Shown: positions 1 through 64,000 of the stretch, piece after piece
Position numbering within the stretch: the first letter of the stretch is position 1
How the letters are laid out: each line of letters starts with the position of its first letter
NCBI GenBank assembly: GCA_041663185.1
Contig: JBAZQY010000002.1
Coordinates: 10,629-74,628, forward strand
Length of the DNA: 64,000 nucleotides
Origin: Minisyncoccota bacterium
GTDB lineage: Bacteria > Patescibacteriota > Minisyncoccia > Phycocordibacterales > UBA9973
Direction of reading: 5' to 3'
The notes under the pieces: generated by a model
Database searches by the model: none
Seen by the model: the letters and a program-made list of their open reading frames with translations, nothing else
What the model was told of the DNA's origin: nothing
Position numbers and translations under genes: made by a program

Positions 1-1
1 T

Positions 2-889
2 TCAGCTGAAATAATATACTTAGCAACAAAAGGATACTTGAAAGTCAGACAAATTGATTGTGATCAGGCGAACTTTCTATGTTTAATTTCTAAAAAAGAT
101 TACGAATTAACTCTTTTGAAAGAAAGAGGTTTACTAGAAAATGATTTTGATCGGAAGATTGTTACAACTTTATTTGGCGAAAAGGGGAAAGTAGGAGGAG
201 TCATCAAACTATCTGGACTGAAGAAGGGTTTTTATAAATCAATCCCCCATATTAATGATAGTGTAATAGATAATTTATTGAGTAAAAAGTATTACAAAAA
301 TTTTCCAAAATTTAGTAAAAACATAATTGGTATAATTTTTGCTGTTTTGATTACTGGTGTGTTTATAATTATTGATAATTCTGATTCGGTGAGTGATTTT
401 CTTAGAAAAAATTTTAGTTTCGATAATATAATAACAATATTTATATTTGTTTTTTCAATAATTGTTTCTGTAATTATTTTAATGGTTTTCAGACGTCTAA
501 TGCCCGCCAAATCTAAAAAAGGAGTTTTGACCAAGGAATACCTTCTAGGCTTAAAAAAATATCTTGAAATTGCTGAAAAAGATCGACTGAATTTTCATAA
601 TGCTCCAGATAAAAAACCAGAAATATTTGAGAAGTTACTTCCTTATGCGATGGTTTTTGGGGTAGAAGAACTTTGGGCTAAAGAATTTAAAGATATCTAT
701 GTTAATCCGCCTGAATGGTATGAAGGTCCACTTGGTGGTTTCAGCTCTGTTTCTTTTGGACACGAAATGATAATGTTTAACGCCCTTGCTTCAAATTCAA
801 TTTCAACAACACCAAATGGAGGCAGTGGTTCGTTTGGTGGTGGATTCTCAGGCGGAGGTGGGGGTGGCGGAGGAGGGGGAAGTTGGTAA
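2..889 (+). CDS. DUF2207-like membrane protein, 5'-truncated by window edge; Gly-rich C-terminal tail
   Basis: Frame is open back to the window start (listed ORF begins at TTG 38). Internal TM segment, then EELWAKEFKD...PPEWYEG and a terminal GGSGSFGGGFSGGGGGGGGGG run typical of DUF2207 proteins. Confidence 0.5.
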   Translation, partial: SAEIIYLATKGYLKVRQIDCDQANFLCLISKKDYELTLLKERGLLENDFDRKIVTTLFGEKGKVGGVIKLSGLKKGFYKSIPHINDSVIDNLLSKKYYKNFPKFSKNIIGIIFAVLITGVFIIIDNSDSVSDFLRKNFSFDNIITIFIFVFSIIVSVIILMVFRRLMPAKSKKGVLTKEYLLGLKKYLEIAEKDRLNFHNAPDKKPEIFEKLLPYAMVFGVEELWAKEFKDIYVNPPEWYEGPLGGFSSVSFGHEMIMFNALASNSISTTPNGGSGSFGGGFSGGGGGGGGGGSW

Positions 890-933
890 TTTTGTATTTT
901 TAATAAAGTCATAATTATAGTAGAATTAGTCTT

Positions 934-1395
934 ATGAAGAATAAGAAAACAGCCAGAATTATAGTTATCATCTTAATTGCTATCGCGGTTGTTTTTTTGG
1001 GGTGGCAATTTTCTAAAAATAGCTTTAAAAATAATAACGAAAACATAATACCGAATATTAAAATATTGGGTAATGCCAGTGATTTAGTTTCTTTTTCTAT
1101 TAGTCCAGGCCAAGAAGTAAGTGGAATTCTGACGGCGACTGGATCAGTCCGAGGAGCATACTTTTTTGAAGCCAATATACAAGTAAACATTTTAGATTCA
1201 GATAAAAAAGTTCTAAGAGCTGGTTATGGAAATGCAAAAACTGACTGGATGACAAGTGAGCCAGTTGGTTTTGAAACAATTCTTGATTTTACTAAACTTC
1301 CCAAGGGCCCTGCTTATATAGAAATTCATAATGACAACGCTTCGGGATTACCAGAAAATGATAAAAATATTTTAATTCCGATTATTATTAAATAA
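934..1395 (+). CDS. membrane-anchored Gmad2 (Ig-like, spore-germination-type) domain protein
   Basis: N-terminal TM helix. ISPGQEVSG...TGSVRGAYFFEANIQVNILDSDKKVLRAGYGNAKTDW pattern matches the Gmad2 domain consensus. Confidence 0.5.
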   Translation: MKNKKTARIIVIILIAIAVVFLGWQFSKNSFKNNNENIIPNIKILGNASDLVSFSISPGQEVSGILTATGSVRGAYFFEANIQVNILDSDKKVLRAGYGNAKTDWMTSEPVGFETILDFTKLPKGPAYIEIHNDNASGLPENDKNILIPIIIK

Positions 1396-1396
1396 T

Positions 1397-2287
1397 ATGG
1401 CGACACTTTATACTCACCAAGGACAAAATGTTCGTAGGACATGGATGCTCATGAGCATCTTTCTGATTATTGTGATCGGGCTTGGTTTTGTCTTTGCTCG
1501 AATGTATAACAATCCGACAATTCTTTATTTCTTTGTTATTTTTTCTGTGGTGATGAATATTGTCGGTTATTGGTATTCAGATAAAATTGCTTTGAAAATG
1601 GCAGGGGCTCATCCTGCAACCCGCGAAAAATATTTTGACTTTTATACAATTGTTGAGAATTTAGCAATTACTGCTGGGCTTCCAATGCCGAAAATTTATG
1701 TGATTGAAGATCCATCTCCGAATGCTTTTGCAACTGGGCGCGACAAGAATCATGCCGTCGTTGCCGTGACAACCGGGCTTCTTTCTATTATGAATAAAAC
1801 TGAATTAGAAGGAGTCATTGCACACGAAATGAGTCACATTGGTAATCGTGATATGTTGGTCTCGACTGTCGCTGTTGTTCTCGTCGGTTTTGTTTCAATA
1901 GTTTCTGATATGATTATTCGCATGACAATTTTTGGAGGAGACCGGGATAATGATAGGGGTGGGGGAATATTTATGATTGTTGGAATAATACTTTCAATTT
2001 TGGCACCAATTTTAGCGACTCTTATTCAACTCGCGATTTCACGCAAGCGTGAATATTTAGCCGATGCTTCAGGGTCATTACTTACTCGCTACCCAGAAGG
2101 GCTTGCTTCGGCCTTAGAAAAAATTAGTCAATACGGCAGACCAATGAAAAAGCAATCAAGTGCTATTGCTCATTTGTATATTGCCAATCCTCTTGGCTCC
2201 GGAAAATTTACCAAGAAAGTTGGAAGTTTGTTTTCAACCCACCCTCCGGTGGAAGATAGAATAAAAAAATTACGAGAAAGTTTATAG
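1397..2287 (+). CDS. htpX: HtpX-family M48 zinc metalloprotease
   Basis: HEMSHIGNRD HExxH motif between TM helices. N-terminal TMs and 296-aa length typical of HtpX. Confidence 0.85.
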   Translation: MATLYTHQGQNVRRTWMLMSIFLIIVIGLGFVFARMYNNPTILYFFVIFSVVMNIVGYWYSDKIALKMAGAHPATREKYFDFYTIVENLAITAGLPMPKIYVIEDPSPNAFATGRDKNHAVVAVTTGLLSIMNKTELEGVIAHEMSHIGNRDMLVSTVAVVLVGFVSIVSDMIIRMTIFGGDRDNDRGGGIFMIVGIILSILAPILATLIQLAISRKREYLADASGSLLTRYPEGLASALEKISQYGRPMKKQSSAIAHLYIANPLGSGKFTKKVGSLFSTHPPVEDRIKKLRESL

Positions 2288-2443
2288 TATTAGACTATAT
2301 TTTATAATAAAAAATAGTAGATAAAAAGCTAAATTTTTAGTATCATACAACCCAGATGTTCTTTTTAGAACACGGGTCTTTTTTATTAGTGCCCGTGTGT
2401 ACTCCGACTATATCCATCTTAGATGGACAAAATGTCGGAGTAA

Positions 2444-2530
2444 GGAGAGATGCGTGAGTGGTTTAAACGGCAACCCTGGAAAGGTTGTGTATGAGAAATC
2501 GTACCGGGAGTTCGAATCTCCCTCTCTCCG
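2444..2530 (+). tRNA. tRNA-Ser (anticodon GGA), type II with long variable arm
   Basis: Hand-folded: acceptor GGAGAGA/TCTCTCC, 3-bp D stem, anticodon stem CAACC/GGTTG with loop CTGGAAA (U33-GGA-A37), long variable arm, T arm GGGAG-TTCGAAT-CTCCC, discriminator G. CCA is not encoded. Confidence 0.8.
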
Positions 2531-2575
2531 CTATTGACAGTACTGGTAACATTATTTTTTTGTTATAATAACTAT

Positions 2576-3184
2576 ATGAAAATATTACTTGCTACAAATA
2601 ATAAAGCTAAAATAGAAAGATTTAAAAGATTAATAAAAGTCATTGATTCAAATATTGAATTACTGTCTCCTTCTGAATTAGGAATTGAAATAATTAATAT
2701 AGAAGAAAATGGTAATACACTTATGGAAAATGCAGAATTAAAAGCGAGAGCATATTTAGGGAAAGTTGATTTTCCAATTTTATCCAATGACACAGGGTTT
2801 TATGTAGAAGGTGAAGGATTTATTGATGCCCCAAAAAGAAAAGCATTGGAGGGGTTAGATGAAAATAATTTATCCGAAGAAGAAATATCAAAAAAACTTT
2901 TAAATTTCTGGAAAGACATTGCAAGTAAATATGGTGGAAAAGTTGATGCAGCTTGGGTAGAAGCTTTTATTCTTTTATTGCCAAATGGAGAAGTAAAAAA
3001 ATCTGAATCAAGAAGAGAGGTAATTTTAACTAATCAAGAATTTGGAACCCCTCATATTAATTTTCCAGTTAGAGCTTTGTATTATTCTAAAATAACAAAC
3101 AAACCAGCTGTTTTACATACAGAAGAAGATGAAATTGTAGAATTAAAACCTGCTATAGATGCTATTTCTAAAATTTTAAAATAA
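2576..3184 (+). CDS. RdgB/Ham1-family non-canonical purine NTP pyrophosphatase (divergent)
   Basis: MKILLATNNKAKIERF and EENGNTLMENAELKARAYLGKVDFPILSNDTGFYVEG align to RdgB N-terminal motifs (LATGNxGK; EETGxTFxENAxLKAR; DDSGLxV). Start moved to ATG 2576, behind TATAAT 2566..2571, because the listed start abuts the tRNA. Confidence 0.55.
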   Translation: MKILLATNNKAKIERFKRLIKVIDSNIELLSPSELGIEIINIEENGNTLMENAELKARAYLGKVDFPILSNDTGFYVEGEGFIDAPKRKALEGLDENNLSEEEISKKLLNFWKDIASKYGGKVDAAWVEAFILLLPNGEVKKSESRREVILTNQEFGTPHINFPVRALYYSKITNKPAVLHTEEDEIVELKPAIDAISKILK

Positions 3185-3275
3185 ATCATTATTTATCCAT
3201 AAAAACAGTTCCAACAGCGACCCATACTGTCCGCCCAAATTCGGAATTAAAATTAATAGGTGTTATAATTAACCT

Positions 3276-3962
3276 ATGGAAAACATAAAAAATAACAAGT
3301 TTATATTTATTAGTTTGGCAATTATCGCATTTTCTTTATTAATTTCTGTAGCATTTTTTATTTCAGCTAAAGATTTTTCAAAACAGGGGTCATATGTTGA
3401 AGTCAAAGGTTTATCGGAAAAAATTGTTAAGGCTGATACAGCGATTTGGTCTATGAGTTTTGAGGTCAAGTCAAATAACATTGATACTTTATATGCTGAT
3501 ATCGAAAAGAATATTACAACCATTAAAGCCTTTTTAGTTGAAAAGGGTTTTGAGGCTTCCGAGGTTAATGTTGCACCGGTAAACATTTATCAAGAGACAT
3601 ACAAAGATGCAGCCTTCCGATATAATTCAACTAATCAAGTTTCCGTTTATACAAAAAAAGTTGACCTAGCCAAAGCTACATCAAACGAGACATTACTCTT
3701 GGTTAAAAAGGGAGTTGTTTTGAATCAAAATTATATTTCCTTTGAGTTCTCAGATATAAACAGTATTAAGCCGGAGATGTTGGCTGACGCAATTAAAAAT
3801 GCTCGCGATACGGCCTCGCAATTTGCAAATAATTCAGGTTCCTCTGTTGGCCAAGTAACTCGTGGTAATCAAGGTGTTTTTGATATAACAGACAAAGATC
3901 CTGGTTCACCTGAATATAAAAAAATTCGCCTTGTTTCAACTCTCCGTTTCTTATTAAAGTAA
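3276..3962 (+). CDS. SIMPL/DUF541-domain protein (periplasmic immunogenic protein family)
   Basis: N-terminal TM anchor, then a domain with the SIMPL-like pattern (VEVKGLSEKIVKADTAIWSMSFEV...NITTIKAFLVEKGF). Confidence 0.5.
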   Translation: MENIKNNKFIFISLAIIAFSLLISVAFFISAKDFSKQGSYVEVKGLSEKIVKADTAIWSMSFEVKSNNIDTLYADIEKNITTIKAFLVEKGFEASEVNVAPVNIYQETYKDAAFRYNSTNQVSVYTKKVDLAKATSNETLLLVKKGVVLNQNYISFEFSDINSIKPEMLADAIKNARDTASQFANNSGSSVGQVTRGNQGVFDITDKDPGSPEYKKIRLVSTLRFLLK

Positions 3963-4108
3963 AAATCTAAACGAAATTACTAGGTCTTGCCTAGCCAAAC
4001 CAGATTTGTAATTCACAAAATTATCGTTAAAATACCACTACCATTAAAGAGTGAAGTAGACTATGGGTTTAAGAAAAATAAGAAAAACCATAAATAATCT
4101 AGTAAAAC

Positions 4109-5029
4109 CTATTTTAACAGCTCCTCTTGTTTTTTATGTGACGCTATAATAGCTTTTGTCACCTTATTCTTTCTAAACTGAGCTACTGTATCAATCAAAT
4201 TATCACTAACCTTAACATTAATTTTTGTAAAATTATTGTAATAAATTTCTATATTGTTTGGTAGAGTGTTTTCAAAAAAATTTATGATTTGATCATTACT
4301 TAAGTTTTTCCCATTAGCTTTTTCGTTTAAGAATTGAAGTTGATCATTGTATTTTAGTTTATAAAAATCTTCTTTTGCCTCATTAATATCATCAACTGTT
4401 TCTTTTATTTCTTCTGGTAAGTATGTTTTGTATAAACTAAGTCCCAACATTGAAAGCCCCTTAAAAACAGGGAACAGTATGCCTGGTATTTTTTTTGCAA
4501 TCACGATAGGAAATTTGCTTTCTTTTTGGGCTTTTTGTATAAATAGGAATAATTCAGAATCGGGGAATATCCATTCTCCATTTTTAAATAAGATGGTTAT
4601 GGGAATATCATTAAATTCTGCTTCTATCACAAAAGGGTGGCTTGAAATTAGTTTCACTTTTTCGAGATATCTTTTAAAGATCTTAATAATCAAATTTAAG
4701 GTTTTTTCTGAACTGCGGTTTTTTATTAAATAATCATTTACTTTTATCTTTTTATCTTTAATTTGTTTTATTCCAGGGATGTTCTGGTAACGAAGATCAA
4801 TAAATAGTTTTTCATCAGTAAGTTTTTTTATTATACGTGGGTCTATGCGTAAATTACCTGGACCAGTCTCACTGAATAAATAATATAATTCTGTTTCTGT
4901 TATAACTTTTGCTTTTGATCTTAAGTTTTCTAGTCTGTATTCAAAATAAATAGCCATTTCATTTATAGAAAGGGAAGATAAGGGTTGTTTGTTCAGTTTA
5001 TCTTTTACTTGTTTTAGTTCTTTTTTCAT
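4109..5029 (-). CDS. hypothetical protein (306 aa), no recognisable domain
   Basis: Long uninterrupted ORF with coding-like composition. Divergently oriented from the AbiE pair across a palindrome-rich intergenic region. Confidence 0.4.
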   Translation of the reverse strand: MKKELKQVKDKLNKQPLSSLSINEMAIYFEYRLENLRSKAKVITETELYYLFSETGPGNLRIDPRIIKKLTDEKLFIDLRYQNIPGIKQIKDKKIKVNDYLIKNRSSEKTLNLIIKIFKRYLEKVKLISSHPFVIEAEFNDIPITILFKNGEWIFPDSELFLFIQKAQKESKFPIVIAKKIPGILFPVFKGLSMLGLSLYKTYLPEEIKETVDDINEAKEDFYKLKYNDQLQFLNEKANGKNLSNDQIINFFENTLPNNIEIYYNNFTKINVKVSDNLIDTVAQFRKNKVTKAIIASHKKQEELLK

Positions 5030-5084
5030 ATAATTCTGATGTATATATAATATTATATATACACTCGAATTACAACAAATAAAC

Positions 5085-5108
5085 GTCCTTTATAATATTA
5101 TAAAGGAC
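5085..5108. promoter_or_regulatory. perfect 24-bp palindrome GTCCTTTATAATATTATAAAGGAC
   Basis: Read directly. Contains TATAAT on both strands. Lies in the 5' region of the minus-strand gene 4109..5029. Confidence 0.5.
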
Positions 5109-5118
5109 GAAAACACAA

Positions 5119-5140
5119 AGGCTTATAATATTATAAGCCT
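5119..5140. promoter_or_regulatory. perfect 22-bp palindrome AGGCTTATAATATTATAAGCCT (same TTATAATATTATAA core as 5085..5108)
   Basis: Read directly. Second copy of the same core, 10 bp downstream of the first. Confidence 0.5.
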
Positions 5141-5184
5141 TGCCTAATAATAACTAATTTAGTTATTCAGAGTTTATTTTGTCT

Positions 5185-5263
5185 AAATGCAACAAACAAC
5201 ATTTTAATAAAGTATATAAAATTATATACTTTGTCACGTATTAAAATGTTGTTTGTTGCATTT
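5185..5263. promoter_or_regulatory. 25-bp perfect inverted repeat (AAATGCAACAAACAACATTTTAATA / TATTAAAATGTTGTTTGTTGCATTT) enclosing an inner 9-bp-arm palindrome AGTATATAA-aa-TTATATACT; candidate AbiEi operator
   Basis: Read directly. Ends 60 bp upstream of the AbiEi-like start at 5326. Confidence 0.5.
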
Positions 5264-5325
5264 TCAGGCCATTTGTACTATTATTGTGACTGTAGGTCCC
5301 TTTAAAGGGGACATACAGTACATAT

Positions 5326-5931
5326 ATGGAAAATAAGCCAATAAAAGGAGAATATTTAGAGGTCTTGTTGAGATCTTCCAAAACCATCTTTTCATCAAAA
5401 GATGTTGCTTTAATGTGGGGAGAAGAGAAAGAAAATATAATAAAAAACAGGTTAAATAAGTATGTTAAATCTGGTAAATTATTTAAGGTCCGTCGCGGAT
5501 TATTTGCCAAAGATAAAAATTATAATCGTTTTGAATTAGCGACCAGGATTAATACACCCTCATATATTAGTTTTGAAACTGTCTTAGGCGAAGCCGGTAT
5601 GACCTTCCAACATTATGGGAATATTTTTGTTGCCTCGTATATTAATAGAGAAATGGAAGTTGATGGTCAAAAAATAACATTTGTTAGAATGAAAGATTAT
5701 GTCTTAAGTAATACTATTGGGATTGGAAATGAAAATGGATATGCTAAAGCAACCAAAGAGCGTGCATTTTTGGATCGTATGTACGTAAATAAAGATTATT
5801 ATTTTGATAATTTAAGTCCCTTGGATTGGGATAAGGTGTTTGAGATTTTACCAATTTATCATAACAAAAGTATGGTAAGTAAAGTCAAAAAACAGTATGA
5901 TAATTTTAATAATAAGTTAAATAAAAAATAA
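5326..5931 (+). CDS. AbiEi-like antitoxin/transcriptional regulator (type IV toxin-antitoxin system)
   Basis: 201-aa protein immediately upstream of, and translationally coupled to (1-nt gap), an AbiEii-type nucleotidyltransferase. Assignment is mainly by context. Confidence 0.45.
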   Translation: MENKPIKGEYLEVLLRSSKTIFSSKDVALMWGEEKENIIKNRLNKYVKSGKLFKVRRGLFAKDKNYNRFELATRINTPSYISFETVLGEAGMTFQHYGNIFVASYINREMEVDGQKITFVRMKDYVLSNTIGIGNENGYAKATKERAFLDRMYVNKDYYFDNLSPLDWDKVFEILPIYHNKSMVSKVKKQYDNFNNKLNKK

Positions 5932-5932
5932 A

Positions 5933-6628
5933 ATGACCTTAGATTACTCAAAACATAAAAATATAATGCTCCAAATATTGAAGGATATCTACTCCGATAC
6001 TTCTATTGCACCTTATCTTGGATTTAAGGGGGGCACTGCTGCACTTTTATTTTATGATTTAAATCGTAATTCTGTGGATCTTGATTTTGACTTATTGGAT
6101 GATAAAAAGGAAGAAGAAGTATTTAATAAAATTGGGAAGATTACTGAAAGTTATGGAACTATTACAGAATCAAAAATAAAACATTTCAACTTACTTAATG
6201 TTATTTCATATAAGAAAGGAGCCCAACAAATAAAAGTAGAAATAAATCGCAGGCAATTTGGTTCACGATATGAAATCAGGACATTGCTTGGTATTTCAAT
6301 GCTTGTAATGGTTAAAGAAGATATGTTTGCCCATAAGCTTATGGCAATGTATGAAAGAATCGAAAAAACTAGCCGAGATATTTTTGATGTTTATTTTTTC
6401 TTTAAAAATAATTGGGAGATAAATAAAAAGATAGTAGAAGAAAGATCAGGGATGTCATTCAAAGAAACTTTGATCAAGTGTATCGAAAAACTTGAAAAAA
6501 TGGATAACAAGCATATTTTAGATGGTCTTGGAGAATTAATATCTTCATCTCAAAAGGATTGGGCCCGTGAGAAACTTAAAGACGAAACCATATTTTTATT
6601 AAAATTAAATCTTGATACTGAAAAATAA
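5933..6628 (+). CDS. AbiEii/AbiGii-family nucleotidyltransferase toxin (DUF1814)
   Basis: N-terminal LGFKGGTAALLFYDLNRNSVDLDFDL matches the hallmark GGTAL...R.S.DLDF motif of AbiEii/DUF1814 nucleotidyltransferases. Confidence 0.65.
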   Translation: MTLDYSKHKNIMLQILKDIYSDTSIAPYLGFKGGTAALLFYDLNRNSVDLDFDLLDDKKEEEVFNKIGKITESYGTITESKIKHFNLLNVISYKKGAQQIKVEINRRQFGSRYEIRTLLGISMLVMVKEDMFAHKLMAMYERIEKTSRDIFDVYFFFKNNWEINKKIVEERSGMSFKETLIKCIEKLEKMDNKHILDGLGELISSSQKDWAREKLKDETIFLLKLNLDTEK

Positions 6629-6735
6629 GATTAATTTATCTTATTTTCTCCTTTTTTAATATGATTGCCAGTTATCTAAACTTAGGTGTTTTAGGAAATC
6701 CCTAATTTTGTTTTGTAGATGCTATTTTTGATTTA

Positions 6736-6744
6736 TGCTATAAT
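6736..6744 (+). promoter_or_regulatory. extended -10 element TGCTATAAT upstream of the sufS-like gene
   Basis: TGnTATAAT match 16 nt upstream of ATG 6760. Confidence 0.3.
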
Positions 6745-6759
6745 CTGGAGACATTATTT

Positions 6760-7968
6760 ATGTTAAATATTGAAAAAATAAGGGCGGATTTTGATATATT
6801 GAGTAAAAAAGACGGAGAAAGACCGATATATCTTGATAGTGCTTGCATGAGCTTAAAACCAAATAAAGTAGTGGAAGCGATGAATGACTATTATACAAAT
6901 TATCCAGCTTGTGCTGGTCGGAGTTCTCATAAACTTGGAGACAAGGTGACAAAAAAAGTAAAAGAAGCAAGGCAACTTGTGGCGAAGTTTATAAATGCAA
7001 AGAATGAGAATGAAATAATTTTTACCAGAAATACAACAGAAGGAATAAATCTACTCGCGAACTCCTTGGGGCTTGTAAAAGGGGATATTGTTTTAATTAC
7101 AGACAAAGAACATAATTCGAATCTTGTTCCTTGGCTAGTATTGCGAGATAAAATTGGAATTGTTGTAAAAATAATTCCTTCCAACGATGATGGAACTTTT
7201 AATCTAGATAATTTTTCTAAATTAATTTCCGGTGTTAAATTGGTTTCAGTTGTTCATACTTCAAATCTAGATGGTGTGACAAATCCGGCTAAAGAAATTA
7301 TTGAAATTGCTCACAAAAATAATGCTTTAGTTTTCTTAGATGTTGCCCAGAGTATTCCGCACCAGAAGATTGATGTCCAATATTTAGATGTAGATTATTT
7401 AGCTTTCTCTGGACATAAAATGTTGGGACCAACAGGCACTGGAGTATTTTATGGAAAATACAAATTACTAGAGAAACTTGGATCGTTTATGACTGGCGGA
7501 GATACGGTTTTGTATTCGACATACGATGATTATAAATTTTTACCCGTACCGGAAAAGTTCGAGGCAGGGTTACAAGATTATGCTGGAATTATTGGGCTAG
7601 GGGAGGCAGTTAAATATTTGAGTCAATTTGATTATCAGGATATCGCCCGTCATGAACTTGAATTGAATGATTACATTACAAAAGAATTACAGAAAATTCC
7701 GCAAATAAAAATTATCGGGCCAGATGAAGCAGAAAAAAGATCCGGGATTATTAATTTCTACATTGAAGGAGTGGATATGCATAAGTTTGCAATTATGCTC
7801 GATGAGATGGCTGGCATCGCGATTCGCTCGGGGCAACATTGTGTCCACTCATGGTTTAATAGTAAAAAGATTTTAAATTCGGCTAGAGTTTCTTTATATT
7901 TATATAATACAAAAGAAGAAGTAGAGATATTTATTACAAACTTAAATAAAATAATAAAAATAATATAA
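6760..7968 (+). CDS. sufS: cysteine desulfurase / class V aminotransferase (SufS/CsdA-like)
   Basis: PLP-lysine motif SGHKMLGPTGTGVFYGK and C-terminal RSGQHCVHSW active-site Cys region typical of SufS. Confidence 0.75.
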   Translation: MLNIEKIRADFDILSKKDGERPIYLDSACMSLKPNKVVEAMNDYYTNYPACAGRSSHKLGDKVTKKVKEARQLVAKFINAKNENEIIFTRNTTEGINLLANSLGLVKGDIVLITDKEHNSNLVPWLVLRDKIGIVVKIIPSNDDGTFNLDNFSKLISGVKLVSVVHTSNLDGVTNPAKEIIEIAHKNNALVFLDVAQSIPHQKIDVQYLDVDYLAFSGHKMLGPTGTGVFYGKYKLLEKLGSFMTGGDTVLYSTYDDYKFLPVPEKFEAGLQDYAGIIGLGEAVKYLSQFDYQDIARHELELNDYITKELQKIPQIKIIGPDEAEKRSGIINFYIEGVDMHKFAIMLDEMAGIAIRSGQHCVHSWFNSKKILNSARVSLYLYNTKEEVEIFITNLNKIIKII

Positions 7969-7971
7969 TTT

Positions 7972-8913
7972 ATGCCCTGTATAATTGCTTTAATTGTTTT
8001 TGGAATATTAGGAATATTTAGTGCTTCACATAGAGCTCTTGCTAGGGAGGCTTTTGATTGTGTATTTAGACGAATAACTTTTCGTCCATGTAATACTGGA
8101 TTTCAAGAGAAAATAAAAGGAAAGATTTTGTCACGATTAATTAAACGCTCCACCTGGCTTACTCGAGTGGTTAATAAAAATTATGAAATATTAGCGTGGA
8201 TATTTTTTATCTTGATGATTGGAAGCACCTTTTGGGTTCTTCGAGGTGGGTATAATTTCTATGTTTATGGGAGCTGTAATGGTTTAAATGAAAGTGGTTT
8301 TTGCGCTTTTGATCCAAGTGGAGAAAATAATAAAGTGACAACAATAGGAGAGGATGGGGCCTCTTGTGGAATTACTCAGCAATCTGAACAAACTGTCACC
8401 CTACAAGATATAGATTTATCTTCTTTCCCAACCAAACAAGTTGGCTCAAAAGACACGGTTGTCTTTATCGGTTGCTATGCGTGCGATTATTCAAGAAAAG
8501 CATATCCTGATATTTTGAAATTAATTGAAAAGAAAAAATCTAATTATATCTTTGCTCATTATCCAGCCAAGGGTGATACAACGTTTTTAGCTGAAGCGGG
8601 TTATTGTGTAAATAAAAATTATCCAGATAAATACTGGGATTTCAATGATTACCTATTTACTGCGGAAAAAGATTACATCTTGAATAAGGCAAATTTAAAT
8701 GAAATTCTTGGAAGCTTTAGCTTTGATGTTGAGAAAATAAATAAATGTACAAATGATATTCAAACAAAAACAGCGGTGGAAATGGATGTGCAGGAATTAA
8801 ATAAAACAAATCTTTATGGGACACCAACCATCTTCATCAATAATAAAGTTTTTGTTGGTCCGAAGCCGTATCGAGTTTATCGAAGTGCAATCAATAAATT
8901 TATCTTTTTCTAA
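7972..8913 (+). CDS. membrane-anchored DsbA-like thioredoxin-fold protein
   Basis: Two N-terminal TMs with paired Cys. C-terminal thioredoxin-like domain with CYAC redox motif. Confidence 0.5.
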   Translation: MPCIIALIVFGILGIFSASHRALAREAFDCVFRRITFRPCNTGFQEKIKGKILSRLIKRSTWLTRVVNKNYEILAWIFFILMIGSTFWVLRGGYNFYVYGSCNGLNESGFCAFDPSGENNKVTTIGEDGASCGITQQSEQTVTLQDIDLSSFPTKQVGSKDTVVFIGCYACDYSRKAYPDILKLIEKKKSNYIFAHYPAKGDTTFLAEAGYCVNKNYPDKYWDFNDYLFTAEKDYILNKANLNEILGSFSFDVEKINKCTNDIQTKTAVEMDVQELNKTNLYGTPTIFINNKVFVGPKPYRVYRSAINKFIFF

Positions 8914-8968
8914 TTATCGTAAATCACAAGAACTGATTTTTATCAGCTAATTTGTTATAATATTTACT

Positions 8969-10237
8969 ATGCCTATTATTGTAATTTTATCAATTATCCC
9001 AGTTATTATTTGGATATTTTTGGAACCAATTGGTTCGCGTTTTTCTGATTTGAATTCGATAACTACAAGCCTGGGTCAGATTCTGGGATTAGTTGGAATG
9101 ACTCTTTTTTCGATTAATCTTATTTTAGCTGGGAGATTAAAAATTCTTGATAAATATTTTCGAGGATTGGATAAAGTTTATATGAATCATTCGAGGATAG
9201 GAGCTCTGGCTTTTTCTTTAACTCTATTTCATCCAATTTTATTAGTTGTTAAAGTTGCCAGTTTCTCTATCAGAGATGCTAGATTATTTTTTGTTCCATT
9301 TTTGAATATGCCTGTGACCTGGGGGATAATTTCACTATTTTTGATGATTGTTTTGATTAGTTTAACTTTTTATATTAAATTAAAATATCAAGTTTGGAAA
9401 ATGTCTCACAAATTTATGACTTTTGCTTTTGCTTTTGCCGTTCTCCATGTTCTTTTTATCCAAAGCGATGTCGCTAGGAGTAGTTTACTTCGATATTATA
9501 TTTTGATTTTGGCTTTTGTCGGATTGGCCATAAGTATTCGTCAAGCATTTCTAAATAAATTTTTAAGTCAAAAATTTAAATATAAAATTATAAATATTAA
9601 AGAATTAAATAAAGAAATTATCGAGATAGAAATGGAACCAGTTAAAAATAAAATGACTTTTCAGCCTGGACAATTTGCCTTCTTTAGTTTCTTGGGCGAA
9701 GAGATTCCATCTGAGTCACATCCATTTTCTATTTCATCATCTGAGACAGAAAACAATTTAAAAATAATTGCCAAAAATTTTGGTGATTTTACGAATCAAT
9801 TAAAAAATCTAAAAATAGGAGATAATATTTCCATTGATGGTCCGTATGGGGGCTTTTCTTATAAAAAAACAACCAATAAAAATCAAATTTGGATTGCTGG
9901 TGGTATTGGGATAACTCCATTTCTAAGTATGACACAGACGCTTGAAAGTGATTATAATGTTGATTTATATTATTCAGTGAAAGAAAATAATGAAGCGGTC
10001 CACGTTGAGGATTTACAAAATATCAGAAATCAACATCCTAATTTTCAATTTAATTTATGGAACGCTAAAGATAACGGTTATATAAATGGTGGGCTAGTCT
10101 CGCATTTAAGTAAAGGCTTAGATAGTAAGGATATTTTCCTTTGCGGGCCACCTCTATTTATGGAGAATTTGAAGAATCAATTTCTTGCATTGGGAGTCGA
10201 TAGTAAAAGAATTAATTATGAAAATTTTAGTTTTTAA
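8969..10237 (+). CDS. ferric reductase-like (FRE/NOX family) transmembrane oxidoreductase with FAD/NAD(P)-binding domain
   Basis: Multiple TMs with His. QPGQFAFFSF and HPFSISS (FAD-binding) and GGIGITPF (NAD-binding) motifs. Confidence 0.7.
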   Translation: MPIIVILSIIPVIIWIFLEPIGSRFSDLNSITTSLGQILGLVGMTLFSINLILAGRLKILDKYFRGLDKVYMNHSRIGALAFSLTLFHPILLVVKVASFSIRDARLFFVPFLNMPVTWGIISLFLMIVLISLTFYIKLKYQVWKMSHKFMTFAFAFAVLHVLFIQSDVARSSLLRYYILILAFVGLAISIRQAFLNKFLSQKFKYKIINIKELNKEIIEIEMEPVKNKMTFQPGQFAFFSFLGEEIPSESHPFSISSSETENNLKIIAKNFGDFTNQLKNLKIGDNISIDGPYGGFSYKKTTNKNQIWIAGGIGITPFLSMTQTLESDYNVDLYYSVKENNEAVHVEDLQNIRNQHPNFQFNLWNAKDNGYINGGLVSHLSKGLDSKDIFLCGPPLFMENLKNQFLALGVDSKRINYENFSF

Positions 10238-10240
10238 ATT

Positions 10241-10780
10241 ATGAAAAAATTAGCAACAATATCATTGATTATATTTGGAATTGTAGTAACTGCTGTACTT
10301 TCGGCTGGTTTGGTTTTGTATCAAAACAAAAAAGATAATCAACTTGCTGGCAATCAAACGAGTAGTAAAGTGCTTGATACAATTAATCAACTTACTTCTT
10401 CTGGAAAGAATGTGGTTTTGGATATGGCAGAAATTACAAAACACAACAGACAGAATGATTGCTGGTATTTAATTAATAGCAAAGTTTATAATATCACAAG
10501 TTTTTTTGGATCACATCCAGGGGGAAATGATGTAATGACTTCTCTATGTGGAAAAGATGCGACTGCCGCTTATATGACCAAAGATTCAAACGCAACAAGT
10601 AATGGAAAAAGATCAGCTCACTCATCAGGAGCAGTTGCAATGTTGGCGAATTATTATCTAGGAGATTTTAATCAAATTATTGGTCAACAAAAAATTGCAG
10701 ACACCAATACTGTTGTAGCTCCCTCTGGTAATGGTGGTGAAGATGAAAATGAACAAGAAGATGAATATGAGGATGATTAA
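10241..10780 (+). CDS. membrane-anchored cytochrome b5-like haem-binding protein with acidic C-terminal tail
   Basis: EITKHNRQNDCWYLINSKVYNITSFFGSHPGGNDV is the cyt-b5 HPGG motif. Ends with GGEDENEQEDEYEDD. Confidence 0.7.
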   Translation: MKKLATISLIIFGIVVTAVLSAGLVLYQNKKDNQLAGNQTSSKVLDTINQLTSSGKNVVLDMAEITKHNRQNDCWYLINSKVYNITSFFGSHPGGNDVMTSLCGKDATAAYMTKDSNATSNGKRSAHSSGAVAMLANYYLGDFNQIIGQQKIADTNTVVAPSGNGGEDENEQEDEYEDD

Positions 10781-10782
10781 AT

Positions 10783-11472
10783 ATGACTCACCAAGGAAAT
10801 ATTTGGGATAGTGAATATAAAAAACCATTACTTGTGACAAAAAAAGATGGACCACAAGCGGATACCTTGCGGTTTTTGAAGTTTTTAAAAAAAGAAGAAA
10901 AGTATAAAGTAGAAGATAGAACAATTCTTGATCTTGGCTGTGGAACAGGTCGGAATGCAAATTATTTGGCAGGTCTCGGAAATAAAGTTATTGGAATTGA
11001 AATTTCAAAAACTGCTTTGGAAATTGCCCGAGCTCGCGCCCGCGAGCTCGGGCTTCTAGTTGATTACCATCTGGGTGATATCGGAGAACCTTATGATATA
11101 CCTGATGATTATGTTGATATAGTTCTTGATGTCACGAGCTCAAATTCTCTTAATGAAAAAGGTAGAGAAGTTTACTTAAAAGAAACCAATAGGGTATTAA
11201 AGCAAGGTGGGTATTTTTTTGTAAGAGCACTAGCAAAAGATGGAAATAAAAATGTCAAAAATTTACTTAAAAATAGCCCAGGCACAGAATACGATACTTA
11301 TATAATTAAAGAAATAGGCTTAACCGAAAGGGTTTTTTCCAGACAAGATTTTATAAAAATGTATAGTCAATTTTTCAAAATTTTACAACTAGAAAAGAAA
11401 ACAAATTATACGACCTTTAATAATCGTATTTATAAGCGGGATTATTGGCTGGCTTATCTGCAGAAACGATAA
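10783..11472 (+). CDS. class I SAM-dependent methyltransferase
   Basis: ILDLGCGTGRNANYLAGLGNKVIGIEIS is the motif I glycine-rich loop. Confidence 0.7.
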   Translation: MTHQGNIWDSEYKKPLLVTKKDGPQADTLRFLKFLKKEEKYKVEDRTILDLGCGTGRNANYLAGLGNKVIGIEISKTALEIARARARELGLLVDYHLGDIGEPYDIPDDYVDIVLDVTSSNSLNEKGREVYLKETNRVLKQGGYFFVRALAKDGNKNVKNLLKNSPGTEYDTYIIKEIGLTERVFSRQDFIKMYSQFFKILQLEKKTNYTTFNNRIYKRDYWLAYLQKR

Positions 11473-11488
11473 ATGCTATAATTAAAAG

Positions 11489-12346
11489 ATGGTTATCAAT
11501 ATTGGCGTGTTTGACTCGGGGGTTGGGGGATTATGGATACTGAAATATCTTCGAGAAAAATTACCAGAATACAACTACATATTTTTAGGAGATCAAGCTC
11601 ATGTGCCGTATGGCTCAAGGTCTCAACAGGAGATTCAAATATTTTCAGAAGAAATTTCAAAGTTTTTAATCAGTAAAGATTGCCAATTAATCGTAGTGGC
11701 TTGTAATACGGCTTCTGGGGCATCACTGAAATATCTACGTGAGAAATTTCCACAAATTCCTTTTGTTGGAATGGAGCCAGCCATAAAGCCAGCAGTTGAG
11801 GTAACAGAAACTGGTAAGGTGGGAGTACTGGCTACACCAGCGACATTTGAAGGTGAACTCTATAATTCTGTTGTGGAAAGATTTTCTCACGGCGTCGAAT
11901 TATTTCAAAATACTTGTTCTGGGTTAGTTGAAGAAATAGAAAAAGGGGAATTGGATTCAAAAGAAACAAAAAATATATTAGAAAAGGCTCTCCGGCCAAT
12001 GCTTGAAAAGGGGATTGATACTGTTGTTCTTGGTTGTACACATTACCCATTTGTAATTCCGGTGATAAAAGAAATTGTTGGAGAAAAAATTAAGGTTATT
12101 GACCCAACCCCGGCAATTACTCGCCAAGTTGGGAAGATTTTAGATGATATAGAATTAGATGAGATAGAGCAAGGTGAACTAGATCTAGCGGACGAACTTT
12201 CTGAAGATGAAATTAAAAAAGGAATTACTGAAATATATACCTCCGGTGATAAAGAAAAAATGGAATTATTATTACCAGAATTATTGGGGGAAGGGATTAA
12301 TGTAAAAAAAATAGATTGGGAAAATGATTTAAAATTATTATATTAA
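11489..12346 (+). CDS. murI: glutamate racemase with acidic C-terminal extension
   Basis: VFDSGVGGL, VACNTAS and GCTHYP active-site motifs. Confidence 0.85.
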   Translation: MVINIGVFDSGVGGLWILKYLREKLPEYNYIFLGDQAHVPYGSRSQQEIQIFSEEISKFLISKDCQLIVVACNTASGASLKYLREKFPQIPFVGMEPAIKPAVEVTETGKVGVLATPATFEGELYNSVVERFSHGVELFQNTCSGLVEEIEKGELDSKETKNILEKALRPMLEKGIDTVVLGCTHYPFVIPVIKEIVGEKIKVIDPTPAITRQVGKILDDIELDEIEQGELDLADELSEDEIKKGITEIYTSGDKEKMELLLPELLGEGINVKKIDWENDLKLLY

Positions 12347-12355
12347 AATAAAAAA

Positions 12356-15331
12356 ATGGGTAACTTACCACAAGAATTTGAAAAAGCATACAAGGGATTA
12401 AATAAAGCCCAGAAAGAAGCGGTGGACTTAATTGATGGTCCAGTAATGGTTATTGCTGGGCCGGGAACAGGCAAGACTCAAATTTTATCACTTCGAATTG
12501 CTAATATTTTAAAAAAGACTGACACAGGAGCCGATGGTATTTTGTGCCTGACTTTTACAAATTCAGCAGTTAGAGCAATGCATGATAGATTACATAAATA
12601 TATTGGCGGTGATGCTTCTCGTGTTGATGTGCTAACTTTCCATAAATTTTCTGCACAGATAATTGAAAAATTTTATTCAGTTATTGATTTTGATGTGGCA
12701 CCTAGGGTGCTTGAAGATGCTGAGAGTGTGTCTATCTGTGATCAGATATTACGTGAAAATGATTGGACTCATATTCGACCACGAGGTGATATCGGGAGAT
12801 ATTTTAAAGAATTAAAATCTCTTATTTCTTTACTCAAGAGAGAAAGGCTAACTCCAGAAGATTTTATGATTGAAATTGAAAGTGAAATTAAAAATATTAA
12901 AGAAAATCCTGATAATATTTCGACACGTGGTGAAAGTAAGGGGAAAATGAAAAAAGAATTTTTAAGTAAAATTGAAAGTCTAGAGCGGACCAAAGAAATT
13001 GTTACTTTTTATGAGCTGTATGAAAAGAAAAAAAGAGAAGATGATTTAATGGATCATGATGATACGATAAAGTACGCCCTGCTAATCGTTGAAAATTCTG
13101 AAGAGGCTCGAGCAGAAATTCGAGAAAAATACTTGTATGTTTTAATTGATGAACATCAGGATTCAAGTGGATCTCAAAATGATTTATTAAAAGCTATTTG
13201 GAAAAAAGTTGAAAAACCAAATATTTTTGCAGTTGGTGATGATCGTCAACTTATTTACGCTTTTGGCGGAGCGAAGATGTCTCATTTTGAAGAATTTAAG
13301 AGTATGTTTGGTAAAGCCAAAATAATATTCTTGACTGACAATTATCGTTCGACAGAGAATATTCTAAATACAGCCGATGCATTACTTTCGAGTTCATTTT
13401 CTAATGAGAAGTTAGTAGCAACCCTAAAGGAAAATCATAATTTGAAATTAATAGAATGCGATTATCCACGGGAGGAAATAATTGCTTGTGGACTTGCAAT
13501 TAAAGACAAATTAGAAAAAAATGAAATTGATATAAATGATTGTGCGATTCTGGTTCCTAAAAATAGACAAGTAGTCTCAGCTATTCGAGTTTTACAAGAT
13601 ATGGGGATCAAGGTTGCTCGAGTCCAAAATCTATCTTTATTTGAGACAGATGAATTTATGACGATGTTGCGAGTTTTAAAAATTTGCACAAATAGTAATG
13701 ATTCGGTTTCAATTGCTGAATTAATTATTGATCCAATAATAGGTATCCCAATCCTTTTGGCTCATGAATTCCTGTATAACAAGCATGGGAAAAATATTAA
13801 TTTACAAAATTTACTTTCTGAGCAAGATGATCTTTTTAACAAAAATATAGAAATAAAAAATTTAATAGAAAAATTACACAACCTGGTTATTAATTCATCT
13901 GGTGTTGATGTTTATGGGTTAATTCAAATGGTAGGCGATGAAGTATTAATTAAACAAGCGAAAGATCACGAGGAACTTATCAGGCGGATTGAAGTTGTTC
14001 GGAGTTTCCTTCATTTGGCGCTTTCGTATTCTGAAAAAGATAAAAAAAATACTCTTTCGGAATTTGTTGCTTTCATTGAGCGTTTACAAGATTACGGAGA
14101 AGATATTCCACTGGCGGTATTTCAAAGTGATGAGGGAGTGAAAGTTATGACATTGCACGGGTCTAAGGGTTTGGAATTTGATTTTGTTTGGATTGCTCAT
14201 TTAGATGAAAATGGAGTAATGAAGGGTCGCCGTAGAAATTTTAAACTTCCAGAATCGATTGCTGAGAGAGTGGAAGAGAAAGATGAATTGGCTGCTAAAA
14301 GAGAGCTGTATGTAGCGATAACTAGAGCAAAGAGATTCTGCACTTTGTCATATTCAAGGTTTTCATATAATGGGCAGAATCAAGAATTGGCTAGGATTGT
14401 AGCAGATTTGTCATCTCAGAATAATCTTTTTGAGCAGTCTTCATTTTCTGAAACAGAAAGTAATATTTTGAAAAATGATCCAAAGGCGTATGTTATTTCA
14501 GAGAAGATAGAAGAAAATGTTAATGTCTTGGAAGAATTAAAAAAGATGGTTGCTAAAGAATATACCGAAGCAAATGTTTCAGTCTCACTACTAAATAACT
14601 TTTTTGAATGTCCACGAAAATGGTATTTTAGAAATTTATTAAAATTGCCAGAGCCCAAAAGTGAAAGTTTGGAATTTGGTAATTTGATTCATGGTGCTAT
14701 TGATAAAATATTGAAATCTAAAAAAATTCCATCAGGGAAAGATATTGAAGATTTAGTAGTAGGAGACAAACAAGCTATTAAAATTATTTCCCGATGGGTA
14801 GAAAATAGATTACCCAACATAAGCGAGAATAGAGAAAATGAAAAAAGTGTCCCCATTCATGATGATTTATTTCCACACTTAAAAATTTATGGAAAAATAG
14901 ATTTAGTTGAAGAATTATCACCTAAAGATGTCAGAGTAACTGATTTTAAAACGGGTAGCCCAAGGAAAAAATCAGATATTGAGAGGATGGATGAAGACCC
15001 GGCCTTCTTCCAAGAATTCGGCGAGGCAAGAGGACGTATGAGTGATTATATGCGTCAACTTGCGATGTATTCATATTTATTAACAAAAAGTAAACAATCA
15101 GTAAATGTTCAAGAATCTAGATTAGAATTTCTGGAAGCAAAAGATGAAAAAGAAACTTTTTACGATACAGTAATTGGTAAAGAAAAAATTGATTTATTGA
15201 TTAATGATATCAAAGACTATGATAATTTAGTTAAAGGCGGAGAATGGTTTAATAGACCATGTAATTTTAAAACTTACGGGAAAATTGGGGCTGAGTGTGA
15301 ATATTGTAAAATGGCAGAGATATATAAATAA
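12356..15331 (+). CDS. UvrD/PcrA-family helicase fused to a C-terminal PD-(D/E)xK nuclease domain with a Cys cluster (AddB/Cas4-like)
   Basis: Walker A AGPGTGKTQ, helicase motifs (TFHKFS, DEHQD, GDDRQ). C-terminal CPRKWYF ... CNFKTYGKIGAECEYC gives one N-terminal plus three C-terminal Cys, as in 4Fe-4S staple nucleases. Confidence 0.7.
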   Translation: MGNLPQEFEKAYKGLNKAQKEAVDLIDGPVMVIAGPGTGKTQILSLRIANILKKTDTGADGILCLTFTNSAVRAMHDRLHKYIGGDASRVDVLTFHKFSAQIIEKFYSVIDFDVAPRVLEDAESVSICDQILRENDWTHIRPRGDIGRYFKELKSLISLLKRERLTPEDFMIEIESEIKNIKENPDNISTRGESKGKMKKEFLSKIESLERTKEIVTFYELYEKKKREDDLMDHDDTIKYALLIVENSEEARAEIREKYLYVLIDEHQDSSGSQNDLLKAIWKKVEKPNIFAVGDDRQLIYAFGGAKMSHFEEFKSMFGKAKIIFLTDNYRSTENILNTADALLSSSFSNEKLVATLKENHNLKLIECDYPREEIIACGLAIKDKLEKNEIDINDCAILVPKNRQVVSAIRVLQDMGIKVARVQNLSLFETDEFMTMLRVLKICTNSNDSVSIAELIIDPIIGIPILLAHEFLYNKHGKNINLQNLLSEQDDLFNKNIEIKNLIEKLHNLVINSSGVDVYGLIQMVGDEVLIKQAKDHEELIRRIEVVRSFLHLALSYSEKDKKNTLSEFVAFIERLQDYGEDIPLAVFQSDEGVKVMTLHGSKGLEFDFVWIAHLDENGVMKGRRRNFKLPESIAERVEEKDELAAKRELYVAITRAKRFCTLSYSRFSYNGQNQELARIVADLSSQNNLFEQSSFSETESNILKNDPKAYVISEKIEENVNVLEELKKMVAKEYTEANVSVSLLNNFFECPRKWYFRNLLKLPEPKSESLEFGNLIHGAIDKILKSKKIPSGKDIEDLVVGDKQAIKIISRWVENRLPNISENRENEKSVPIHDDLFPHLKIYGKIDLVEELSPKDVRVTDFKTGSPRKKSDIERMDEDPAFFQEFGEARGRMSDYMRQLAMYSYLLTKSKQSVNVQESRLEFLEAKDEKETFYDTVIGKEKIDLLINDIKDYDNLVKGGEWFNRPCNFKTYGKIGAECEYCKMAEIYK

Positions 15332-15344
15332 AAGATAATTTATA

Positions 15345-15386
15345 AAAATATAACATTTGAAAAAAGTTACAAAAATGTTATATTTT
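15345..15386. promoter_or_regulatory. 14-bp perfect inverted repeat (AAAATATAACATTT / AAATGTTATATTTT, 14-bp spacer) ending 4 nt before the pheS start codon
   Basis: Read directly. Overlaps the expected RBS region of pheS. Confidence 0.35.
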
Positions 15387-15390
15387 ATAT

Positions 15391-16104
15391 ATGGAAGAAG
15401 AGAAACAAAAAGGAAAAGAACACCCGCTTGGAATAGTGATCAATGACGCAGTCAAGATTTTTTCTGATCTTGGTTTTGAAGTAGCGACAGGGCCAGAACT
15501 CGAAGACGAATGGCATAATTTTGATGCCTTAAATGTTCCAGCGGATCATCCGGCTCGTGACATGCAAGATACTTTTTGGATAAAAAATAAACCAGGATAT
15601 GTTTTACGGACTCATACTTCACCAGTCCAAATTAGATTTATGGAAAATTTAGTGAAATCGGGAGGTAAGCCACCATTTGCGATTATTGCTCCCGGAAAAG
15701 TTTTTCGTAATGAAGCGACCGATGCAGGGCACGAAATGCAATTTTATCAATTGGAAGGTTTAATGATTGGAGAAGATATTTCAGTTGCAAATTTAAAAGG
15801 AATTTTATTTGAATTCTTCAAAAGATTTTTTGGTGAAGAAAAAGTTGGCATTCGACTTCGTCCAAGTTTTTTTCCATTCGTTGAACCAGGATTTGAAGTT
15901 GATTTGAAAAAAGGAGATAAATGGTTTGAACTCTTGGGAGCTGGTATGGTGCATCCGAAAGTTCTTGAAAATTGTGGGATTGATTCAAAAAAATACCAAG
16001 GTTTTGCTTTTGGCGTCGGGCTTGACCGACTGATGATGATGAAATACAAAGTTCCAGACATACGATTAGTTTATCAAGGAGACTTAAGATTAAATCAATT
16101 TTAA
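15391..16104 (+). CDS. pheS: phenylalanine--tRNA ligase alpha subunit (short form)
   Basis: [21 protein letters not shown] and [10 protein letters not shown] class II synthetase motifs. Confidence 0.85.
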
Positions 16105-16107
16105 TTT

Positions 16108-17895
16108 ATGTTAATTTCTTATAAATGGTTAAAAAGTTATGTTCCCGATTTACCTTCACCTGAAAAATTGGCGGATATTTTTAATTTTCATATTTGTGAA
16201 GTAGAAGAGGTAAAAAATGTCGGAGAAGATACAATTTTTGATATTAAAATTTTGCCAGACCGAGCGCATGATTTACTCTCTCACAGGGGAGTGGCTCGTG
16301 ACTTGGCTGGAATTTTGGGATTAAAATATAATGATATCAATTATCCGAAAATTGAAGGAGAAAAGACAAATCTCGAAATCAAAATTGAGACGGAAAATTG
16401 TCGCAGATATATTGGGCGAATTGTGCAGAATGTTAAAGTTGAACAATCGCCTAATTGGGTCAAAGAACATTTGGCTTCTGTGGGCCAAAGATCAATCAAT
16501 AATCTTGTCGATGCTACCAATATCGTAATGTTTGACAGAGGAAATCCGACCCATATTTTTGATTTGGAAAAAGTCCATGGAAAAATAATAATTCGTCAGG
16601 CTCATAAGGGAGAAAAGATGATGACTTTAGATAATAAAGAAGTGGAACTCAGGGATTCCGATATGGTGATTGCCGATGAGAAAAATATTTTGGCTCTTGC
16701 CGGAATAAAAGGCGGAAAAATTGCCGAAGTGGATGAAAATACCAAGAACATAATTATTGAAGTCGCAAATTTTAATCCGACGAGTGTCAGGAGAACTGCA
16801 CGCGCAATAAATATTTATACTGATGCCGTTAAAAGATTTGAAAATGATTTATCTCCCCTTATGGCAGATTCTTCGATGAATGATATGTCGGCTCTGATAA
16901 AAGAAATGTGTCCCGAGGCTATTTTCGAAGAGATGATAGATCAATATAGAGAGAAACAGGAACAGAAAAAACTTTCTTTTTCAATAGAAAAGATTTCAAA
17001 AATATTAGGAATGAATCTTTCAATTTCCGAAGTAAAAAAAGTTTTGGACAATTTCGATTTTGAATACAAAAACAATGAAAATAATTTCGAAGTTGTTATT
17101 CCTTTTGCGCGATTGGATTTGAATATAGAAGAAGATATGGCTGAAGAAATAGGCCGAGCAATTGGTTATGACAAGATTAATGCCGAGTTGCCGAAAATTA
17201 AAAAAGTTGTGCGAGTTGATGAGACCTTCTATAAAATTCTTTGGACACGTAATAAATTGCTCGAGGATGGTTACTCTGAAGTTATGAACTACGCATTTTG
17301 TGATAAGGGGGAAGTAGAAGTATTGGCTTCGGCATCTGATAAAAAATTTCTCAGGACAAATCTAAAAAATGGGATAGAAGAAAGTATCAAACTTAATCAA
17401 TTAAATTTACCGCTGTTGGGAGCAGATGAAGTGAAAATTTTTGAAGTTGGAACTGTTTTTCATAAACATGGGGAAGTTATCCATGTCTGTTATGGAGATA
17501 AGAAAAATATTACTGAAGTAACCCTTGATGAATTTTGTCGTGATATACCAATGACTGAGCTAGATGCTCTTTTAGAAAAACTAAACAGCAAAGATCAAGA
17601 ATTAAAAATTTTTGAATCATGGTCGGTTTACCCATTTATCACTCGAGACATTGCTGTCTGGGTTCCCGAGGGGACAAAACCAGAAAAACTTGTCCAAGTT
17701 TATAAAGATTTTGGAACTGAACTTCTAATTAAGGAACCAAGATTGTTTGATTCATTCACTAAAGATAAAAAAACATCCTTCGCTTATCGTTTAGTGTTCC
17801 AAGCGATTGATCGAACTCTGACTGATGACGAAATTAATCAAATTATGTCAAAAATTACCCAAAAAATCGTGTCTTTAGGATGGCAAGTTAGATAG
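16108..17895 (+). CDS. pheT: phenylalanine--tRNA ligase beta subunit (short form)
   Basis: MLISYKWLKSYVP start typical of PheT. B3/4 and B5 regions. Directly follows pheS. Confidence 0.8.
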   Translation: MLISYKWLKSYVPDLPSPEKLADIFNFHICEVEEVKNVGEDTIFDIKILPDRAHDLLSHRGVARDLAGILGLKYNDINYPKIEGEKTNLEIKIETENCRRYIGRIVQNVKVEQSPNWVKEHLASVGQRSINNLVDATNIVMFDRGNPTHIFDLEKVHGKIIIRQAHKGEKMMTLDNKEVELRDSDMVIADEKNILALAGIKGGKIAEVDENTKNIIIEVANFNPTSVRRTARAINIYTDAVKRFENDLSPLMADSSMNDMSALIKEMCPEAIFEEMIDQYREKQEQKKLSFSIEKISKILGMNLSISEVKKVLDNFDFEYKNNENNFEVVIPFARLDLNIEEDMAEEIGRAIGYDKINAELPKIKKVVRVDETFYKILWTRNKLLEDGYSEVMNYAFCDKGEVEVLASASDKKFLRTNLKNGIEESIKLNQLNLPLLGADEVKIFEVGTVFHKHGEVIHVCYGDKKNITEVTLDEFCRDIPMTELDALLEKLNSKDQELKIFESWSVYPFITRDIAVWVPEGTKPEKLVQVYKDFGTELLIKEPRLFDSFTKDKKTSFAYRLVFQAIDRTLTDDEINQIMSKITQKIVSLGWQVR

Positions 17896-17920
17896 ATAAA
17901 AATTTCTTGTGTTATCCACA

Positions 17921-17958
17921 GAAAAACGTTAAATAACTACAATTATTTAACGTTTTTT
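17921..17958. terminator. bidirectional rho-independent terminator after pheT
   Basis: AACGTTAAATAA-ctacaa-TTATTTAACGTT 12-bp perfect stem flanked by an A-run and a T-run. Confidence 0.6.
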
Positions 17959-17991
17959 GTTTGTTGATATGATATAATATAGTTGTATATT

Positions 17992-20751
17992 ATGCGTGAA
18001 AATAACTACCAAAAGTATATTCAATTTCTAAAAAAAGTTTTAATAAAACTTCGACCTAGATTTTCTTTCCACTACATTGCATATACAACTTTATTTACTC
18101 TTATTATTTTTTCTGTTATTCAATTAGTTTCCGCAACTACTCCAAACCCAGGGCATCCATGGAGTGAACTTGGTGATGGGGTTTTTGTCTTTACAAATAG
18201 CCAAACAGTCACTCCGTATACTTATACATTTCCAGCGGCAAACTCCACAGTTCTGACGACTAATGCGGCAGTGACCGTTGGACAAGGAGGAACTGGGCTT
18301 AATACCATTGCTTCAGGATCAATTTTGGCAGCTAATGCACTCGATACACTTTCAGCGATCACCTCAACAACTGGCACAAAAGTTTTGAAAAATACTGCGG
18401 GCACAATAAGTTGGGAGACAGATAATGGAATGGTTTACCCTGGTGCTGGCATTCCAAATTCCACCGGCAGTGCCTGGGGAACTTCATACTCAACTACAGG
18501 CACAGGCACAGTCGTTGCACTTGCAACTTCACCATCATTTACTACGCCATCACTTGGAGTAGCTTCTGGTACGTCAATTGATTTAGGTACAACAACTCTT
18601 CTCGGTTCTCGAGCTTTAACTGTTGATACTGGTGGAGTATTTAATATTAATATGGGAACGGCAGCAGGAGATGATTTTACTGTTGATACTGATTCACTAG
18701 TCGTAGAGGGGGATACGGGGAGAGTTGGAATTGGAATAAGTACTCCGGCATCTATCTTGGATATTCGCCCCAATACTGGATTAACAGATGTAGGTTTGAA
18801 TGTTCGCCAAACTTATACAGATGCTGGAAGCGGAAATTTTCAAACAGTCCTTAGAACTGAAGACCGAAATGGAACTGCTACTCTCTCTGTGGATTCAAGA
18901 GGACAGGATGGTGCTACTAAATTATCAACCGGAGGAGCTTGGTCAACTTTTGCAGCAGCAGATGCTATTGGTTATAGATATTTAACAAGTAGTAGTGGCG
19001 CTCAGGGAATGCAGGCCAAATATATATTAGTTGGCCCTACTTATTCAAGTGATATTTCAACTCTATCAGCAGGTGGAATATACGGAGGAATGATAGCAAG
19101 TAAAAATCTTTTACTGGAAAGTACTTCACATGCTACTAAAGGGTATGTCCTAATTCAATCAGGAGGAGGAAATACTGGTGTGGGAGGGATATCCACTCCT
19201 ACTGCTCGTCTTCATCTTCCTGCCGGTGCCTTCACTGTCTCGGCCGCACCTCTTAAATTTACTGCTGGCACAAACTTATTGACAGCTGAAGCCGGAGCGA
19301 TGGAATGGGATGGAACAAATCTTTTCATCACTCAAACAACAGGACCAACGAGAAAAAGAATTGCGTATGGCTCAGGAACTGCTAATGAAATTCCTTATTG
19401 GGTGGATTCAAGTACTCTTGGAACTTTGACAACTGCAACTTATCCATCCTTGACGGAACTTTCTTATGTCAAAGGTACAACAAGTGCAATTCAAACTCAA
19501 TTTACTGGCAAAGCAAATACAGCTCTTTCAAACTTGGCTTCAGTTGCGATAAATACATCTTTAGTTTCTGATACTAACAGCACAGATGACTTAGGAAGTT
19601 CATCAGTCTATTGGGCAAACACTTATACAAATACAATTTATGTGAACGCAACAAAAATTGGTGGAACAGCAGTTAGAGGCACAACCGAAGGTACAAATCA
19701 TTTAGATATTTTTGATGGCACGGCACCTGTGGGAACACTGACCAATGGAATATCACTTTATTCTACAGCCGGAGAACTTCGAGTTATGGATGCGGCCGGC
19801 AATGCGACGTTGTTATCGCCACACGAAAATATAAATAACTATTGGGTCTTTGATTCGACTAATCAAGGTACAGGAAAAAGTTTAGTTATAGATATGGAAT
19901 TGATGATGAAAAAATTAAATGAAACTTTTGGTTGGGATTTTGTTCATGAGACTCAAGATGGAATATCAATTGATACTTTAATGGCAGGTCTTGAAACAAA
20001 TATTGTTACTGATACATTTGAAGCCAATGGAGAAGTTACTTTCAATGGACTTGCATTCTTTAATGAAAATGTAAATTTTGCCAAAGGTATAAAATTCAGT
20101 GATGTTGCAGAATTTGAAGTTCCGCCACTTTTCAACAATGATACAGCCGGTTTTGCCATAATTAAAGAAGGGGCTAAATCAGTGCAAGTTTCTTTTGAAA
20201 ATCCATATTTAACGACACCGGTTGTCGCAACCAATATAACTTTTGAAAAAAATGAAGATATAGAATTTAATAGTGAAGACTTTTTCAATCAAGATGTTGA
20301 ATCGGTGGTGATGGATAAAGATCAAGAAGGTTTTACTATCGCCCTTAATCAACCGGCGCCAGTTGATATAAATTTTTCTTGGGTTGCCCTGGCAGTTAAA
20401 GATGTCAAAGTTTATGAAAGCGCGATTGAAGGTTTAGTGATTGAAGATATTGATACTGGTGGAGGAGATACGACAGAAGATACTATTAGTGATATAATTG
20501 AGGATACAACTGATGTGACTGATATCACAACTGATGATACTATTGTCGATACAACAGAAATTATCACGGAAGAAATTATTGAAGATAATACTGATATTAC
20601 AACCGAAGAAATTATCGAAGATAATACTGACACGACAACAGAAGAAATTATTGAAACAACAGAAGAAACAACTGATATTACTACTGATCAAATAGTTGAG
20701 ACAATTTCGAGTTCCGAAGCGACAATTTCTTCCGAAACATCAACTGAATAA
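17992..20751 (+). CDS. giant secreted Thr/Gly-rich surface protein with tail-fibre-like repeats and acidic C-terminal repeat tail
   Basis: Signal peptide/TM (FTLIIFSVIQLVSA). Repeated RVGIGISTPASILDI-type segments seen in fibre/tailspike proteins. Ends in a TEEIIEDNTD repeat. Start set at ATG 17992, behind TATAAT 17973..17978; the listed ORF uses TTG 17983. Confidence 0.6.
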   Translation: MRENNYQKYIQFLKKVLIKLRPRFSFHYIAYTTLFTLIIFSVIQLVSATTPNPGHPWSELGDGVFVFTNSQTVTPYTYTFPAANSTVLTTNAAVTVGQGGTGLNTIASGSILAANALDTLSAITSTTGTKVLKNTAGTISWETDNGMVYPGAGIPNSTGSAWGTSYSTTGTGTVVALATSPSFTTPSLGVASGTSIDLGTTTLLGSRALTVDTGGVFNINMGTAAGDDFTVDTDSLVVEGDTGRVGIGISTPASILDIRPNTGLTDVGLNVRQTYTDAGSGNFQTVLRTEDRNGTATLSVDSRGQDGATKLSTGGAWSTFAAADAIGYRYLTSSSGAQGMQAKYILVGPTYSSDISTLSAGGIYGGMIASKNLLLESTSHATKGYVLIQSGGGNTGVGGISTPTARLHLPAGAFTVSAAPLKFTAGTNLLTAEAGAMEWDGTNLFITQTTGPTRKRIAYGSGTANEIPYWVDSSTLGTLTTATYPSLTELSYVKGTTSAIQTQFTGKANTALSNLASVAINTSLVSDTNSTDDLGSSSVYWANTYTNTIYVNATKIGGTAVRGTTEGTNHLDIFDGTAPVGTLTNGISLYSTAGELRVMDAAGNATLLSPHENINNYWVFDSTNQGTGKSLVIDMELMMKKLNETFGWDFVHETQDGISIDTLMAGLETNIVTDTFEANGEVTFNGLAFFNENVNFAKGIKFSDVAEFEVPPLFNNDTAGFAIIKEGAKSVQVSFENPYLTTPVVATNITFEKNEDIEFNSEDFFNQDVESVVMDKDQEGFTIALNQPAPVDINFSWVALAVKDVKVYESAIEGLVIEDIDTGGGDTTEDTISDIIEDTTDVTDITTDDTIVDTTEIITEEIIEDNTDITTEEIIEDNTDTTTEEIIETTEETTDITTDQIVETISSSEATISSETSTE
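20569..20665 (+). repeat. 36-bp in-frame tandem repeat (about 2.3 copies, GAAGAAATTAT[T/C]GAAGATAATACTGA...) encoding TEEIIEDNTDxTT
   Basis: Units 20569..20604 and 20605..20640 are near-identical. The third copy is partial. Confidence 0.7.
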
Positions 20752-20772
20752 TTTTTTAAAAATAAAAATTTT

Positions 20773-21174
20773 ATGAAAAAAAGAAAAGTTATTAATATTT
20801 TAATTATTATTATTGCACTAGTGGCTTTGGCTTTTAGTTTTTATTTTTATTATAAATTAAATAAAATAGAAAATAATTCTGGAGTTATGATGCAGAAAGA
20901 TTTGGAAGATCTTTTATCAAAAGTTGGGGAACATTATCTTTTGCCGCAAGGAGAAGAACCAACATTAGCAACAGTTTCGGATCCAGAAGTTTTAAAGGGT
21001 CAATCATTTTTTCTTTCATCAGAAAAAGGGGATAAAGTTTTAATTTTTACTAAGGCTCGAAAAGCAGTACTCTATCGTCCAAGTATTGATAAAATTATTG
21101 AAATTACAACTGTTGATCAAAAAACAACTCCTCCAGCATCAACTAATGGACCAATCGGCAATGAGAATTTTTAA
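20773..21174 (+). CDS. small N-terminally anchored hypothetical protein
   Basis: Lys-rich start, one TM helix, then a soluble domain. Overlaps the next gene start by 14 nt in another frame. Confidence 0.35.
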   Translation: MKKRKVINILIIIIALVALAFSFYFYYKLNKIENNSGVMMQKDLEDLLSKVGEHYLLPQGEEPTLATVSDPEVLKGQSFFLSSEKGDKVLIFTKARKAVLYRPSIDKIIEITTVDQKTTPPASTNGPIGNENF

Positions 21175-22648
21175 CTATTTTATTTTAATATTAATACTGC
21201 CATTACTTATTTGGCCATCACCTATTTATGCTTTTGATACAGGAGTGGTTAATCCGGGAACAATGGCCGATGATGCGGCGGTAGGAACTGCCTCTTGGAC
21301 TTTTCCTGATGGAGCAAAAACAAGTAATAATAGTCATGCATATGCATCAAGTACATCAACTGAAACTACTCATTATTTAAAAGCTACAAATTTTGGTTTT
21401 TCTATTCCGACTGGAGCCACAATAAATGGTATTTTAGTTGAGATTGAAAGATATTATGAAACATTAGGAGCGGGAACGGTAAAAGATTCAGAGGTTAAAA
21501 TTATAAAATCAGACGGAACTATTGGCACGACCGATAAGGCAGATACTATTAATGTTTGGCCCCTATCTGATACGTATAAATCTTACGGTTCTTCTTCTGA
21601 TTTGTGGGGAGAGACATGGGCATATTCAGATATAAACGATGCTGATTTTGGTGTTGTTTTGAGCGCCAGTCTTTTGGATGATTTTCCTTTTGCTTATGTT
21701 GACCACATTCGGATTACTGTTTATTACAGTACGGGATTTTCTTGTTCTGTAACTACAGCTGTAGGTTGTTCTGGTACAGTTATTCTTCGAATGTCTGGAA
21801 GTACCAACGCTCACCCAGAACTACCGAGCGAATCGAATGCTAATTATGCCAGTAATGTAGTTTGTTGTACTGGAATTGTCGGTTTAGGTAATTCTTGTTC
21901 TGGAAATTATGCAATTGTTGGAAAATTATCTTCTGCAACAAATGGGCACTTTCAAGAAAATACTTACGGAACCTATGGAAATAATTTTTGTTTATCAAGT
22001 ACCACTCCTGGAGATGAAATAACAATTGGATATCAAAACACTAATTGTTCGGGGTATGATACAACTTTATTTTCTACTTCTTCCTCGGATAATGGAACAG
22101 TCGGAGATGGTAATGCTTATACTCGCAAAATTTGTGGCACCGTAACTCCACTTTATATTTCTTTTTCTATTTCAGATAATTCAATTTATTTTGGAAACCT
22201 TCGATCATCTGGGGCCTGTTGGGCTCAAGGTACAGACCCAGGAGCTGTAGTTTGTCCAAGTCAGACAGAGACAGAAGCATTTAATATGACAGCCAGCACT
22301 AATGCAACTTCTGGTTATAGTATAACAGTACAAGGCCCGACACTTACCTTAGATGGAGGAGGAGATACTATAACTCCACTAGGTTCAAATACATTTTCTA
22401 ATCCTGGCACTGAACAATTTGGTATTAGGTTTACGGCAACTGGTGGTGCGGGTACAGTTACTGTACCATATGCAGCTTCTGGTTATGCTTATGTTGCCGA
22501 TGCTAATACTTCTGATGAAGTAGCGTCTTCTGTAGGTGATTCGGCTACGACTACTTACTCAGCTCGATATATTGCCAATATTTCTAATGTCACAGAAGCC
22601 GGTACTTATTCTGCCAATCACACCTATATACTGACAGGGACTTTTTAG
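21161..22648 (+). CDS. secreted Cys/Thr-rich surface protein, paralog A (shares ~160-aa C-terminal domain with 22762..23829)
   Basis: Signal peptide MRIFNYFILILILPLLIWPSPIYA. C-terminal ISFSISDNSIYFGNLRSSGACWAQGTDPGAVVCP...TYSARYIANISNVTEAGTYS is near-collinear with the next gene. Confidence 0.55.
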   Translation: MRIFNYFILILILPLLIWPSPIYAFDTGVVNPGTMADDAAVGTASWTFPDGAKTSNNSHAYASSTSTETTHYLKATNFGFSIPTGATINGILVEIERYYETLGAGTVKDSEVKIIKSDGTIGTTDKADTINVWPLSDTYKSYGSSSDLWGETWAYSDINDADFGVVLSASLLDDFPFAYVDHIRITVYYSTGFSCSVTTAVGCSGTVILRMSGSTNAHPELPSESNANYASNVVCCTGIVGLGNSCSGNYAIVGKLSSATNGHFQENTYGTYGNNFCLSSTTPGDEITIGYQNTNCSGYDTTLFSTSSSDNGTVGDGNAYTRKICGTVTPLYISFSISDNSIYFGNLRSSGACWAQGTDPGAVVCPSQTETEAFNMTASTNATSGYSITVQGPTLTLDGGGDTITPLGSNTFSNPGTEQFGIRFTATGGAGTVTVPYAASGYAYVADANTSDEVASSVGDSATTTYSARYIANISNVTEAGTYSANHTYILTGTF

Positions 22649-22761
22649 AAAATAATTCAAAGTTATCCACAGAGCTATATTAATATGTCTTTTTTAGAAA
22701 ATATGTTATATAATGTAATTATAGATAAAGGTTGTTTAGTAACTAATAATTAATAATATTT

Positions 22762-23829
22762 ATGTTTAAAATTAAGAGTTTGTTTTTTTCAAAGATAACA
22801 AGCATCGTTACTATTGTTGCTCTTTCTTTGGTTGTTTCTATTGGACCGAATTTAGTGAATGCTGCGAGTCTAACCGCGCTTAAAGATACTCTAAGTACAG
22901 AGTCAGCGACTACGGTAGCTAATCACACGATTCAGTTCACTACTCCAACCGGAGTGGCTTCAGGCCAAACTATTATTTTGACTTTTGATAACAGTACCAG
23001 CGTACCGGTTGCTCTTGACTATACTGATATTGACTTAACTGATGATACGGTAGATGTAACTTTGGCGGCAGCTCCATCGGGAGCAACTTGGGGAGTTGTT
23101 AGAACTTCGAGTACGGTTATTACATTTACTAACGGTACAACTGCAGTTGCCGCGGCTAGTGTTATCGCTATTGAGATTGGTACGCATGCCACTGCTGGTG
23201 TTACTGGTGATCAACAAATAACTAACGGTTCTGCTGGGACCACTTTGCTCACTATCTCTGGAACTTTTACTGATACTGGAACAATTGGTATGCCAATAAT
23301 TACCGATAGTGTGGTAGTTGTTAATGCTCTTGTTCAACCAACTATTTCATTTACTGTTTCTGATAATACAATTTATTTTGGAAACTTAAGAACAGCTGGA
23401 GCTTGTTTTGCTCAAGGTACAGATCCTGGAGCAGTAACTTGTCCGACGACTTCAGAAACAGAAGCTTTCAATCTAACTGCTGGAACCAATGCAACTTCTG
23501 GATACTCGATAACTGTTTATGGGCCAACTCTTACTTCTGGAGCTAATACCATTACCGCTATCGGTGGTACAAATTCGGCTTCTTCCCCCGGTTCTGAACA
23601 ATTTGGAATCAGACTTACAGCGACAGGTGGTTCGGGTGCGGTTTCTGCTCCTTATGCAGATGCTGGTTTTGCTTATGATGCCGCGGCTGCTCCAGATGAG
23701 ATAGCTGCAGCGACTGGTCCATCGGCTACTACCACTTACTCAGCTCGATATCTTGCAAATATTTCGGCTGTCACCGAAGCAGGTACTTATTCAACTAGCC
23801 ATACTCTTGTTGCCACTGCGACATATTAA
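22762..23829 (+). CDS. secreted Thr/Ala-rich surface protein, paralog B
   Basis: Signal peptide. C-terminal ISFTVSDNTIYFGNLRTAGACFAQGTDPGAVTCP...TYSARYLANISAVTEAGTYS. Confidence 0.6.
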   Translation: MFKIKSLFFSKITSIVTIVALSLVVSIGPNLVNAASLTALKDTLSTESATTVANHTIQFTTPTGVASGQTIILTFDNSTSVPVALDYTDIDLTDDTVDVTLAAAPSGATWGVVRTSSTVITFTNGTTAVAAASVIAIEIGTHATAGVTGDQQITNGSAGTTLLTISGTFTDTGTIGMPIITDSVVVVNALVQPTISFTVSDNTIYFGNLRTAGACFAQGTDPGAVTCPTTSETEAFNLTAGTNATSGYSITVYGPTLTSGANTITAIGGTNSASSPGSEQFGIRLTATGGSGAVSAPYADAGFAYDAAAAPDEIAAATGPSATTTYSARYLANISAVTEAGTYSTSHTLVATATY

Positions 23830-23852
23830 TTAATTTGGGATTTATATAAATT

Positions 23853-24884
23853 ATGAATTTTCTAAAAATTAAAAGCGTATCTGTCTTGATTGTTGTTTTT
23901 TTGGGAATGCTTTTTGTGTCTAAACCATTGCTTGTCGATGCCCTTTCAGTTTCTCCAGTTCGATTAGAAATTAAAGGTAATCCAGGTCAAGAATTAAATA
24001 CAGAGATGACCTTGACGAATGATACAGAAAATTCGCAAACATTTTATTCATCATTTGCAAATTTTGAAGCCCAAGGAGAAACAGGCAATCCTGCCTTTGT
24101 AGAATCAAAAGATGATTTAGATAAATGGATGGCAACAAGTACATCAATTACTTTAAATCCGGGAGAGAGTTTAATTGTTCCAATAAAAATTAACATACCG
24201 ATTGATGCAGAAGCCGGAGGACATTTCGCTGCAGTATTTTGGGGAACTTCACCAAATAGACCAGAAGCATCAGCTGTTACGATCGGAGCAAAAATCGGAA
24301 TGCTTATTCTTTTATCGATAAATGGAGAAGTTGAAGAAGCTGGAGGACTTCTGGAGTTTTCAACTATTGATGGGAAATTTTGGTACAATACTTTACCAGT
24401 ATCTTTTCGTTATCGTTTTAAAAATGATGGAGGTGACAGGATAAAACCAATGGGAATAGCTAGAATTAGAAATACCGTTTTTATTCCAGTAGATAAAGTA
24501 AATGCTAATATTTCAGAAGGTAACGTTTTACCTGGTAGTATTCGTCGTTTTGAATTCGATTGGTTAAGGAGTCCACGCGCTAAGAATTTCATTGCCCCCG
24601 ATGGAGTAATTGCTCAATTTTTTGATACAGCCTTATATCAATTTAAAAATTTTGCGGTAGGTTTATATTCAGCTCGTCTTAATCTTTCGTATGGAACTCA
24701 AGAAATTAATACATCTATGACGACATATTTCTTTGTTTTCCCTTGGCAGATGCTTATTTGTTTAATTATTGTGCTTTTGATTGTATTTTGGGGAGGGAAT
24801 AAACTACTAAAACGATACAATAGATACATAATACAAAAGGCACGTCTTGGTATCCATTTACCAAACGAGGCTAATCATGGTTAG
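23853..24884 (+). CDS. signal-peptide protein with Ig-like domain and C-terminal TM anchor; DUF916/DUF3324-like (WxL-locus partner-like) architecture
   Basis: N-terminal signal, LSVSPVRLEIKGNPGQ start of a beta-rich domain, and a single C-terminal TM (FFVFPWQMLICLIIVLLIVFWGG) followed by a short basic tail. Confidence 0.45.
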   Translation: MNFLKIKSVSVLIVVFLGMLFVSKPLLVDALSVSPVRLEIKGNPGQELNTEMTLTNDTENSQTFYSSFANFEAQGETGNPAFVESKDDLDKWMATSTSITLNPGESLIVPIKINIPIDAEAGGHFAAVFWGTSPNRPEASAVTIGAKIGMLILLSINGEVEEAGGLLEFSTIDGKFWYNTLPVSFRYRFKNDGGDRIKPMGIARIRNTVFIPVDKVNANISEGNVLPGSIRRFEFDWLRSPRAKNFIAPDGVIAQFFDTALYQFKNFAVGLYSARLNLSYGTQEINTSMTTYFFVFPWQMLICLIIVLLIVFWGGNKLLKRYNRYIIQKARLGIHLPNEANHG

Positions 24885-25797
24885 TTTTAAATTTACTAGC
24901 AAGCTAATATTTTTTCTATTTGCGGTTTTTTTTATTCCGCAATTTATATTTGCAACTGATATTTTTGATACTTCCGAAGTAACAATATCTGCTCAAGTTA
25001 TTTCAAGTGGAGTTGATGAGGGGGGTGGAGGTGGTTCTAGTGGAAGTAGTATTGAAACTGAAAAAATAAATATTTCTACGATTGTGAATTTTTCGGGAAT
25101 GGCTTATCCTTTCGCCAAGGTATTCATTCTCCAAGATGGCCAAATTGTTGCAACTACAATAGCCAATGAAGAAGCTTATTTTTCTGTCTCATTATCAAAT
25201 CTATCCACCGATACATATACTTTTTCGGTATATGGAGAAGATTCAAGCAATAGAAAATCTTCGTTTTTTTCTTTTCCGATTTTTATTACTTCCGGTACAA
25301 TTGTAAATATTGGTAATATATTTTTATCACCAACCATTGAGATAAATAAGAGTGAAGTTAAAAAAGGAGACAATTTGATTATTTTTGGACAAAGTATTCC
25401 ACAGAAAGAAATTACTATTTCTGTTCATTCAGGCCAAGAATATTTTTATAAAGTGATGTCTGATATGACTGGCGCTTATTTATATGATTTAAATACTTCA
25501 TTACTTGATTTAGGTAAACATCAAACTAAATCAAAAACCACTTCGAACGATCACATTAGTTTATATACGACCCCGTTAGTATTCTTGGTGGGAGTTGTAA
25601 ATAAATCAAAAGATGAAACAATCTGTTCATTTTTGCGAGGAGATTTAAATTGTGACAACCATGTCAATTTGATTGATTTTTCAATTATGGCTTATTGGTA
25701 TAAAAAAATAAATCCACCAGAAAAAGTCGATCTGAATAATGATGGTAAAATTACTTTAGTTGATTTTAGTATAATGGCATTTAATTGGACTGGTTAA
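24877..25797 (+). CDS. secreted protein with C-terminal type-I-like dockerin domain
   Basis: Signal peptide (start moved to ATG 24877). Two Ca-binding dockerin repeats, DLNCDNHVNLIDFSIMAYW and DLNNDGKITLVDFSIMAFNW, of the form DxNxDxxVNxxD followed by a helix. Confidence 0.6.
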   Translation: MVSFKFTSKLIFFLFAVFFIPQFIFATDIFDTSEVTISAQVISSGVDEGGGGGSSGSSIETEKINISTIVNFSGMAYPFAKVFILQDGQIVATTIANEEAYFSVSLSNLSTDTYTFSVYGEDSSNRKSSFFSFPIFITSGTIVNIGNIFLSPTIEINKSEVKKGDNLIIFGQSIPQKEITISVHSGQEYFYKVMSDMTGAYLYDLNTSLLDLGKHQTKSKTTSNDHISLYTTPLVFLVGVVNKSKDETICSFLRGDLNCDNHVNLIDFSIMAYWYKKINPPEKVDLNNDGKITLVDFSIMAFNWTG

Positions 25798-25800
25798 TAT

Positions 25801-26685
25801 ATGAAAAAAATATCATTTAAAAAAATAATATTGTTGATTTTAATACTTTCTTTTTCTGTTTATATGAAAACAGAAGCAGCTTCTATCACTTTAGAAACCC
25901 CCAAAAAACAAGTTGGAATTGGGGAACAGTTTTATGTTGATTTAATATTGGATCCAGACAATCAATCAATCAATACAATTTCTGGAAATATTTCATTTTC
26001 GAGTGGATTAGTTTCATTTATAAGAGCAGAGGAAGCTAAATCTATGGTCCATCTATGGATTGATCATCCAACCATTATTGATAACAGGATCTCTTTTTCT
26101 GGGATAATGCCAAATGGATTTGATGGAGTGATCGATCCATTTAATCAATCACACAAATTACCTGGGCTTATCATCCGTCTTGTTTTTGAAGCATCAAAAC
26201 CTGGAGATGCCGATATTATAACCACTACATTTGTTTTGAATTTAAATGATGGTCAGGGAACAGAAATTTTAGTTTCGCCTGTGCATAATTCTATTAATAT
26301 TGGTAATTTTGTAAATAATTTTAAATATGAAAATAATACAAAAAAAGCCCCAGAGCTTGAAGCATATATAACTCGTGATCCAAATATCTATAATAATAAG
26401 TACATTCTCATATTTTTAGCCAACGATAAAACAACTGGCATAAAAAATGTTATGATAAAAGAAGGGAAAAGGGACTGGAAGGAAATAGAAAGTCCTTATT
26501 TATTGGAAGACCAGTCGCGACACAGCCTGATTACCCTACAAGCTACTAATTTTTCTGGTTTGAGTACTGTTCGTAATATTGATAAAATACCTTATAGATG
26601 GGGGATACTCGTTCCAATCTTAGTTGTGATTATAGTAGTAATATCCATCTTTATTATTAAAAAGAAATATGTTCATAAAAAATAA
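25801..26685 (+). CDS. membrane-anchored cohesin-domain protein 1
   Basis: Signal peptide, cohesin-like beta-sandwich segment (ITLETPKKQVGIGEQFYVDLILDPDNQSINTISGNISFSSGLVSF...), C-terminal TM (ILVPILVVIIVVISIFII). Confidence 0.6.
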   Translation: MKKISFKKIILLILILSFSVYMKTEAASITLETPKKQVGIGEQFYVDLILDPDNQSINTISGNISFSSGLVSFIRAEEAKSMVHLWIDHPTIIDNRISFSGIMPNGFDGVIDPFNQSHKLPGLIIRLVFEASKPGDADIITTTFVLNLNDGQGTEILVSPVHNSINIGNFVNNFKYENNTKKAPELEAYITRDPNIYNNKYILIFLANDKTTGIKNVMIKEGKRDWKEIESPYLLEDQSRHSLITLQATNFSGLSTVRNIDKIPYRWGILVPILVVIIVVISIFIIKKKYVHKK

Positions 26686-27556
26686 AAATTTATCTCTTGT
26701 TTTTTTCTTTCTATTTTTTTTATTATCTTTTTTTATTACTAAAGAGACATTTGCAGCAACCGTTAATTTTTCTCCAATTTCAGGAACCTACAATGTTGGA
26801 GATACCATAAAAATAAAAATACTTGTTTCCAGTGATCAATCTATAAATGCTGTTGCAGGACACATTTTTTTCCCATCAGATATTTTGTCAATAGTTTCTT
26901 TATCAAAAGATTCATCCATTATAAATTTTTGGGCGCTAGAACCGTCTTTTTCAAATACCACTGGCCTCATCGCTTTTGAAGGAATTGCTTTGAGTGGTTA
27001 TATCGGAGACGCTGGAGATATTATGACTCTGATTTTTCGAGCAGAATCAGCTGGAGTTGCCGCCTTACGATTTTCGGATATCTCTATTTTAGCTAATGAT
27101 GGAAAAGGAACAGATATATCTTCTGATAATTTATTTAGTGGATCTATAAATATAGAAAAAACTGATAAAAAAATAAATAATCTTGTGGCACAATCAGTAG
27201 CTTCAAATATTGTTGAAAAAATTAAAGAAATTGAGATTTCTAATCATTTACCAAGTAAATCCCTTTTAATTACAACAGCGACTGCTTCTATAATTATTCT
27301 TGGTTTTGTTATTATTTATTTATTTGCTTTTATTTTTCGATTAAAAAAATATTTTAAAACTAAAGTATTAGAAACCAAAAAGATTATTTTTAAAAACTTT
27401 AAAAATCTAGAAAAAAATATTGAATCACAAGCAGTAAGTTCTCAAAAACCAGAAGAACCTGAAATGAATCAAAAGGATGCTGGTATTTTAAGAGAAATTG
27501 TTGGAACCAAAGACGAGATTATTAAAGAGGTTGAAAAAACAGAAAATATTTTATGA
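26669..27556 (+). CDS. membrane-anchored cohesin-domain protein 2
   Basis: Signal peptide, cohesin-like segment (VNFSPISGTYNVGDTIKIKILVSSDQSINAVAGHIFFPSDILSIVSL...), C-terminal TM. Confidence 0.55.
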   Translation: MFIKNKNLSLVFFFLFFLLSFFITKETFAATVNFSPISGTYNVGDTIKIKILVSSDQSINAVAGHIFFPSDILSIVSLSKDSSIINFWALEPSFSNTTGLIAFEGIALSGYIGDAGDIMTLIFRAESAGVAALRFSDISILANDGKGTDISSDNLFSGSINIEKTDKKINNLVAQSVASNIVEKIKEIEISNHLPSKSLLITTATASIIILGFVIIYLFAFIFRLKKYFKTKVLETKKIIFKNFKNLEKNIESQAVSSQKPEEPEMNQKDAGILREIVGTKDEIIKEVEKTENIL

Positions 27557-28902
27557 ATTACTTTCCCAAAAAAACTTTTCCTGGTTTAGCCTTAATATTT
27601 ATAGGGATATTGGTGTTACCAGTCTTTTTCTTTGCTGAATCTGCTATAAATTTAGATGGCCCATCTCTTTTACCTAAGGCGGAAATTTTTACTACACCTC
27701 GCACTGGTGATTTTCTTGTGGGTTCAACATTTGAAGTTCCAATTTATATAAATACTCAAGGTCATAGTATAAATACAGTTAATATAAAATTAACTTTTGA
27801 CCCATCAAAATTATCAGTAGTAAAACCTTCGGGCGGGAAATCAATTTTTGGAATTTGGCTTGAACCGCCAAGTTATGATAACAAGAATGGCACAGCTAGT
27901 TTTGTTGGAGTTATTCCAAATGGTATTGTGACTAGTTCTGGGCTTATTGCTACGGTCACATTTAAAGCTCTCTCAACAGGAGACACTCGTATCAATTTAA
28001 ATAATTATTCTAGTGCCAATTTGAATGATGGAGTTGGTTCTAATGTTAAATTAAGTCTAATTGGGTCTTCATTTCACATCAGTCCTCGGACTCCAGAAGG
28101 GGTGCGTATTTATTCCGATACTCATCCATATGAAGATCATTGGTATAATAATAGTTCTCCTATTATAAAATGGGATTCTCCAGATGGAGTGAATGGTTTT
28201 AGTCTGCTAATGGATTTAAATCCGGGTAGTATTCCACCGACTGCTATTAATTCTCAGAATGCGTCAATTTTTTATGAAAATTTAAAAGACGGAGTGTGGT
28301 ACTTACATGTCCGAGCAAATATTAATGGTGTATGGGGCAACACTTCTCATTTTCAGATAAAGATAGATACAAATTCGCCAGCTTTTTTTGCCCCCACAAT
28401 AGATATCTTAAAGGATAGTTATAAATCAAAAAAATATTTAATTTCATTTATTACAACTGATTCATTATCCAGTATGAATCATTACGAAATTGGTGTTTTG
28501 AGTAAAGATGAAGAAAATATTTCTTCTCCGATTTTTGTTGAATCAGAAAGTCCATATTTAATTACAGACACAAGTGACAATACCCATGTCATTGTGAGAG
28601 CATACGACAATGCTGGAAATATCAGAGAAGCCTCTATTGATCTTTACCCTGGAGTGACTTTTGTGATGGCTTTGAAAAAATACGCTCTATATTTATTTAT
28701 GATTTTGACCTTCATCCTTTTGTTGGAACTCATCTTACATTATTTATTTGGTCATCATATTGTTGATCATTTAAAAAAGATGTTTTTAATTTTCAAAAAG
28801 ATTTCCAAGGATGATAAAAATTATAAAGAAATAGAAAATGAATTAAATAAACTCGACAGTTCTGATAATTTTCAAACTCAAAATAATGAAAAAAACCTTT
28901 AA
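27553..28902 (+). CDS. membrane-anchored cohesin-domain protein 3 with extra Ig/fibronectin-like region
   Basis: Signal peptide, cohesin-like segment (STFEVPIYINTQGHSINTVNIKLTFDPSKLSVVKPSGG...), C-terminal TM (LYLFMILTFILLLELIL). Confidence 0.55.
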   Translation: MNYFPKKTFPGLALIFIGILVLPVFFFAESAINLDGPSLLPKAEIFTTPRTGDFLVGSTFEVPIYINTQGHSINTVNIKLTFDPSKLSVVKPSGGKSIFGIWLEPPSYDNKNGTASFVGVIPNGIVTSSGLIATVTFKALSTGDTRINLNNYSSANLNDGVGSNVKLSLIGSSFHISPRTPEGVRIYSDTHPYEDHWYNNSSPIIKWDSPDGVNGFSLLMDLNPGSIPPTAINSQNASIFYENLKDGVWYLHVRANINGVWGNTSHFQIKIDTNSPAFFAPTIDILKDSYKSKKYLISFITTDSLSSMNHYEIGVLSKDEENISSPIFVESESPYLITDTSDNTHVIVRAYDNAGNIREASIDLYPGVTFVMALKKYALYLFMILTFILLLELILHYLFGHHIVDHLKKMFLIFKKISKDDKNYKEIENELNKLDSSDNFQTQNNEKNL

Positions 28903-28941
28903 AATAAAGGGTTTTAGCCCCTTTATTTAAGTCTAAAATTC

Positions 28942-28950
28942 TGATATAAT
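28942..28950 (+). promoter_or_regulatory. extended -10 element TGATATAAT upstream of gyrB
   Basis: TGnTATAAT match 45 nt upstream of the gyrB ATG. Confidence 0.3.
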
Positions 28951-28994
28951 AAGATCATAAATCGCCCGTTTTTAGGGTGTTTTAGATTTAAAAA

Positions 28995-31091
28995 ATGGCT
29001 AAAAAAGAAGAAAAAAAGACAATAAAATATGGAGCCGATCAAATATCTGTTCTTGAGGGGCTTGAGCCAGTTAGACGACGCCCAGGAATGTATATTGGTT
29101 CAACCGGGATTGAAGGACTTCATCATTTGATTTGGGAAATTTTCGACAATTCTCGAGATGAGGCGATGGGTGGCTTTTGTGATCACATCGAAGTAGTTCT
29201 CTTGCCGGATAATTCTATTCGAGTTACTGATAATGGGCGTGGTATACCAGTTGACATTCATCCTAAAACAAAAGTCTCTGCTCTTGAGACGGTTATGACA
29301 ACACTTCACGCTGGGGGAAAATTTGGAGGTGACGATAGTGGTTATAAAGTCTCTGGTGGGTTACATGGAGTTGGAGCTTCAGTTGTCAATGCACTATCTA
29401 TTTTTACTCGAGCGGAAGTTCATCGTGATGGAGGGAAATACACACAAGAATATAGTCAGGGTAAACGCAAGGCTCAAGTTAAAAAAGTCAGTGCTTCTAA
29501 GAATCACGGGACGATTATTTCCTTTAAGCCCGATGAAGAAATATTTAAACAAATTAAGTTTGATTTAGAAACAGTTGCTAATCATTTACGCCAGCAGGCT
29601 TACTTAGTTAAAGGTTTACGGATAGATATTTTAGATGCCAGAGAATGGGACCCTCTTTCTGGTGGAAAGGGTAAAAAAGATTTTGATGATATTTTTTGGT
29701 TTAGAGAACTTGAACTTGAAATTCCATCAACAACTTTTTATTTTGAAGGAGGATTAGTTTCTCTTGTGAAATTTTATAATAAAACGGAAAAACCAATTCA
29801 TTCGACTGTATTTTATGTTGAAAAAGAAATAGATAAAGTTGGAGTCGAAGTGGCTTTACAGTATGTTGATGATATTAATTACGACATAATTCCTTTTGCT
29901 AATAATATTTATAATAATGAGGGTGGAACACATGTGACTGGTTTCAAAACCGCTCTGACTCGCGTCTTAAATACTTATGGCAAGAAAAATAATTTAATTA
30001 AAGAATCCGACGGGGGATTAACTGGCGACGATGTACTTGAAGGATTAACAGCAGTTATTTCGGTTAAACTCATGGAGATTCAGTTTGAAGGGCAGACGAA
30101 AGCCAAGCTTGGTTCAACTGAAGCCCAGGGTGCCGTAGCCACAGTCTTTGGTGATGCTTTCTCGGCCTTTTTAGAAGAAAATCCAGATGAAGCTAAGTCT
30201 ATCATAAGTAAATCTTTGCTTGCTCTTCGAGCCCGTAAAGCTGCCAAAGCTGCCAAAGATTCAGTTCTTCGAAAAGGAGCACTTGAAGGGATGACCCTTC
30301 CAGGAAAGCTTGCTGATTGTCAGGTTAAAGATGCATCTTCTGCAGAATTATTTATTGTGGAGGGAGATTCGGCTGGTGGTACTGCAAAAATGGGGCGAGA
30401 TAGGAAAACTCAAGCCATACTTCCACTTCGAGGAAAAATTTTAAACGTTGAAAGAGCCCGTCTGGATAGAATGCTCGGAAGTGAACAGATTAAGAATCTT
30501 GTTATTGCGATGGGAACTTCTATTGGAGATACTTTTGATTTGGAAAAAATGCGTTATCATAAAATAATTATTGCCACCGATGCCGATGTCGATGGAGCAC
30601 ATATTCGCACTCTTATTTTGACTTTAATGTATAGATATTTCCGACCTGTGCTTGATGCTGGGTATGTCTATATCGCACAACCACCACTTTTCAAAATTAA
30701 GCGTGGTAAAGAAATAATGTACGCTTATTCAGACGAAGAGCGTGATAAATTACTTGGGAAAGATGCAGAATCACTTGAAGAATTATTACAAGAATCTGCA
30801 AATGAATCTACTGATGTTGAAAGTTCTGATGAGACGACGGAAGAAGAAGAAACAAAAAATAAGAAAGCCTCAACCAAAATTCACGTTCAGAGATATAAAG
30901 GTTTGGGAGAAATGAACTCAGAAGAACTTTGGGAGACAACGATGGATCCTTCTAAACGAGTTTTAAAACAAGTTGCAGTTTCTGATGCCGAAGGAGCAAA
31001 TAAAGTATTTGATATGTTGATGGGTAGTGAAGTTCCTCCAAGAAAAACGTTCATCCAATCCAACGCCAAAATGGCCAATTTGGATATATAA
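28995..31091 (+). CDS. gyrB: DNA gyrase subunit B
   Basis: GHKL ATPase motifs (HAGGKFGG, GLHGVGASVVNALS). TOPRIM (LVEGDSAGG, IATDADVDGAHIRTL). C-terminal acidic insertion. Confidence 0.9.
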   Translation: MAKKEEKKTIKYGADQISVLEGLEPVRRRPGMYIGSTGIEGLHHLIWEIFDNSRDEAMGGFCDHIEVVLLPDNSIRVTDNGRGIPVDIHPKTKVSALETVMTTLHAGGKFGGDDSGYKVSGGLHGVGASVVNALSIFTRAEVHRDGGKYTQEYSQGKRKAQVKKVSASKNHGTIISFKPDEEIFKQIKFDLETVANHLRQQAYLVKGLRIDILDAREWDPLSGGKGKKDFDDIFWFRELELEIPSTTFYFEGGLVSLVKFYNKTEKPIHSTVFYVEKEIDKVGVEVALQYVDDINYDIIPFANNIYNNEGGTHVTGFKTALTRVLNTYGKKNNLIKESDGGLTGDDVLEGLTAVISVKLMEIQFEGQTKAKLGSTEAQGAVATVFGDAFSAFLEENPDEAKSIISKSLLALRARKAAKAAKDSVLRKGALEGMTLPGKLADCQVKDASSAELFIVEGDSAGGTAKMGRDRKTQAILPLRGKILNVERARLDRMLGSEQIKNLVIAMGTSIGDTFDLEKMRYHKIIIATDADVDGAHIRTLILTLMYRYFRPVLDAGYVYIAQPPLFKIKRGKEIMYAYSDEERDKLLGKDAESLEELLQESANESTDVESSDETTEEEETKNKKASTKIHVQRYKGLGEMNSEELWETTMDPSKRVLKQVAVSDAEGANKVFDMLMGSEVPPRKTFIQSNAKMANLDI

Positions 31092-31121
31092 AATTTAGAT
31101 AAAAACTTGCAAAAAGTTGTT

Positions 31122-31151
31122 CCAATATACAAACGGTCGTTCATATATTGG
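31122..31151. promoter_or_regulatory. imperfect copy (25/28) of a 28-bp palindromic motif, CAATATA-C-AAACGG-TCGTTC-A-TATATTG, upstream of the PaaX-like gene
   Basis: Read directly and compared with the perfect downstream copy at 31780..31807. Confidence 0.5.
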
Positions 31152-31182
31152 AAAAATAATAATTTTAATATACAATATAAAT

Positions 31183-31734
31183 ATGAGTCCTAAATATTAT
31201 AAAGGATATAAGGTAGGATCTTTAGAAAAAGGATTACTTAAACTTATTTTGAATGTTAAAAATTGTGAATTACCAAACAAATATGATGAATCTTTCTCAG
31301 ATATTTTTAAAACAATTCGTCAAAAGATGGAGTATTCTAATACAACAAAAAGAATGATCAAAAAAGGTCTTCTAAGATATACAAATAAAAATGAAAATTT
31401 AGGTATTGTTTTGACTAACAAAGGAAAAGATTTGGCACGAAAATATTTATTAGAAGATATAAAACTAACTGAAAATCATAATTGGGATAACAAATGGAGA
31501 ATTGTAATGTTTGATATTCCTGAAAAAAAGAAAAAAATAAGAAACACCATAAGATTTCATCTAAAAAGAATAGGTTTTGTTCAAATACAGGGGAGTGTTT
31601 GGATATTTCCATATCCGTGTGAAGAGATAATAACTATCATAAAAAACAATTTTAATTTAGAAGATGAAATAATATATATTACTACAGAACAATTTGAAAA
31701 AGATTATCGATTAAAGAAAATATTTAGAATTTGA
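31183..31734 (+). CDS. PaaX-like transcriptional regulator (wHTH plus Cas2-fold C-terminal domain)
   Basis: WDNKWRIVMFDIPEKKKKIRNTIRFHLKRIGFVQIQGSVWIFP matches the PaaX_C / Cas2-like W..W.lv.yDiPe...R..lr..L...Gf..lq.SVW..p pattern. Start moved to ATG 31183, behind the palindrome. Confidence 0.5.
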   Translation: MSPKYYKGYKVGSLEKGLLKLILNVKNCELPNKYDESFSDIFKTIRQKMEYSNTTKRMIKKGLLRYTNKNENLGIVLTNKGKDLARKYLLEDIKLTENHNWDNKWRIVMFDIPEKKKKIRNTIRFHLKRIGFVQIQGSVWIFPYPCEEIITIIKNNFNLEDEIIYITTEQFEKDYRLKKIFRI

Positions 31735-31779
31735 AATAAGTTATGAATTAACTAATTATTGTTTTATAAATAATAGTTA

Positions 31780-31807
31780 CAATATATAAACGGCCGTTTA
31801 TATATTG
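31780..31807. promoter_or_regulatory. perfect 28-bp palindrome CAATATATAAACGG|CCGTTTATATATTG downstream of the PaaX-like gene
   Basis: Read directly. Confidence 0.55.
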
Positions 31808-31831
31808 TAATAAATTAAAGAAAATCAAGAA

Positions 31832-32066
31832 CTATTTTTCTCCTTTTAAAATTATTCTTTTCTCAAATCCACCCTTTCCCTTCAACTTCTTTAATTGAGT
31901 TTTTTCAACATCGCTAAATTTTGGCAATTTCTTCAAGGTCTCAATAACTTCCAATATATCAGCTAATTCTTCAATATTTTTGGCCTCTATAAATTCTTTT
32001 ATTTCTTCATCTAGTTTTTTGATTAATTCCTTTTTATATTTTTCATCATTCGCTATTTTTTTTCAT
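31832..32066 (-). pseudogene. 77-codon open frame downstream of thrS, separated from a potential ATG by one extra base in an A8 homopolymer; all-alpha MazG-like small protein?
   Basis: Minus-strand ATG at 32066..32064 is followed by A8 and an in-frame TGA. The +1 frame is open for 77 codons (KKIANDEKYKKELIKKLDEEIKEFIEAKNIEELADILEVIETLKK...GGFEKRIILKGEK), with an EELADIL segment like the EExGDvL of MazG-type NTP pyrophosphohydrolases. Confidence 0.25.
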
Positions 32067-32134
32067 AAGAAATACCTTTAGAATCTAAATATTCTGGTAT
32101 TTTATCTCTAACTAATTTGTTATATTTTTACATC

Positions 32135-33892
32135 TTAATTTAATGTTTTTTCTGAAATTTCTTTTTTGAGTTTTTCTAGAAATTTTTCTATTTTGATATT
32201 TTCTAGTTTTTCAGTTCGCCCTTCAACGGTAATAGTATTACTCTCTTTTTCTTTATCACCGATAACTATTATGTAAGGTGTTTTTTGCATTTTGGCGTTG
32301 CGGATTTTTTTACCAAGAGATTCACTTGAATCATCCAGTTCTACTCTAATATTTTCTTCTTTTAATTTATTTAATATAACGCCAGCATATTCATTTTGTT
32401 TTTCACTAATAGGAGTAATGATAACTTGGACAGGGGAAAGCCAAAGGGGAAATGCTCCAGCGTATTGCTCTATCATAAAAGCGAAAGTTCTCTCTAAACA
32501 TCCTATTGCTGAGCGATGAATCATAACAGGTCTTTTCTTAGATCCATCTTCAGCAGTGTATTCAATATTAAATTTTTCCGGAAGAAGAAAATCAATTTGA
32601 GCAGTAAAAATGGTGTCTTCTTTTCCGTTTACATTTTTTATTTGGATATCTAATTTTGGCCCATAAAAAGCTGCTTCACCTTCTGCTTCCTCATAAACAA
32701 GGTTTATTTCATTTAGAGCTTCACTCATAAGTTTTTCAGCTTTTTCCCATAGATTATCATCTGCATAATATTTTTCTTTATCTTTTGGATCTCTTTTGGA
32801 AAATCGATAAGAGATAACTTCACTGAGTCCCAGGCCAATCATTCCTTCTTGAATCATTTTACAAACTTTTTTAAACTCATCTTTTAATTGTTCAGGAGTC
32901 ACAAAAAGATGTCCGTCAGTTAATTGGAATTTTCTAACCCGGATCATTCCCATTAATTCTCCTGATTTTTCATATCTATTATAGTCTGCAATTTCAGCAT
33001 ATCTGATTGGTAAATCTTTATAACTAATTGGCTTACGCATTACCATTTTAATATGATGTGGACAAGCCATCGGCCTAAGATAAAAAAGATCTCCATCCAT
33101 ATCTATCGGTGCATACATATTTTGTTTGAAATGAGAAAGATGCCCAGATGTTTGATAGAGTTTTTCTCCTCCTAAATATGGAGTTGAAACATGTTCATAC
33201 CCATATTTTATTTCAAGATCTCTCGTAAATTTTTCTAATTCATATTTAATTACTGTTCCTTTTGGTGTCCAAAGAGGAAGTCCTTTTCCAACTTCTTCAT
33301 CTATAAAGAAGAGATCTAGTTCTTTTCCAAGTTTTTTGTGGTCGCGATTTTTTGCCTCCTCTCGCATTTTTACATAATTATCAAGTTCTTCTTTTGTATC
33401 AAATGCTAATCCATAAATACGAGTAAGCATTTTATTTAATTCACTCCCTCGCCAGTAGGCGCCGGCCACTCGGTCAAGCTTAAATGAATCCACTTTTATT
33501 TCTTTTGCTGGATGCTCTACGTGTCCGCCACGGCAAAGATCTGTAAAATCACCACAGGTATAAAGAGTTATCTTTTCACCCCTTGAAACAATATCATCGA
33601 TTAGTTCTAACTTATACGTATTACCATTAAAATATTTTCTTGCTTCCTCAACACTTGCTTCTTTATGAGTAAATTCTTTCCATGAAGAAAGGTTTTTCTT
33701 CATGGTTTTTTCTAAGATTGCTAAATTTTCATCATTTATCTTATCTTCACCGAAATCGATGTCGTAATAAAAACCATTGTCTACCGCAGGACCTAGGGTT
33801 AATTGAGCCTTTGGATAGTGTTCCAGTGCTGATTGGGCTAAAAGATGAGCTAAGGTGTGTCGAATATTTGCTAAATGTTCGTTGTTTTCCAT
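32135..33892 (-). CDS. thrS: threonine--tRNA ligase (short form lacking N-terminal TGS region)
   Basis: Class II motifs. Zn-binding/catalytic region. C-terminal anticodon-binding domain (HRSAIGCLERTFAFMIEQYAGAFPLWLSPVQV). Confidence 0.9.
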   Translation of the reverse strand: MENNEHLANIRHTLAHLLAQSALEHYPKAQLTLGPAVDNGFYYDIDFGEDKINDENLAILEKTMKKNLSSWKEFTHKEASVEEARKYFNGNTYKLELIDDIVSRGEKITLYTCGDFTDLCRGGHVEHPAKEIKVDSFKLDRVAGAYWRGSELNKMLTRIYGLAFDTKEELDNYVKMREEAKNRDHKKLGKELDLFFIDEEVGKGLPLWTPKGTVIKYELEKFTRDLEIKYGYEHVSTPYLGGEKLYQTSGHLSHFKQNMYAPIDMDGDLFYLRPMACPHHIKMVMRKPISYKDLPIRYAEIADYNRYEKSGELMGMIRVRKFQLTDGHLFVTPEQLKDEFKKVCKMIQEGMIGLGLSEVISYRFSKRDPKDKEKYYADDNLWEKAEKLMSEALNEINLVYEEAEGEAAFYGPKLDIQIKNVNGKEDTIFTAQIDFLLPEKFNIEYTAEDGSKKRPVMIHRSAIGCLERTFAFMIEQYAGAFPLWLSPVQVIITPISEKQNEYAGVILNKLKEENIRVELDDSSESLGKKIRNAKMQKTPYIIVIGDKEKESNTITVEGRTEKLENIKIEKFLEKLKKEISEKTLN

Positions 33893-33982
33893 TTAAACAT
33901 CATATCATATTTATTGGAGGATAAAAATACTGTCTTTGGGATAATTATTTGCATTTTAACGGAAAATAGCTATACTATCTAT

Positions 33983-34198
33983 ATGGTAATACGAATGAGA
34001 CATACTCGTTCCCACACAGGGAACAGGAGATCACATCATGCTCTTAAAGCATCGGTTTTTACTACATGTACAAATTGTGGACAGAAAAAGGAAACCCATA
34101 TAATTTGTAAACACTGTGGTTTTTATCGTGGCCGTAAGGTTATTGATGTGGTTAAGAAAGTAGAGAAGAAACAGGCTAAAAAAAGTAGCAAGAAGTAA
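33983..34198 (+). CDS. rpmF: 50S ribosomal protein L32
   Basis: RHTRSHTGNRRSHHAL...CTNCGQKKETHIICKHCGFYRGRKV matches the L32 RRSH motif and Zn-ribbon Cys pairs. Start trimmed from the listed ORF (alternative ATG at 33995). Confidence 0.75.
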   Translation: MVIRMRHTRSHTGNRRSHHALKASVFTTCTNCGQKKETHIICKHCGFYRGRKVIDVVKKVEKKQAKKSSKK

Positions 34199-34288
34199 GT
34201 AGTAGATAGTAAGGAATAAGTAGTAATATTATAAATTAGATTTGAATTGCTTACTACTTTCTACGTGCTACTTACTACGTAATTATTT

Positions 34289-35194
34289 ATGGCAAACAGG
34301 CACCTTTCACGTTCAATTGTTCTTCAAACACTCTTCGAGTGGGATTTTGCTGTTAATAAAGATTCATCTCCAGAAGAAATGCTTGAACGAAATATCGAGG
34401 AATTTGGACCTGGTCTTGATGACTCGGATTTTATGTCTGAGCTCTTTCTTGGCGTAGTAAAAAAGAGAACCATTATAGATGAAGTAATTGAAAAAGCGGC
34501 TCCTGATTGGCCAATAGATAAAATATCTATTGTTGACCGTAATATTCTTCGTATTGGTTTATATGAACTTTTATTTGGGGATAGAACTCAAGTTCCACCC
34601 AAAGTAGCTATTAACGAAGCGATTGAACTCGCCAAAAGTTTTGGCGGAGAGAATTCTGGAAAATTTATCAATGGAGTCTTGGGTGGCGTTTATAAAGAAA
34701 TAGGTGAACCTGGAAAAGATGATATCGGCAAAAAAAAGAATAAACATTTTGAAACCGATCCAGCTAAATTTCCAATTGAGAAAAAAGCCGGAGCTGTTGT
34801 TTATGCTTACAATAATAATGAAATATATTTTGCGTTCGTCCACGATGTTTTTGGTTACTGGACACTTTCAAAAGGAAGTATAGAAGAAGGCGAAAATGAA
34901 GAAGAAGGGGCAATTAGAGAGATAAAAGAAGAAATGGGTTTGGATATTAAAATAAAAGAATTACTTGGTCGCAATGAATATATTGCTTGTCATCCAGAAA
35001 AAGGGAAAATTAGAAAACAGGTAGTCTTTTTCTTGGCAGAGTCAGACTATACAGATATTGTTCTTGAGAAAGGCACTGGGGGGCTTGATGATGCGCGCTG
35101 GTTCCCACTAGGGGAGATTCCTAATTTGAAGATATATGAAAATATGGTTCCACTTTTAACCAAAGCGATAGAAATTCTTACAAAAAATAATTAA
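34289..35194 (+). CDS. nusB: transcription antitermination factor NusB fused to a C-terminal NUDIX hydrolase domain
   Basis: N-terminal NusB fold (MANRHLSRSIVLQTLFEWDF...ILRIGLYELLF). C-terminal NUDIX box GYWTLSKGSIEEGENEEEGAIREIKEEMGL (Gx5Ex7REUxEExGU). Confidence 0.7.
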   Translation: MANRHLSRSIVLQTLFEWDFAVNKDSSPEEMLERNIEEFGPGLDDSDFMSELFLGVVKKRTIIDEVIEKAAPDWPIDKISIVDRNILRIGLYELLFGDRTQVPPKVAINEAIELAKSFGGENSGKFINGVLGGVYKEIGEPGKDDIGKKKNKHFETDPAKFPIEKKAGAVVYAYNNNEIYFAFVHDVFGYWTLSKGSIEEGENEEEGAIREIKEEMGLDIKIKELLGRNEYIACHPEKGKIRKQVVFFLAESDYTDIVLEKGTGGLDDARWFPLGEIPNLKIYENMVPLLTKAIEILTKNN

Positions 35195-35195
35195 T

Positions 35196-35891
35196 ATGAT
35201 AGACTTTTCACAATTCGAAAAAAAAACAAATATTATTTTTAATAATAAAAAGTTGCTTGAGCAGGCTTTTATTCATCGTTCCTATATCAATGAGAATAAT
35301 GGATCAAAATTGTGTCACAATGAAAGATTAGAATTCTTGGGAGATGCGGTTTTGGAACTTGTGGTGACTGATTATTTATATAATAAATATCCTGATAAAG
35401 ATGAAGGAGAACTCACTGCCTATCGGTCTTCTTTGGTGAATGCGGTGATTATTGGTGAAGTTGCCTCGAATCTTGGAATGAATGAATATTTGCTTCTGTC
35501 AAAAGGTGAAGCGAAAGATGTCGGCAAAGCTCGAAGTTATATTTTAGCCAATACCTATGAGGCCTATGTTGGAGCTGTCTATTTAGATCAAGGCTATAAA
35601 ATAGTAGAAAAATTTATAGCTGATTCTTTATTTGGGAAAATAGACGAAATTGTTGCAAATAAATTATGGCGCGATTCAAAAAGTTTGGTTCAAGAAAAAT
35701 CTCAGGAGTATTTAAATGTTACACCTTCTTATAAAGTTTTACATGAGACCGGACCAGATCATGATAAGCATTTTACAATTGGCATATTTTTTGGAAGTGA
35801 TTTGATCGCGGAAGGAAAAGGTAAATCTAAACAGGAAGCTGAACAATCTGCCGCCCATAAGGCATTAGAAGTTAAAGAATGGTTGGATTAA
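35196..35891 (+). CDS. rnc: ribonuclease III
   Basis: ERLEFLGDAVLELVVTDYLY RNase III signature plus C-terminal dsRBD. Confidence 0.9.
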   Translation: MIDFSQFEKKTNIIFNNKKLLEQAFIHRSYINENNGSKLCHNERLEFLGDAVLELVVTDYLYNKYPDKDEGELTAYRSSLVNAVIIGEVASNLGMNEYLLLSKGEAKDVGKARSYILANTYEAYVGAVYLDQGYKIVEKFIADSLFGKIDEIVANKLWRDSKSLVQEKSQEYLNVTPSYKVLHETGPDHDKHFTIGIFFGSDLIAEGKGKSKQEAEQSAAHKALEVKEWLD

Positions 35892-35892
35892 A

Positions 35893-38166
35893 ATGACTTT
35901 TAAATCTATTGAACTTGTTGGGTTTAAATCATTCGGCAAAAAAAGTGTTGTGAATTTCACCACACCTATTACGGCTATCGTTGGCCCGAATGGTTCTGGC
36001 AAATCAAACATCGTCGAAGCAATTCGATTTGTGCTCGGCGAGCAATCAATGAAATCACTTCGTGGAAAGGGAGGAGTTGATCTTATTTTTAAGGGATCAA
36101 AGGCGTTATCTTCATCCTCACGTGCGCAAGTGGTGATTACATTTGATAATAAAGATAAGATTTTTTCTTTTACAAATAGTGGTTTAGGGGTGTCACTTGA
36201 TTATGATGAAATAATTATTGGTCGAGAAGTTTTTGCCGATGGGTCAAATAAGTATTCTATTAATCACACAGAAGTTCGTTTGAAAGATGTTGTTGACTTA
36301 CTTGCCTCAGTGAATATCGGAAGTTCTGGGCATCATATTATCTCTCAAGGCGAAGCTGATCGTGTTTTAAATGCCTCAAATAAAGAACGTAAAGGAATGA
36401 TTGAAGATGCTTTAGGCTTACGAGTTTATCAATACAGAATTAAAGAATCAGAACGAAAATTAGAAAAAACGCAATTGAATATAAAAGAAGTTCAAGCCCT
36501 ACGACGCGAGATTGCTCCTCACTTAGCGTTCTTAAAAAAACAGGTTCAAATTGTCGAACGGGCTAAGGGAATGAGAGAAGAATTACGAGAATTATATAGA
36601 GTCTATCTTTCTCAAGAAGGAACATATATTAGGACTGAGACAAAACGTCTTTCTGATTCGAAGCATTTACTTAAAGAAAAAGAAGCATCTCTGGGTTTGC
36701 GTATTGGAAAATTACAGAGTCAAAAAGCTGAGAATCAAGCTGAAAATATATACATAAAACAAATAAACGATAATGAAAATAGGGCCTTTTCTCTGCGTGA
36801 AAAAAAGAATGAATTAGTTCGTAAATTAGGAAGAATTGAAGGAATTGTTGAGGGGATTGAGAAACAATCTTCTTTGTTCAAGGAGGTTAAAAATAATGCA
36901 ATTAGTGAGAAAGAATTAAGAACTTTTATAGAAGACATTTCATCTCGTATTGATGAAGCCATAAAAATAGAAGATTTGCAAAACATAATCGAAACCTTAC
37001 AAAATCTAAAATTGTATGTGGTTGAGTTTTTTGATAATAAAGATAGTGGGGAAAATAAAAATATCTCTTTAGAAGAAAATCCCGAATATAAAGAGATGCA
37101 AAAAACAAAAAATGATATTTTAGATGAAATAGAAAAAATAAAAAAGGAAGAGGAAGAAATATTAAATGTAATTTCAGAATTAAAACAAAAAGAACAAAGA
37201 GGGCAAGAATCATATCGCGATAGTGAACGGGTATTATACGAACTCTTAGGAGAAAAAAATGAAGTTGTTTCTAATCTGCACTCGATTTCCTTTGAAGAAG
37301 AAAAACTTTCTCTAATTAAAAATGCTTTTGAGATGGAGCTTGCAGAAGCCGGGGTATTGATTGGTAGAGAAATTATTTCTTTTGCTGAAACTAAAGTAGA
37401 AGGAGAAATCAGTCGAACTTCTCAAGAAGAACTTCGACGTAAGATTGAACGAATAAAAATTAAAATTGAAGATGCGGGTAGTGGAAGTGGGGAAGAGGTG
37501 ATGAAAGAGTACGAGGAGACAACTGAGCGTGATGCCTTTTTAGCTAAAGAAATTGAAGATTTAAACAAAAGTATTAAAGATTGTGATATTTTGATTGAAG
37601 AATTAAGAGAAAAATTAGACACAGAATTTAAATCAGGTGTTGATAAAATAAATAAACAGTTCCAAGAATTTTTTGCTTTGATGTTTGGTGGGGGAGGAGC
37701 ATCACTTTCAATTACGATGGAATACAAGAAACCAAAGAAGGATGATGAATCTATCGCCGATGAAGAAGCAGGAGAAGAAAGTGATGAGGAGGAAAACGAT
37801 ATGAGTTTTGAAAGGGGGATAGAAATAAATGTAAATCTTCCGCACAAAAAAGTTAAAGACCTACACATGCTCTCAGGAGGAGAAAGGTCTCTAACCTCTA
37901 TCGCACTTTTGTTTGCGATTACCCAAGTCAACCCACCACCATTTTTAGTGTTGGATGAAACCGATGCCGCTCTTGATGAAGCTAATTCAAGAAAATATGG
38001 AAATATGCTTGAAAATCTTTCGAAATATTCTGAGCTTATCGTTGTTACTCACAATCGCGAGACGATGTCGCGAGCCCAAGTCCTCTATGGAGTGACAATG
38101 AGCGGGGAAGGTGTTTCCAAACTTCTCTCCATCCACCTCGAAGACGCAACCACCTACGCAAAATAA
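35893..38166 (+). CDS. smc: SMC-family chromosome-segregation ATPase (short form)
   Basis: N-terminal Walker A GPNGSGKSNIVEAIRFVLG. Long coiled-coil. C-terminal ABC signature LSGGERSLTSIALLFAI and Walker B LVLDETDAALD. Confidence 0.75.
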   Translation: MTFKSIELVGFKSFGKKSVVNFTTPITAIVGPNGSGKSNIVEAIRFVLGEQSMKSLRGKGGVDLIFKGSKALSSSSRAQVVITFDNKDKIFSFTNSGLGVSLDYDEIIIGREVFADGSNKYSINHTEVRLKDVVDLLASVNIGSSGHHIISQGEADRVLNASNKERKGMIEDALGLRVYQYRIKESERKLEKTQLNIKEVQALRREIAPHLAFLKKQVQIVERAKGMREELRELYRVYLSQEGTYIRTETKRLSDSKHLLKEKEASLGLRIGKLQSQKAENQAENIYIKQINDNENRAFSLREKKNELVRKLGRIEGIVEGIEKQSSLFKEVKNNAISEKELRTFIEDISSRIDEAIKIEDLQNIIETLQNLKLYVVEFFDNKDSGENKNISLEENPEYKEMQKTKNDILDEIEKIKKEEEEILNVISELKQKEQRGQESYRDSERVLYELLGEKNEVVSNLHSISFEEEKLSLIKNAFEMELAEAGVLIGREIISFAETKVEGEISRTSQEELRRKIERIKIKIEDAGSGSGEEVMKEYEETTERDAFLAKEIEDLNKSIKDCDILIEELREKLDTEFKSGVDKINKQFQEFFALMFGGGGASLSITMEYKKPKKDDESIADEEAGEESDEEENDMSFERGIEINVNLPHKKVKDLHMLSGGERSLTSIALLFAITQVNPPPFLVLDETDAALDEANSRKYGNMLENLSKYSELIVVTHNRETMSRAQVLYGVTMSGEGVSKLLSIHLEDATTYAK

Positions 38167-38191
38167 TATAAGAAATATTGAGTTAATAAAA

Positions 38192-38222
38192 AAGACCGTC
38201 ATGATGTGGCGGTCTTTTTTAT
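38192..38222 (+). terminator. rho-independent terminator after smc
   Basis: AAGACCG-tcatgatgtgg-CGGTCTT followed by TTTTTT. Confidence 0.6.
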
Positions 38223-38308
38223 TGGGAATATTTTTAAAACATTGACTCTATTTATAAACCATGATATAATTATGGAAAATTCATAACCAAATCAAAAAAT
38301 TTATAATT

Positions 38309-38698
38309 ATGAAAAAATATGTTCTTTTTACGTGCTTGTTGGTTATTTCTCTTTCTGTTTTTGGACAGACGAAAGAGCAATTAGCAGAAACGTTAAGGAA
38401 AAGAGGAGATTTTGATTCTCTTTTCTTAGTCACTGATTCACAAATGAGTGAAATTGAAAAAAATGCTTGGCGTTTTGCTCAGCAGATTGAGGAGTTCTGG
38501 CGTCCCCCTGAACATTCTTCACAACCTATTTATCTTACTGCAGATATCTTAGTAAATAGCAAGGTAGACAAGGGGAAACAAAAATCTCCATCAACGGCTC
38601 TAATAATTTTTGGCATCGTGGCATTATTTTCTCTTATCTTTGCTCCTGCGATTAAAATTAAATATTCACTTCGCAAGCCCAGACGAAGATTAATCTAA
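38309..38698 (+). CDS. small secreted/membrane hypothetical protein
   Basis: Signal peptide and C-terminal TM helix. No recognisable domain. Confidence 0.35.
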   Translation: MKKYVLFTCLLVISLSVFGQTKEQLAETLRKRGDFDSLFLVTDSQMSEIEKNAWRFAQQIEEFWRPPEHSSQPIYLTADILVNSKVDKGKQKSPSTALIIFGIVALFSLIFAPAIKIKYSLRKPRRRLI

Positions 38699-38751
38699 CT
38701 ATCTCTCCTGCTTTAGTAATTGTTGCTGAAGCAGGAGATTTTTTTATCTAA

Positions 38752-40347
38752 TTATTTTAAAAACTCAGTTATGGTTAAGTCGGATTCTTTTATTAATTTT
38801 GCATTTTCAATTCCTACATAACGATAATGCCACGGTTCATATTTATAACCCGTAATATTTTCTTTGCCTTCTGGATAACTCTGAATGAAGCCATATAAGT
38901 AAGCATTTTCTTCAAGCCAATCATTTTCAGGTGTTTGACCAAAATTATCTGTGGAAGAAGAATAATTTATTGATGCGCCTGTTAAATCAACAGTTGTGCC
39001 TAATTGATGTTCTGAATATCCAGGTTTAGCGACAGAAATTAAAGCATCTTCGTTTTTCTTTACAGCTTCTTCAAATATAATTTTTTGAATTTCATAACTT
39101 CTGAAGCTAGAACTTGCTTTTATTGAAATACCATCTGTCTTAGCATCCTTGATCATTGATTCAAAAAAATCTTTTGCTTCTTTTATTAAACATAGATATT
39201 CTTTTGTACTTGATTCTTTATTTAGAATATTTAACTCATCAGGGATATATGTTGGATCGGGTAAACCAATTATTTGTCCAATGTTTAATAATCTCATATC
39301 GTCATAATCTTTTTTAGGAACTGGGCATCCTGTTTTTGTTATTTTTTCTACTTCTTTCACTTCTTCAACTAAAAATATTCCTTCTGGTTGGTATTGTTTG
39401 TTTAAGATAATTATTTTTTTATCAGTTTTGACTAAATTTTTTCCATCAAAAGTGGCTGAAAAAAGCATCCCTTGCATTGTGTCTTTTGAAAAATATTGAT
39501 CAAAAATAAAATTACCAAGTGAGTAAACGATTGTTTTTTCTTTGTATATTTCAATATCTTGCATAACATGAGGATGGTGTCCGATTATCATATCGGCGCC
39601 ATTATCTATTGCTTCATATGCGAGTTTTTCTTGACGTTTATTGTGGATAAGTTTGTACTCTTCTCCCCAATGGAAAGATACAATAAGCACATCGCATTTT
39701 AATTTAGCATTTTGAATGATATTTGGTAAATTGGGGTCACTAGCTAGAAGGATGCCAGAAATATCTAACTTTGCTTCCATCCAATTTGGTCCAACATCTG
39801 AAAATCCCAAGAAGCCGAATTTTATTCCATTTTTCTCTATGATAATTGGATTTTCAGCATCTTCTTTATTTATTCCTGCTCCTGTTTTTAAAATACCAGT
39901 TTCAGCTAATCTAGATAATGAATCTTTGAATGCACTCATATTCCAATCGCCGATATGATTATTTGCAAAAGAGACTATGTCAAAACCAGCCTCCTTTATA
40001 ACGGGAAGTATTTTTGGATCCATACGGAATGAATATTTGCTTCCTACATTATTTCCTTTATCTGAGACATCTCCTTCAAGATTTGCGAATAGAATGTCAG
40101 CTTCTTTTAGTTCTTTGAGATTTTCAAATAATTTACTATAGTCCCCACCGAAATTTTTATCGACTGAAGTTTTAACTCCACGAGTAAGCATCATGTCTCC
40201 GACGAAAAATAAAGTAGTTGTCTGGGGTTTCGTTTCTTCTGTGTTCTGGACAAGAGGATGTTCGTTGATGTTCTTTATTTTTAAAATAAAAAATAGAAGA
40301 AAAATGGAAAATAATATAATAATGAATTTAATTTTTTTATTTTTCAT
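38752..40347 (-). CDS. CapA-family metallophosphoesterase fused to M15 (VanY-type) D-Ala-D-Ala carboxypeptidase
   Basis: N-terminal signal. CapA motifs (DMMLTRGV, FANLEG, DIVSFANNH, DMIIGHHPHV). C-terminal SxHxxGxAxD (SEHQLGTTVDL) and EPWHYRY motifs. Confidence 0.7.
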   Translation of the reverse strand: MKNKKIKFIIILFSIFLLFFILKIKNINEHPLVQNTEETKPQTTTLFFVGDMMLTRGVKTSVDKNFGGDYSKLFENLKELKEADILFANLEGDVSDKGNNVGSKYSFRMDPKILPVIKEAGFDIVSFANNHIGDWNMSAFKDSLSRLAETGILKTGAGINKEDAENPIIIEKNGIKFGFLGFSDVGPNWMEAKLDISGILLASDPNLPNIIQNAKLKCDVLIVSFHWGEEYKLIHNKRQEKLAYEAIDNGADMIIGHHPHVMQDIEIYKEKTIVYSLGNFIFDQYFSKDTMQGMLFSATFDGKNLVKTDKKIIILNKQYQPEGIFLVEEVKEVEKITKTGCPVPKKDYDDMRLLNIGQIIGLPDPTYIPDELNILNKESSTKEYLCLIKEAKDFFESMIKDAKTDGISIKASSSFRSYEIQKIIFEEAVKKNEDALISVAKPGYSEHQLGTTVDLTGASINYSSSTDNFGQTPENDWLEENAYLYGFIQSYPEGKENITGYKYEPWHYRYVGIENAKLIKESDLTITEFLK

Positions 40348-40353
40348 AATATA

Positions 40354-42285
40354 TTATCTTAATTCGTAATCAATTGTTTTTTTGTTCATATCTGCATTTT
40401 TGACAACAAAATGGACTTTATCACCAAGAGTATATTTTTTGTGAGTTTTCTTTCCACGGATACTCATACCTTCTTTATCAAAAGTATAGTAATCATCTTT
40501 TAGATCTCGCATTCGAACCATACCTTCACACTTAGTCAATTTATCCTCAACATATAACCCCCATTCAGTTACTCCAGTAATTATTCCATCATATTTTTCT
40601 CCAATACGGCTAGACATATATTCTACTTGTTTGTACTTAATAGAAGCACGCTCGGCTTCGGATGCTTCTTTTTCTCTATTTGAGGCTTCACCACTCATTT
40701 GTTCATATTCAAACCATCTTTCTTTAGGGATAGTTTTATTTTCTAAGAAATCAGAAAGTAAACGATGAACAATCACGTCAGGATATCGGCGAATTGGAGA
40801 AGTGAAGTGAGTATAATATTTAAATCCAAGTCCATAGTGGCCAATATTTTTTGTTGAATAAATTGCCTTGGCCATTGTGCGGATGATGGCGCTATGAATC
40901 GTATCCCTGATTGGGCTATGCTCCAATTTACTTATTAAGGCATTTATTTCTTCTGATGGGATTATCCCATTTACTAATCTAACCCTATACCCAAGTCGTT
41001 TGAGAAAGATTGATAAATCCTTAATCTTTTCTTTATTAGGAAAATCGTGAACTCGATATAAGAATACACCTTGCGCTCCGTTTTTCTTTTTGGACATGAA
41101 TTCAGCGACTCTACGATTAGCCAGTAGCATAAACTCTTCAATTAATTTATTACTATCACCACGTTCTTTAATAAAGACGGATAAGGGAACTCCATTAATA
41201 CCCAATTTAAATTTGACCTCTTCTTGTTCAAGAGAAATAGCCCCTTCATCGAAACGTTTTTTTAATAGTTTTTTGGCTATATTATTTAATATTGAAAGTT
41301 CTTCAAAAAATGTTCCATGTCTCTGATCTAAAATTTTTCCAGCTTCTTCATAGGTAAACCTTTTATCTGAGTGAATCATTGTTCTCCCAAACCATTCGCT
41401 ATGTATTGTACCCGTCTTATCTAATTGAAATATAGCCGAGAAGGTTAATCGATCAACGTTTGGATTCAAACTACAAATTCCATTTGAAAGTTCTTCGGGG
41501 AGCATAGGAATTGTTCGATCAACTAGATACACCGAAGTGCCACGACGACGAGCTTCTTTATCTAAATCACTTCCTAATTTTACATAATGGGAAACATCGG
41601 CAATGTGAACACCGATCTCAAAGTGTCCGTTTTCAAGTTTTTTAAAAGAAATAGCATCGTCAAAATCTTTAGCATCATCAGGATCAATTGTGAAGGTAGT
41701 TATCTTTCGCAGGTCACGTCTAGCTTCTATCTCATGTTTGGTAATTCCTGTTTGAGAAATTTTTTGTGCCTCTTTGATAATCTGAGAGGGGAAAGTTGAA
41801 TTGAACCCTTTTTCCAGGGCAATAGCTTCCATCTCGGCATTATGTTCCATTGGCTCTCCTAGTATTTTGGTAACTTCTCCGATTGGAGCTTTTTTTGCGT
41901 CTTTCCAATCTGATATAGTGACGAAAATTTTTTGTCCTATTTTTGCTCCGTTTAATTTATTTTCTGGAATTACAATATCGGAGTACATCTTTAAATCAGA
42001 AGGTATAAGAAAATAAGTATCATTTTCTTTCTCAAGTACGCCAGCGTAACCTTTTTTTGAGCGATTAAGTATTTTCATAACTTCACCGCCCAAAGTGCCA
42101 TCTTTCTTTTTTGAGTGCATTAAAATAGTGACTGTATCACCATTGCAAGCTGTTCTTAGAAAATTATGCTCTATCTCGACGACTTCATTTTCTTTATTAT
42201 TTAAACGGACAGACCCTGTGCCCTTATGAGATATATGTATTATTCCTTCAAAGTTTCGATCGAATTGTTTGTGTTTTTTCTGCAT
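40354..42285 (-). CDS. rnr: ribonuclease R (RNB family 3'-5' exoribonuclease) with C-terminal S1 domain
   Basis: RNB catalytic motifs (FTIDPDDAKDFDDA, VYLVDRTIPMLPEELSNGICSLNP). C-terminal S1-like region. Confidence 0.85.
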   Translation of the reverse strand: MQKKHKQFDRNFEGIIHISHKGTGSVRLNNKENEVVEIEHNFLRTACNGDTVTILMHSKKKDGTLGGEVMKILNRSKKGYAGVLEKENDTYFLIPSDLKMYSDIVIPENKLNGAKIGQKIFVTISDWKDAKKAPIGEVTKILGEPMEHNAEMEAIALEKGFNSTFPSQIIKEAQKISQTGITKHEIEARRDLRKITTFTIDPDDAKDFDDAISFKKLENGHFEIGVHIADVSHYVKLGSDLDKEARRRGTSVYLVDRTIPMLPEELSNGICSLNPNVDRLTFSAIFQLDKTGTIHSEWFGRTMIHSDKRFTYEEAGKILDQRHGTFFEELSILNNIAKKLLKKRFDEGAISLEQEEVKFKLGINGVPLSVFIKERGDSNKLIEEFMLLANRRVAEFMSKKKNGAQGVFLYRVHDFPNKEKIKDLSIFLKRLGYRVRLVNGIIPSEEINALISKLEHSPIRDTIHSAIIRTMAKAIYSTKNIGHYGLGFKYYTHFTSPIRRYPDVIVHRLLSDFLENKTIPKERWFEYEQMSGEASNREKEASEAERASIKYKQVEYMSSRIGEKYDGIITGVTEWGLYVEDKLTKCEGMVRMRDLKDDYYTFDKEGMSIRGKKTHKKYTLGDKVHFVVKNADMNKKTIDYELR

Positions 42286-42349
42286 ATTATGAGTATAACA
42301 TAGAATAGGGGGGTTGATTCATTAATATCTTTGTGCTAGGATACCTTGT

Positions 42350-42655
42350 ATGTTAAAGATACGGTTACAAAGAATAGGGCGCAAGAATGATCCAGCTTTT
42401 CGGGTTGTTTTGACTGATTCAAAGAACTCAGCAAAGAGTGGAAGATTTAAAGAAATCTTGGGCTCATATAATTTAAAAAAAGGGGAAGTATTATTTAAGC
42501 AAGATAGAATCGCTCACTGGATGAGTCATGGAGCTCAAGTCTCAGATACTGTCCACAATTTCCTTGTCCACCAGAAATTGATTGAAGGAAAGAAGAAGAA
42601 CGTTCTATCAAAGAAATCACCAACCAAAGCTCGTAAAGAACTCAAAAAAGCATAA
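42350..42655 (+). CDS. rpsP: 30S ribosomal protein S16
   Basis: MLKIRLQRIGRKNDPAFRVVLTDSKNSAKSGRFKEILGSYN is a canonical S16 N-terminus. Confidence 0.9.
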   Translation: MLKIRLQRIGRKNDPAFRVVLTDSKNSAKSGRFKEILGSYNLKKGEVLFKQDRIAHWMSHGAQVSDTVHNFLVHQKLIEGKKKNVLSKKSPTKARKELKKA

Positions 42656-42664
42656 AACTAAAGT

Positions 42665-42684
42665 CCCCGAAAGGGGATTTTTTG
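42665..42684 (+). terminator. rho-independent terminator after rpsP
   Basis: TCCCC-gaaa-GGGGA followed by TTTTTT. Confidence 0.6.
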
Positions 42685-42776
42685 AGCTTGCTTTTTTCTG
42701 TATATATGATATAATATAGAAGAATACCGCGGATGCCGAAAAGCGATAACAGAGTAGGCTCTTTTAAAACTTTATT

Positions 42777-43520
42777 ATGATGATAACTGAAAAGATTACA
42801 TCAGACCCAATGACCGAAGGTCAACTTAAAGCAATCAAGCGTTTGCTTGAAGATGGTATTAATTTATTTAATTCCACCGACCTCGTAGCCCTTGGTTTTA
42901 CCAAGGATGAATCGCAGGAAATTCTTAAAAAAGGAAATCTGATTCAGAACGAAACGAAAGTGTTCCTGACAGCGTTACTAAAAAAGTATGCAATCATCGA
43001 CAAACGTTTTGGTGTTCCTATTGAATTCAATCTAACGGTTCCTGCCGACTACAATCACGACAAGCAAATTGACACTTCAGCCCAAAAAGCAAAAGGTGAA
43101 AAGACCACGTATTACTACAACGATGATCTTAACAGTAAGAATTTTACAAAAGCAACCAGGAAACTGGAGCCGGGCAAAACATACAACGTAAAAATCATCC
43201 CGATTCTTGAAGGGGTAACGAGCGAAGACTGTCTGACAATATTGAGCAGATACAATGCTATATTGGTAGGCGGGCAGGGTGCAACCTTAGTGTATGATGT
43301 CGCTAAAGATAAACTTCCGAAAGGTAAATGGGCAGTTTCTTTTGATGAAAAGAAGGCTCTCTGGAAAGACGCTGGCGGCTACCGCAGGGTGCCTGGCGTG
43401 ATTGCCCACTCGGATGGTGACTTCAAGTTCGGCCTTGGCTACTTCGAGGGTGACTGGGATGGTGACGGCGTTCTGCTTTGCTTCTGCGACGTGCCTGCTT
43501 CCGAGCAGGCTAGCACTTAG
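42777..43520 (+). CDS. DGR target protein (no signal peptide) carrying the variable repeat at its C-terminus
   Basis: ORF whose last ~120 nt are the VR copy of the downstream TR. C-terminus ...GYRRVPGVIAHSDGDFKFGLGYFEGDWDGDGVLLCFCD. Confidence 0.6.
   Translation: MMITEKITSDPMTEGQLKAIKRLLEDGINLFNSTDLVALGFTKDESQEILKKGNLIQNETKVFLTALLKKYAIIDKRFGVPIEFNLTVPADYNHDKQIDTSAQKAKGEKTTYYYNDDLNSKNFTKATRKLEPGKTYNVKIIPILEGVTSEDCLTILSRYNAILVGGQGATLVYDVAKDKLPKGKWAVSFDEKKALWKDAGGYRRVPGVIAHSDGDFKFGLGYFEGDWDGDGVLLCFCDVPASEQAST
43369..43490 (+). repeat. DGR variable repeat (VR), 122 bp
   Basis: Hand-aligned to 43840..43961: 106/122 identical. All 16 mismatches are at TR adenines. Confidence 0.8.
43493..43510 (+). 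promoter_or_regulatory. GC-rich hairpin (GCCTGCT-tccg-AGCAGGC) immediately 3' of VR, absent after TR; candidate DGR homing hairpin / IMH-associated structure
   Basis: Read directly. 7-bp stem, 4-nt loop, starts 3 nt after the VR/TR homology ends. Confidence 0.45.
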
Positions 43521-43839
43521 TCGCTTTGTTCCTTAAACACATTGGGTCCTTAGACCCTTGATTCTTGTGCTCTTACTTTGTAAGAGCACTTTTTTTATAT
43601 ATAATTAAAAAAGGAAAAAGATTTGACGTGCGGTTACGACTTCACGTTGTCAATTTCTCGTAAAAAGAATTAGCGAGGAATTGCTCGGGTATTCCTTAGC
43701 AGTGAGAGCTACTTTTTATGAAAAAACAAAATAAGTCGGTGCAATATGTCGGTGAGTTTTTAAGACTCAAAATAAAATACAGAGATTGACTGGTGTTGGT
43801 CTCGGTGGAATAGATGGTGTGTTGTACATTGCTTTGCTT

Positions 43840-43961
43840 ACGCTGACGGCAACCACAGGGTGCCTAACGTGAATGCCAACTCGGATGGTGACTTCAAGTT
43901 CAACCTTGGCAACTTCGAGAATGACTGGAATGATGACAACGTTCTGCTTTGCTTCTGCGAC
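43840..43961 (+). repeat. DGR template repeat (TR), 122 bp, rich in AAC/AAT codons in the VR frame
   Basis: See VR. Reads in frame as DGNHRVPNVNANSDGDFKFNLGNFENDWNDDNVLLCFCD. Confidence 0.8.
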
Positions 43962-43978
43962 TCATATCGTTTCTCCCG

Positions 43979-44326
43979 CTACTTGTTAGTGGGAGTTTTA
44001 TCTTGCAAACTTTTCTTCCATCCACCAAGCATCCGACCGACTTCGTCTAATTGAAGAATAATGTTGCCATAGGTAGCGTGGTCAAGCACTTTGTGTTCCC
44101 ACCCAATTTGTAAAAAGAATTTCAATAAATCGGATTTGCCAATAGCTTGAGATACAAGAGATAATTTTTCAAATTTATCACAGGCAAAAGTTGCTCTGAA
44201 TATGAGTTCAAGTAAAGATAAAAAAATATCATCAATTTTAATACCAATAGTATACCTATCAACCTTAGAAATATTTTCTAGATATTTATGCCAAATCTTA
44301 TAAGATTCTTTAGTACGCACAAGCAC
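43979..44326 (-). CDS. avd: Avd-like accessory protein (four-helix-bundle / 23S rRNA intervening-sequence protein family)
   Basis: 115-aa helical ORF (GTG start) between TR and RT with ...ATFACDKFEKLSLVSQAIGKSDLLKFFLQIGWE... resembling TIGR02436-type four-helix-bundle proteins, to which DGR Avd belongs. Confidence 0.5.
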   Translation of the reverse strand: MLVRTKESYKIWHKYLENISKVDRYTIGIKIDDIFLSLLELIFRATFACDKFEKLSLVSQAIGKSDLLKFFLQIGWEHKVLDHATYGNIILQLDEVGRMLGGWKKSLQDKTPTNK

Positions 44327-44341
44327 AAGCGGTGCTTGTGC

Positions 44342-44351
44342 GGGGGGGGGG
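44342..44351. repeat. G10 homopolymer in the divergent avd/RT intergenic region, preceded by hairpin GCACAAGC-ggt-GCTTGTGC (44323..44341)
   Basis: Read directly. Very unusual in this AT-rich context. Confidence 0.6.
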
Positions 44352-44375
44352 TAGTAGATTTATAGTTCTATTATT

Positions 44376-45350
44376 ATGTTTGTTCATAAATATAACAATA
44401 TCATATCAATCGAAAATCTCCTTATGACTTGGGAGCGTTTTCTTCGTGGAAAACGCAAAAAGAAAGATGTGATAATCTTTCAATCAAAACTTTCTGATAA
44501 TATAAACGATTTATATAATCTTCTTCAAACAAGAACATATATTCATGGCGAGTACTCAGCCTTTAATGTTTCAGACCCAAAACCGAGGAATATTCACAAG
44601 GCGACAGTTCGCGATAGGCTTTTACACCATTTGATTTACAAAGAATTATATCCGTATTTTGATACTAGATTTATTTATGATTCGTACTCGTGTAGAAAAA
44701 ATAAAGGAACACACAAAGCACTAGACCGATTTCGATTTTTTGCAAGGAAAGTTTCAAAAAATAATACCAGAACTTGCTATGTATTAAAAGGAGACATAAA
44801 AAAGTTTTTTGCAAGCATTAATCATGATGTTTTACGCTCAATTCTCGGACGGCATATTGAAAACAAAGAGATACTCTGGTTAATCAACCAGGTCATTAAA
44901 AGTTTTCATACAACAAATGAAGGTATCGGCTTACCACTCGGAAATCTAACCTCTCAACTTTTAGTAAATATATATATGCATGAATTTGATATGTTTGTAA
45001 AACAGGAACTTCGAGTGAAATATTATATTCGTTATGCTGACGACTTTGCAATTTTTTCAGACAGTAATAAATATCTGGAAGAATTGCTTCCTAAGATGGA
45101 AATATTTTTGAATGAAAAAATGAAATTGAAACTTCACGAAAACAAAGTGTATATCAAAACTTATGCTTCGGGAGTAGATTTTTTAGGCTGGATTCATTTT
45201 CCATATCATCGACAAATACGAACAAGTACAAAAAGAAAAATAATCAGAAAATTGAAAGGTTATCCCAAACCAGAAACGATAAACTCATATCATGGATTAT
45301 TAGGGCATGGAAATACTTATAAACTTAGGAAAAAGGTGAAAATTAATTAA
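44376..45350 (+). CDS. DGR-type reverse transcriptase (no maturase/endonuclease domain)
   Basis: RT motifs 1-7 including IRYADDFAIF (YxDD). Motif 4 GLPLGNLTSQ is the GxxxSQ hallmark of DGR RTs. 324 aa. Confidence 0.8.
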   Translation: MFVHKYNNIISIENLLMTWERFLRGKRKKKDVIIFQSKLSDNINDLYNLLQTRTYIHGEYSAFNVSDPKPRNIHKATVRDRLLHHLIYKELYPYFDTRFIYDSYSCRKNKGTHKALDRFRFFARKVSKNNTRTCYVLKGDIKKFFASINHDVLRSILGRHIENKEILWLINQVIKSFHTTNEGIGLPLGNLTSQLLVNIYMHEFDMFVKQELRVKYYIRYADDFAIFSDSNKYLEELLPKMEIFLNEKMKLKLHENKVYIKTYASGVDFLGWIHFPYHRQIRTSTKRKIIRKLKGYPKPETINSYHGLLGHGNTYKLRKKVKIN

Positions 45351-45457
45351 TGGAATTTTATTATTGCATACTGAAATATAAATATGTTATAATATAAATA
45401 GAGCAGTCGTAGTCGGTACACTGCACAGATTTTAAGAGAATAATACTAAAAGATAAT

Positions 45458-45787
45458 ATGGCAGACGATAAAGCATTTTTAGAGTATATTGTAAAAGCAT
45501 TGGTTGATTATCCAGACGATGTGAAAATCGACCGCACAGTCGACGAGATGGGAGTACTCATAACTATGACCGTTAATGGTGCAGATATGGGTAAAATTAT
45601 TGGTCGTCAGGGAAACACAGCAAAGGCAATCCGAACACTCTTGCGAGTTATTGGTATGAAGAATAATGCTCGAGTTAACCTAAAGATTAACGAACCAGAA
45701 GGTGGAAAAGTAGAGGCTCCTTCAGAAAATGGAGAATCAGCATCCAAATCAGTGGACTCAGCCCTCGAAGACTTAAAGGGAATATAA
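45458..45787 (+). CDS. khpA: KH-domain RNA-binding protein (KhpA/YlqC-like, UPF0109)
   Basis: YIVKALVDYPDDVKID...MGKIIGRQGNTAKAIRTLLRVIG is a KH GxxG loop. Position between rpsP and trmD matches the conserved operon. Confidence 0.7.
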   Translation: MADDKAFLEYIVKALVDYPDDVKIDRTVDEMGVLITMTVNGADMGKIIGRQGNTAKAIRTLLRVIGMKNNARVNLKINEPEGGKVEAPSENGESASKSVDSALEDLKGI

Positions 45788-45794
45788 TTGAAAT

Positions 45795-45834
45795 AAAGAA
45801 AACGACCTCTACTGAGGTCGTTTTCTTTATTTTA
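45795..45834 (+). terminator. strong hairpin terminator after khpA
   Basis: AAAGAAAACGACCTC-tact-GAGGTCGTTTTCTTT 15-bp perfect stem, then ATTTTAT. Confidence 0.55.
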
Positions 45835-45849
45835 TGGTATAGTAGTTTT

Positions 45850-46521
45850 ATGAATTTCTATGTCATTACACTTTTTCCAGAAATGTTTAACTCATATTTA
45901 AATGAGTCGATTTTGGGACGGGCTATCAAAAACAAAAAGATAAAAATAACCTTTGTAAATCCTCGACAATTTGTCACTGGTAAATACAAGAAGGTCTGGC
46001 CAGACGGAAATATTTCAGCACAAGTAGATGACCGTCCATATGCTGGTGGACCTGGAATGGTCATGAGAGCTGAACCGATCATTAAAGCAGTGGAATCTAT
46101 AACAAAAAAAAATAAAAGCAAAAAGTTTTTGGTTATTAATTTTATTCCAACTGCTCCCAAATTTGATACTAAGATGGCTAAAAATATCGGAGTTAAGTAC
46201 ACCGATGTTATTATGATTTGTGGTAGATATGAAGGGATAGATGCACGAGTAGATAAAATCCTGAAAACAAAAAAAATTTCAATAGGGGATTATGTTCTAA
46301 CTGGCGGAGAAATACCGGCGATGGTTTTAATTGATTCCATCTCTCGTCAAGTAGAAGGAGTATTAGGAAATTTTGATTCTCGTGAAGAAGAAAGAGTTTC
46401 TTCAAGCGAAGTCTACACCCGCCCAGAAATCATAGAGCATAAAGGTAAAAAGTATAAAGTCCCCAAAGTCTTACTTGGAGGAGATCATAAAAAAATAGAA
46501 AATTGGAAAAAGAGTAAGTAG
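45850..46521 (+). CDS. trmD: tRNA (guanine37-N1)-methyltransferase
   Basis: MNFYVITLFPEMF, ICGRYEGIDARV and SIGDYVLTGGEIPAMVLIDSISR SPOUT knot motifs. Confidence 0.9.
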   Translation: MNFYVITLFPEMFNSYLNESILGRAIKNKKIKITFVNPRQFVTGKYKKVWPDGNISAQVDDRPYAGGPGMVMRAEPIIKAVESITKKNKSKKFLVINFIPTAPKFDTKMAKNIGVKYTDVIMICGRYEGIDARVDKILKTKKISIGDYVLTGGEIPAMVLIDSISRQVEGVLGNFDSREEERVSSSEVYTRPEIIEHKGKKYKVPKVLLGGDHKKIENWKKSK

Positions 46522-46725
46522 TGGGGATAAATCCCTTGACAATTAATTGTTTTCGTATATACTTACCCCCAGATTGAATAGATTGAGTCATGGCAAATCA
46601 ATCCTCGTTTTTGGTTCATAAGCTTTTAGAACTGTGTTAAAAAACAATATTGCCATTATAAATAGAAAATAATACCAGAGTTTGGTCGCTCCGGTTTTTT
46701 CTCGTTTTGTATTTTTAATATTATT

Positions 46726-49700
46726 ATGAAAAAAACAGCTATACGTCCTAAGAAGTATTTTGCACGCTATAAGAAGCCACTAGTTCCGTTTCCTAATTTG
46801 ATTGAAAATCAACTAGTTTCTTTTAACTGGCTGATTGAGAGTGGACTTAAGGAAGTCTTCAAAGAATTTTCTCCGATTAATGATTACTCAGAAAAGAAAT
46901 TTCAATTAGATTTCACTTCTTTTACATTAAGTGAACCAAAATTTGACGAAGAATATACAAAGATAAATAAACTAACTTACGAAGGAGGACTTAAGGCTCG
47001 AGTTAAACTTTTAAACAAAGGCATTGGGACTTCAAAAGAACAGGAAATTTTTATGGCGGATGTTCCGTTAATGACCAAACACGGAACATTTATCATTAAT
47101 GGAGTTGAACGTGTTATTGTGCCACAGCTCACCAGAAGTTTTGGAGTATTTTTTACTGAACAGGAATTAAAAGGCAAAAGATATTTTGGAGCAAAAATAA
47201 TTCCAGCTCGTGGGGTTTGGATAGAAATTGAATCAGACACTGATGGCGCTGTTTATGTACGAGTAGATAAAAAACGAAAGTTTTCAGTTACTTCACTTTT
47301 GCGAGTACTGGGGCTTGATAAAGATGAAGCAATAATTAAGGCTTTTGATAAGTCTGCCTCGATTGAAGGTGGCAATGAAGAAGCGCTTAAAACCATTAAA
47401 ATTTCTCTTGAAAAAGATCCAGCTAAAACAGCTCAAGATTCGTTTATAGAGATATACAAACGTCTTCGTGATGGTGATTTAGCTACCGCCGAAAATGCTA
47501 GAGATTTTATCACAGCCTTACTTTCAAATGAGAGATATGATCTTTCGCCAGTTGGGAGATTTCGTTTCAATAAACGTTTTGAAAAGAATATGGACGACAA
47601 AGAAATGGAACGCCGTACGATTTCAGCTGATGATATTATAACTATTGTGAATAATATAGTGTTACTAAATAATACTCCTCATGCTAAGGCTGATGATATT
47701 GATCACTTGGGTCAACGTCGCGTTCGCTATGTGGGAGAAATGATTCAACAAAAGTTTCGGATGGGGATGTCTCAAATCAAAAGAAACATTCAAGATAGAA
47801 TGTCGACCATTGATGTCGGGACGACTCTCCCTGTTCAAATAATAAATCAACGTCCTCTTCAGGCTCGCATAAAAGAATTTTTCACAGCCAATCAGCTTTC
47901 ACAATTTATGAACCAAGAAAACGTCATGGCAGAACTTGAACATCTTCGCCGTCTCTCAGCCCTAGGTCCAGGAGGACTAACTCGTGAACGAGCAGGACTT
48001 GAAGTTCGTGACGTTCACACTTCTCATTATGGACGAGTTTGTCCAATCCATACTCCAGAAGGTCCAAACATTGGATTAATTTTAAATCTTTCGACCTATG
48101 CCAAAATCAATGAATTTGGAATTATTGAAACTCCTTATGTTAAAGTTAAAAACGGTAAAATTACAAGTGAAGTAGTTTACCTAAATGCGCTGGAAGAAGA
48201 GAAATATAACATTGCTCACGCTGGGATTGATTATGATGAAAAAGGGAATATAAAAGAAGATAAAGTAGAAGCACGTCTAAAAACAAAACCAGGATTGATT
48301 TCAAAAAATGAGATTGATTTTATCGATGTGGCGACTAACCAAGCTTTCTCTATTGCAACCTCGATGATTCCATTCTTAGAGCATGATGATGCACACCGAA
48401 CACTCATGGGATCAAACATGCAAAAGCAGGCTCTTCCATGTGTTCTTCCCGAAGCGCCACTTGTCGCAACTGGCATGGAAGAGTTAGCAAGTCGTGATTC
48501 TGGACGTTTGGTGATATCTCCAGTTCATGGTGTTGTCTCATATGTTGATGCTAAAAAAGTAACAGTTAAAGATGATAAGGGGAAGGAGCATGTCTATCCT
48601 CTCATCAACTTTTCTCGTACTAATAATTTCTCAATGTTCCATCAACGACCTAGTGTTTCTATGGGAGATAAGGTAAAGAAGGGAGATATCTTAGCTGATA
48701 CAAGTACGACCGAGAATGGACAAATTGCTCTAGGGCAGAATGTCCTTGTTGGATTTATGTCTTGGGGCGGAGCCAACTACGAAGATGCGATAATTCTTTC
48801 TGAAAAGTTAGTAAAAAATAGTAAATTTACAAGTATTTATGTAACAGAGTTTATTTGTAATGTTCGAGACACCAAGCTTGGTCCTGAGATAACTACTCGT
48901 GATATTCCAAATGTTGGAGAAAATAAATTAAAAGATCTTGATGAAGATGGAATTATAATTGTCGGAGCCGAAGTTAAAGAGAATGATATTCTTGTTGGTA
49001 AAATTACTCCAAAAGGAGAAACAGAACTTACTCCTGAGGAAAGATTACTTCGCTCAATCTTCACTGAAAAAGCTCGTGACGTCAAAGATACGTCACTTCG
49101 TCTTGAACACGGGAAACAAGGTAGAATTATTGGAGTAAAAATTTTCTCACGCGACCAAGGTCACAATCTTGAGTCAGGTATTATAAAAAGAATAGTTGTT
49201 GAAATTGCACAAATAAGAAATATTTCTATTGGAGATAAGTTGGCTGGACGTCACGGTAACAAAGGTGTCATCTCGGTTATTTTACCAGAAGAAGAAATGC
49301 CATTCATGGCTGATGGGACTTCTATAGATATTATACTTACTCCACTTGGAGTCCCTTCTCGTATGAACTTGGGGCAAATTCTTGAAATGCATTTAGGTTA
49401 TGCTGCTCATACTCTCGACTATCAGGCGATTGTTCCACCATTTTCATCCGCGACAGTCCCTGAAATAAAAGCTGAGCTTGTAAAAGCTGGACTTCCAGAG
49501 AGTGGAAAAGTTACTCTTTATGATGGACGCACTGGAGATGCCTTTGATCAAGATGTAGCTATTGGATATATGTATATGCTCAAACTTCACCACATGGTTG
49601 AAGATAAATTACACATGCGTTCTATCGGACCTTACTCACTTATCACTCAACAACCTTTGGGTGGAAAAGCCCAGGGTGGAGGACAACGCTTCGGAGAAAT

Positions 49701-49920
49701 GGAGGTTTGGGCACTTGAAGGTCATGGCGCCGCTTATACTCTTCGTGAAATGTTAACAATTAAGTCTGATGATATCATTGGTCGTTCACAGACATTTGAT
49801 GCCATTATTAAAGGTCACCCAATTGGTGAACCAAATGTTCCTGCTTCCTTTAATGTTTTACTCAATTACTTACGCGGGCTTGCTCTTGATGTCGATCTTA
49901 AAAAGCTGGGGAATGATTAA
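46726..49920 (+). CDS. rpoB: DNA-directed RNA polymerase subunit beta
   Basis: Full-length collinear conserved blocks (rif region, GEMEVWALEGHGAAYTL and others). Confidence 0.95.
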   Translation: MKKTAIRPKKYFARYKKPLVPFPNLIENQLVSFNWLIESGLKEVFKEFSPINDYSEKKFQLDFTSFTLSEPKFDEEYTKINKLTYEGGLKARVKLLNKGIGTSKEQEIFMADVPLMTKHGTFIINGVERVIVPQLTRSFGVFFTEQELKGKRYFGAKIIPARGVWIEIESDTDGAVYVRVDKKRKFSVTSLLRVLGLDKDEAIIKAFDKSASIEGGNEEALKTIKISLEKDPAKTAQDSFIEIYKRLRDGDLATAENARDFITALLSNERYDLSPVGRFRFNKRFEKNMDDKEMERRTISADDIITIVNNIVLLNNTPHAKADDIDHLGQRRVRYVGEMIQQKFRMGMSQIKRNIQDRMSTIDVGTTLPVQIINQRPLQARIKEFFTANQLSQFMNQENVMAELEHLRRLSALGPGGLTRERAGLEVRDVHTSHYGRVCPIHTPEGPNIGLILNLSTYAKINEFGIIETPYVKVKNGKITSEVVYLNALEEEKYNIAHAGIDYDEKGNIKEDKVEARLKTKPGLISKNEIDFIDVATNQAFSIATSMIPFLEHDDAHRTLMGSNMQKQALPCVLPEAPLVATGMEELASRDSGRLVISPVHGVVSYVDAKKVTVKDDKGKEHVYPLINFSRTNNFSMFHQRPSVSMGDKVKKGDILADTSTTENGQIALGQNVLVGFMSWGGANYEDAIILSEKLVKNSKFTSIYVTEFICNVRDTKLGPEITTRDIPNVGENKLKDLDEDGIIIVGAEVKENDILVGKITPKGETELTPEERLLRSIFTEKARDVKDTSLRLEHGKQGRIIGVKIFSRDQGHNLESGIIKRIVVEIAQIRNISIGDKLAGRHGNKGVISVILPEEEMPFMADGTSIDIILTPLGVPSRMNLGQILEMHLGYAAHTLDYQAIVPPFSSATVPEIKAELVKAGLPESGKVTLYDGRTGDAFDQDVAIGYMYMLKLHHMVEDKLHMRSIGPYSLITQQPLGGKAQGGGQRFGEMEVWALEGHGAAYTLREMLTIKSDDIIGRSQTFDAIIKGHPIGEPNVPASFNVLLNYLRGLALDVDLKKLGND

Positions 49921-49940
49921 TAGCTAAAATATCTAAAATT

Positions 49941-52900
49941 ATGAAAACAATTGATACAACAAATTTTGATTCCATAGTGTTAAAACTCGCTTCTCCAGAA
50001 AACATTTTGGAATGGTCATATGGAGAAGTCACAAAACCAGAAACGATAAACTATCGTACTGGCCGATCAGAGAGAAGCGGTTTATTTGATGAAAGAATTT
50101 TTGGACCAGAAAAAGATTATGAATGTTATTGTGGTAAATATAGGCGCATCAGATATAAAGATATTATCTGCGAAAAATGTGGAGTGGAAGTTACACGCTC
50201 GATTGTTCGTCGTGAACGCATGGGGCATATTGAACTTTCGAGTCCTGTGGCTCATATCTGGTTCTTGCGCGGAGTGCCATCTCGTATGTCGGTGCTTCTC
50301 AATATACCAGTTAGTGATTTGGAAAAGGTCATATACTTTGCTGGTTATATAATTACAAACGTCTATCAAGAAGAAAAAGATGTAATTATTAAAAATCTGG
50401 AAAGTGAATTCAAATCAAAACTTAAAAATACGAATGATGAAGAGTCTAAAGATAAACTCAAGGAACTCTTATTAAATACAAAAAGAGAAATTGCCGAAAT
50501 TGCTCCCGGGAAGGTTTTAAATGAGATTGCTTATCATCACTTTGGGTTGAAATATGGTAGTTGTTTTGAAGCAAGTATTGGAGCTGAAGCTATATTTACA
50601 CTTTTTAAAAATATGAATTTAGAGAAGCTTAAAGGAGAAACTGAAAATGCAATTCCGAAAGCTTCAAGTATTGATCGTGAGAAACTTGAAAAGAAATTAT
50701 CTCTTATTCGTTCGATGATTCACTCAGGTATTCGTCCAGAGTGGATGTTCTTAACGGTAATTCCAATTATTCCACCAGCTTTGCGTCCAATGGTTGCTCT
50801 TGATGGTGGACGCCATGCGACTTCTGATTTGAATGATTTATATCGCAGGGTTATTAATCGTAATAATCGATTGAAAAAGTTAAAAGAAATCGGAGCACCT
50901 GACGTTATTCTTCGAAACGAAAAACGTATTCTACAAGAAGCAGTAGATGCTCTTATCGATAATTCGATTGCTAAGCAAAACGATTCACAAGCTATCTCTT
51001 CGTCTCAGAAACGGGCTCTTAAATCTTTGTCAGATAATTTGAAATCAAAGCAAGGATTGTTCCGACAGAATTTACTTGGTAAGCGTGTGGACTATTCAGG
51101 GCGTTCGGTTATTGTGGTTGGTCCAAATCTTAAATTAAATCAATGTGGATTACCTAAACATATGGTTCTTGAACTTTTCAAACCATTTGTAATTTCGAAA
51201 GTTCTTGAGACAGAGCTAGCCTTTAATATTCGTGGAGCTAATCGTTTAATAGAAGAAGGAGTTCCAGAAGTTTGGGCAATTCTTGAAGAAGTCATTAAAG
51301 GAAAATATGTTCTTCTTAACCGTGCGCCGACTCTTCACCGTCTTGGAATTCAAGCCTTCAATCCAATTTTAATTGAAGGAAATGCTATTCAGGTTCACCC
51401 ACTTGTTTGTGCTGGATTCAACGCTGACTTCGATGGAGACCAAATGGCGGTTTATGTACCACTTTCTGATATGGCGCAGATGGAAGCTCGCGAATACATG
51501 GCTTCAAATAAAAACTTACTCAAGCCACAAGATGGTTCACCGATCGTCATGCCAAAGATGGATATTATTCTTGGTTGTTATTGGATGACCAAATCAGTAT
51601 CTGGAGAGAAAGGAGAGGGAATGTCATTTGCAAATCCTAATCAAGCAATTACCGCATTTGATTTGGGGGTTATTACTTTCCGGGCAAAAATTAAAGTTCT
51701 TGGTAGTGATAAACCACGATATAAAATTTTTGAAGATAAACCGTTTGAAACAACTGTGGGCAGATTATTCTTTAATAGTATTTTCCCAGATGATTTCCCA
51801 TACATGAACGAAGAGATAAACATTAAAAGAATGTCTCTCCTTGTTGATGAACTTATTGTTCACTGTGGGATAGATGATACTCCAAAAGTTTTGGATAAAA
51901 TTAAAGATTTTGGATATCATTATGCAACTTACTCCGGAGTTACTTGGGGTATTGATAATGTTAAAGTTCCCGTTGGAAAAGCTGAAATAGTAAAGAAATT
52001 CCGAAAAGAAGAAGAAGTTGTTCGAGGACAATTTGATGAAGGACTTCTATCTGAAGAAGAACAATACCAAAAAGTTATTGAAATCTGGGAACACGCCAAA
52101 AAAGAAATTGAAAAAATGATTCCCGAAACACTTGATTCAAAAAGTTCGACTTACGATTTAATCACATCAGGAGCCAGAGGAAATATGGGCTCACTTGTTC
52201 AGATGTGTGGAATGAAAGGTTTAATTGTGAATACTTCAGGCGAAACACTCGATTTCCCAATCATTCCTTCATATATTGAAGGCCTATCACCACTTGAATA
52301 CTTCATCACTACTCACGGATCACGTAAGGGTGCGGCTGACACAGCTTTGAATACCGCCAAAGCCGGGTACTTAACTCGTCGTTTGGTTGATGTGGCGCAA
52401 GATGTTGTAATTACCGAAGAAGATTGTGGCACAAAAAATGGTAAAAAAATTGTTGCGGTTGATGGAGTCTTTGCAAAATATATCAATGGCCGAGTTTTGC
52501 TTTCTGATATTAAAGATAGTGAAGGTAAAACTTTATTTAAAAAAGGAGCATTAATTACAAAGGAAAATGCGAGATTCTTAGAGAAATCTGGAATAAAAGA
52601 AGCATATGTCAGAACTCCACTTTCTTGTGAGACGGTTCATGGTATTTGTCGAAATTGTTACGGATTAGATTTAGGTAGAAATTGTATGATAGAGCTTGGT
52701 CAAGCTGTCGGTATTATTGCTGCTCAAGCTATTGGAGAACCGGGAACTCAGTTAACCCTTCGTACTTTCCACGCTGGAGGAGTTGCGACTGTGGATATTA
52801 CGACAGGTCTTCCTCGTGTTGAAGAAATTTTTGAAAGAAGAATTCCTAAAAATCCAGCTATCATTTCAGTTTCTGATGGAGAAGTTGTTGATATAAAAGA

Positions 52901-53582
52901 TGATGGAAAAGAAAAAATTATTAAAGTTCTTTCTGACTTAAAGGGTGATAATAAAATTTCGGCTAAAGGAAAAGCAAGTAATGAAGTCGAATATACAGTT
53001 CCTCCTCGTCGACAAGTTTTAGTAAAACTTGGAGCAAAAGTTAAGAAGGGAGATTTACTTACTGATGGATCGGCCGATATTAATGAGATTGTCAAATATG
53101 CCGGTAAAGAAGTTGCAGAAGAGTATATTGTTGATGAAATTAATAAAGTCTATGACTTGCAAAGTGCTTCAATTTCTAGAAAGCATATTGAAATAATTAT
53201 TCGACAGATGTTCTCTCGAAAGAAAATTAAAGATGCTGGAGATACAACTTTCTCTCCAGGAGAAATAGTTGAAACTATCGAACTTATCGAAGAAAATAAT
53301 CGTATCGCAGAAGAAGGGAATGGTAAAGGAGCTGAAGCTTCCACAATTGTGTTAGGAATTACAGAAGTTTCATTAACAACTAAAAGTTGGTTATCTGCAG
53401 CTTCTTTCCAAAATACGAATAGAGTTTTGATTAATAATGCAATCCGTGGCGGAATTGATAATCTGAGAGGACTTAAAGAAAATGTCATCATCGGGAATCT
53501 TATTCCTGCTGGAACTGGGTTTGGAGTCAAACGCACAAAAGAAATATTAGAGGGACAAGAGGAACAGGCCGATAACTTATAA
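49941..53582 (+). CDS. rpoC: DNA-directed RNA polymerase subunit beta'
   Basis: Zn finger CxxC motifs, NADFDGDQMAV catalytic loop, bridge helix and trigger loop blocks. Confidence 0.95.
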   Translation: MKTIDTTNFDSIVLKLASPENILEWSYGEVTKPETINYRTGRSERSGLFDERIFGPEKDYECYCGKYRRIRYKDIICEKCGVEVTRSIVRRERMGHIELSSPVAHIWFLRGVPSRMSVLLNIPVSDLEKVIYFAGYIITNVYQEEKDVIIKNLESEFKSKLKNTNDEESKDKLKELLLNTKREIAEIAPGKVLNEIAYHHFGLKYGSCFEASIGAEAIFTLFKNMNLEKLKGETENAIPKASSIDREKLEKKLSLIRSMIHSGIRPEWMFLTVIPIIPPALRPMVALDGGRHATSDLNDLYRRVINRNNRLKKLKEIGAPDVILRNEKRILQEAVDALIDNSIAKQNDSQAISSSQKRALKSLSDNLKSKQGLFRQNLLGKRVDYSGRSVIVVGPNLKLNQCGLPKHMVLELFKPFVISKVLETELAFNIRGANRLIEEGVPEVWAILEEVIKGKYVLLNRAPTLHRLGIQAFNPILIEGNAIQVHPLVCAGFNADFDGDQMAVYVPLSDMAQMEAREYMASNKNLLKPQDGSPIVMPKMDIILGCYWMTKSVSGEKGEGMSFANPNQAITAFDLGVITFRAKIKVLGSDKPRYKIFEDKPFETTVGRLFFNSIFPDDFPYMNEEINIKRMSLLVDELIVHCGIDDTPKVLDKIKDFGYHYATYSGVTWGIDNVKVPVGKAEIVKKFRKEEEVVRGQFDEGLLSEEEQYQKVIEIWEHAKKEIEKMIPETLDSKSSTYDLITSGARGNMGSLVQMCGMKGLIVNTSGETLDFPIIPSYIEGLSPLEYFITTHGSRKGAADTALNTAKAGYLTRRLVDVAQDVVITEEDCGTKNGKKIVAVDGVFAKYINGRVLLSDIKDSEGKTLFKKGALITKENARFLEKSGIKEAYVRTPLSCETVHGICRNCYGLDLGRNCMIELGQAVGIIAAQAIGEPGTQLTLRTFHAGGVATVDITTGLPRVEEIFERRIPKNPAIISVSDGEVVDIKDDGKEKIIKVLSDLKGDNKISAKGKASNEVEYTVPPRRQVLVKLGAKVKKGDLLTDGSADINEIVKYAGKEVAEEYIVDEINKVYDLQSASISRKHIEIIIRQMFSRKKIKDAGDTTFSPGEIVETIELIEENNRIAEEGNGKGAEASTIVLGITEVSLTTKSWLSAASFQNTNRVLINNAIRGGIDNLRGLKENVIIGNLIPAGTGFGVKRTKEILEGQEEQADNL

Positions 53583-53606
53583 AATAAATAAGTTGAAAAA
53601 ATAAAT

Positions 53607-55397
53607 ATGCACTCACCTGTGGAGAAAATTAAAGAGAGACTATCTATTGTCGATGTGATTTCTTCATATTTAACACTCGAAAAAGCAGGTAAGAATTATA
53701 AGGCTAAATGTCCATTTCACAACGAGAAAACACCCTCATTTTTTATTTCTCCAGATCGAGGAAGTTATTATTGTTTCGGTTGTAGCGCTAAAGGAGATAT
53801 TTTTTCTTTCGTTGAACATTTTGAGGGTACGAATTTTTTGGGAGCCTTAAAAATTCTTGCTGAACGAGCCGGTATTCCATTATCTCTATATAAAAGTACA
53901 GAGCAAGATAAGACAGAAATCTTTTATAAAATAATGGAAGAAGCAACTTTATTTTTTGAGAAAAATTTTGCAAATAATAAAGAAGCTAGAAGTTATTTAC
54001 TTGGTAGAGGACTAACCGATCAATCAATAGAATCTTTTCGTATTGGTTATGCTAAAGAGTCATGGAGTGATGGGTTAGCTTATTTAAAAAGTAAGGGTTA
54101 TAGAGAAGAGGATATTGAGACTGTTGGTTTGATAAAAAAGAAAGACGATCGATATTATGATCGATTTCGTGGACGAATAATGTTTCCAATAAGTGATTCA
54201 AGTGGACGGGTTATTGCTTTTTCTGGTCGTTTATTTAAACAAATAAATAATGAAAATTCGATTGAAGAAGCTAAATATTTAAATAGTCCCGATACTCCAT
54301 TATTTAATAAATCAAATATTTTATTTGGAATTGATAAAGCCAAGAGTTCTATCAGGAGCCGTGGTTATAGTATCATCGTTGAGGGACAGATGGATCTGAT
54401 ATTATCTCATCAGGCTTCATTTACAAATACAGTAGCAGTTTCCGGAACAGCTTTTACTGATAATACAATAGATAACCCGCTTCGTCGAGACTCCAGCGAG
54501 GCGAGTGAATCAAAAATAAACAGTTTGGGATTAGTTCGTCGATTATCACCCAATATAATTTTTGCTTATGATGGTGATAACGCTGGGATTAGGGCAGCTA
54601 GTCGTTCAGCGATGATTGCCCTTTCGCTTGATATGCAAGTAAAAATAGCGAAATTACCAGAAGATAAGGACCCAGCGGATATAATTTTTGAAGATAGTAA
54701 TCAATGGAAAGATATAATCAAAAATTCCATTAATATAATTAGTTTTCATTTAGATAGAATTTGTAAAGAGACAAATGACATTAGGCAGAGAGGGAAAAAA
54801 ATTAGAGAAATAATTTTCCCATTTCTTGTGATGATTAGTAGTTCGATTGAAAAGTCAGCTTATATAAACGAAATTCATAGTCAAACAGGTATTTCAGAAA
54901 GGGCAATTATTGAAGATTATCAAAAATATGAAAAATCACAAAATATACCTAAAATAGTTTCGGATAAATCAGAAAGTAAAAAAGAAATTATTTCGAGACG
55001 TAATAACTTAGAGAAAAAATTATTTGGTATAATTTTTTGGAAAGGAGCCAATGAAGAACAAGTAAAAGCAATAAATAATTTAAAAAAGTTATTTGAAGAA
55101 GACATAGGAAATCAGAACTTTCAGAAAATCCTTGATATATATGAACCATTTTCGGAAACCTTAGCACTTGAAGCAGAAACATGGTATGACAGTAAAACTG
55201 ATCTACTAGAAAAAGATATGAAGGAAATCGTTCTGAATTTAGAAGAAGAGATACTGCGAGAAGAAGCTAACTCTTTATTAATCAAAATAAATGAACAAGA
55301 ACAAAACAAAAATAAAGATGGTATCAAGGATGATCTTATTAATTATCAAAAAATTGTCGAAAAAATAGAAAATATTAAAGGGCGCCGAACACAATAA
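53607..55397 (+). CDS. dnaG: DNA primase
   Basis: CHC2 zinc finger [43 protein letters not shown] and DGDNAG motifs. Confidence 0.85.
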
Positions 55398-55401
55398 ACT
55401 T

Positions 55402-56721
55402 ATGGTGAAAAAAATAAAAAAGATGAATAAAAGAAAATTGGGTTTAAAGAAAAAGGTAATCAAGAAGAAAGCTTTAAAGAAAATTAAGAAAGTTACTTCT
55501 TCTAAGATCAAAAAATTAAGGAAAAAAGTTGTAATAAAAAAACCTAAGACGAAAATCAAAATAACTAGATCCAAAAAATCTTCAAATAAAAAGAATAATT
55601 CATCATCTTCTATTAAATTATCAAGCAAGCAGTTATCAGTAGAAAAGAAAATTCTTGAATTAGAAAAGAAATCAGATTTAATTGTTGAAAAAGGTAAAAA
55701 GAGGGGATTTATAACTTATGATGAAATCATAAAAATATTTCCTGACATTGAGAATAATATTCTATTTTTAGATGAACTCTATGAAAAATTATCGGTTTCT
55801 GGTGTTGATGTTTTGGAGGGTGGAAATTTGTTAGATATAGAAGGAGATACTGATAAAATGGCGCTTAAATACAGTAAAGATGCTCAAACATATGATTCAA
55901 TTCAAATGTATTTAAAAGAAATTGGTCAGTATCCACTGATTCCCGCAAGTGAAGAAAAAAACCTAGCATATCGTATTGAAAAAGGGGACATGGAAGCCAA
56001 AAATTTACTTGCCCGTGCAAATCTTCGTCTCGTTGTTTCAATTGCTAAAAAGTATGTTGGCCGTAGTTCTGATCTGACACTTCTTGATTTAATTCAAGAA
56101 GGGAATTTGGGTTTATTTAAAGCCGTTGAAAAATTTGATTGGACTAAAGGTTACAAATTTTCAACTTATGCCACATGGTGGATCCGTCAATCAATTACTC
56201 GAGCGCTTGCTGATCAATCACGTACTATTCGTATTCCTGTTCACATGGTAGAAACAATTTCTAAATATAAACAAGTTGTTCGCAGATTATCACAAGATCT
56301 TGGACGTGAACCGCTAATAGAAGAAATTGCTACAGAAATGAATTTAGAAGTTGAAAAAATTCATATTATTGAGCAAATCAATCAAGATACTGTTTCTCTT
56401 GAGCAACCAATAGGGGATGACGATGAGAAATCTACTCGCGGAGAATTTATTCCTGATGACAAAATTCTTCGCCCCGATCAAGATTCTTCACGTAGAATTC
56501 TTTCTGATCAAATCAAAGAAGTTCTAGATACCCTAAATCCAAAAGAGAGAAAAATTCTCGAGCTTCGTTATGGGCTTATGGATGGTATTCAGCATACCCT
56601 AGAGGAAGTCGGGCAAGAATTCGGGGTGACTCGTGAACGCATTCGTCAAATTGAAGCTAAGGTTCACGAAAAGTTAAGAAATAACGAAAAAATCGCCAGA
56701 TTAAAAAATTATTTTGATTAA
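55402..56721 (+). CDS. rpoD: RNA polymerase sigma-70 factor RpoD with Lys-rich N-terminal extension
   Basis: Regions 2-4 ([55 protein letters not shown]). The first ~80 aa are a K-rich low-complexity tail. Confidence 0.9.
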
Positions 56722-56725
56722 GATA

Positions 56726-56752
56726 AAAGCCATGTTTTACATGGCTTTTATA
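56726..56752. terminator. bidirectional terminator between rpoD and the convergent dsbA-like gene
   Basis: AAAGCCATG-tttta-CATGGCTTT followed by TAT-rich sequence. Confidence 0.55.
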
Positions 56753-56763
56753 GTGATTATTTT

Positions 56764-57483
56764 TTATAAATTGGTAACTGGGTCGGCTGAAGTTTTTAAT
56801 AACCCAAAAAGTAAGTCGGTATATTTCCAGAAAGCATCGTTACCTTTTATTTGAGCGATACATTCAGCCGCAACCAATTTTTCAAATGAATTTTGGTGTA
56901 TTGGCCAATGACGATAAACCCAGTTTACATTTCCAGCGGAATTATCTACAACCTTTTTAAGTGTTGTGTGGAAAGATTTACAATAAGGACATTCAAAATC
57001 AGAATATTCAATAATTGTTACTTGGGCTGTGGAATTTCCCCACACATGATCAGTTGCATCTACTGGAGGAATTTCACCTTCGTATTTTGTAGCTACAGTT
57101 CCAGACAATACTTCACTAATTGCTTTTTCAATACTTTCATAAGATTCTGCTCCCCGAATTTCTGTTTTGACACCATTACTTCCAACAATCACACTGTATG
57201 GAGTTCCTCTTTGGTCAGCAGGAACAGCCTTCATTGCACTTTCTACACTAGTTTGTATTTTATCTGCCAAGGATTCTGAATCAACTGCTTCTACACACGC
57301 AGCAAATTTTTCTTTTGAAACCCCCACTTGTTCTGATAATGTTTTTTCTTTTGTAACTCCACTGCCACCCATATTATTTGTTAATATAATACCAACCATA
57401 ACAAGAAAACCTGCAATGACAATAGCCACAGGTGTTGTTATTTTAAATTGTTTTGTATTTTCCATTCGTTTATTGTAGCACAT
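56764..57483 (-). CDS. DsbA-like thiol:disulfide oxidoreductase, N-terminally membrane anchored
   Basis: TM anchor. Thioredoxin fold with CPYC active site (ECPYCKSFH). Confidence 0.65.
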   Translation of the reverse strand: MCYNKRMENTKQFKITTPVAIVIAGFLVMVGIILTNNMGGSGVTKEKTLSEQVGVSKEKFAACVEAVDSESLADKIQTSVESAMKAVPADQRGTPYSVIVGSNGVKTEIRGAESYESIEKAISEVLSGTVATKYEGEIPPVDATDHVWGNSTAQVTIIEYSDFECPYCKSFHTTLKKVVDNSAGNVNWVYRHWPIHQNSFEKLVAAECIAQIKGNDAFWKYTDLLFGLLKTSADPVTNL

Positions 57484-57552
57484 CTTTATTGTTTAAAAAA
57501 TAGAGATTTAACATTGAAAAATATCGAGAATATGTTATACTGAGGTTTCATT

Positions 57553-58824
57553 ATGGAGTCGGCTTATACAGTCATATTTTATGTATTTTGCTTCATTTCT
57601 GTCTATGTACAGATATTTTTTTTGATAACCTTTCTTGAAAAAAGGCGTCAGATAGTTAAACATTCAGATGATTTTAAGTTATTAAATTATGGAACAGTTA
57701 CAGTTGCTGTTCCTTGCTACAACGAAGAGAAGACTATTGCCAAAACAGTTAAATCTCTATTAGCTCTTGATTACCCGAAAGATAAAATAAAAATCTATAT
57801 TGTTGATGATGGGAGTAAGGACAATACCTGGGAGGTTCTTCAAGAGTTCAAAGATGATCCAAATATATTCTTATTAAAAAAAGAAAATGGTGGAAAATAT
57901 ACGGCTTTAAATTTAGTTTTAGAAAAAACCAACTCTGAATTTTTTGGTTGCTTGGATTCCGATTCACTCGTTCATCCACAATCTCTAAAAAGAATATTAA
58001 GTTATTTTGAAAAAGATGCTCATACTATGGCCGTTGCTCCATCGATTATCGTTTACAATCCAAAAAATATTCTTCAACATGCACAAAATATAGAATATGA
58101 TATGTCTATTTATACCAAGAAAATGCTTGGTTTTATGGGGGGTATCCATGTTACACCTGGACCATTTTCAATTTTCCGCAAAACAGTTTTTGATGAATTG
58201 GGTCCTTACCGTAAAGCTCATAATACGGAAGATCAAGAAATAGCCCTTCGAATGCAAGAGCATGGATATAAGATTGATCATTGTCCTGATGCTTATGTCT
58301 ATACGATTAGTCCTGATTCCGTTATTAAATTGTATCGTCAGAGGACCAGGTGGATATATGGTTTCATCAAAAATCTTATTGATTACAGGCGATTACTTTT
58401 TAAAAAAGAATATGGAACTATCGCCTTATTTACCTTACCATCTGGAGTGATTTCGATTTTAGGAGTTGTTTTTCTATTTGTTAATATAATGGGGAACATT
58501 ATAAAATTTATTTATAATAAAATAATACAGATTAATACAGTTGGTTTAGATAATTTTTTTAATTTTAGTTTTAAATTTGATTGGTTTTTCCTCAATACCA
58601 AAGCGGCCTTGTTCTTATCTGTAATTTTGTATATACTAATTATTGTTTCTGTAATGATTGGAAGAAAAATGGTGAAAGGGAAATCAAGTTTTTCTATTTC
58701 CATTTTATATTTTGTCTTGATTTATAGTGTTATTGCCCCATTTTGGATTTTAAAAGCGATTTATAACGCTATTATGTCTAGAGAATCAAGCTGGACGCTT
58801 GAACGTCGATTGTCAAATAATTAA
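57553..58824 (+). CDS. family 2 glycosyltransferase, integral membrane (processive-type topology)
   Basis: DDGSKDNT, DSDS and QRTRW-like motifs of GT2. N- and C-terminal TM helices. Confidence 0.75.
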   Translation: MESAYTVIFYVFCFISVYVQIFFLITFLEKRRQIVKHSDDFKLLNYGTVTVAVPCYNEEKTIAKTVKSLLALDYPKDKIKIYIVDDGSKDNTWEVLQEFKDDPNIFLLKKENGGKYTALNLVLEKTNSEFFGCLDSDSLVHPQSLKRILSYFEKDAHTMAVAPSIIVYNPKNILQHAQNIEYDMSIYTKKMLGFMGGIHVTPGPFSIFRKTVFDELGPYRKAHNTEDQEIALRMQEHGYKIDHCPDAYVYTISPDSVIKLYRQRTRWIYGFIKNLIDYRRLLFKKEYGTIALFTLPSGVISILGVVFLFVNIMGNIIKFIYNKIIQINTVGLDNFFNFSFKFDWFFLNTKAALFLSVILYILIIVSVMIGRKMVKGKSSFSISILYFVLIYSVIAPFWILKAIYNAIMSRESSWTLERRLSNN

Positions 58825-58829
58825 AGTAT

Positions 58830-59546
58830 ATGCATCAACACGAACCAAATGATTGGAAAAAATATATTATAGTTCTTTTTATTACTTCAACAATATTTAT
58901 ATCAGGGTTGTGGATTTCGAATTATTTTAATAATAAAAAAATGGACCAACTCAAATCGATTGAAAGTAAAATTTCTCTTGATTTGATGTCATCCGAAACA
59001 CAATTCTCACTCCTACAAGAGTTATCTTGCAAAGATGTTTCGACAACCGTTTTATCCTCAGAATTAAATTCTCTTGCTGATAAAATCTCATATAGTGAAA
59101 ACAATATTGGAACAGAGAATGTAGATGTAATTAGTTTGAAGAAATATTATTCTCTTCTTGAAATAAAAGATTACCTATTAATGAAGCAAATTACAGAGAG
59201 GTGTGGACAGAAGTCTATCTTTGTTCTTTATTTCTATAAGAATGATAATTGTGATGATTGTACTAAGCAAGGTTATGTTTTAACTAGTTTGAGAGAAAAA
59301 TATCCTAATTTGCGTGTTTATTCTTTTGATTACGACTTGGATTTGTCAGCTATAAAAGCCATGATTTCAATATATAAAGTCCCTGACAATTTACCAGCGA
59401 TTGTCATTAATGGGAAAATTTACAATGGATTAAAAACAATAGAAGAAATTGAGAAAATACTTCCTGAACTTGAAAAGATAAAAGCCCAGGAAGAGAAAGC
59501 TTTAAAAACAACGACAAAAAATACAAACTCAATAATAAAAAATTAA
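58830..59546 (+). CDS. membrane-anchored thioredoxin-like protein (CDDC motif)
   Basis: N-terminal TM. FVLYFYKNDNCDDCTKQG ... KVPDNLPAIVINGKIY resembles a Trx/Grx-fold CxxC region. Confidence 0.4.
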   Translation: MHQHEPNDWKKYIIVLFITSTIFISGLWISNYFNNKKMDQLKSIESKISLDLMSSETQFSLLQELSCKDVSTTVLSSELNSLADKISYSENNIGTENVDVISLKKYYSLLEIKDYLLMKQITERCGQKSIFVLYFYKNDNCDDCTKQGYVLTSLREKYPNLRVYSFDYDLDLSAIKAMISIYKVPDNLPAIVINGKIYNGLKTIEEIEKILPELEKIKAQEEKALKTTTKNTNSIIKN

Positions 59547-59646
59547 TTCAAAAAAGCACGAGGAATCGTCACACATAAAATTCTGCTGAATTTTTGCGCG
59601 ACCCCGCCTCGCGCCGTCGCGCTCCGGCTTTCGAATCCTCGTGCCA

Positions 59647-59676
59647 AGAAAAAACACTCGTTTAGAGTGTTTTTTC
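59647..59676. terminator. bidirectional hairpin terminator (AACACTC-gttta-GAGTGTT between an A-run and a T-run) downstream of tRNA-Thr
   Basis: Read directly. Confidence 0.5.
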
Positions 59677-59682
59677 TTCAGG

Positions 59683-59755
59683 AGCCGGCACGAGGATTCG
59701 AACCCCGGACATCCACTTTACAAAAGTGGCGCTCTACCAACTGAGCTATGCCGGC
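59683..59755 (-). tRNA. tRNA-Thr (anticodon TGT)
   Basis: Reverse complement folds as GCCGGCA-TA-GCTCAGTTGGTAGAGC-G-CCACT-TTTGTAA-AGTGG-ATGTC-CGGGG-TTCGAAT-CCTCG-TGCCGGC-T. Anticodon loop has U33-UGU-A37. CC follows but no A. Confidence 0.8.
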
Positions 59756-59846
59756 AAACATTTTTTTATAATAAATAACTTTTGCTGACATAACTTTGTG
59801 TCTTGTCCACCAAGACAGCTATGCCGGCAATATTTATTGTTGTAAT

Positions 59847-60248
59847 TTATTCTCCATGCTCTCTTCGCACTTTTTCTCGGATGTGTTTTATCTTTGTTTT
59901 CAATTCAATAACTGACCTGTGGGTGAATAACTTTTTTGCCTTTTCACTATCTTTTTCAAGTTTTTCCATAAAAACTCTAATTTTTGGTAATTTTTTATCA
60001 AACCATCTTTTTGTTTTTGTTAAAACAATAAACCAATATTTTACTACCATTAACACAATCCATTGAATCGTATGTTTTGCTAAATATAGCATAATTTTTT
60101 CCGTGTGTCGAAAGTATATTTCGGGAAATATTTTTCTAAACTTAATCGGCAATGTCGCCCGATTTGTTTGGAGTTCCCATGCGCGAAACATCGTCATTCC
60201 AAACAAAGATATAAGTGCCAGTAAAAAAATTATGATAACGATTGTCAT
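59847..60248 (-). CDS. small membrane hypothetical protein
   Basis: ORF with one TM helix immediately downstream of tsf. No recognisable domain. Confidence 0.3.
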   Translation of the reverse strand: MTIVIIIFLLALISLFGMTMFRAWELQTNRATLPIKFRKIFPEIYFRHTEKIMLYLAKHTIQWIVLMVVKYWFIVLTKTKRWFDKKLPKIRVFMEKLEKDSEKAKKLFTHRSVIELKTKIKHIREKVRREHGE

Positions 60249-60249
60249 A

Positions 60250-61032
60250 TTAATTAATTGATTCGTAAATGAAAGATATTATCTTTGCATTATTATTTCC
60301 GAGCAAGGTGCCAACAGTTATTTCAGGATTTTTGATAAAGAATTGATCCATCAACGTTTGTTCTTTGAAATATGTAGAGATTTTACCATCTAACATTTTT
60401 TTCTTAATTTCTTCTGGTTTATCAGATTCAGCTACTTCACGCTCAAAAACTTCTATCACTTTCTTTTTATCCTCTTCAGTGATTTCATCTGCTCTAGTAA
60501 AGGCTGGTTTCATTGCCGCTATGTGCATTGCAATATCACGAGCTAATTCTTTTGTTCCGCCAGAAAGAGAAACAATAACAGCACTTTTATTATTGTGAAT
60601 ATAATTTCCTAGGACATTTCCAGTTAATTCTTCTACTTTACCTAATTCAATTTTTTCACCAACCTTTTGAACAATTTCATTGATCATGTCTATAGATTTT
60701 GATTTCATTATTTCAACTCCTTCCTGAATTGCCAAATCTGCCAGACGGTTAGCTAGGCTTACAAAATCAGCATTTTTTGAAACGAAATCTGTTTCAGTAT
60801 GAAGAGCCAGTAGGAGTGTTTTGTTTTCAGTTTCTTTAACAACAATAATCCCATCTTTAGCGTTACGTTCTGCTTTTTTCATAGCAATACTACTGGATTT
60901 TTTCTTGAGAATAATAAGAGCTTTTTCCATATCACCCTCTGCTTCTTCGAGGGCGTTTTTGCATTGCATAACGGATACTCCAGTAGCTTCTCGTAATTCT
61001 TTAACTTGATCTGCTGTTATCTTTATAGACAT
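60250..61032 (-). CDS. tsf: translation elongation factor Ts
   Basis: MSIKITADQVKELREATGVSVMQCKNALEEAEGDMEKA is the UBA-like N-terminus typical of EF-Ts. Follows rpsB. Confidence 0.85.
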   Translation of the reverse strand: MSIKITADQVKELREATGVSVMQCKNALEEAEGDMEKALIILKKKSSSIAMKKAERNAKDGIIVVKETENKTLLLALHTETDFVSKNADFVSLANRLADLAIQEGVEIMKSKSIDMINEIVQKVGEKIELGKVEELTGNVLGNYIHNNKSAVIVSLSGGTKELARDIAMHIAAMKPAFTRADEITEEDKKKVIEVFEREVAESDKPEEIKKKMLDGKISTYFKEQTLMDQFFIKNPEITVGTLLGNNNAKIISFIYESIN

Positions 61033-61081
61033 ATTTTTATTTTAGGCAATTGCCTTAGATTAAATTATTTTTTTCTTATAA

Positions 61082-61780
61082 TTATTTATCTGCTGATTGT
61101 GCACCACTTGAACCACTTGTGTAAGCTTCTTTAATTTTTAACAAAAAGAAAGAAATTGAAGAAATAGATGCATCGTTTGCGACAATAGGGAACTCCACCT
61201 GCTTCAAATTACAATCTGTGTTTAAGAGAGCGATAACTGGCAATTTCATTTTTTTAGCTTCTGTGACGGCGATGTGTTCTTTTTTAGGATCAATAACAAA
61301 TACAGCATCAGGAGTTTTGGTTATACCAGATAAGCCTTGGAAATTTCTTGTCATATCTTCCATTTCCTTATTAATGAGTAGTTGTTCTTTTTTAGTATAT
61401 TTATCAAGACCTCCTTTTTCTTTTTGATCTCGTAAATCTAAAAGTTTTACAATTCTTTTTTTGATTTCAGGGAAATTAGTCAATGATCCACCTACCCAGC
61501 GTTCTCCCACATATGGCATATTTAAAGCCAAAGCGGTCTCGATAATTTGCTGACGAGCCTCAGGCTTTGTGCCAACAAATAAAATTGTTTTACCACTTGA
61601 AGCTAATCGAGAAATCTCTCCGAGCGCTTTTTCTAGAAGTTCGTAAGTTTTCTCAATATTTATAATATCTATACCGTTTTTCGTAGTGAAAACATAAGGA
61701 GAAACTGATGGATGTCGACGACTTTTTGAATATCCATAATGAACTCCTGCTTGAAACATTTCTTCTATAATATTTTGCAT
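61082..61780 (-). CDS. rpsB: 30S ribosomal protein S2
   Basis: AGVHYGY..RRHP and VIDPKKEHIAVTEAKKMKLPVIALLNTDCN conserved S2 blocks. Confidence 0.9.
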   Translation of the reverse strand: MQNIIEEMFQAGVHYGYSKSRRHPSVSPYVFTTKNGIDIINIEKTYELLEKALGEISRLASSGKTILFVGTKPEARQQIIETALALNMPYVGERWVGGSLTNFPEIKKRIVKLLDLRDQKEKGGLDKYTKKEQLLINKEMEDMTRNFQGLSGITKTPDAVFVIDPKKEHIAVTEAKKMKLPVIALLNTDCNLKQVEFPIVANDASISSISFFLLKIKEAYTSGSSGAQSADK

Positions 61781-61889
61781 ATTTTAATTCTATGATTTCC
61801 GCCCTCAAAGCGGATCCACTTTTAGTGGAAATTAATTATAATTGTTCCGTTTTTAAGCATTCCAGCTTATTTACAAGGGTCTTTTAAAT

Positions 61890-61917
61890 AAAAAAACTCC
61901 TCACGGAACTAAGGAGT
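61890..61917 (-). terminator. rho-independent terminator on the minus strand after gene 61968..62399
   Basis: On the minus strand: ACTCCT-tagttccgtg-AGGAGT followed by TTTTTTT. Confidence 0.5.
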
Positions 61918-61967
61918 ATAATACCAGAAAAAGCATTATTTTGCAAATTTATAAGCAATTTCTATTT

Positions 61968-62399
61968 TTATAAAGTTAGGGGTAAAATTAAATAATAATA
62001 CGTTATTGCAATAACAAACCAGTAAACAGAGAAAAGGGGACATACAAGCCCCATAAAATTAAAAGGTTCTTTAAAATAGTCCCATAAAAAAGTTTTTTTA
62101 ATTTTTAGGTATAAATATCCCGTAGTAAATTCTATTATTGTGGGAAATAAAAATATTGCAATTAATTTAATAATTAATAAAGTATCTAAAAAATAGATAA
62201 AAACAAGGAAGGCTCCAGTTATGCCATACATTTGATAGTTTATTAATTTTGGGATTATTATTTTTTTTGTTTTAAAAGAACGGTAAGTAAATTCCAATAA
62301 AAATCCTATAATAAATCCTAGTAATAAATTTAAAATAATTTTACTAAGCATAATAAAAATTATATCATAATTTTTAGGTAGTTTTAAGATCTTACCCAA
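61968..62399 (-). CDS. small polytopic membrane hypothetical protein
   Basis: Four predicted TM helices. No recognisable domain. Confidence 0.35.
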   Translation of the reverse strand: MGKILKLPKNYDIIFIMLSKIILNLLLGFIIGFLLEFTYRSFKTKKIIIPKLINYQMYGITGAFLVFIYFLDTLLIIKLIAIFLFPTIIEFTTGYLYLKIKKTFLWDYFKEPFNFMGLVCPLFSVYWFVIAITYYYLILPLTL

Positions 62400-62425
62400 C
62401 TTTCGCTATCGCATTTTTGGGGTAA
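62392..62425 (+). repeat. 34-bp motif TTACCC-N6-yGCTATCGC-N6-GGGGTAA, upstream copy
   Basis: Read directly. Outer arms TTACCC/GGGTAA are inverted. The core GCTATCGC is shared with the copy at 62972..63005. Confidence 0.5.
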
Positions 62426-62444
62426 AGTAGTATAATATAAAAAT

Positions 62445-62936
62445 ATGAGCGTAGAAAGAGAGATTCTTGAATATTTTAATCGTGATAAACCAGCCATCAA
62501 ATATAAGGGGATAAGGGTTAATTTGATGGGTTTACCTGATTTTAAATACTATAAATATCAAACTCTTGCGAATAAATTCTCTATACTAAGCAAGAAAGGT
62601 TTTGTAAAGAAAATGCCCAATGGAGAATATCTTATAACAATTAAAGGAAGAGCCTTTTTAGAAGAGGGAAAAGATATTTTAAAAAAATTTGAAACCGATA
62701 AAAATAAAAATTCACCGAAGAATTTACTTCTTGTGTATGATATAGAAGAAAATAGAAAAAAAGAAAGAGATTGGTTTCGTTACCACCTAAAAAAATTTCA
62801 TTTTATAATGATTCAGAGAAGTGTTTGGGTTGGTCCATCGCCACTTCCTAAAGAGTTCTCTGATTATTTAAAAGAAATAAAATTGGGTGATAATTTAAAG
62901 ACATTTAAACTCTCAAAAGGGTATGGAGAAAAATAG
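62445..62936 (+). CDS. PaaX-like regulator paralog (wHTH plus Cas2-fold domain)
   Basis: LLLVYDIEENRKKERDWFRYHLKKFHFIMIQRSVWVGPSP has the same motif family as 31183..31734. N-terminal wHTH-like segment. Confidence 0.5.
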   Translation: MSVEREILEYFNRDKPAIKYKGIRVNLMGLPDFKYYKYQTLANKFSILSKKGFVKKMPNGEYLITIKGRAFLEEGKDILKKFETDKNKNSPKNLLLVYDIEENRKKERDWFRYHLKKFHFIMIQRSVWVGPSPLPKEFSDYLKEIKLGDNLKTFKLSKGYGEK

Positions 62937-62971
62937 TCCTTTTTTGTTTGTTTTTTAAACGATGATATAAT

Positions 62972-63005
62972 TTACCCGTTTTCTGCTATCGCGGAATCGG
63001 GGTAA
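62972..63005 (+). repeat. 34-bp motif TTACCC-N6-yGCTATCGC-N6-GGGGTAA, downstream copy
   Basis: Read directly. Same orientation and spacing as the upstream copy. Confidence 0.5.
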
Positions 63006-63119
63006 TTTTTATTAGTGAATTTTAATTTAATTTTTAATAACATATTTGAATTTTCACTATATTAATAATGGATATTTTGAATTGTAAAAATGCTATTTTT
63101 AGGGTAATATGGAGAATAT

Positions 63120-64000
63120 ATGAAACAATCACATTTGTTTACTAAAACCAAAAAAGAAAGCCCAAGCGATGAGGTTTCTCTAAATGCAGAGCTATTAATC
63201 AAGGCTGGATTTATAAATAAAGAAATGGCCGGAGTTTATTCTTATTTGCCACTTGGTTTGATGGTTATTAAAAAGATTGAGAATATTATCAGAGAGGAGA
63301 TGAATGCAATTGGTGGTACAGAAATGAAAACGAGTATTTTTCAGAATAAAGAAACTTGGGAGAAAACTGGCAGATGGAGCGATGACGTTGTTGATAATTG
63401 GTTTAAAACAAAATTAAAAAGTGGTGGAGAAGTTGGTTTATCATTTACAAATGAAGAAGCTTACTCAAACATTTTAAAGCAATATATAAATTCTTATAAA
63501 GATTTACCAATTTACCCTTATGACTTTAAAGATATTTTCAGGAATGAAACAAGAAGTAAATCTGGAATTTTGAGAGGCAGAGAGTTCTACTGGAAAGCTC
63601 TCTACTCTTTTTCTAAAAATGAAGAAGAGCATAATGAATTTTATGAGCGTGCAAAACTTGCGTATAAAAATATTTTTAATAGAGCAGGTATTGGACATTT
63701 AACTTACATGACTTTTGCCTCAGGTGGCACTTTTGCAAAATTCTCACACGAGTTTCAAACTCTGACTGGTGCTGGCGAGGATACTATTTATATTGATGAG
63801 GATAAGAATATTGCTATTAATAAAGAAGTTTATACAGATGAGGTCATTGAGAGTCTTGGTTTGAATAAGGATAGTCTGGTAGAGAAAAAAGCTATAGAAG
63901 TTGGCAATATTTTTTCATTGGGGACAAAGTTCTCCGAGCCATTTGATTTGAAATACAAGAATGAAAATGGAGAAGAAAAATTAGTTACAATGGGAAGCTA
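63120..64000 (+). CDS. proS: proline--tRNA ligase, 3'-truncated by window edge
   Basis: MKQSHLFTKTKKESPSDEVSLNAELLIKAGFINKEMAGVYSYLPLGLMVIKKIENIIREEMNAIGG matches the bacterial ProRS N-terminus. Frame is open to the window end, so it is absent from the ORF track. Confidence 0.75.
   Translation, partial: MKQSHLFTKTKKESPSDEVSLNAELLIKAGFINKEMAGVYSYLPLGLMVIKKIENIIREEMNAIGGTEMKTSIFQNKETWEKTGRWSDDVVDNWFKTKLKSGGEVGLSFTNEEAYSNILKQYINSYKDLPIYPYDFKDIFRNETRSKSGILRGREFYWKALYSFSKNEEEHNEFYERAKLAYKNIFNRAGIGHLTYMTFASGGTFAKFSHEFQTLTGAGEDTIYIDEDKNIAINKEVYTDEVIESLGLNKDSLVEKKAIEVGNIFSLGTKFSEPFDLKYKNENGEEKLVTMGS

Follow-up and report, generated by a model that had tools for sequence, protein, structure and literature searches.

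The stretch of DNA analysed here (64,000 nucleotides, hereafter the window) belongs to a Candidatus Paceibacterota (CPR) chromosome and carries two adjacent genes that an earlier note had read as an AbiE abortive-infection pair. The locus raises the question of whether these genes form a working toxin–antitoxin module, how such a module would be controlled and what the neighbouring sequences have to do with it. From the evidence set out below, we consider it very probable that positions 5326-6628 encode a genuine and functional two-gene AbiE module, in which the antitoxin and repressor AbiEi is followed by the toxin AbiEii. The features of the locus are collected in Table 1.

Table 1. Features of the AbiE locus and its surroundings, in coordinates of the window
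Feature	Position	Strand	Remarks
p306, unannotated, 306 aa, divergent from abiEi	4109..5029	-	conserved companion of AbiE pairs
Extended palindrome 1, TATAATATTATA core (TGTATATATAAT / ATTATATATACA)	5040..5063		inverted-repeat search, core class
Extended palindrome 2 (CGTCCTTTATAAT / ATTATAAAGGACG)	5084..5109		terminator-like on minus strand
Extended palindrome 3 (AAGGCTTATAAT / ATTATAAGCCTT)	5118..5141		inverted-repeat search
Large perfect inverted repeat, 25-nt arms 5185-5209 and 5239-5263	5185..5263		encloses fourth core palindrome 5209-5232
Inferred abiE promoter	5256..5284	+	-35 TTGCAT 5256-5261, 17-nt spacer, -10 TATTAT 5279-5284
Proximal 31-bp palindrome, ACTGTAGGTCCCTTT-A-AAGGGGACATACAGT, candidate AbiEi operator	5289..5319		centre 5304, 22 nt before ATG
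abiEi, 201 aa, predicted antitoxin / autorepressor with a winged helix at the N-terminus and a neutralisation domain at the C-terminus	5326..5931	+	PADLOC, pairing
abiEii, predicted DUF1814 nucleotidyltransferase toxin, 231 aa	5933..6628	+	Pfam, PADLOC, NCBI name, motifs

Both open reading frames are intact, lie on the same strand and start with ATG, exactly as first described, and the 1-nt spacer between them is confirmed by the junction AAA-TAA-A-ATG. Profile searches returned AbiEi and AbiEii matches for the two genes, well above what chance would give. For the 231-aa protein, Pfam AbiEii (PF08843) scores 58.0 bits against a gathering cut-off of 22.5 (E 1.7e-15) and the PADLOC AbiEii model PDLC02324 matches residues 5-226 (E 7.4e-79), bearing out the earlier reading; an identical protein is named AbiEii/AbiGii family toxin at NCBI, and the peptide that the earlier note had quoted, LGFKGGTAALLFYDLNRNSVDLDFDL, corresponds to residues 29-54. 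A housekeeping nucleotidyltransferase, which would have spoken against that reading, was rejected as an identity for this protein, no such family being matched in Pfam or NCBIfam. Motifs I-IV of DUF1814/COG2253 nucleotidyltransferases, as defined in PMC3985639, can be followed along the protein. Those of the Pol-beta type (motifs I-II, hG[G/S]...DhD with the preceding Arg) are found as F31-K32-G33-G34 and as R45 with D49-L-D51, the family-specific motif III (KLxAaxxR) as K135-L-M-A-M-Y-E-R142 with the aromatic residue shifted by one position, and motif IV (+DxxD) as R148-D149-I-F-D152 with its key residues conserved. Among 78 homologues, G33-G34, R45-x-S47-x-D49-x-D51, K135..R142 and R148-D149..D152 show conservation of at least 95%, a level shared by S47 (R45-N-S47-V-D49), the putative phospho-acceptor, which precedes the first catalytic Asp by two residues.

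The 201-aa protein, labelled "hypothetical" by NCBI, appears to be an AbiEi of the COG5340 kind on the basis of the PADLOC models, its Pfam and NCBIfam scores lying below the cut-offs. PDLC02255 matches it over nearly its full length (residues 9-190, E 1.1e-55), together with 19 further AbiEi models, while NCBIfam TAA_AbiEi gives 34 bits for a cut-off of 150 (E 2e-8) and Pfam AbiEi_4, over residues 14-61, 16.4 bits for a cut-off of 25 (E 0.01). Some homologues 71-82% identical to it carry a precomputed PF13338 match. An AbiEi would be expected to combine an N-terminal winged helix with a C-terminal domain, as in 6Y8Q and 1ZEL. The AF2 model, made from a shallow alignment, is poor (pLDDT 58, pTM 0.42), with moderate confidence confined to residues 20-70 and 140-200. 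In a Foldseek search with this weak model, the AbiEi of Streptococcus agalactiae (6Y8Q) ranks second (E 0.067, TM 0.34-0.36) and has the highest TM-score among the matches covering most of the protein, a result that is merely suggestive; a 40-sequence profile run against the PDB returned nothing, and so no solved AbiEi either. The antitoxin position proposed for this gene is further supported by its surroundings, AbiEi being encoded upstream of AbiEii on the same strand in 80 of 81 related loci. The two genes overlap by 4 nt (ATGA) in 24 loci and are separated by 1-8 nt in most others; with such a tight junction conserved, the spacing suggests that abiEii is translationally coupled to abiEi. 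Both genes are under purifying selection, with dN/dS values of 0.04-0.15.

The existence of upstream inverted repeats, pointed out in the earlier note, was confirmed, but two kinds must be distinguished, each belonging to a different gene, and the larger ones are not those of AbiE. The proximal palindrome, whose arms are complementary at 13 of 15 positions, is unique within the window (0.02 expected) and overlaps the inferred -10 box and start site. This promoter was placed by alignment with related loci that have TGnTATAAT-type -10 boxes at the same offset, which predicts a start site near 5291; it is missing from a consensus promoter scan because its -35 box agrees at just three of six positions. 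Across 57 distinct loci, most keep the position of the palindrome and its outer ACTG/CAGT, and the inner pairs covary, being complementary in 32-42 loci when 15-26 would be expected. Additionally, the divergence of the half-sites tracks that of the AbiEi N-terminal domain (partial Mantel rho 0.51, 0 of 2000 permutations) and not that of the C-terminal domain (rho 0.016). The palindrome is thus likely the AbiEi operator, co-evolving with the N-terminal DNA-binding domain of its presumed ligand, and its architecture agrees with that of known AbiEi operators, in which paired inverted repeats lie over the promoter and start site (PMC7319586). For a very large and unstudied AbiE subfamily, this provides a precise and testable model of operator and promoter, backed by the co-evolution of half-site and winged helix.

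Could the same palindrome, instead of binding a protein as DNA, form a hairpin in the RNA where the abiE mRNA begins, and there influence the stability of the transcript or mask the initiation of translation? A start near 5291 would place nearly all of it in the 5' UTR, the predicted fold is stable (-19 kcal/mol, z -4.9), the covariation of the inner pairs is also what a helix would leave, and no Shine-Dalgarno is visible between the palindrome and the abiEi ATG. However, an RNA helix should tolerate strand-specific wobble only, and G/T and A/C mismatches are balanced in the palindrome (57 vs 54), as expected of double-stranded DNA recognition. The outer ACTG/CAGT is conserved as sequence, beyond mere pairing, the half-sites co-vary specifically with the DNA-binding domain of AbiEi, known AbiEi proteins bind such repeats (PMC7319586), and in several related loci the palindrome reaches over the -10 box, which would not be transcribed. 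These observations leave the hairpin a rather unlikely explanation and favour the operator. A more radical doubt would be that the pair is no toxin–antitoxin system at all, the 231-aa protein being a nucleotidyltransferase that is inactivated or serves housekeeping, and the 201-aa protein an unrelated regulator. Such a view could invoke the NCBI label and the low Pfam and NCBIfam scores of the latter, but it is extremely improbable in the face of catalytic motifs that are all intact and conserved, the lack of any housekeeping family match, the strict pairing and the 20 PADLOC AbiEi models that match. The distribution of the pair is also patchy and independent of context, as is typical of mobile toxin–antitoxin or defence modules, and neither an essential cellular function nor vertical syntenic conservation across Paceibacteria was seen. 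Family assignments, intact residues, an antitoxin-first operon, purifying selection and a co-evolving palindrome therefore lead us to propose a functional AbiE module.

The sole unexpected element at the locus is the unannotated p306, a gene almost always found beside AbiE pairs. It has no match in Pfam, PADLOC, NCBIfam or PHROG, and nothing was returned by a sequence profile run against the PDB or by Pfam scans of each family member and of 10 remote homologues. The family is small (77 clusters; 117 representatives among 1.84 billion) and evolves under purifying selection (dN/dS 0.09-0.14). An AbiE pair is divergently adjacent in 35 of the 41 informative p306 loci and three more loci have other AbiE subfamilies, making 38 of 41; the family adjoins at least four AbiE subfamilies, and one locus has a HipA-type module in place of AbiE. 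Elsewhere, p306 relatives sit inside serine-recombinase integrative elements with restriction or defence cargo. The AF2 model is confident (pLDDT 91) and its matches, all weak, are to restriction-endonuclease-like folds: the central alpha/beta domain repeatedly resembles the splicing endonuclease, EndoMS/NucS, the Cap4 nuclease domain, MspJI and Hjc, as well as phage "restriction endonuclease" models. PD-(D/E)xK and Mrr-type folds provide the nearest likeness, with all E-values above 1e-3 and TM-scores of 0.19-0.27. A conserved D...(D/E)xK was not found in p306, E136 being present in 26 and D157 in 27 of 41 sequences and the strand reading I-A-K-K. An Mrr-type restriction enzyme was rejected, hhalign against E. 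coli Mrr giving a probability of 0.06 and the catalytic triad being absent.

The larger palindromes appear to go with this gene. Their TATAATATTATA core class occurs in all 29 p306-linked intergenic regions and in none of 67 AbiE loci that lack p306, and the motif is also found upstream of p306 homologues. The palindromes between 5040 and 5141 were for this reason rejected as AbiEi operators; judged by the sequences compared, they belong to p306 and not to AbiE. Extended palindrome 2 folds as RNA at -12.8 kcal/mol (z -6.7), and its outer stems covary between loci. The large perfect inverted repeat, the right arm of which contains the inferred abiE -35, folds at -35.5 kcal/mol (z -10.7) on either strand; it is present in one related locus (L144), where the arm differences are still complementary, and absent in another (L142). 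An Rfam search of the intergenic region gave sub-threshold, miRNA-like hairpin matches only and no known RNA family.

Going by homology with the AbiE system of S. agalactiae and the MenAT systems of Mycobacterium tuberculosis, AbiEii would be a nucleotidyltransferase that depends on Mg2+ and reversibly arrests translation by adding nucleotides to the 3' ends of tRNAs. The C-terminal domain of AbiEi would neutralise it, probably through binding and induced auto-phosphorylation of Ser47, the counterpart of S. agalactiae T65, and two AbiEi molecules would repress the operon by placing their N-terminal winged helices on the inverted half-sites at 5289-5319. Translation of abiEii may proceed by termination and reinitiation across the TAA-A-ATG junction. 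The label of type IV given in the earlier note is under revision: according to a 2026 preprint, the AbiEi of S. agalactiae binds the toxin and triggers its auto-phosphorylation, a mechanism by which AbiE would count as type VII. Overall, the pair may be a self-stabilising cassette that aborts phage infection and/or prevents its own loss. It would also seem to have moved horizontally, since the flanking genes differ in every genome, and no synteny is shared between the window locus and the 80 other loci. Relatives of AbiEii or p306 were not found in the viral sequences of IMG/VR, nor did tblastn against PLSDB plasmids return a match.

In the window, the AbiE cassette and p306 form a three-gene block, and why this block is kept can be seen in several ways. 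It might be the surviving core of an integrative mobile element, with AbiE acting as an addiction module (post-segregational killing) rather than in phage defence, and persisting since its loss would be toxic; the biochemistry would be unchanged. The same three-gene core occurs in related elements together with a large serine integrase, a replication-initiator-like protein, a SpoVG-like protein and DUF5659, genes that the window lacks. AbiE is known to stabilise plasmids (PMC3985639), and the S. agalactiae system gave no protection against 32 coliphages in E. coli, so that even in the model system defence cannot be taken for granted. The slightly low GC of the block (z -1.0 to -1.5) points the same way. 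On the other side, the elements with a recombinase have restriction-modification, GmrSD, KAP NTPase, SNF2/PLD or OLD-like genes downstream of AbiEii, the context of a defence island, most members of the AbiE subfamily lie among housekeeping genes with neither p306 nor an integrase nearby, and att-like flanking repeats were not found. Selfish maintenance is in our view a serious contender that falls somewhat short of an even chance, and the two roles are not mutually exclusive. A complete integrative element around the block was rejected, since neither an integrase nor backbone genes occur in the 64 kb, no direct repeats flank the block and its GC is only mildly depressed. Another proposal makes p306 a functional partner of AbiE in a three-component system, as infection sensor or trigger, second effector, or DNA-binding regulator at the TATAATATTATA palindromes. 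The divergent adjacency would fit this, being maintained under purifying selection in contexts without a recombinase, and so would the exchange of AbiE modules beside a retained p306 (86% vs 61% identity) and the control region of 142-296 nt, with its p306-specific palindromes, common to both transcription units. However, more than 95% of the AbiE subfamily is without p306 (about 77 clusters vs more than 7,700); among 80 genome loci, two have the gene, to which one remnant is added, so that AbiE can do without it. The replacement of AbiE by a HipA-type module at one locus and the missing catalytic triad also weigh against the proposal, and adjacency could simply follow from a constant location at the margin of a mobile-element backbone. 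We regard such a partnership as possible but improbable, and as slightly more doubtful its fuller form, in which p306 would be a nuclease-fold DNA-binding protein of Patescibacteria with its own TATAATATTATA-core sites, its divergent pairing having persisted with at least four AbiE subfamilies and through the loss of the serine-recombinase element. If it were true, AbiE would not be a two-gene toxin–antitoxin system beside a passenger gene, and p306 and AbiE would make up an undescribed three-gene cassette for defence or mobility, with p306 as trigger or sensor, second effector or mobility factor. As a small "dark" family for which the structure prediction is confident and which has palindromes of its own, associated with AbiE inside serine-recombinase elements of variable restriction and defence cargo, p306 provides a concrete handle on one family of the poorly described mobile elements of Patescibacteria.

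The AbiE pair itself is ordinary and already known. Database clusters of its subfamily number more than 7,700, of which the best 120 are 76-100% identical and assigned to Patescibacteria where named, and the subfamily extends over about a dozen CPR classes. AbiE was noted before in Patescibacteria (PMC4742961) and is one of the five commonest defence families of metagenome-assembled genomes from groundwater, where the defence density of CPR is high (PMC12259885). The earlier note had considered the retention of AbiE in a symbiont with a tiny genome as remarkable; this view cannot be maintained, because the toxin is named at NCBI, dedicated PADLOC models exist, homologues in Patescibacteria number in the thousands and CPR occurrences have been reported. 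No other defence gene was found within about 10 kb or among the large open reading frames of the window. The finding of AbiE thus changes little: a standard, catalogued module, apparently functional in a CPR genome, is consistent with the published surveys.

Comparison with known systems places the module among relatives of varying closeness. The PADLOC models PDLC02255 and PDLC02324 match nearly full length, so that the exact subfamily is already present in the defence-system catalogue, where AbiE appears as a two-gene system without the p306 companion or the recombinase-element context. The only solved structure found by the AbiEii sequence is the DUF1814 protein JHP933 of Helicobacter pylori (PDB 4O8S/4OK0; E 7e-6), the alignment covering motifs I-IV, including GxTA..LNRxSxDLDFD and RDlfD, at about 25% identity; the data examined attribute no demonstrated toxin–antitoxin role to JHP933. 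The MenAT systems of M. tuberculosis (MenT1/MenT3; Rv2827c-Rv2826c) have toxins of the same DUF1814 nucleotidyltransferase class, which modify the acceptor ends of tRNAs and are inactivated when the antitoxin induces their auto-phosphorylation. In MenT3, the phospho-acceptor S78 occupies the position equivalent to S47. Their COG5340-type antitoxins likewise autoregulate through inverted repeats, although no pairwise sequence match to the present pair is detectable, the MenA antitoxins and Rv2827c are larger, and Rv2827c acts on four repeats with negative cooperativity.

The AbiE system of S. agalactiae is likewise encoded by an antitoxin-first bicistronic operon, the genes of which overlap by 4 nt. 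Both systems share DUF1814 toxin motifs I-IV, the R-x-[S/T]-x-D-x-D context and, as predicted for the present AbiEi, a two-domain antitoxin, even though 6Y8Q is too dissimilar in sequence to be detected from the present AbiEi by phmmer or profile. At 231 aa, AbiEii is shorter than the S. agalactiae toxin, and its D152 corresponds to D192. R45-x-S47-x-D49-x-D51 parallels R63-x-T65-x-D67-x-D69, where T65 is the phospho-acceptor, so that the predicted Ser of AbiEii stands in for a Thr. In both systems, inverted repeats lie near the ATG, over the promoter and start site (those predicted, in the present case), and the putative operator would be a single 31-bp palindrome here (about 43-47 bp in some relatives), compared with two 23-bp repeats 3 bp apart in S. 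agalactiae.

The two genes placed here by the earlier note as an AbiEi/AbiEii-like toxin–antitoxin pair were recovered with exactly the limits it gave, and profile searches bear out its reading of the second as an AbiEii/DUF1814 nucleotidyltransferase. The 231-aa protein scores 58 bits against Pfam AbiEii PF08843 (cut-off 22.5) and is matched over almost its full length by PDLC02324 (E 7.4e-79) of PADLOC, a catalogue of defence-system profiles. The NCBI record for the exact protein reads 'MAG: nucleotidyl transferase AbiEii/AbiGii toxin family protein [Candidatus Paceibacterota bacterium]'. The nucleotidyltransferase motif cited in the note corresponds to residues 29-54, and sequence comparison links the protein to one solved structure only, that of the DUF1814 nucleotidyltransferase JHP933 from H. 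pylori. The 201-aa protein, labelled 'hypothetical' at NCBI, is matched over residues 9-190 by PADLOC AbiEi PDLC02255 (E 1.1e-55) and also by 19 more AbiEi models of that catalogue, and its scores for Pfam AbiEi_4 and NCBIfam TAA_AbiEi fall short of the curated thresholds. Neither its sequence nor a 40-member profile retrieved a solved AbiEi structure, and its AlphaFold model is poor (pLDDT 58) because the alignment is shallow. With this weak model, Foldseek ranked 6Y8Q, the AbiEi of S. agalactiae, second and with the top TM-score among full-length matches. The protein very likely belongs to AbiEi, an assignment that is formally incomplete.

Features of the AbiE locus and of the divergent gene p306
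Feature	Position	Strand	Details
p306	4109-5029	-	306 aa, divergent from abiEi
Extended perfect palindrome 1	5040-5063		TATAATATTATA core
Extended perfect palindrome 2	5084-5109		TATAATATTATA core
Extended perfect palindrome 3	5118-5141		TATAATATTATA core
Perfect inverted repeat	5185-5263		79 nt, 25-nt arms
Fourth core palindrome	5209-5232		within the large inverted repeat
Inferred abiE promoter, -35	5256-5261		TTGCAT, 17 nt from -10
Inferred abiE promoter, -10	5279-5284		TATTAT
Proximal palindrome	5289-5319		ACTGTAGGTCCCTTT-A-AAGGGGACATACAGT, centre 22 nt ahead of abiEi ATG
abiEi	5326..5931	+	201 aa
abiEii	5933..6628	+	231 aa

Scanning a single genome for each species yielded 80 related AbiE loci, mainly from Paceibacteria, Saccharibacteria, Magasanik-, Morani-, Kerfeld-, Komeili-, Falkow-, Peregrini-, Gracili-, Kaiser- and Roizmanbacteria, with a minority from non-CPR MAGs. 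In 80 of 81 loci the gene immediately before AbiEii is an AbiEi homologue, and the single unpaired locus is truncated by a contig end. The 1-nt spacer of the pair was confirmed (AAA-TAA-A-ATG); elsewhere the two genes overlap by 4 nt (ATGA; 24 loci) or, in most remaining loci, are 1-8 nt apart. No Shine-Dalgarno-like sequence precedes the starts of abiEi (5320-5325), p306 (5030-5039) or abiEii (5915-5932), and the start codons of related loci likewise lack one, so that initiation is presumably SD-independent, and abiEii would be reached by reinitiation.

Purifying selection on the pair is strong in all comparisons (dN/dS 0.04-0.15). The genes flanking it in the window do not recur beside it in other loci, and its few recurrent neighbours are housekeeping genes (YchF, ValRS, BipA), so the pair acts as a module complete in itself and mobile by horizontal transfer. 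In one related locus, L009, abiEi and abiEii are separated by a 263-bp insertion (918-1180) coding for a small GIY-YIG-like ORF (…YTGYASDLKERLRLHNDGK…). A related small GIY-YIG ORF turns up close to the pair at six loci (L009, L026, L032, L055, L056, L076), suggesting that these genomes commonly host a homing-endonuclease-like mobile gene. On a 23.8-kb contig, JBDRFT010000036.1, both ends bear the same AbiE locus, in opposite orientation and with upstream sequences that are identical (L019 and L022; 1-7326 and 16509-23834); the contig either carries a large inverted duplication at its termini or was misassembled.

The earlier note had suggested looking for other defence functions nearby, and the neighbours within about 10 kb proved to be housekeeping genes: SecDF, LemA, M48 peptidase, Ham1, SIMPL, cysteine desulfurase, a thioredoxin-like protein, ferric reductase, a UvrD/PD-(D/E)xK helicase and PheST. 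Large ORFs elsewhere in the window are likewise housekeeping, and the pair does not sit in a defence island. Two ORFs, 17983-20751 (+, 922 aa, TTG start) and 21086-22648 (+, 520 aa), had no Pfam match at E <= 1e-5, and their stretch has a GC of about 0.40 against a window average of 33.6%. The Ham1-family ORF (2534-3184) is listed with a TTG start that directly adjoins a tRNA-Ser(GGA) gene (2444-2531); this is probably not the true start but a product of ORF extension, since the public contig annotation calls a gene 14 codons shorter (202 vs 216 aa).

On regulation, the proximal palindrome is likely to be the AbiEi operator. Its pattern occurs once in the window, and the majority of 57 distinct related loci keep the palindrome at equal distance from the start. 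Conservation covers the outer ACTG/CAGT and the central TTTAAA; the inner pairs vary and yet remain complementary, in 32-42 of 57 loci where column composition predicts 15-26. A -10-like box, often TGnTATAAT in relatives, precedes it, and we infer an abiE promoter at 5256-5284. Half-site divergence follows that of the AbiEi N-terminal (winged-helix) region when the C-terminal domain is controlled for (partial Spearman 0.51, reached in none of 2000 Mantel permutations), and in the converse test, controlled for the N-terminal region, it does not track the C-terminal domain (0.016). The palindrome could also work as an RNA hairpin, with a predicted energy of -19 kcal/mol, but its G/T and A/C mismatches are equally common (57 vs 54), as expected for double-stranded DNA recognition and not for a strand-specific RNA helix; we regard the hairpin as a minor alternative to the operator.

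The upstream inverted repeats that the earlier note had linked to AbiEi are real, but the larger ones are not its operator. They lie in the 296 nt that separate the pair from p306, a region with all three exact copies of the TATAATATTATA core found in the 64-kb window. Their outer stems differ among copies and loci with complementarity kept. All 29 distinct p306-linked intergenic regions contain the core (at least two copies in 25), and it also occurs upstream of distant p306 homologues, whereas it is absent upstream of 67 AbiE loci without p306: these palindromes track p306, not AbiE. Candidate roles are a p306 operator, a promoter, leader hairpins or terminators, and an origin-like site. The 79-nt inverted repeat, whose right arm holds the inferred abiE -35 box, recurs in L144 with several arm differences and arms still complementary, and is absent from L142, another related locus; it looks like a maintained inverted duplication of promoter-proximal sequence.

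The p306 protein has no match in Pfam, PADLOC, NCBIfam or PHROGs, and its family is small (about 77 clusters; 117 representatives among 1.84 billion proteins). Upstream sequence was long enough to judge in 41 loci, and in 35 of these an AbiEi-AbiEii pair adjoins p306 divergently, 142-184 nt away. Three of the six apparent exceptions possess AbiE pairs of other subfamilies, bringing the association to 38 of 41, and one carries a HipA-type module. The adjoining pairs come from at least four AbiE subfamilies. Between the window and L142, p306 is 86% identical and the neighbouring AbiEi only 61%, which argues that AbiE modules are swapped next to a conserved p306. In a related Paceibacterota genome (L008, 3171-3320), the AbiE pair is closely preceded by a relic of p306, 50 codons from its C-terminus that share 74% identity with the protein of the window, so p306 can be lost and AbiE retained. 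The AF2 model of p306 is confident (pLDDT 91, pTM 0.89) and gives matches to restriction-endonuclease-like folds that are no more than weak, but recurrent. A kinship with Mrr was rejected, as p306 shows no profile similarity to E. coli Mrr and no conserved catalytic triad.

In most long loci, the non-AbiE side of p306 carries small conserved genes (a SpoVG-like protein, DUF5659, a replication-initiator-like protein) and then a large serine integrase. These loci (L082, L084-L087, L089, L091, L092, L097, L098, L100, L107, L111-L113; about 6 kb each side of p306) form one family of integrative elements of Patescibacteria, with a defence-cargo region. Their backbone comprises the large serine integrase, a 287-aa protein, the replication-initiator-like protein, the SpoVG-like protein or DUF5659, and p306. 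The cargo after AbiEii varies: an EcoRI-type methylase with GmrSD and a KAP NTPase, a type III-like (N6_N4) methylase with a helicase (ResIII), SNF2/PLD with an Eco57I-type enzyme, or an OLD/AriA-like ATPase (L102). No such element was found in IMG/VR, and the window has, p306 apart, none of the backbone genes. The closest p306 relatives of the window (73-87% identity) also lack them and stand in varied contexts; outside the element context p306 is under purifying selection (dN/dS 0.09-0.14). As far as the searched literature shows, the p306-AbiE linkage and the recombinase element are undescribed.

The interpretation of the earlier note is thus supported overall, with its operator assignment, claim of notability and type label corrected. 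An AbiE pair in a CPR genome is already known: abortive-infection and restriction systems were reported in CPR lineages in 2016 (PMC4742961), AbiE is one of five 'first-line' families found in >10% of groundwater bacterial MAGs, and defence density is high in CPR, with Paceibacteria topmost (PMC12259885). AbiEi-AbiEii was also mentioned in a cultured-consortium patescibacterium, and the subfamily of the window is already modelled in PADLOC. From its sequence, the pair may serve phage defence or selfish stabilisation.

The layout of the proximal palindrome agrees with known AbiEi operators, where two monomers bind paired inverted repeats spanning promoter and start site (PMC7319586). All motifs defining AbiEii toxins (Dy et al. 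2014, PMC3985639) are found in the window toxin (G33-G34, R45/D49/D51, K135...R142, R148-D149..D152), each at least 95% conserved among 78 homologues. The AbiE mechanism is assigned by homology, and its support at the level of residues is good. In S. agalactiae, AbiEi binding induces auto-phosphorylation of AbiEii at T65, within R63-x-T65-x-D67-x-D69, and the un-phosphorylated toxin transfers UMP/CMP to tRNAs (2026 preprint, 10.64898/2026.01.19.700257). This auto-phosphorylation has put the type IV label under revision to type VII. Where S. agalactiae has the phospho-acceptor threonine, the window toxin has a serine in a matching context, R45-N-S47-V-D49-L-D51, and this Ser47 is conserved among homologues too.

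Follow-up and report, generated by a model that had tools for sequence, protein, structure and literature searches.

A gene for a small PaaX-type protein (mini-PaaX) is bracketed by two copies of a long palindrome within the window, the whole 64-kb stretch of DNA analysed here, and the same arrangement recurs across a large family of homologous loci in Patescibacteria, with hundreds of genomes represented. The UP/DN pair (upstream and downstream copies) is significant in 63 of 79 such loci and is still seen at 30-40% protein identity; the arms match within a locus and differ between loci. On this co-variation of site and locus, the palindromes are almost certainly the cognate sites of the protein that they bracket. 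The explanation preferred here combines an autorepressing mini-PaaX dimer with dispersed gene-end sites of the same set, and taken as a whole it has about an even chance of being correct. The features of both loci of this kind in the window are listed in Table 1.

Table 1. Palindromes, promoter hexamers and genes of the two mini-PaaX loci in the window
Feature	Position	Strand	Description
P1-UP, upstream palindrome	31120..31153		TTCCAATATACAAACGGTCGTTCATATATTGGAA; 14 of 17 mirror positions paired; 29 nt past the gyrB stop codon
-35-like hexamer TTGGAA	31148..31153	+	Outer right half-site of P1-UP
-10-like hexamer TACAAT	31171..31176	+	6 nt before ATG; leaderless-type promoter
mini-PaaX gene	31183..31734	+	183 aa; profile, structure-model and orthologue evidence
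P1-DN, downstream palindrome	31777..31810		TTACAATATATAAACGGCCGTTTATATATTGTAA; 17 of 17 paired (perfect 17+17)
P2-UP	62392..62425		TTACCCAACTTTCGCTATCGCATTTTTGGGGTAA; outer half-sites and centre kept, inner arms not complementary
-10 hexamer TATAAT of the paralogue	62431..62436	+	8 nt before ATG, 5 nt past P2-UP
Second mini-PaaX paralogue	62445..62936	+	163 aa; PaaX_M 1.2e-12, Cas2 2.2e-6, weak wHTH
P2-DN	62972..63010		TTACCCGTTTTCTGCTATCGCGGAATCGGGGTAA, then TTTTT; z = -4.8; terminator-like

The original prediction had placed an upstream copy, CAATATACAAACGGTCGTTCATATATTG, at 31123-31150 and a perfect palindrome, CAATATATAAACGGCCGTTTATATATTG, at 31780-31807. Both are present, the former with 3 mismatches; only the proposed length of 28 bp has to be revised, as the two palindromes run on to 31120-31153 and 31777-31810. 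P1-DN begins 42 nt past the mini-PaaX stop codon, and a convergent mazG-like gene has its 3' end 21 nt beyond the palindrome. At 3 or fewer mismatches, the motif matches these two places only in the 64-kb window, with 0.00 matches expected from 100 shuffles, and extension by 8.6 and 8.9 kb in the same assembly, to about 81.5 kb, revealed no further copy of the P1 palindrome. The motif CAATATANAAACGGNCGTTNANATATTG had 0 matches in a metagenome collection from which the species of the window is absent.

The mini-PaaX protein consists of an N-terminal winged helix (about residues 11-91) followed by a Cas2-like ferredoxin-fold domain (about residues 99-180). This domain order had been proposed from the sequence, and both the profile searches and the comparison of an AF2 model by Foldseek agree with it. 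Among Pfam profiles, PaaX_M (PF20803) matched at 2.4e-22 (79.3 bits, cut-off 24) and Cas2 (PF09827) at 4.7e-6 (27.1 bits, cut-off 23.8), and the Cas2 profile TIGR01573 scored 25.8 bits against a cut-off of 24.5. PaaX_C of Pfam was not matched, the chain stopping at residue 183, and TIGR02277 reached 32.6 bits against a cut-off of 264.55, over profile positions 42-141 of 279 only. The protein's profile also matched the wHTH region of PaaX (E = 0.009). Helices and a wing are seen at residues 11-91 of the AF2 model, where pLDDT is only 57-79. The top PDB match of the model is E. coli PaaX (8a39), with 180 aligned columns across both domains, followed by Rv0674, 3l09 and Cas2 proteins; the Cas2 chains gave TM(target) values of 0.43-0.66, and MarR-type wHTH proteins were matched as well. 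A PDB search with the C-terminal domain as a single sequence was uninformative. Cas2-like motifs (FDI..., QxSVW) are retained, and Asp111, which is invariant, falls in the alignment on the Asp of the 'YDV' motif in beta1 of Cas2. The ATG at 31183 is favoured over an upstream TTG by conserved orthologue N-termini (MSPK/MSTK...), and the 183-aa protein is 100% identical to a protein from a Candidatus Paceibacterota MAG. We read the product as a minimal PaaX-type protein with no effector domain that would bind DNA, a reading that shares the even estimate given to the explanation as a whole.

The neighbours of the gene are housekeeping genes (gyrB, the mazG-like gene, thrS, rpmF and nusB). The public name 'CRISPR-associated endonuclease Cas2' is a misnomer in this setting, which has no cas1, CRISPR array or cas context, and the annotation of mini-PaaX genes is corrected here. 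Neither a CRISPR array nor a CRISPR-type tandem repeat was found within the window, and neither an integrase nor cas1 lies near the gene. Searches with Pfam, TIGR, PHROGs and PADLOC detected no transposase or HUH domain in the protein, PHROGs and PADLOC returning generic Cas2 or wHTH matches only. The domain resembles Cas2 of CRISPR adaptation (and VapD) in its ferredoxin-like fold, in HMM scores just above the cut-offs, in the aligned beta1 Asp and in the several Cas2 chains matched structurally; it differs in being fused to a wHTH.

PaaX is a phenylacetyl-CoA-responsive repressor of paa operons. Mini-PaaX resembles PaaX of E. coli and Pseudomonas (8a39, 3l09) in its winged helix followed by a Cas2-like domain of the PF20803 type, in the great length of its candidate operator, a palindrome with half-sites at the outside, and, as we infer for mini-PaaX, in repression of its own promoter. 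Unlike PaaX, it lacks the C-terminal helical effector (phenylacetyl-CoA) domain (183 aa compared with about 310), stays far below the TIGR02277 cut-off and has no paa genes in the called gene contexts around it and its orthologues. Its palindromes flank the gene on both sides and also follow the 3' ends of genes unrelated to it, and mini-PaaX occurs as several paralogues per genome with distinct sites and keeps Cas2-like motifs.

The family is large and widespread. It forms about 1000 clusters at 50% identity (E <= 1e-30), with at least 592 matches in species-representative genomes, and the bracket is also present in metagenome loci. Palindrome density in the gene flanks is 22-fold above that of the rest of the loci. 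Arm starts vary among loci (TTACA, ACGT, GTAC and others), and paralogues sharing a genome have different sites (L025 and L040; L057 and L063). Over 112 sites, the base at ±3 from the centre is C (C/G) without exception, symmetry reaches 85-98% at positions 11-18, and positions 5-10 are symmetric or paired in only 56-80%. The conserved site extends to ±19 bp from the centre throughout the family; across 55 loci, complementarity beyond ±19 or of the outermost flanks is at background level, with L057 and L170 as exceptions. Two tripartite patterns can be written for sites of this kind, TT[AC]CAA-N8-ACGG[TC]CGT-N8-TTG[GT]AA and TTACCC-N7-GCTATCGC-N6-GGGGTAA. Patescibacteria (CPR) have tiny genomes with few recognizable regulators, and we know of almost no experimentally defined regulatory sites in them. 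Because the sites bracket each gene, candidate DNA sites can be read directly from each genome, and these supply predictions for DNA-binding assays and for analysis of a specificity code.

The differences between the UP and DN copies of a locus tend to be mirror-symmetric. A total of 46 mirror double changes was counted compared with 15.3 expected, and 0 of 5000 permutations reached 46; in 26 of the 46, most of them at positions 13-17, the arms remain complementary. The pattern suggests that intrastrand pairing is favoured, by selection or by mutation. Simple binding of a dimer does not predict mirror-symmetric changes.

Ordinary terminators or insulators of gyrB and the regulator gene, similar through local duplication and with the protein uninvolved, would give another account of the bracket. 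A scan called P1-UP terminator-like on the minus strand, TTTTT follows P2-DN, and some DN copies, such as those of L006 and L079, have A- and T-tracts. Against this, UP and DN stay paired, with locus-specific arms, in most of the family. There is no enrichment of T-runs behind DN copies (at least 5 T in the next 8 nt in 9 of 55, equal to UP), separate canonical terminators come after some copies, and a UP copy is still present at loci with a divergent upstream gene (14 loci, and P2). P1-DN itself is followed by TAAATTAAAG, where no plus-strand terminator was called, and is unlike a rho-independent terminator in having no T-tract, P2-DN being the exception. This account is therefore regarded as highly improbable.

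The second paralogue in the window, whose downstream palindrome is followed by the start of proS at 63120, bears directly on what is recognized. A look at the flanks of paralogous regulators had been proposed with the original prediction. The gene at 62445..62936 is flanked by palindromes of its own; they differ in type from those of P1, so that one genome holds apparently orthogonal protein/site pairs. P2-UP is a poor hairpin because its inner arms are not complementary, and its folding z is -1.2. That this non-hairpin copy nevertheless keeps the half-sites and centre fits recognition of double-stranded DNA rather than of RNA or a hairpin.

An alternative is an element acting in RNA, in which the palindromes would be 3'UTR, terminator or stabiliser hairpins bound by the protein, which would govern how transcripts terminate or decay, its own mRNA and upstream read-through among them. 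The P1 copies do fold well (-12 to -16 kcal/mol, z -4.3 to -6.3), and the compensatory mirror changes retain pairing. Copies elsewhere lie 1-8 nt past stop codons, with a canonical terminator behind the palindrome in L081 and at murB, so these copies are transcribed as 3'UTR. A copy between pepN and rnhB has U-rich tails on both strands, and the upstream neighbour is co-directional in 44 of 58 loci. DN copies are also slightly more palindromic than UP copies (14.3 compared with 13.8 of 17), and their mismatches show a weak excess of G·T over A·C (28 compared with 17). Against this, the same test of sense-strand G·U finds no bias in UP mismatches (25 and 24), the middle stem positions are those least often paired, and T-runs after DN are no commoner than after UP. 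The promoter lies downstream of the UP copy or within it, so that the gene's own transcript does not carry the full UP hairpin, and many UP copies besides P2-UP are poor hairpins in which half-sites and centre are kept. An Rfam search of 30900-32200 gave no match, and the relatives of the protein among PaaX regulators are DNA binders. It seems quite unlikely that the palindromes act chiefly in RNA.

Recognition of DNA agrees with the promoter. The layout upstream of the mini-PaaX gene is TTGGAA-17-TACAAT, orthologues having TTGTAA in place of the -35-like hexamer. This layout is genome-wide: in 20 of 49 ORFs the ATG has a -10-like hexamer 4-10 nt ahead of it, while an SD-like motif precedes only 4 of 49. 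In the orthologues, 6-7 nt separate the -10 from the ATG, and 8-23 nt lie between the end of the site and the -10 downstream of it; in another clade, the left arm of the UP copy contains a -10 TATAAT that most DN copies have only in degraded form. Autoregulation had been predicted from the bracket alone. The overlap of P1-UP with the -35 of a conserved leaderless promoter has the geometry expected of autorepression and supports autoregulation by a PaaX-type dimer. With half-sites at ±11-19 and this overlap, the operator geometry is also compatible with the PaaX type, E. coli PaaX recognizing TGATTC-N27-GAATCA, a long palindrome with outer half-sites (PMC9493321).

In the preferred explanation, mini-PaaX would dimerise symmetrically and bind a tripartite palindrome of about 34-38 bp, in which half-sites at the outside (positions 11-19) and a core containing the invariant C/G at ±3 are joined by a spacer under loose constraint. 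The UP copy would cover the -35 of the gene's own leaderless promoter, and its occupancy would repress the gene.

The original prediction had gone further and proposed DNA looping between the two sites, in which proteins bound at both copies would interact, loop out the gene of about 650 bp and strengthen autorepression. The lambda OL-OR and lac O1-O2-O3 operators are precedents for such an arrangement. A near-identical pair of sites does bracket the gene in most family members, and the spacing is narrow, 580-750 bp, though gene length sets it; the centre-to-centre distance ranges over 580-902 bp across loci. Looping remains unsupported because no helical phasing is seen in the spacing (Rayleigh p 0.6-0.99 for periods of 10.3-10.7 bp), although phasing is weak evidence at such a distance. 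Furthermore, palindromes also stand singly at the ends of unrelated genes, so a DN-type copy needs no partner. Looping is thus considered unlikely.

These single, orphan copies are best seen in an orthologous Nomurabacteria genome, which has at least 4 extra copies, 34/34 identical to that genome's own UP site. They lie 1-8 nt past the stop codons of murB, recG, rnhB and a Zn-ribbon gene, and 3 of 4 are between convergent 3' ends. In one genome, five copies are 34/34 identical, spacer included, which is more uniform than the sites of an ordinary regulon. Copies with the exact pattern number about 6 per genome of about 0.8 Mb. Over all orphan sites, 29 of 48 are within 10 nt of a stop codon, 20 are between convergent genes and 4 between divergent genes. 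Four strains or species that differ in their MurB C-termini and intergenic flanks share a 34/34 identical copy 3' of murB, and the pepN/rnhB position is kept across species with diverged palindromes. The Zn-ribbon position is not universal: the 3' ends of the Zn-ribbon gene in two other MAGs have ordinary terminators, and in the genome of the window this gene appears to be absent from the rpoD-dsbA position. Frequent occurrence of the motif across the genome at sites unrelated to this gene family had been named beforehand as evidence against the original prediction. This holds in part, and only in a relative: such sites exist in the orthologous Nomurabacteria genome (at least 4), and none was found in 81.5 kb of the genome of the window. 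The motif is therefore not an operator of the mini-PaaX gene alone, and since copies follow the ends of unrelated genes, the system is more than a simple self-regulating switch.

For these copies, the preferred explanation supposes that the DN copy shares one set of binding sites with the few identical 3' intergenic copies, most of them between convergent gene ends; the bracket would thus combine a promoter-proximal operator with a gene-end site. A dimer bound at gene-end sites may act as a symmetric barrier or insulator, which is the favoured reading of their role and is put forward tentatively. Such a barrier might shield the mini-PaaX gene from gyrB read-through on one side and from thrS/mazG antisense transcription on the other, and some copies may act as hairpins in addition. 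It is a difficulty for this reading that a polymerase held up by an insulator 1-8 nt past a stop codon would be expected to halt short of that codon, and the terminators behind the palindromes in L081 and at murB would make a barrier redundant. The lack of extra copies in the 81.5 kb around P1 likewise counts against the preferred explanation.

Comparable barriers are Tus/TerB of E. coli and RTP/Ter of Bacillus subtilis, in which a small DNA-binding protein, in RTP a winged-helix dimer, is encoded beside its own site and is thereby autoregulated. Ter has 5-10 further dispersed chromosomal copies that serve as protein-DNA barriers. Ter sites are asymmetric, polar and clustered around the terminus, whereas the mini-PaaX palindromes are symmetric.

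The bracket could also mark a cassette with repeat ends, as had been suggested at first. Taken as mobile, the gene and its terminal palindromes would move together, and integration, like insertion of a spacer, would duplicate an existing palindrome. Several paralogues per genome would suit this, as would locus P0004 (72% identical), which stands between TerC and a 571-aa gene with its own bracket kept and whose outermost arms add 5 nt of complementarity (CCCCA...TGGGG). Among homologues with at least 60% family identity, a neighbour is shared in just 28 of 124 locus pairs. Recent mobility is nevertheless very doubtful because the gyrB-gene-thrS order is conserved, being kept in orthologues of 60-73% identity, and the rpsB...proS context is likewise kept for P2/L076. 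The background level of flank complementarity beyond ±19 (55 loci) and the lack of an integrase, cas1 or CRISPR array nearby also speak against a cassette, and no relatives were found in viral contigs or in other mobile elements.

The gene-end copies, their uniformity within a genome and the mirror-symmetric evolution of the arms exceed what ordinary operators show, and they connect a Cas2-fold protein with palindromic repeats outside CRISPR. They bring to mind REPs, which likewise follow coding regions or stand where genes converge, RAYT genes being flanked by REPs (PMC3733652). The palindromes may accordingly be a small REP-like repeat family whose copies the protein maintains, copies or homogenizes, its Cas2 fold serving as a nuclease in place of HUH and autoregulation being a side effect; this is rated as unlikely. 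As in TnpA_REP and REPIN-RAYT systems, cognate extragenic palindromes of a length within 20-40 bp flank the gene across the family. In the orthologous Nomurabacteria genome, though not in the 81.5 kb around P1, dispersed copies also lie behind other genes, as REPs do at convergent or tandem gene pairs. Inheritance is vertical with position conserved, protein and repeat diverge together, and each paralogue has its own palindrome type within one genome. The identical dispersed copies, the murB copy shared by four strains or species, the mirror-symmetric arm changes and the invariant Asp111 would all suit this reading. On the other hand, RAYT is an HUH Y1 transposase whereas mini-PaaX is a wHTH with a Cas2 fold, and its sites carry no GTAG or CGTC tag. 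They amount to a handful of copies compared with tens to hundreds of REPs, and are near-perfect zero-loop palindromes. Orphan positions of the pepN/rnhB type, conserved although the palindromes diverged, resemble stable functional sites rather than transposing copies, and no pair of empty and filled sites was found. For PaaX itself, the Cas2-like domain has been described as a motif for dimerisation (PMC9493321), and a nuclease role is only putative here. By analogy, a self-maintaining partnership of repeat and protein, equivalent to REPIN-RAYT with a Cas2-like protein instead of an HUH transposase, is conceivable and again judged unlikely. The protein would recognize and possibly nick its cognate palindromes, keeping genome-specific gene-end copies homogeneous over long times in Patescibacteria. 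If true, persistent repeat systems would gain a new class, and there would be a non-CRISPR case of a Cas2-fold protein working on palindromic repeats. Local multiplication at L004 (2+3 copies) and L018 (two downstream), together with other genes or TA modules separated or bracketed by palindromes of this kind, would also be consistent with such a repeat family.

The gene at 31183..31734 is classified here as coding for a predicted PaaX-type binder under autoregulation, with cognate palindromes on both sides of the gene and at scattered gene ends. Its 183-aa product is matched at 100% identity by a protein from a Candidatus Paceibacterota (CPR/Patescibacteria) MAG, and the start codon, the ATG at 31183, is backed by the N-termini of orthologues. 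The original prediction of a winged helix plus a Cas2 fold was borne out by the Pfam profiles (Table) and by an AlphaFold2 model (mean pLDDT 75), in which an N-terminal helix/wing module (about residues 11-91) is followed by a C-terminal beta-alpha-beta-beta-alpha-beta ferredoxin-like domain (residues 105-180). The top PDB match of the model is E. coli PaaX (8a39, E = 5.7e-6, 180 aligned columns), with Rv0674 and the Jannaschia PaaX-like protein 3l09 ranked next; the C-terminal half resembles many Cas2 chains and the N-terminal half MarR-type winged helices. Because the PaaX C-terminal effector domain is absent and the score against the PaaX equivalog profile (32.6 bits) is far below the cut-off of 264.55, the protein is termed "mini-PaaX". 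Its proposed action would be similar to that of PaaX, yet it is no equivalog, and nearby paa genes are also absent. Likewise, the fold is common to CRISPR Cas2, yet mini-PaaX is no CRISPR Cas2; neither a CRISPR array nor a cas context was found at the gene or in the window. Invariant residues are concentrated in the Cas2-like half (W101, D102, W105, F110, D111, R120, Q136, S138 and P143), and in alignment D111 falls on the Asp of the Cas2 "YDV" motif, which says nothing on activity. At E <= 1e-30 the family comprises about 1000 clusters (50% identity), a number that rises to 3929 at E <= 1e-10; at least 592 matches lie in species-representative genomes. Judging by annotation, all 80 matches examined come from Patescibacteria-type MAGs or are evident mis-binnings. 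In full-text literature searches, no paper was found that connects either PaaX-like proteins or palindromes of this kind with Patescibacteria.

Table. Coordinates of the mini-PaaX genes, their palindromes (UP, upstream; DN, downstream; a slash marks the centre) and other elements of the window
Feature	Position	Sequence or length	Remarks
P1-UP	31120-31153	TTCCAATATACAAACGG / TCGTTCATATATTGGAA	14/17 mirror positions paired
-35 position of mini-PaaX	31148-31153	TTGGAA	17 nt upstream of -10; outer right half-site of P1-UP
-10-like hexamer of mini-PaaX	31171-31176	TACAAT	6 nt to ATG; leaderless pattern as elsewhere in window
mini-PaaX gene	31183..31734 (+)	183 aa	PaaX_M 2.4e-22, Cas2 4.7e-6
P1-DN	31777-31810	TTACAATATATAAACGG / CCGTTTATATATTGTAA	perfect palindrome, 17+17
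mazG-like (PRA-PH-like) gene	31835-32133 (-)		convergent with regulator
Second mini-PaaX paralogue	62445..62936 (+)	163 aa	divergent; tblastn scan of window; PaaX_M 1.2e-12
P2-UP and P2-DN	62392-62425 and 62972-63005	TTACCC-N7-GCTATCGC-N6-GGGGTAA	
Palindrome cluster, first	5021-5082		
Palindrome cluster, second	5084-5109	CGTCCTTTATAAT / ATTATAAAGGACG	
Palindrome cluster, third	5118-5141	AAGGCTTATAATA / TATTATAAGCCTT	
Perfect hairpin	45791-45832	AAATAAAGAAAACGACCTC / GAGGTCGTTTTCTTTATTT	19-bp stem, 4-nt loop at the slash; downstream of ORF 45132-45341
Direct repeat	43369-43490 and 43840-43961	122 nt	87% identity, 471 bp apart
Direct repeat	22156-22611 and 23343-23792	~450 nt	75-77% identity, ~1185 bp apart

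Both palindromes first reported around the gene were confirmed in place, but their reported length was too short, as both copies extend further. They are the sole matches at <=3 mismatches within the 64-kb window, where shuffles lead to an expectation of none. Among 79 complete homologous loci (genome_contigs; protein identity down to ~30%), the UP and DN flanks match significantly in 63, and the matching segment is itself palindromic. Strong palindromes occur at 2.7 per kb in the gene flanks vs 0.12 per kb in the other 0.53 Mb of these loci (22x), their arms being alike within one locus and unlike between loci. Typically, the UP copy stops 0-45 nt short of the start codon and the DN copy starts 2-60 nt past the stop codon. 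The second paralogue, which did not figure in the original prediction, lies in a locus (62392-63010) flanked by a divergent CmpB-like membrane gene and proS; it is also bracketed by a pair of 34-bp sites, but one that differs from the P1 sequence and has no further copies in the window. Paralogues in other single genomes likewise carry unlike palindromes, and these differences suggest orthogonal protein/site pairs. In L004 (3821-4880), a family gene has 2 upstream and 3 downstream palindromes.

Over 112 sites, the conserved unit spans ±19 bp, with background level beyond. C at -3 and G at +3 are invariant within the core R-C-K-R/Y-M-G-Y, and mirror symmetry is 85-98% at positions 11-18 and only 56-80% at positions 5-10. 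This tripartite site of outer half-sites, loose spacer and core fits a dimer with two winged helices spaced by a central dimerisation domain; a comparable layout is seen in the E. coli PaaX operator, TGATTC-N27-GAATCA (PMC9493321). The inner arms of P2-UP are non-complementary, and its RNA folds no better than shuffles (z = -1.2); its half-sites and centre are the same as in P2-DN. Since sequence rather than pairing is kept, recognition as duplex DNA is favoured. Recognition of an RNA hairpin by mini-PaaX is improbable on the same evidence and because UP mirror mismatches (25 G/T vs 24 A/C) lack a sense-strand G·U bias; DN mismatches (28 vs 17) show a weak one. Additionally, differences between UP and DN within a locus tend to fall at mirror positions of both arms: 46 mirror double changes were observed vs 15.3 ± 3.2 expected, a number reached in 0/5000 permutations, and both copies are still self-complementary in 26 of the 46. 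Positions 13-17 show 18 compensated double changes, 1 uncompensated double and 20 single changes, and at positions 14-18 within-site symmetry (0.87-0.98) is mostly above between-copy identity (0.82-0.98). Such a signal is not expected from a dimer that contacts two half-sites. It could stem from selection for intrastrand pairing (as a hairpin or cruciform), from correction of quasi-palindromes by template switching, or from some copying mechanism.

Gene starts in this genome are of the leaderless type: a -10-like hexamer, in many cases TGnTATAAT, ends 4-10 nt ahead of the ATG in 20 of the 49 long ORFs of the window, and a Shine-Dalgarno-like motif is present in only 4/49. In orthologues of mini-PaaX, a -10 is likewise present, spaced 6-7 nt from the ATG and 8-23 nt from the end of the palindrome upstream; TTGTAA is frequent at the -35 position. 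P2-UP ends 5 nt before the TATAAT of the paralogue. In a Zambryskibacteria-like clade, the -10 TATAAT lies inside the left arm of the UP copy, adjoining the start codon; UP copies preserve it perfectly, and in most DN copies it has degenerated. As the UP site overlaps or adjoins the promoter, the promoter should be blocked when this copy is occupied. Autoregulation with DNA looping had been proposed initially; the geometry supports autorepression, but not looping, since the centre-to-centre spacing (580-902 bp) shows no helical periodicity and the same palindromes are also present without a partner at other places. That the bracket exists for looping, a reading that would not exclude others, is quite unlikely.

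The order gyrB-[gene]-thrS-rpmF-nusB-rnc-smc is kept in six orthologous loci of 60-73% identity (L001, L002, L003, L005, L081 and L173), and the rpsB...proS context is common to the P2 locus and L076. No viral relatives of mini-PaaX were found. The proposal of a small cassette delimited by repeat ends, read as a recently mobile element, is disfavoured by these observations, and a mobile cassette is very improbable. As caveats, the homologue P0004 (72% identity) has its own bracket at a place between TerC and a 571-aa gene, and only 28 of 124 locus pairs at >=60% identity share a neighbour; therefore, over longer times the family has been duplicated or has moved together with its sites. Apart from the window clade (L001, L002, L005, L081, L173), gyrB also adjoins mini-PaaX in L026, L029 and L052, where the proteins are only ~38-41% identical to that of the window and orientations differ; this recurrent adjacency may reflect an old linkage or a functional tie to gyrase. 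The mazG-like gene matches its L162 orthologue in two segments joining at 32056-32062, which hints at a frameshift or at a sequencing error in a homopolymeric A-run.

JGI metagenome contigs were scanned with the tripartite pattern of the clade, TTACA-N8-ACGGCCGT-N8-TGTAA, which P1-DN matches. Of 87 sites, 62 lack a family gene nearby; where one is present, a partner copy with 1-4 mismatches stands on its opposite side. The 593-kb contig Ga0076170_11 carries the ortholog of the window locus in the same synteny (regulator P0033, 63% identical), with the bracket, a copy after murB and a copy between pepN and rnhB. Two further copies, one following recG and one following a 567-aa Zn-ribbon gene, come from a second assembly of this species; of the six copies, five are identical at 34/34 positions, with unrelated flanking sequences. 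Frequent genome-wide occurrence of the motif at sites unrelated to the gene family had been named at the outset as what would refute the original reading; in this close relative the motif thus does stand at such sites, but no third P1 copy was found in ~81.5 kb of the window's own genome (window plus 8.6-kb and 8.9-kb extensions, same assembly). The pepN/rnhB position holds a palindrome of this class with a species-specific spacer in many species, including a MAG from the window's own sample; two other MAGs examined have no such palindrome at the Zn-ribbon position. In a related MAG, a 564-aa Zn-ribbon protein gene lies between rpoD and a dsbA-like gene (L168 2958-5039 vs L172 91-3964); it appears to be absent from that position in the window's own genome, where only 42 nt separate the two genes.

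A gene 3' end adjoins 48 of the 58 intergenic orphans (palindromes without a family gene nearby), at <=10 nt in 29 of those 48; 20 of the 58 lie between convergent and 4 between divergent genes. In the Nomurabacteria genome, which holds an ortholog of the locus, 2/4 orphans face the 3' end of a tRNA gene. That the palindromes are unrelated, ordinary terminators is most improbable: T-tracts are not enriched after DN copies (9/55, equal to UP copies), the DN palindrome of L081 is followed by a separate canonical terminator, and UP copies are still present where the upstream gene is divergent. REPs are distributed like these gene-end palindromes, and RAYT genes are flanked by their own REPs (PMC3733652). 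A REP/RAYT-like maintenance system would fit this dispersal and repeat/protein association, but is unlikely, because copy number is low, the protein is no transposase, and the defining protein and tag features are not found here. The most likely mechanism, at roughly even confidence, is that a mini-PaaX dimer would bind the tripartite palindrome as duplex DNA, use the UP copy to repress the leaderless promoter of its own gene, and also occupy a small set of gene-end copies, the DN copy being one of them. For the gene-end copies, the preferred reading, at low confidence, is a symmetric protein barrier that would insulate units in convergent or tandem arrangement; at the mini-PaaX gene itself, where the upstream neighbour is co-directional in 44/58 loci and the orientations of the downstream neighbour are nearly balanced (28 and 29), it would keep expression under pure autoregulation. 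Against a barrier, RNA polymerase should stall inside the ORF at copies 1-8 nt past a stop codon; moreover, canonical terminators follow some copies, and the copies are unusually uniform.

Family-type palindromes also separate three consecutive toxin-antitoxin modules in L121 (2170-3820; also L163), in the order HicA-like, DUF433 plus PIN-like, and BrnT/BrnA, and an EamA-like membrane-protein gene in L131 (367-1537) is bracketed by 2+2 of them. Within the window, the three palindromes clustered at 5021-5141 occupy the intergenic region between divergent genes, ahead of a 201-aa ORF and an AbiEii (PF08843) gene, and probably serve an AbiE-type toxin-antitoxin pair as operators or promoters. The longer direct repeat probably represents tandem paralogous genes. 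The product of the ORF preceding the perfect hairpin resembles a 72-aa fragment adjoining an orphan palindrome in L086.

Follow-up and report, generated by a model that had tools for sequence, protein, structure and literature searches.

A diversity-generating retroelement of a Patescibacteria chromosome, with a possibly new conserved RNA structure upstream of its template repeat

Introduction

Diversity-generating retroelements (DGRs) have a prototype in Bordetella phage BPP-1, whose genes lie in the order mtd-avd-TR-brt. In Bordetella, the RNA flanking the template repeat (TR) is essential and envelops the reverse transcriptase (RT), and a structured spacer (Sp) of ~140 nt lies 3' of the TR. 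Rfam holds this spacer RNA as the RT-10 motif, alongside the other RT-1 to RT-19 motifs (Weinberg et al. 2017, PMC5737381), structured RNAs beside the TR that are presumed to serve the RT. Smaller elements have also been described. A GC-rich inverted repeat follows the IMH in Bordetella and Legionella DGRs (PMC5758913), and stem-loops, mostly of 9 bp, lie immediately 3' of the TR in 207 DGRs (bioRxiv 10.1101/2023.10.23.563531).

The other close relatives of the locus described here come from ultra-small (CPR/Patescibacteria) bacteria. Architecture B3, TR-(avd)-RT with avd inverted, accounts for 90% of CPR DGRs (Wu et al. 2018, NAR 46:11, PMC5758913), and a typical target of the CPR-restricted DGR clade 2 is reported to have no transmembrane (TM) segment, no signal peptide and no domain that can be recognised (Roux et al. 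2021, Nat Commun 12:3076, PMC8144416). For the target protein, the closest known systems include the solved DGR variable proteins Mtd, TvpA, archaeal AvpA and Thermus TaqVP, together with the wider CLec/FGE fold. Here we describe an apparently active cassette from a Candidatus Paceibacterota genome, found in a 64-kb window (the whole stretch of DNA analysed). Its DGR type is already known as common in these bacteria; one feature, a conserved RNA structure upstream of the TR, is possibly new.

Results

The cassette lies between rpsP and the genes for a KH protein and trmD (Table 1). A repeat search and tabulation aligned its variable repeat (VR) and TR as a single ungapped direct repeat of 122 nt, with 106/122 positions identical (87%). 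All 16 mismatches have A in the TR, the downstream copy (12 A/G, 3 A/T and 1 A/C), and the 122 aligned nucleotides contain zero mismatches at other TR bases. Because the TR has 31 adenines in 122 nt, the hypergeometric probability of 16/16 mismatches falling on A is ~7e-12. In the reading frame of the target, every mismatch falls on the first or second base of a codon; 12 codons are affected, 9 of which are AAC or AAT in the TR. Realignment and tabulation thus reproduced what the first-pass annotation had reported: the coordinates of both repeats and of the three open reading frames, the identity of the repeats, the adenine-only mismatches and the concentration of these in AAC/AAT codons.

Table 1. 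Features of the cassette, numbered from the first nucleotide of the window.
Feature	Position	Strand	Remarks
DGR target gene (variable protein, 247 aa)	42777..43520	+	N-terminal helical region and predicted C-terminal C-type-lectin-like domain
VR	43369-43490	+	target codons 198-238
Hairpin, 7-bp stem GCCTGCT/AGCAGGC, loop TCCG	43493..43510	+	3 nt past VR, within last target codons
Eight CTT trinucleotides, spacing 7-9 nt (CTTAG/CTTTG/CTTAA...)	43516..43574	+	from stop codon into terminator
Terminator-like hairpin and T-run	43567..43596	+	end of target transcript; 10-bp stem then TTTTTTT (terminator scan)
Promoter-like site for template RNA, TTGTAA-16-TATAAT	43578..43605	+	10/12 consensus matches (promoter scan)
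Conserved structured RNA domain, ~230 nt	43612..43839	+	seven helices; between promoter-like site and TR
Helix P1	43626-43635/43638-43647	+	
Helix P2	43658-43666/43713-43721	+	
Helix P2a	43673-43674/43708-43709	+	
Helix P3	43680-43690/43693-43703	+	
Helix P4	43739-43750/43816-43827	+	encloses P5 and P6
Helix P5	43753-43757/43765-43769	+	inside P4
Helix P6	43782-43790/43795-43803	+	inside P4
TR	43840-43961	+	31 adenines; 9 in-frame AAY codons
9-bp hairpin (CTCCCGCTA/TAGTGGGAG) and U-tract	43973..44003	+	11 nt past TR; overlaps avd stop codon (other strand)
avd (accessory variability determinant), 115 aa	43979..44326	-	opposite strand to target and RT
10-bp hairpin including avd GTG start, then G10 tract	44317..44351		49-nt divergent avd/RT intergenic region
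DGR reverse transcriptase, 324 aa	44376..45350	+	no maturase or endonuclease domain; GLPLGNLTSQ and YADD

The repeat ends abruptly at both edges; VR and TR agree over their final 22 nt, beyond which the flanks diverge. In many related loci the last TR codon is unlike the last VR codon. Neither strand of the window holds a further VR-like copy. The theoretical coding capacity of the TR is ~1.6e18 protein variants, with AAG the sole codon mutable to a stop. The same adenine-restricted bias appears in about 24-25 related genome loci.

Among PDB entries, the RT has its best match in the Bordetella phage DGR RT (bRT, 8ub7), at 133 bits and an E of 1.5e-37; the top group II RT reaches 81 bits. The RT and bRT align end to end (residues 8-299 of 324), with no C-terminal extension, as the first description of this open reading frame implied. 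Counterparts of bRT K29, F66, R74, I76, D138, G182, Q187 and D215/D216, which comprise catalytic and DGR-typical residues, are all kept, while bRT I181 is replaced by Leu. The protein also carries the DGR-type motifs [I/L]GxxxSQ and YxDD and scores 91.5 bits against Pfam RVT_1. By best-match score and motifs, its membership of the DGR clade is supported.

The minus-strand gene, proposed earlier to encode Avd, passes the gathering threshold of Pfam bAvd (45.0 bits against 40) and falls below the cutoff of NCBIfam DivGenRetAVD (52.5 against 80); sequence and profile searches of the PDB gave nothing meaningful for it. About 24 loci from genomes and about 70 from metagenomes have it at the same position and on the same strand. 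Taken together, the TR/VR pattern, the RT match and the bAvd score therefore support the view that this is a complete DGR, as first annotated. The locus has what defines the class: differences confined to TR adenines, a DGR RT beside the TR, a VR in a coding target with AAY codons, and an accessory Avd. Its order, target - TR - (avd, reverse strand) - RT, and its CPR host are those of B3. The inverted avd had been singled out at first; the orientation is confirmed, but it is the arrangement of the 90% majority cited above. Like other CPR DGRs (B3 / clade 2), the element is chromosomal rather than phage-borne, has avd between TR and RT, and pairs a single C-terminal VR with AAY codons in the TR; its target is likewise small, without TM segment, signal peptide or recognisable domain. 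We found no difference in kind.

Across 50 homologues of the target, the VR positions are hypervariable within a conserved scaffold, RVPxV..SDGDF.F.LG.F..W....LLCFCD. The target has no hydrophobic stretch: its maximum Kyte-Doolittle mean over 19 residues is just 1.14, and the maximum among the 50 homologues is <=1.56. This agrees with the earlier statement that it lacks a TM segment, and the protein is probably cytoplasmic. The first-pass annotation had also judged its C-terminus unlike the canonical C-type-lectin scaffold of variable repeats. In the predicted structure the C-terminal domain is C-type-lectin (CLec)-like, with the VR embedded in the fold as in C-type-lectin-fold DGR variable proteins. 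A Foldseek search of PDB and BFVD with the predicted structure returned no significant match, and the sequence and profile of the target found no meaningful one in the PDB. The family is very large, with about 1,300 clusters at 50% identity, annotated 'hypothetical'.

About 24 Patescibacteria genomes carry the cassette, as do about 77 metagenome contigs, and its gene order is the same in 77 of 105 metagenome matches. All relatives among genomes are Patescibacteria MAGs. A conserved genomic neighbourhood was considered and rejected, the rpsP/KH/trmD context being common to one other locus alone (L018), where the DGR follows trmD. Some related cassettes have two targets. One locus that looked like a second, 'remote' target (L045) carries exactly the VR of another locus in the same MAG (L035), with which it shares only ~1 kb; it is probably an assembly duplicate.

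Between the promoter-like site and the TR lies a structured RNA domain. RNAalifold analysis of 22 genomes gave 55 base pairs, with compensatory changes at 43. In that alignment 95.9% of cells are paired, compared to 38-50% with the partners slid, and 0/500 shuffles scored as high. A covariance model of the domain (R1) found 73 independent copies in metagenomes, all full-length and scoring 139-226 bits, in which 96.7% of cells are paired versus 39-45% when slid. Within the window R1 matches this copy alone; its 234.7 bits are the top score, for a sequence that was itself used in training. Such base-pair covariation points to a function at the RNA level rather than the DNA level.

With about 95 copies and no Rfam match, the domain looks like an RNA family that has not been described before. 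At E up to 1, the only Rfam match in 42600-45500 was DUF805b, upstream of the target, and 11 related loci scanned whole had none at gathering thresholds. DUF805b was rejected as a leader of the target across the family, since it is missing from L001 and other loci. In a limited literature search on CPR DGRs we found no mention of the 5' domain.

On the other side of the TR, the 9-bp hairpin is kept in 22 genome and 36 metagenome loci with some covariation. It is terminator-like in the terminator scan and is also a candidate Avd-binding stem-loop. Synonymous variation in avd is suppressed at codons 110-112, which lie beneath this hairpin, and is near maximal entropy at the remaining synonymous sites, so a spacer-like RNA antisense in avd was rejected. 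[quoted passage not shown] Because a hairpin-terminator follows the TR and the synonymous sites of avd reveal no RNA element downstream, the main structured part of the template RNA may lie 5' of the TR, unlike in the Bordetella prototype. A search for long-range pairing, of one TR flank with the other or of the 5' domain with the 3' region, yielded just short, non-covarying candidates; nothing convincingly resembled the template:primer or 'cPRT stop' duplexes of Bordetella. A GGTGG/CCACC pairing with antisense avd was dropped, as the aligned flanks show no covariation.

Several smaller elements accompany the genes. The hairpin just past the VR is a candidate target-recognition hairpin, by analogy with the inverted repeat that follows the IMH in Bordetella and Legionella; it is shared with L001, and small hairpins are placed differently in other loci. 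Three tandem NNNCTTRG units past the target stop codon recur across the family, and the terminator hairpin that follows is conserved with covariation in alignment A3. The -10 box TATA[AC]T, here at 43600-43605, is nearly invariant across 22 loci. Between avd and the RT gene, the hairpin and a G tract of 6-14 (mode 10-11) recur in 41 related loci; a role for the tract as a phase-variation switch was rejected on its equal lengths in near-identical copies.

Discussion

We are highly confident that the cassette is a complete chromosomal DGR of a CPR/Patescibacteria lineage with architecture B3. With the BPP-1 element it shares the signature of adenine-specific mutagenic retrohoming, a full-length homologous RT with conserved active-site and fingertip residues, an Avd, a CLec-fold target (here as predicted) with a C-terminal VR, and a stem-loop directly after the TR. 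It differs in belonging to a cell rather than a phage, in having avd inverted and downstream of the TR, and in having a target other than a phage tail fibre. We detected no counterpart of the ~140-nt Sp; a structured domain of ~230 nt lies 5' of the TR instead. This domain resembles RT-10 and the other RT-1 to RT-19 motifs in being structured RNA beside a DGR TR, and differs from them in matching no Rfam entry and in lying on the opposite side.

In the mechanism that we propose, a non-coding RNA of ~385 nt would run from its own promoter to the hairpin and U-tract at ~44000, with ends predicted from consensus patterns. It would consist of the seven-helix 5' domain, the 122-nt TR and the 3' stem-loop. 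By homology with the Bordetella phage system, the RT and an Avd pentamer would reverse-transcribe the TR and misincorporate opposite its adenines. The cDNA would replace the VR at the 3' end of the target, recoding up to 21 codons for ~1e18 possible proteins. The target protein is small, of predicted C-type-lectin fold and without a secretion signal, and the recoded residues would lie on the face that binds its ligand. The priming site, the current activity of the element and, for the target, its place in the cell and its ligand are what we infer.

It is scarcely conceivable that these repeats are an ordinary segmental duplication beside an unrelated group II intron, retron or defence RT. The top NCBIfam match of the RT is indeed a group II RT/maturase model (TIGR04416), but at 145.8 bits the match is far short of the required 300, and scores for retron and DRT models fall further below their cutoffs (retron St85 62 against 235, Drt3a 78 against 200, Drt2 57 against 390, Drt5 28 against 550). 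An Rfam scan around the cassette found neither group II intron RNA nor retron RNA, DUF805b being its only match, and the RT lacks a maturase or endonuclease extension and aligns with bRT over its length. We therefore rejected group II intron, retron and DRT identities, in line with the original call of a DGR-type enzyme. The adenine-only mismatches, improbable by chance, recur in about 25 genomes. It is also very unlikely that the cassette is a decayed or inactive relic whose TR/VR pattern records past activity. Such a relic would fit the uniformity of the VR: in the 90% cluster of the target protein only the start codon varies and the VR is identical in all members, and metagenomes searched with the TR sequence, N standing for each A, gave 0 matches. 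One related cassette (L154) has apparently collapsed into a VR/TR hybrid. The absence of non-adenine mismatches nevertheless argues against inactivation, after which they would accumulate. Both the RT and Avd reading frames are intact with catalytic residues conserved, and the RNA domain scores best against R1, though as a training sequence.

For the 5' domain we favour a role as an RT-Avd scaffold, in which it would presumably do the work of the 3' spacer RNA in Bordetella. It could instead stand outside the reverse-transcription machinery, as a separate regulatory element (a riboswitch-like leader, or an sRNA for TR or target expression) or a DNA-level site; we consider this unlikely. A search for pairing of the domain with the TR ends gave no demonstrable duplex, and the domain matches no known RT-associated Rfam motif, both of which would suit a separate element. 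Yet the domain always lies between the -10 box and the TR with no terminator between, and all 73 of the 73 R1 matches are in DGR cassettes of the same order. Covariation speaks against a DNA-level site, the usual place of a spacer 3' of the TR shows RNA constraint at one hairpin only, and the TR-flanking RNA of Bordetella envelops the RT and is essential. With the scaffold role goes a broader proposal, a real possibility that we put forward tentatively: CPR B3 DGRs may have a rearranged template RNA, in which the 5' scaffold replaces the 3' spacer, the terminal stem-loop alone remains 3', and the primer is supplied or positioned from the other side of the template.

As a DGR, the cassette adds one more to a class catalogued in thousands. 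What marks out CPR DGRs is already known, and the cassette shares it: avd is inverted, the target has no signal peptide and the domain that holds the VR is not recognisable. The predicted structure assigns its large 'hypothetical' target family to the C-type-lectin fold, a point that earlier surveys of CPR variable repeats left open. The R1 model can be used to find further elements of this kind. The 5' RNA domain and the unconstrained downstream side together offer a concrete, testable model of B3 template-RNA organisation, one that matters to how DGR reverse transcription is understood, and possibly engineered, outside the one paradigm of Bordetella. If true, it would mean a different cis-priming geometry in the largest cellular DGR lineage.

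Adenine-specific repeats and a DGR-type reverse transcriptase

The first-pass annotation had proposed a complete diversity-generating retroelement (DGR) from the sequence alone. A repeat search found a sole long direct repeat, an ungapped 122-nt pair with 87% identity, formed by a variable repeat (VR) within the target gene and a template repeat (TR) downstream. Tabulated position by position, the copies share 106 of 122 bases, and the TR carries A at all 16 mismatches (12 A/G, 3 A/T and 1 A/C). Given that adenines make up 31 of the 122 bases in the TR, such a pattern has a hypergeometric probability of 7e-12. The mismatches occupy only codon positions 1 or 2 of the target frame, in 12 codons of which nine are AAC or AAT in the TR, and similarity stops sharply at both edges. 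This alignment bears out the original description in every detail, with no mismatch outside TR adenines, and all of the ORFs and motifs cited there were found. The 64-kb window contains no further VR-like copies. Computed from the TR, the repertoire could in principle reach ~1.6e18 protein variants across 21 codons, and a stop could arise from a single TR codon, AAG.

The reverse transcriptase (RT) matches Pfam RVT_1, and its scores against the curated NCBIfam group II, retron and DRT models all lie far under the cutoffs. 8ub7 chain A is clearly the best-scoring solved structure, at 133 bits (E 1.5e-37), with residues 8-299 of the RT lined up with 11-290 of 328; the best group II RT reaches 81 bits. 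Residues named in the cryo-EM paper on the Bordetella phage DGR RT (bRT) agree with the 8ub7 numbering (IGSLTSQ at 181-187; YMDD with D215/D216), and we therefore identify 8ub7 as bRT. Counterparts of K29, F66, R74, I76, D138, G182, Q187 and D215/216 are kept in the window RT, whereas I181 is replaced by leucine. The proposed DGR-type assignment of the RT is thus supported. The minus-strand ORF, previously suggested to encode Avd, passes the Pfam bAvd threshold (45.0 against 40), falls under the NCBIfam equivalog cutoff and has no match among PDB sequences.

Features of the DGR cassette and other elements in the window
Feature	Coordinates	Strand	Details
SNORA5 Rfam match	19803-19897	+	32.4 bits, gathering 30; E 0.006
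Promoter-like site	42682-42710		Upstream of target
DUF805b RNA motif (RF02914)	42726-42760	+	Rfam 43.5 bits, gathering 35.6; E 4.7e-9, whole window
Target gene	42777-43520	+	247 aa
VR	43369-43490	+	Within target
Hairpin	43493-43510	+	7 bp; starts 3 nt after VR
Eight CTT trinucleotides	43516-43574	+	Stop codon into target terminator; CTTAG/CTTTG/CTTAA...
Promoter-like site	43578-43605		TTGTAA-16-TATAAT; precedes 5' RNA domain
5' RNA domain	43612-43839		Seven helices
TR	43840-43961	+
TR-3' hairpin	43973-44003		9 bp + U-tract; 11 nt after TR
avd	43979-44326	-	Minus-strand ORF
Hairpin and G10 tract	44317-44351		10 bp, includes avd GTG start; divergent avd/RT intergenic region
RT	44376-45350	+

A conserved RNA domain upstream of the template repeat

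Across 22 aligned loci, nucleotide conservation of the spacer from target stop codon to TR is far over the expectation from proteins just 45-60% identical. RNAalifold, applied to 43612-43845 and its counterparts, gave 55 base pairs in seven helices, with compensatory double changes at 43 of them. Here 95.9% of cells are paired, compared to 38-50% when partners are slid 1-3 columns, and none of 500 shuffles reached the observed values. A degenerate pattern of 23 bases from unpaired conserved motifs (GAAAAAA...AGTCGGT...TAAAATWCA) retrieved 105 metagenome stretches, in 77 of which target, TR, avd(-) and RT(+) follow one another as in the window. The 22 genomes served to build a covariance model, which matched 73 of the first 99 stretches at full length (139-226 bits); in the 64-kb window it matched one site only. 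These 73 independent copies are 96.7% paired (39-45% when slid), again with compensatory pairs at 43/55. As an RNA structure, the 5' domain is robust. Rfam 15 covers the Weinberg motifs RT-1 to RT-19 (PMC5737381), the Bordetella spacer among them as RT-10. It gave no match in the TR region of the window at E up to 1, and none at gathering thresholds in 11 related loci scanned whole.

The -10 box of the promoter-like site before this domain is near-invariant. The TR-3' hairpin is conserved with some covariation and was scored as a terminator by a terminator scan. For 207 DGRs, some of them from CPR, an Avd-binding stem-loop, most commonly of 9 bp, is reported just downstream of the TR (bioRxiv 10.1101/2023.10.23.563531), and our hairpin fits as a candidate for this element. 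The most economical model from these sequences would be a dedicated RNA of ~385 nt, running from the 5' domain through the TR to the 3' hairpin, with its large structured part upstream of the template. This order is the reverse of that in Bordetella, where a 140-nt spacer downstream of the TR envelops the RT and supplies the priming adenosine (bRT cryo-EM paper). The 5' domain may be the counterpart of that spacer, with a role in scaffolding and priming.

A spacer-like RNA could instead be hidden antisense in avd, downstream of the TR. Among 73 distinct avd genes, however, third-codon-position entropy is near maximal over the entire gene except at codons 110-112 (0.18-0.29 bits), the complement of the hairpin 3' arm and U-tract, and this excludes such an RNA. 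Bordetella-type template:primer or stop duplexes were looked for and not identified.

Relatives and genomic setting

Scanning one genome per species, we found 48 related loci, essentially all in Patescibacteria MAGs (Nomurabacteria, Paceibacterota, Minisyncoccia, Zambryskibacteria and Jorgensenbacteria). About 24 carry the full cassette, arranged and oriented exactly as in the window: target(+), TR(+), avd(-), RT(+). Each of these has a TR/VR pair whose mismatches fall overwhelmingly at TR adenines (L001, 16/16; L002, 18/18; L018, 20/20; L035, 15/15). In L040 and L041, another target lies downstream of the RT and contains a second VR; in each locus, both VRs differ adenine-specifically from the single TR. 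Two same-family targets also occur in L119 and L132 (second downstream of the RT) and in L061 and L128 (both upstream).

In ~20 genomes, a target homologue lies without TR, avd or RT within 6 kb (L006, L008, L010, L012, L014, L016, L019, L028-L030, L034, L037-L039, L042, L043 and L045-L048). Such lone homologues may serve as remote targets or be paralogues that are not diversified. L045 was rejected as a second remote target: it is a copy of the target in L035, VR included, and probably arose in assembly. In another locus (L154:3540-4110; GCA_964743205.1, P0017), the target ORF holds a VR/TR hybrid, VR-like at its 5' end and rich in AAC codons at its 3' end, that continues directly into the TR-3' hairpin and antisense avd. 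This locus lacks the spacer, 5' RNA domain and separate TR, and a transposase gene follows its RT. Either the assembler collapsed the repeat here, or VR and TR truly recombined, an event that would kill the element.

The window cassette sits inside a conserved run of rpsP, a KH-domain protein and trmD (42350-46521), between rpsP and the other two genes. These neighbours are likewise present in L018, where the cassette follows trmD; elsewhere the neighbours are unrelated, and the neighbourhood is not conserved across relatives.

Other cis elements

The CTT trinucleotides are spaced by 8, 8, 9, 8, 8, 7 and 8 nt. Most relatives (L004, L015, L036 and others) have three tandem NNNCTTRG units past the stop codon, and such units also follow target genes without an adjacent DGR. 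The array could be for target recognition or RNA binding. The avd/RT hairpin and G tract recur in 41 related loci, with tract lengths of 6-14 (mode 10-11). Tract length is equal between near-identical copies, which gives no evidence for a phase-variation switch. In L018 (7500-7690), the G tract is followed by a run of N and a long C/G-rich stretch, probably marking an assembly problem at the homopolymer. DUF805b lies in the target 5' UTR, between promoter-like site and ATG; it is absent upstream of targets in L001 and other loci and is therefore not family-wide. SNORA5 is a eukaryotic H/ACA snoRNA, so its match in this bacterial window is almost certainly spurious.

A target family with a hypervariable repeat

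Neither the target nor any of 50 homologues scanned one by one matched Pfam or NCBIfam. An identical protein, annotated as hypothetical, is listed in NCBI for a Candidatus Paceibacterota MAG. A word-indexed search gave 109 homologues, all ~220-250 aa; those with any name are from Nomurabacteria or Pacebacteria. An exhaustive profile search gave 1,299 representatives of 50%-identity clusters, 984 at E up to 1e-10, with a conserved core at profile positions ~55-223. The family alignment shows hypervariable VR columns set in a conserved scaffold, RVPxV..SDGDF.F.LG.F..W....LLCFCD. The target lacks a hydrophobic segment (maximum KD-19 1.14; at most 1.56 across 50 homologues), which fits a non-membrane, presumably cytoplasmic protein. 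The first-pass impression that its terminus does not resemble a C-type-lectin scaffold holds at the sequence level but is contradicted by the predicted fold.

Implications

The evidence supports the DGR interpretation, and as a DGR the element belongs to an already known class. The features flagged as unusual in the first-pass annotation are all hallmarks of CPR DGRs (PMC5758913, PMC8144416). Wu et al. 2018 describe architecture B3 as 'TR-(avd)-RT', with parentheses for the reverse strand, assign no fold to most CPR VRs (UVR1-6) and mention that some CPR cassettes include ribosomal protein genes, much as ours lies near rpsP (PMC5758913). In Roux et al. 2021, DGR clade 2 is cellular and restricted to Patescibacteria (PMC8144416). 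The absence of non-adenine TR/VR differences, the intact RT and avd ORFs and the well-preserved RNA argue for a functional element. Beyond the DGR itself, the structured 5' RNA domain, with its putative scaffold role, is the part of the finding that may be new.
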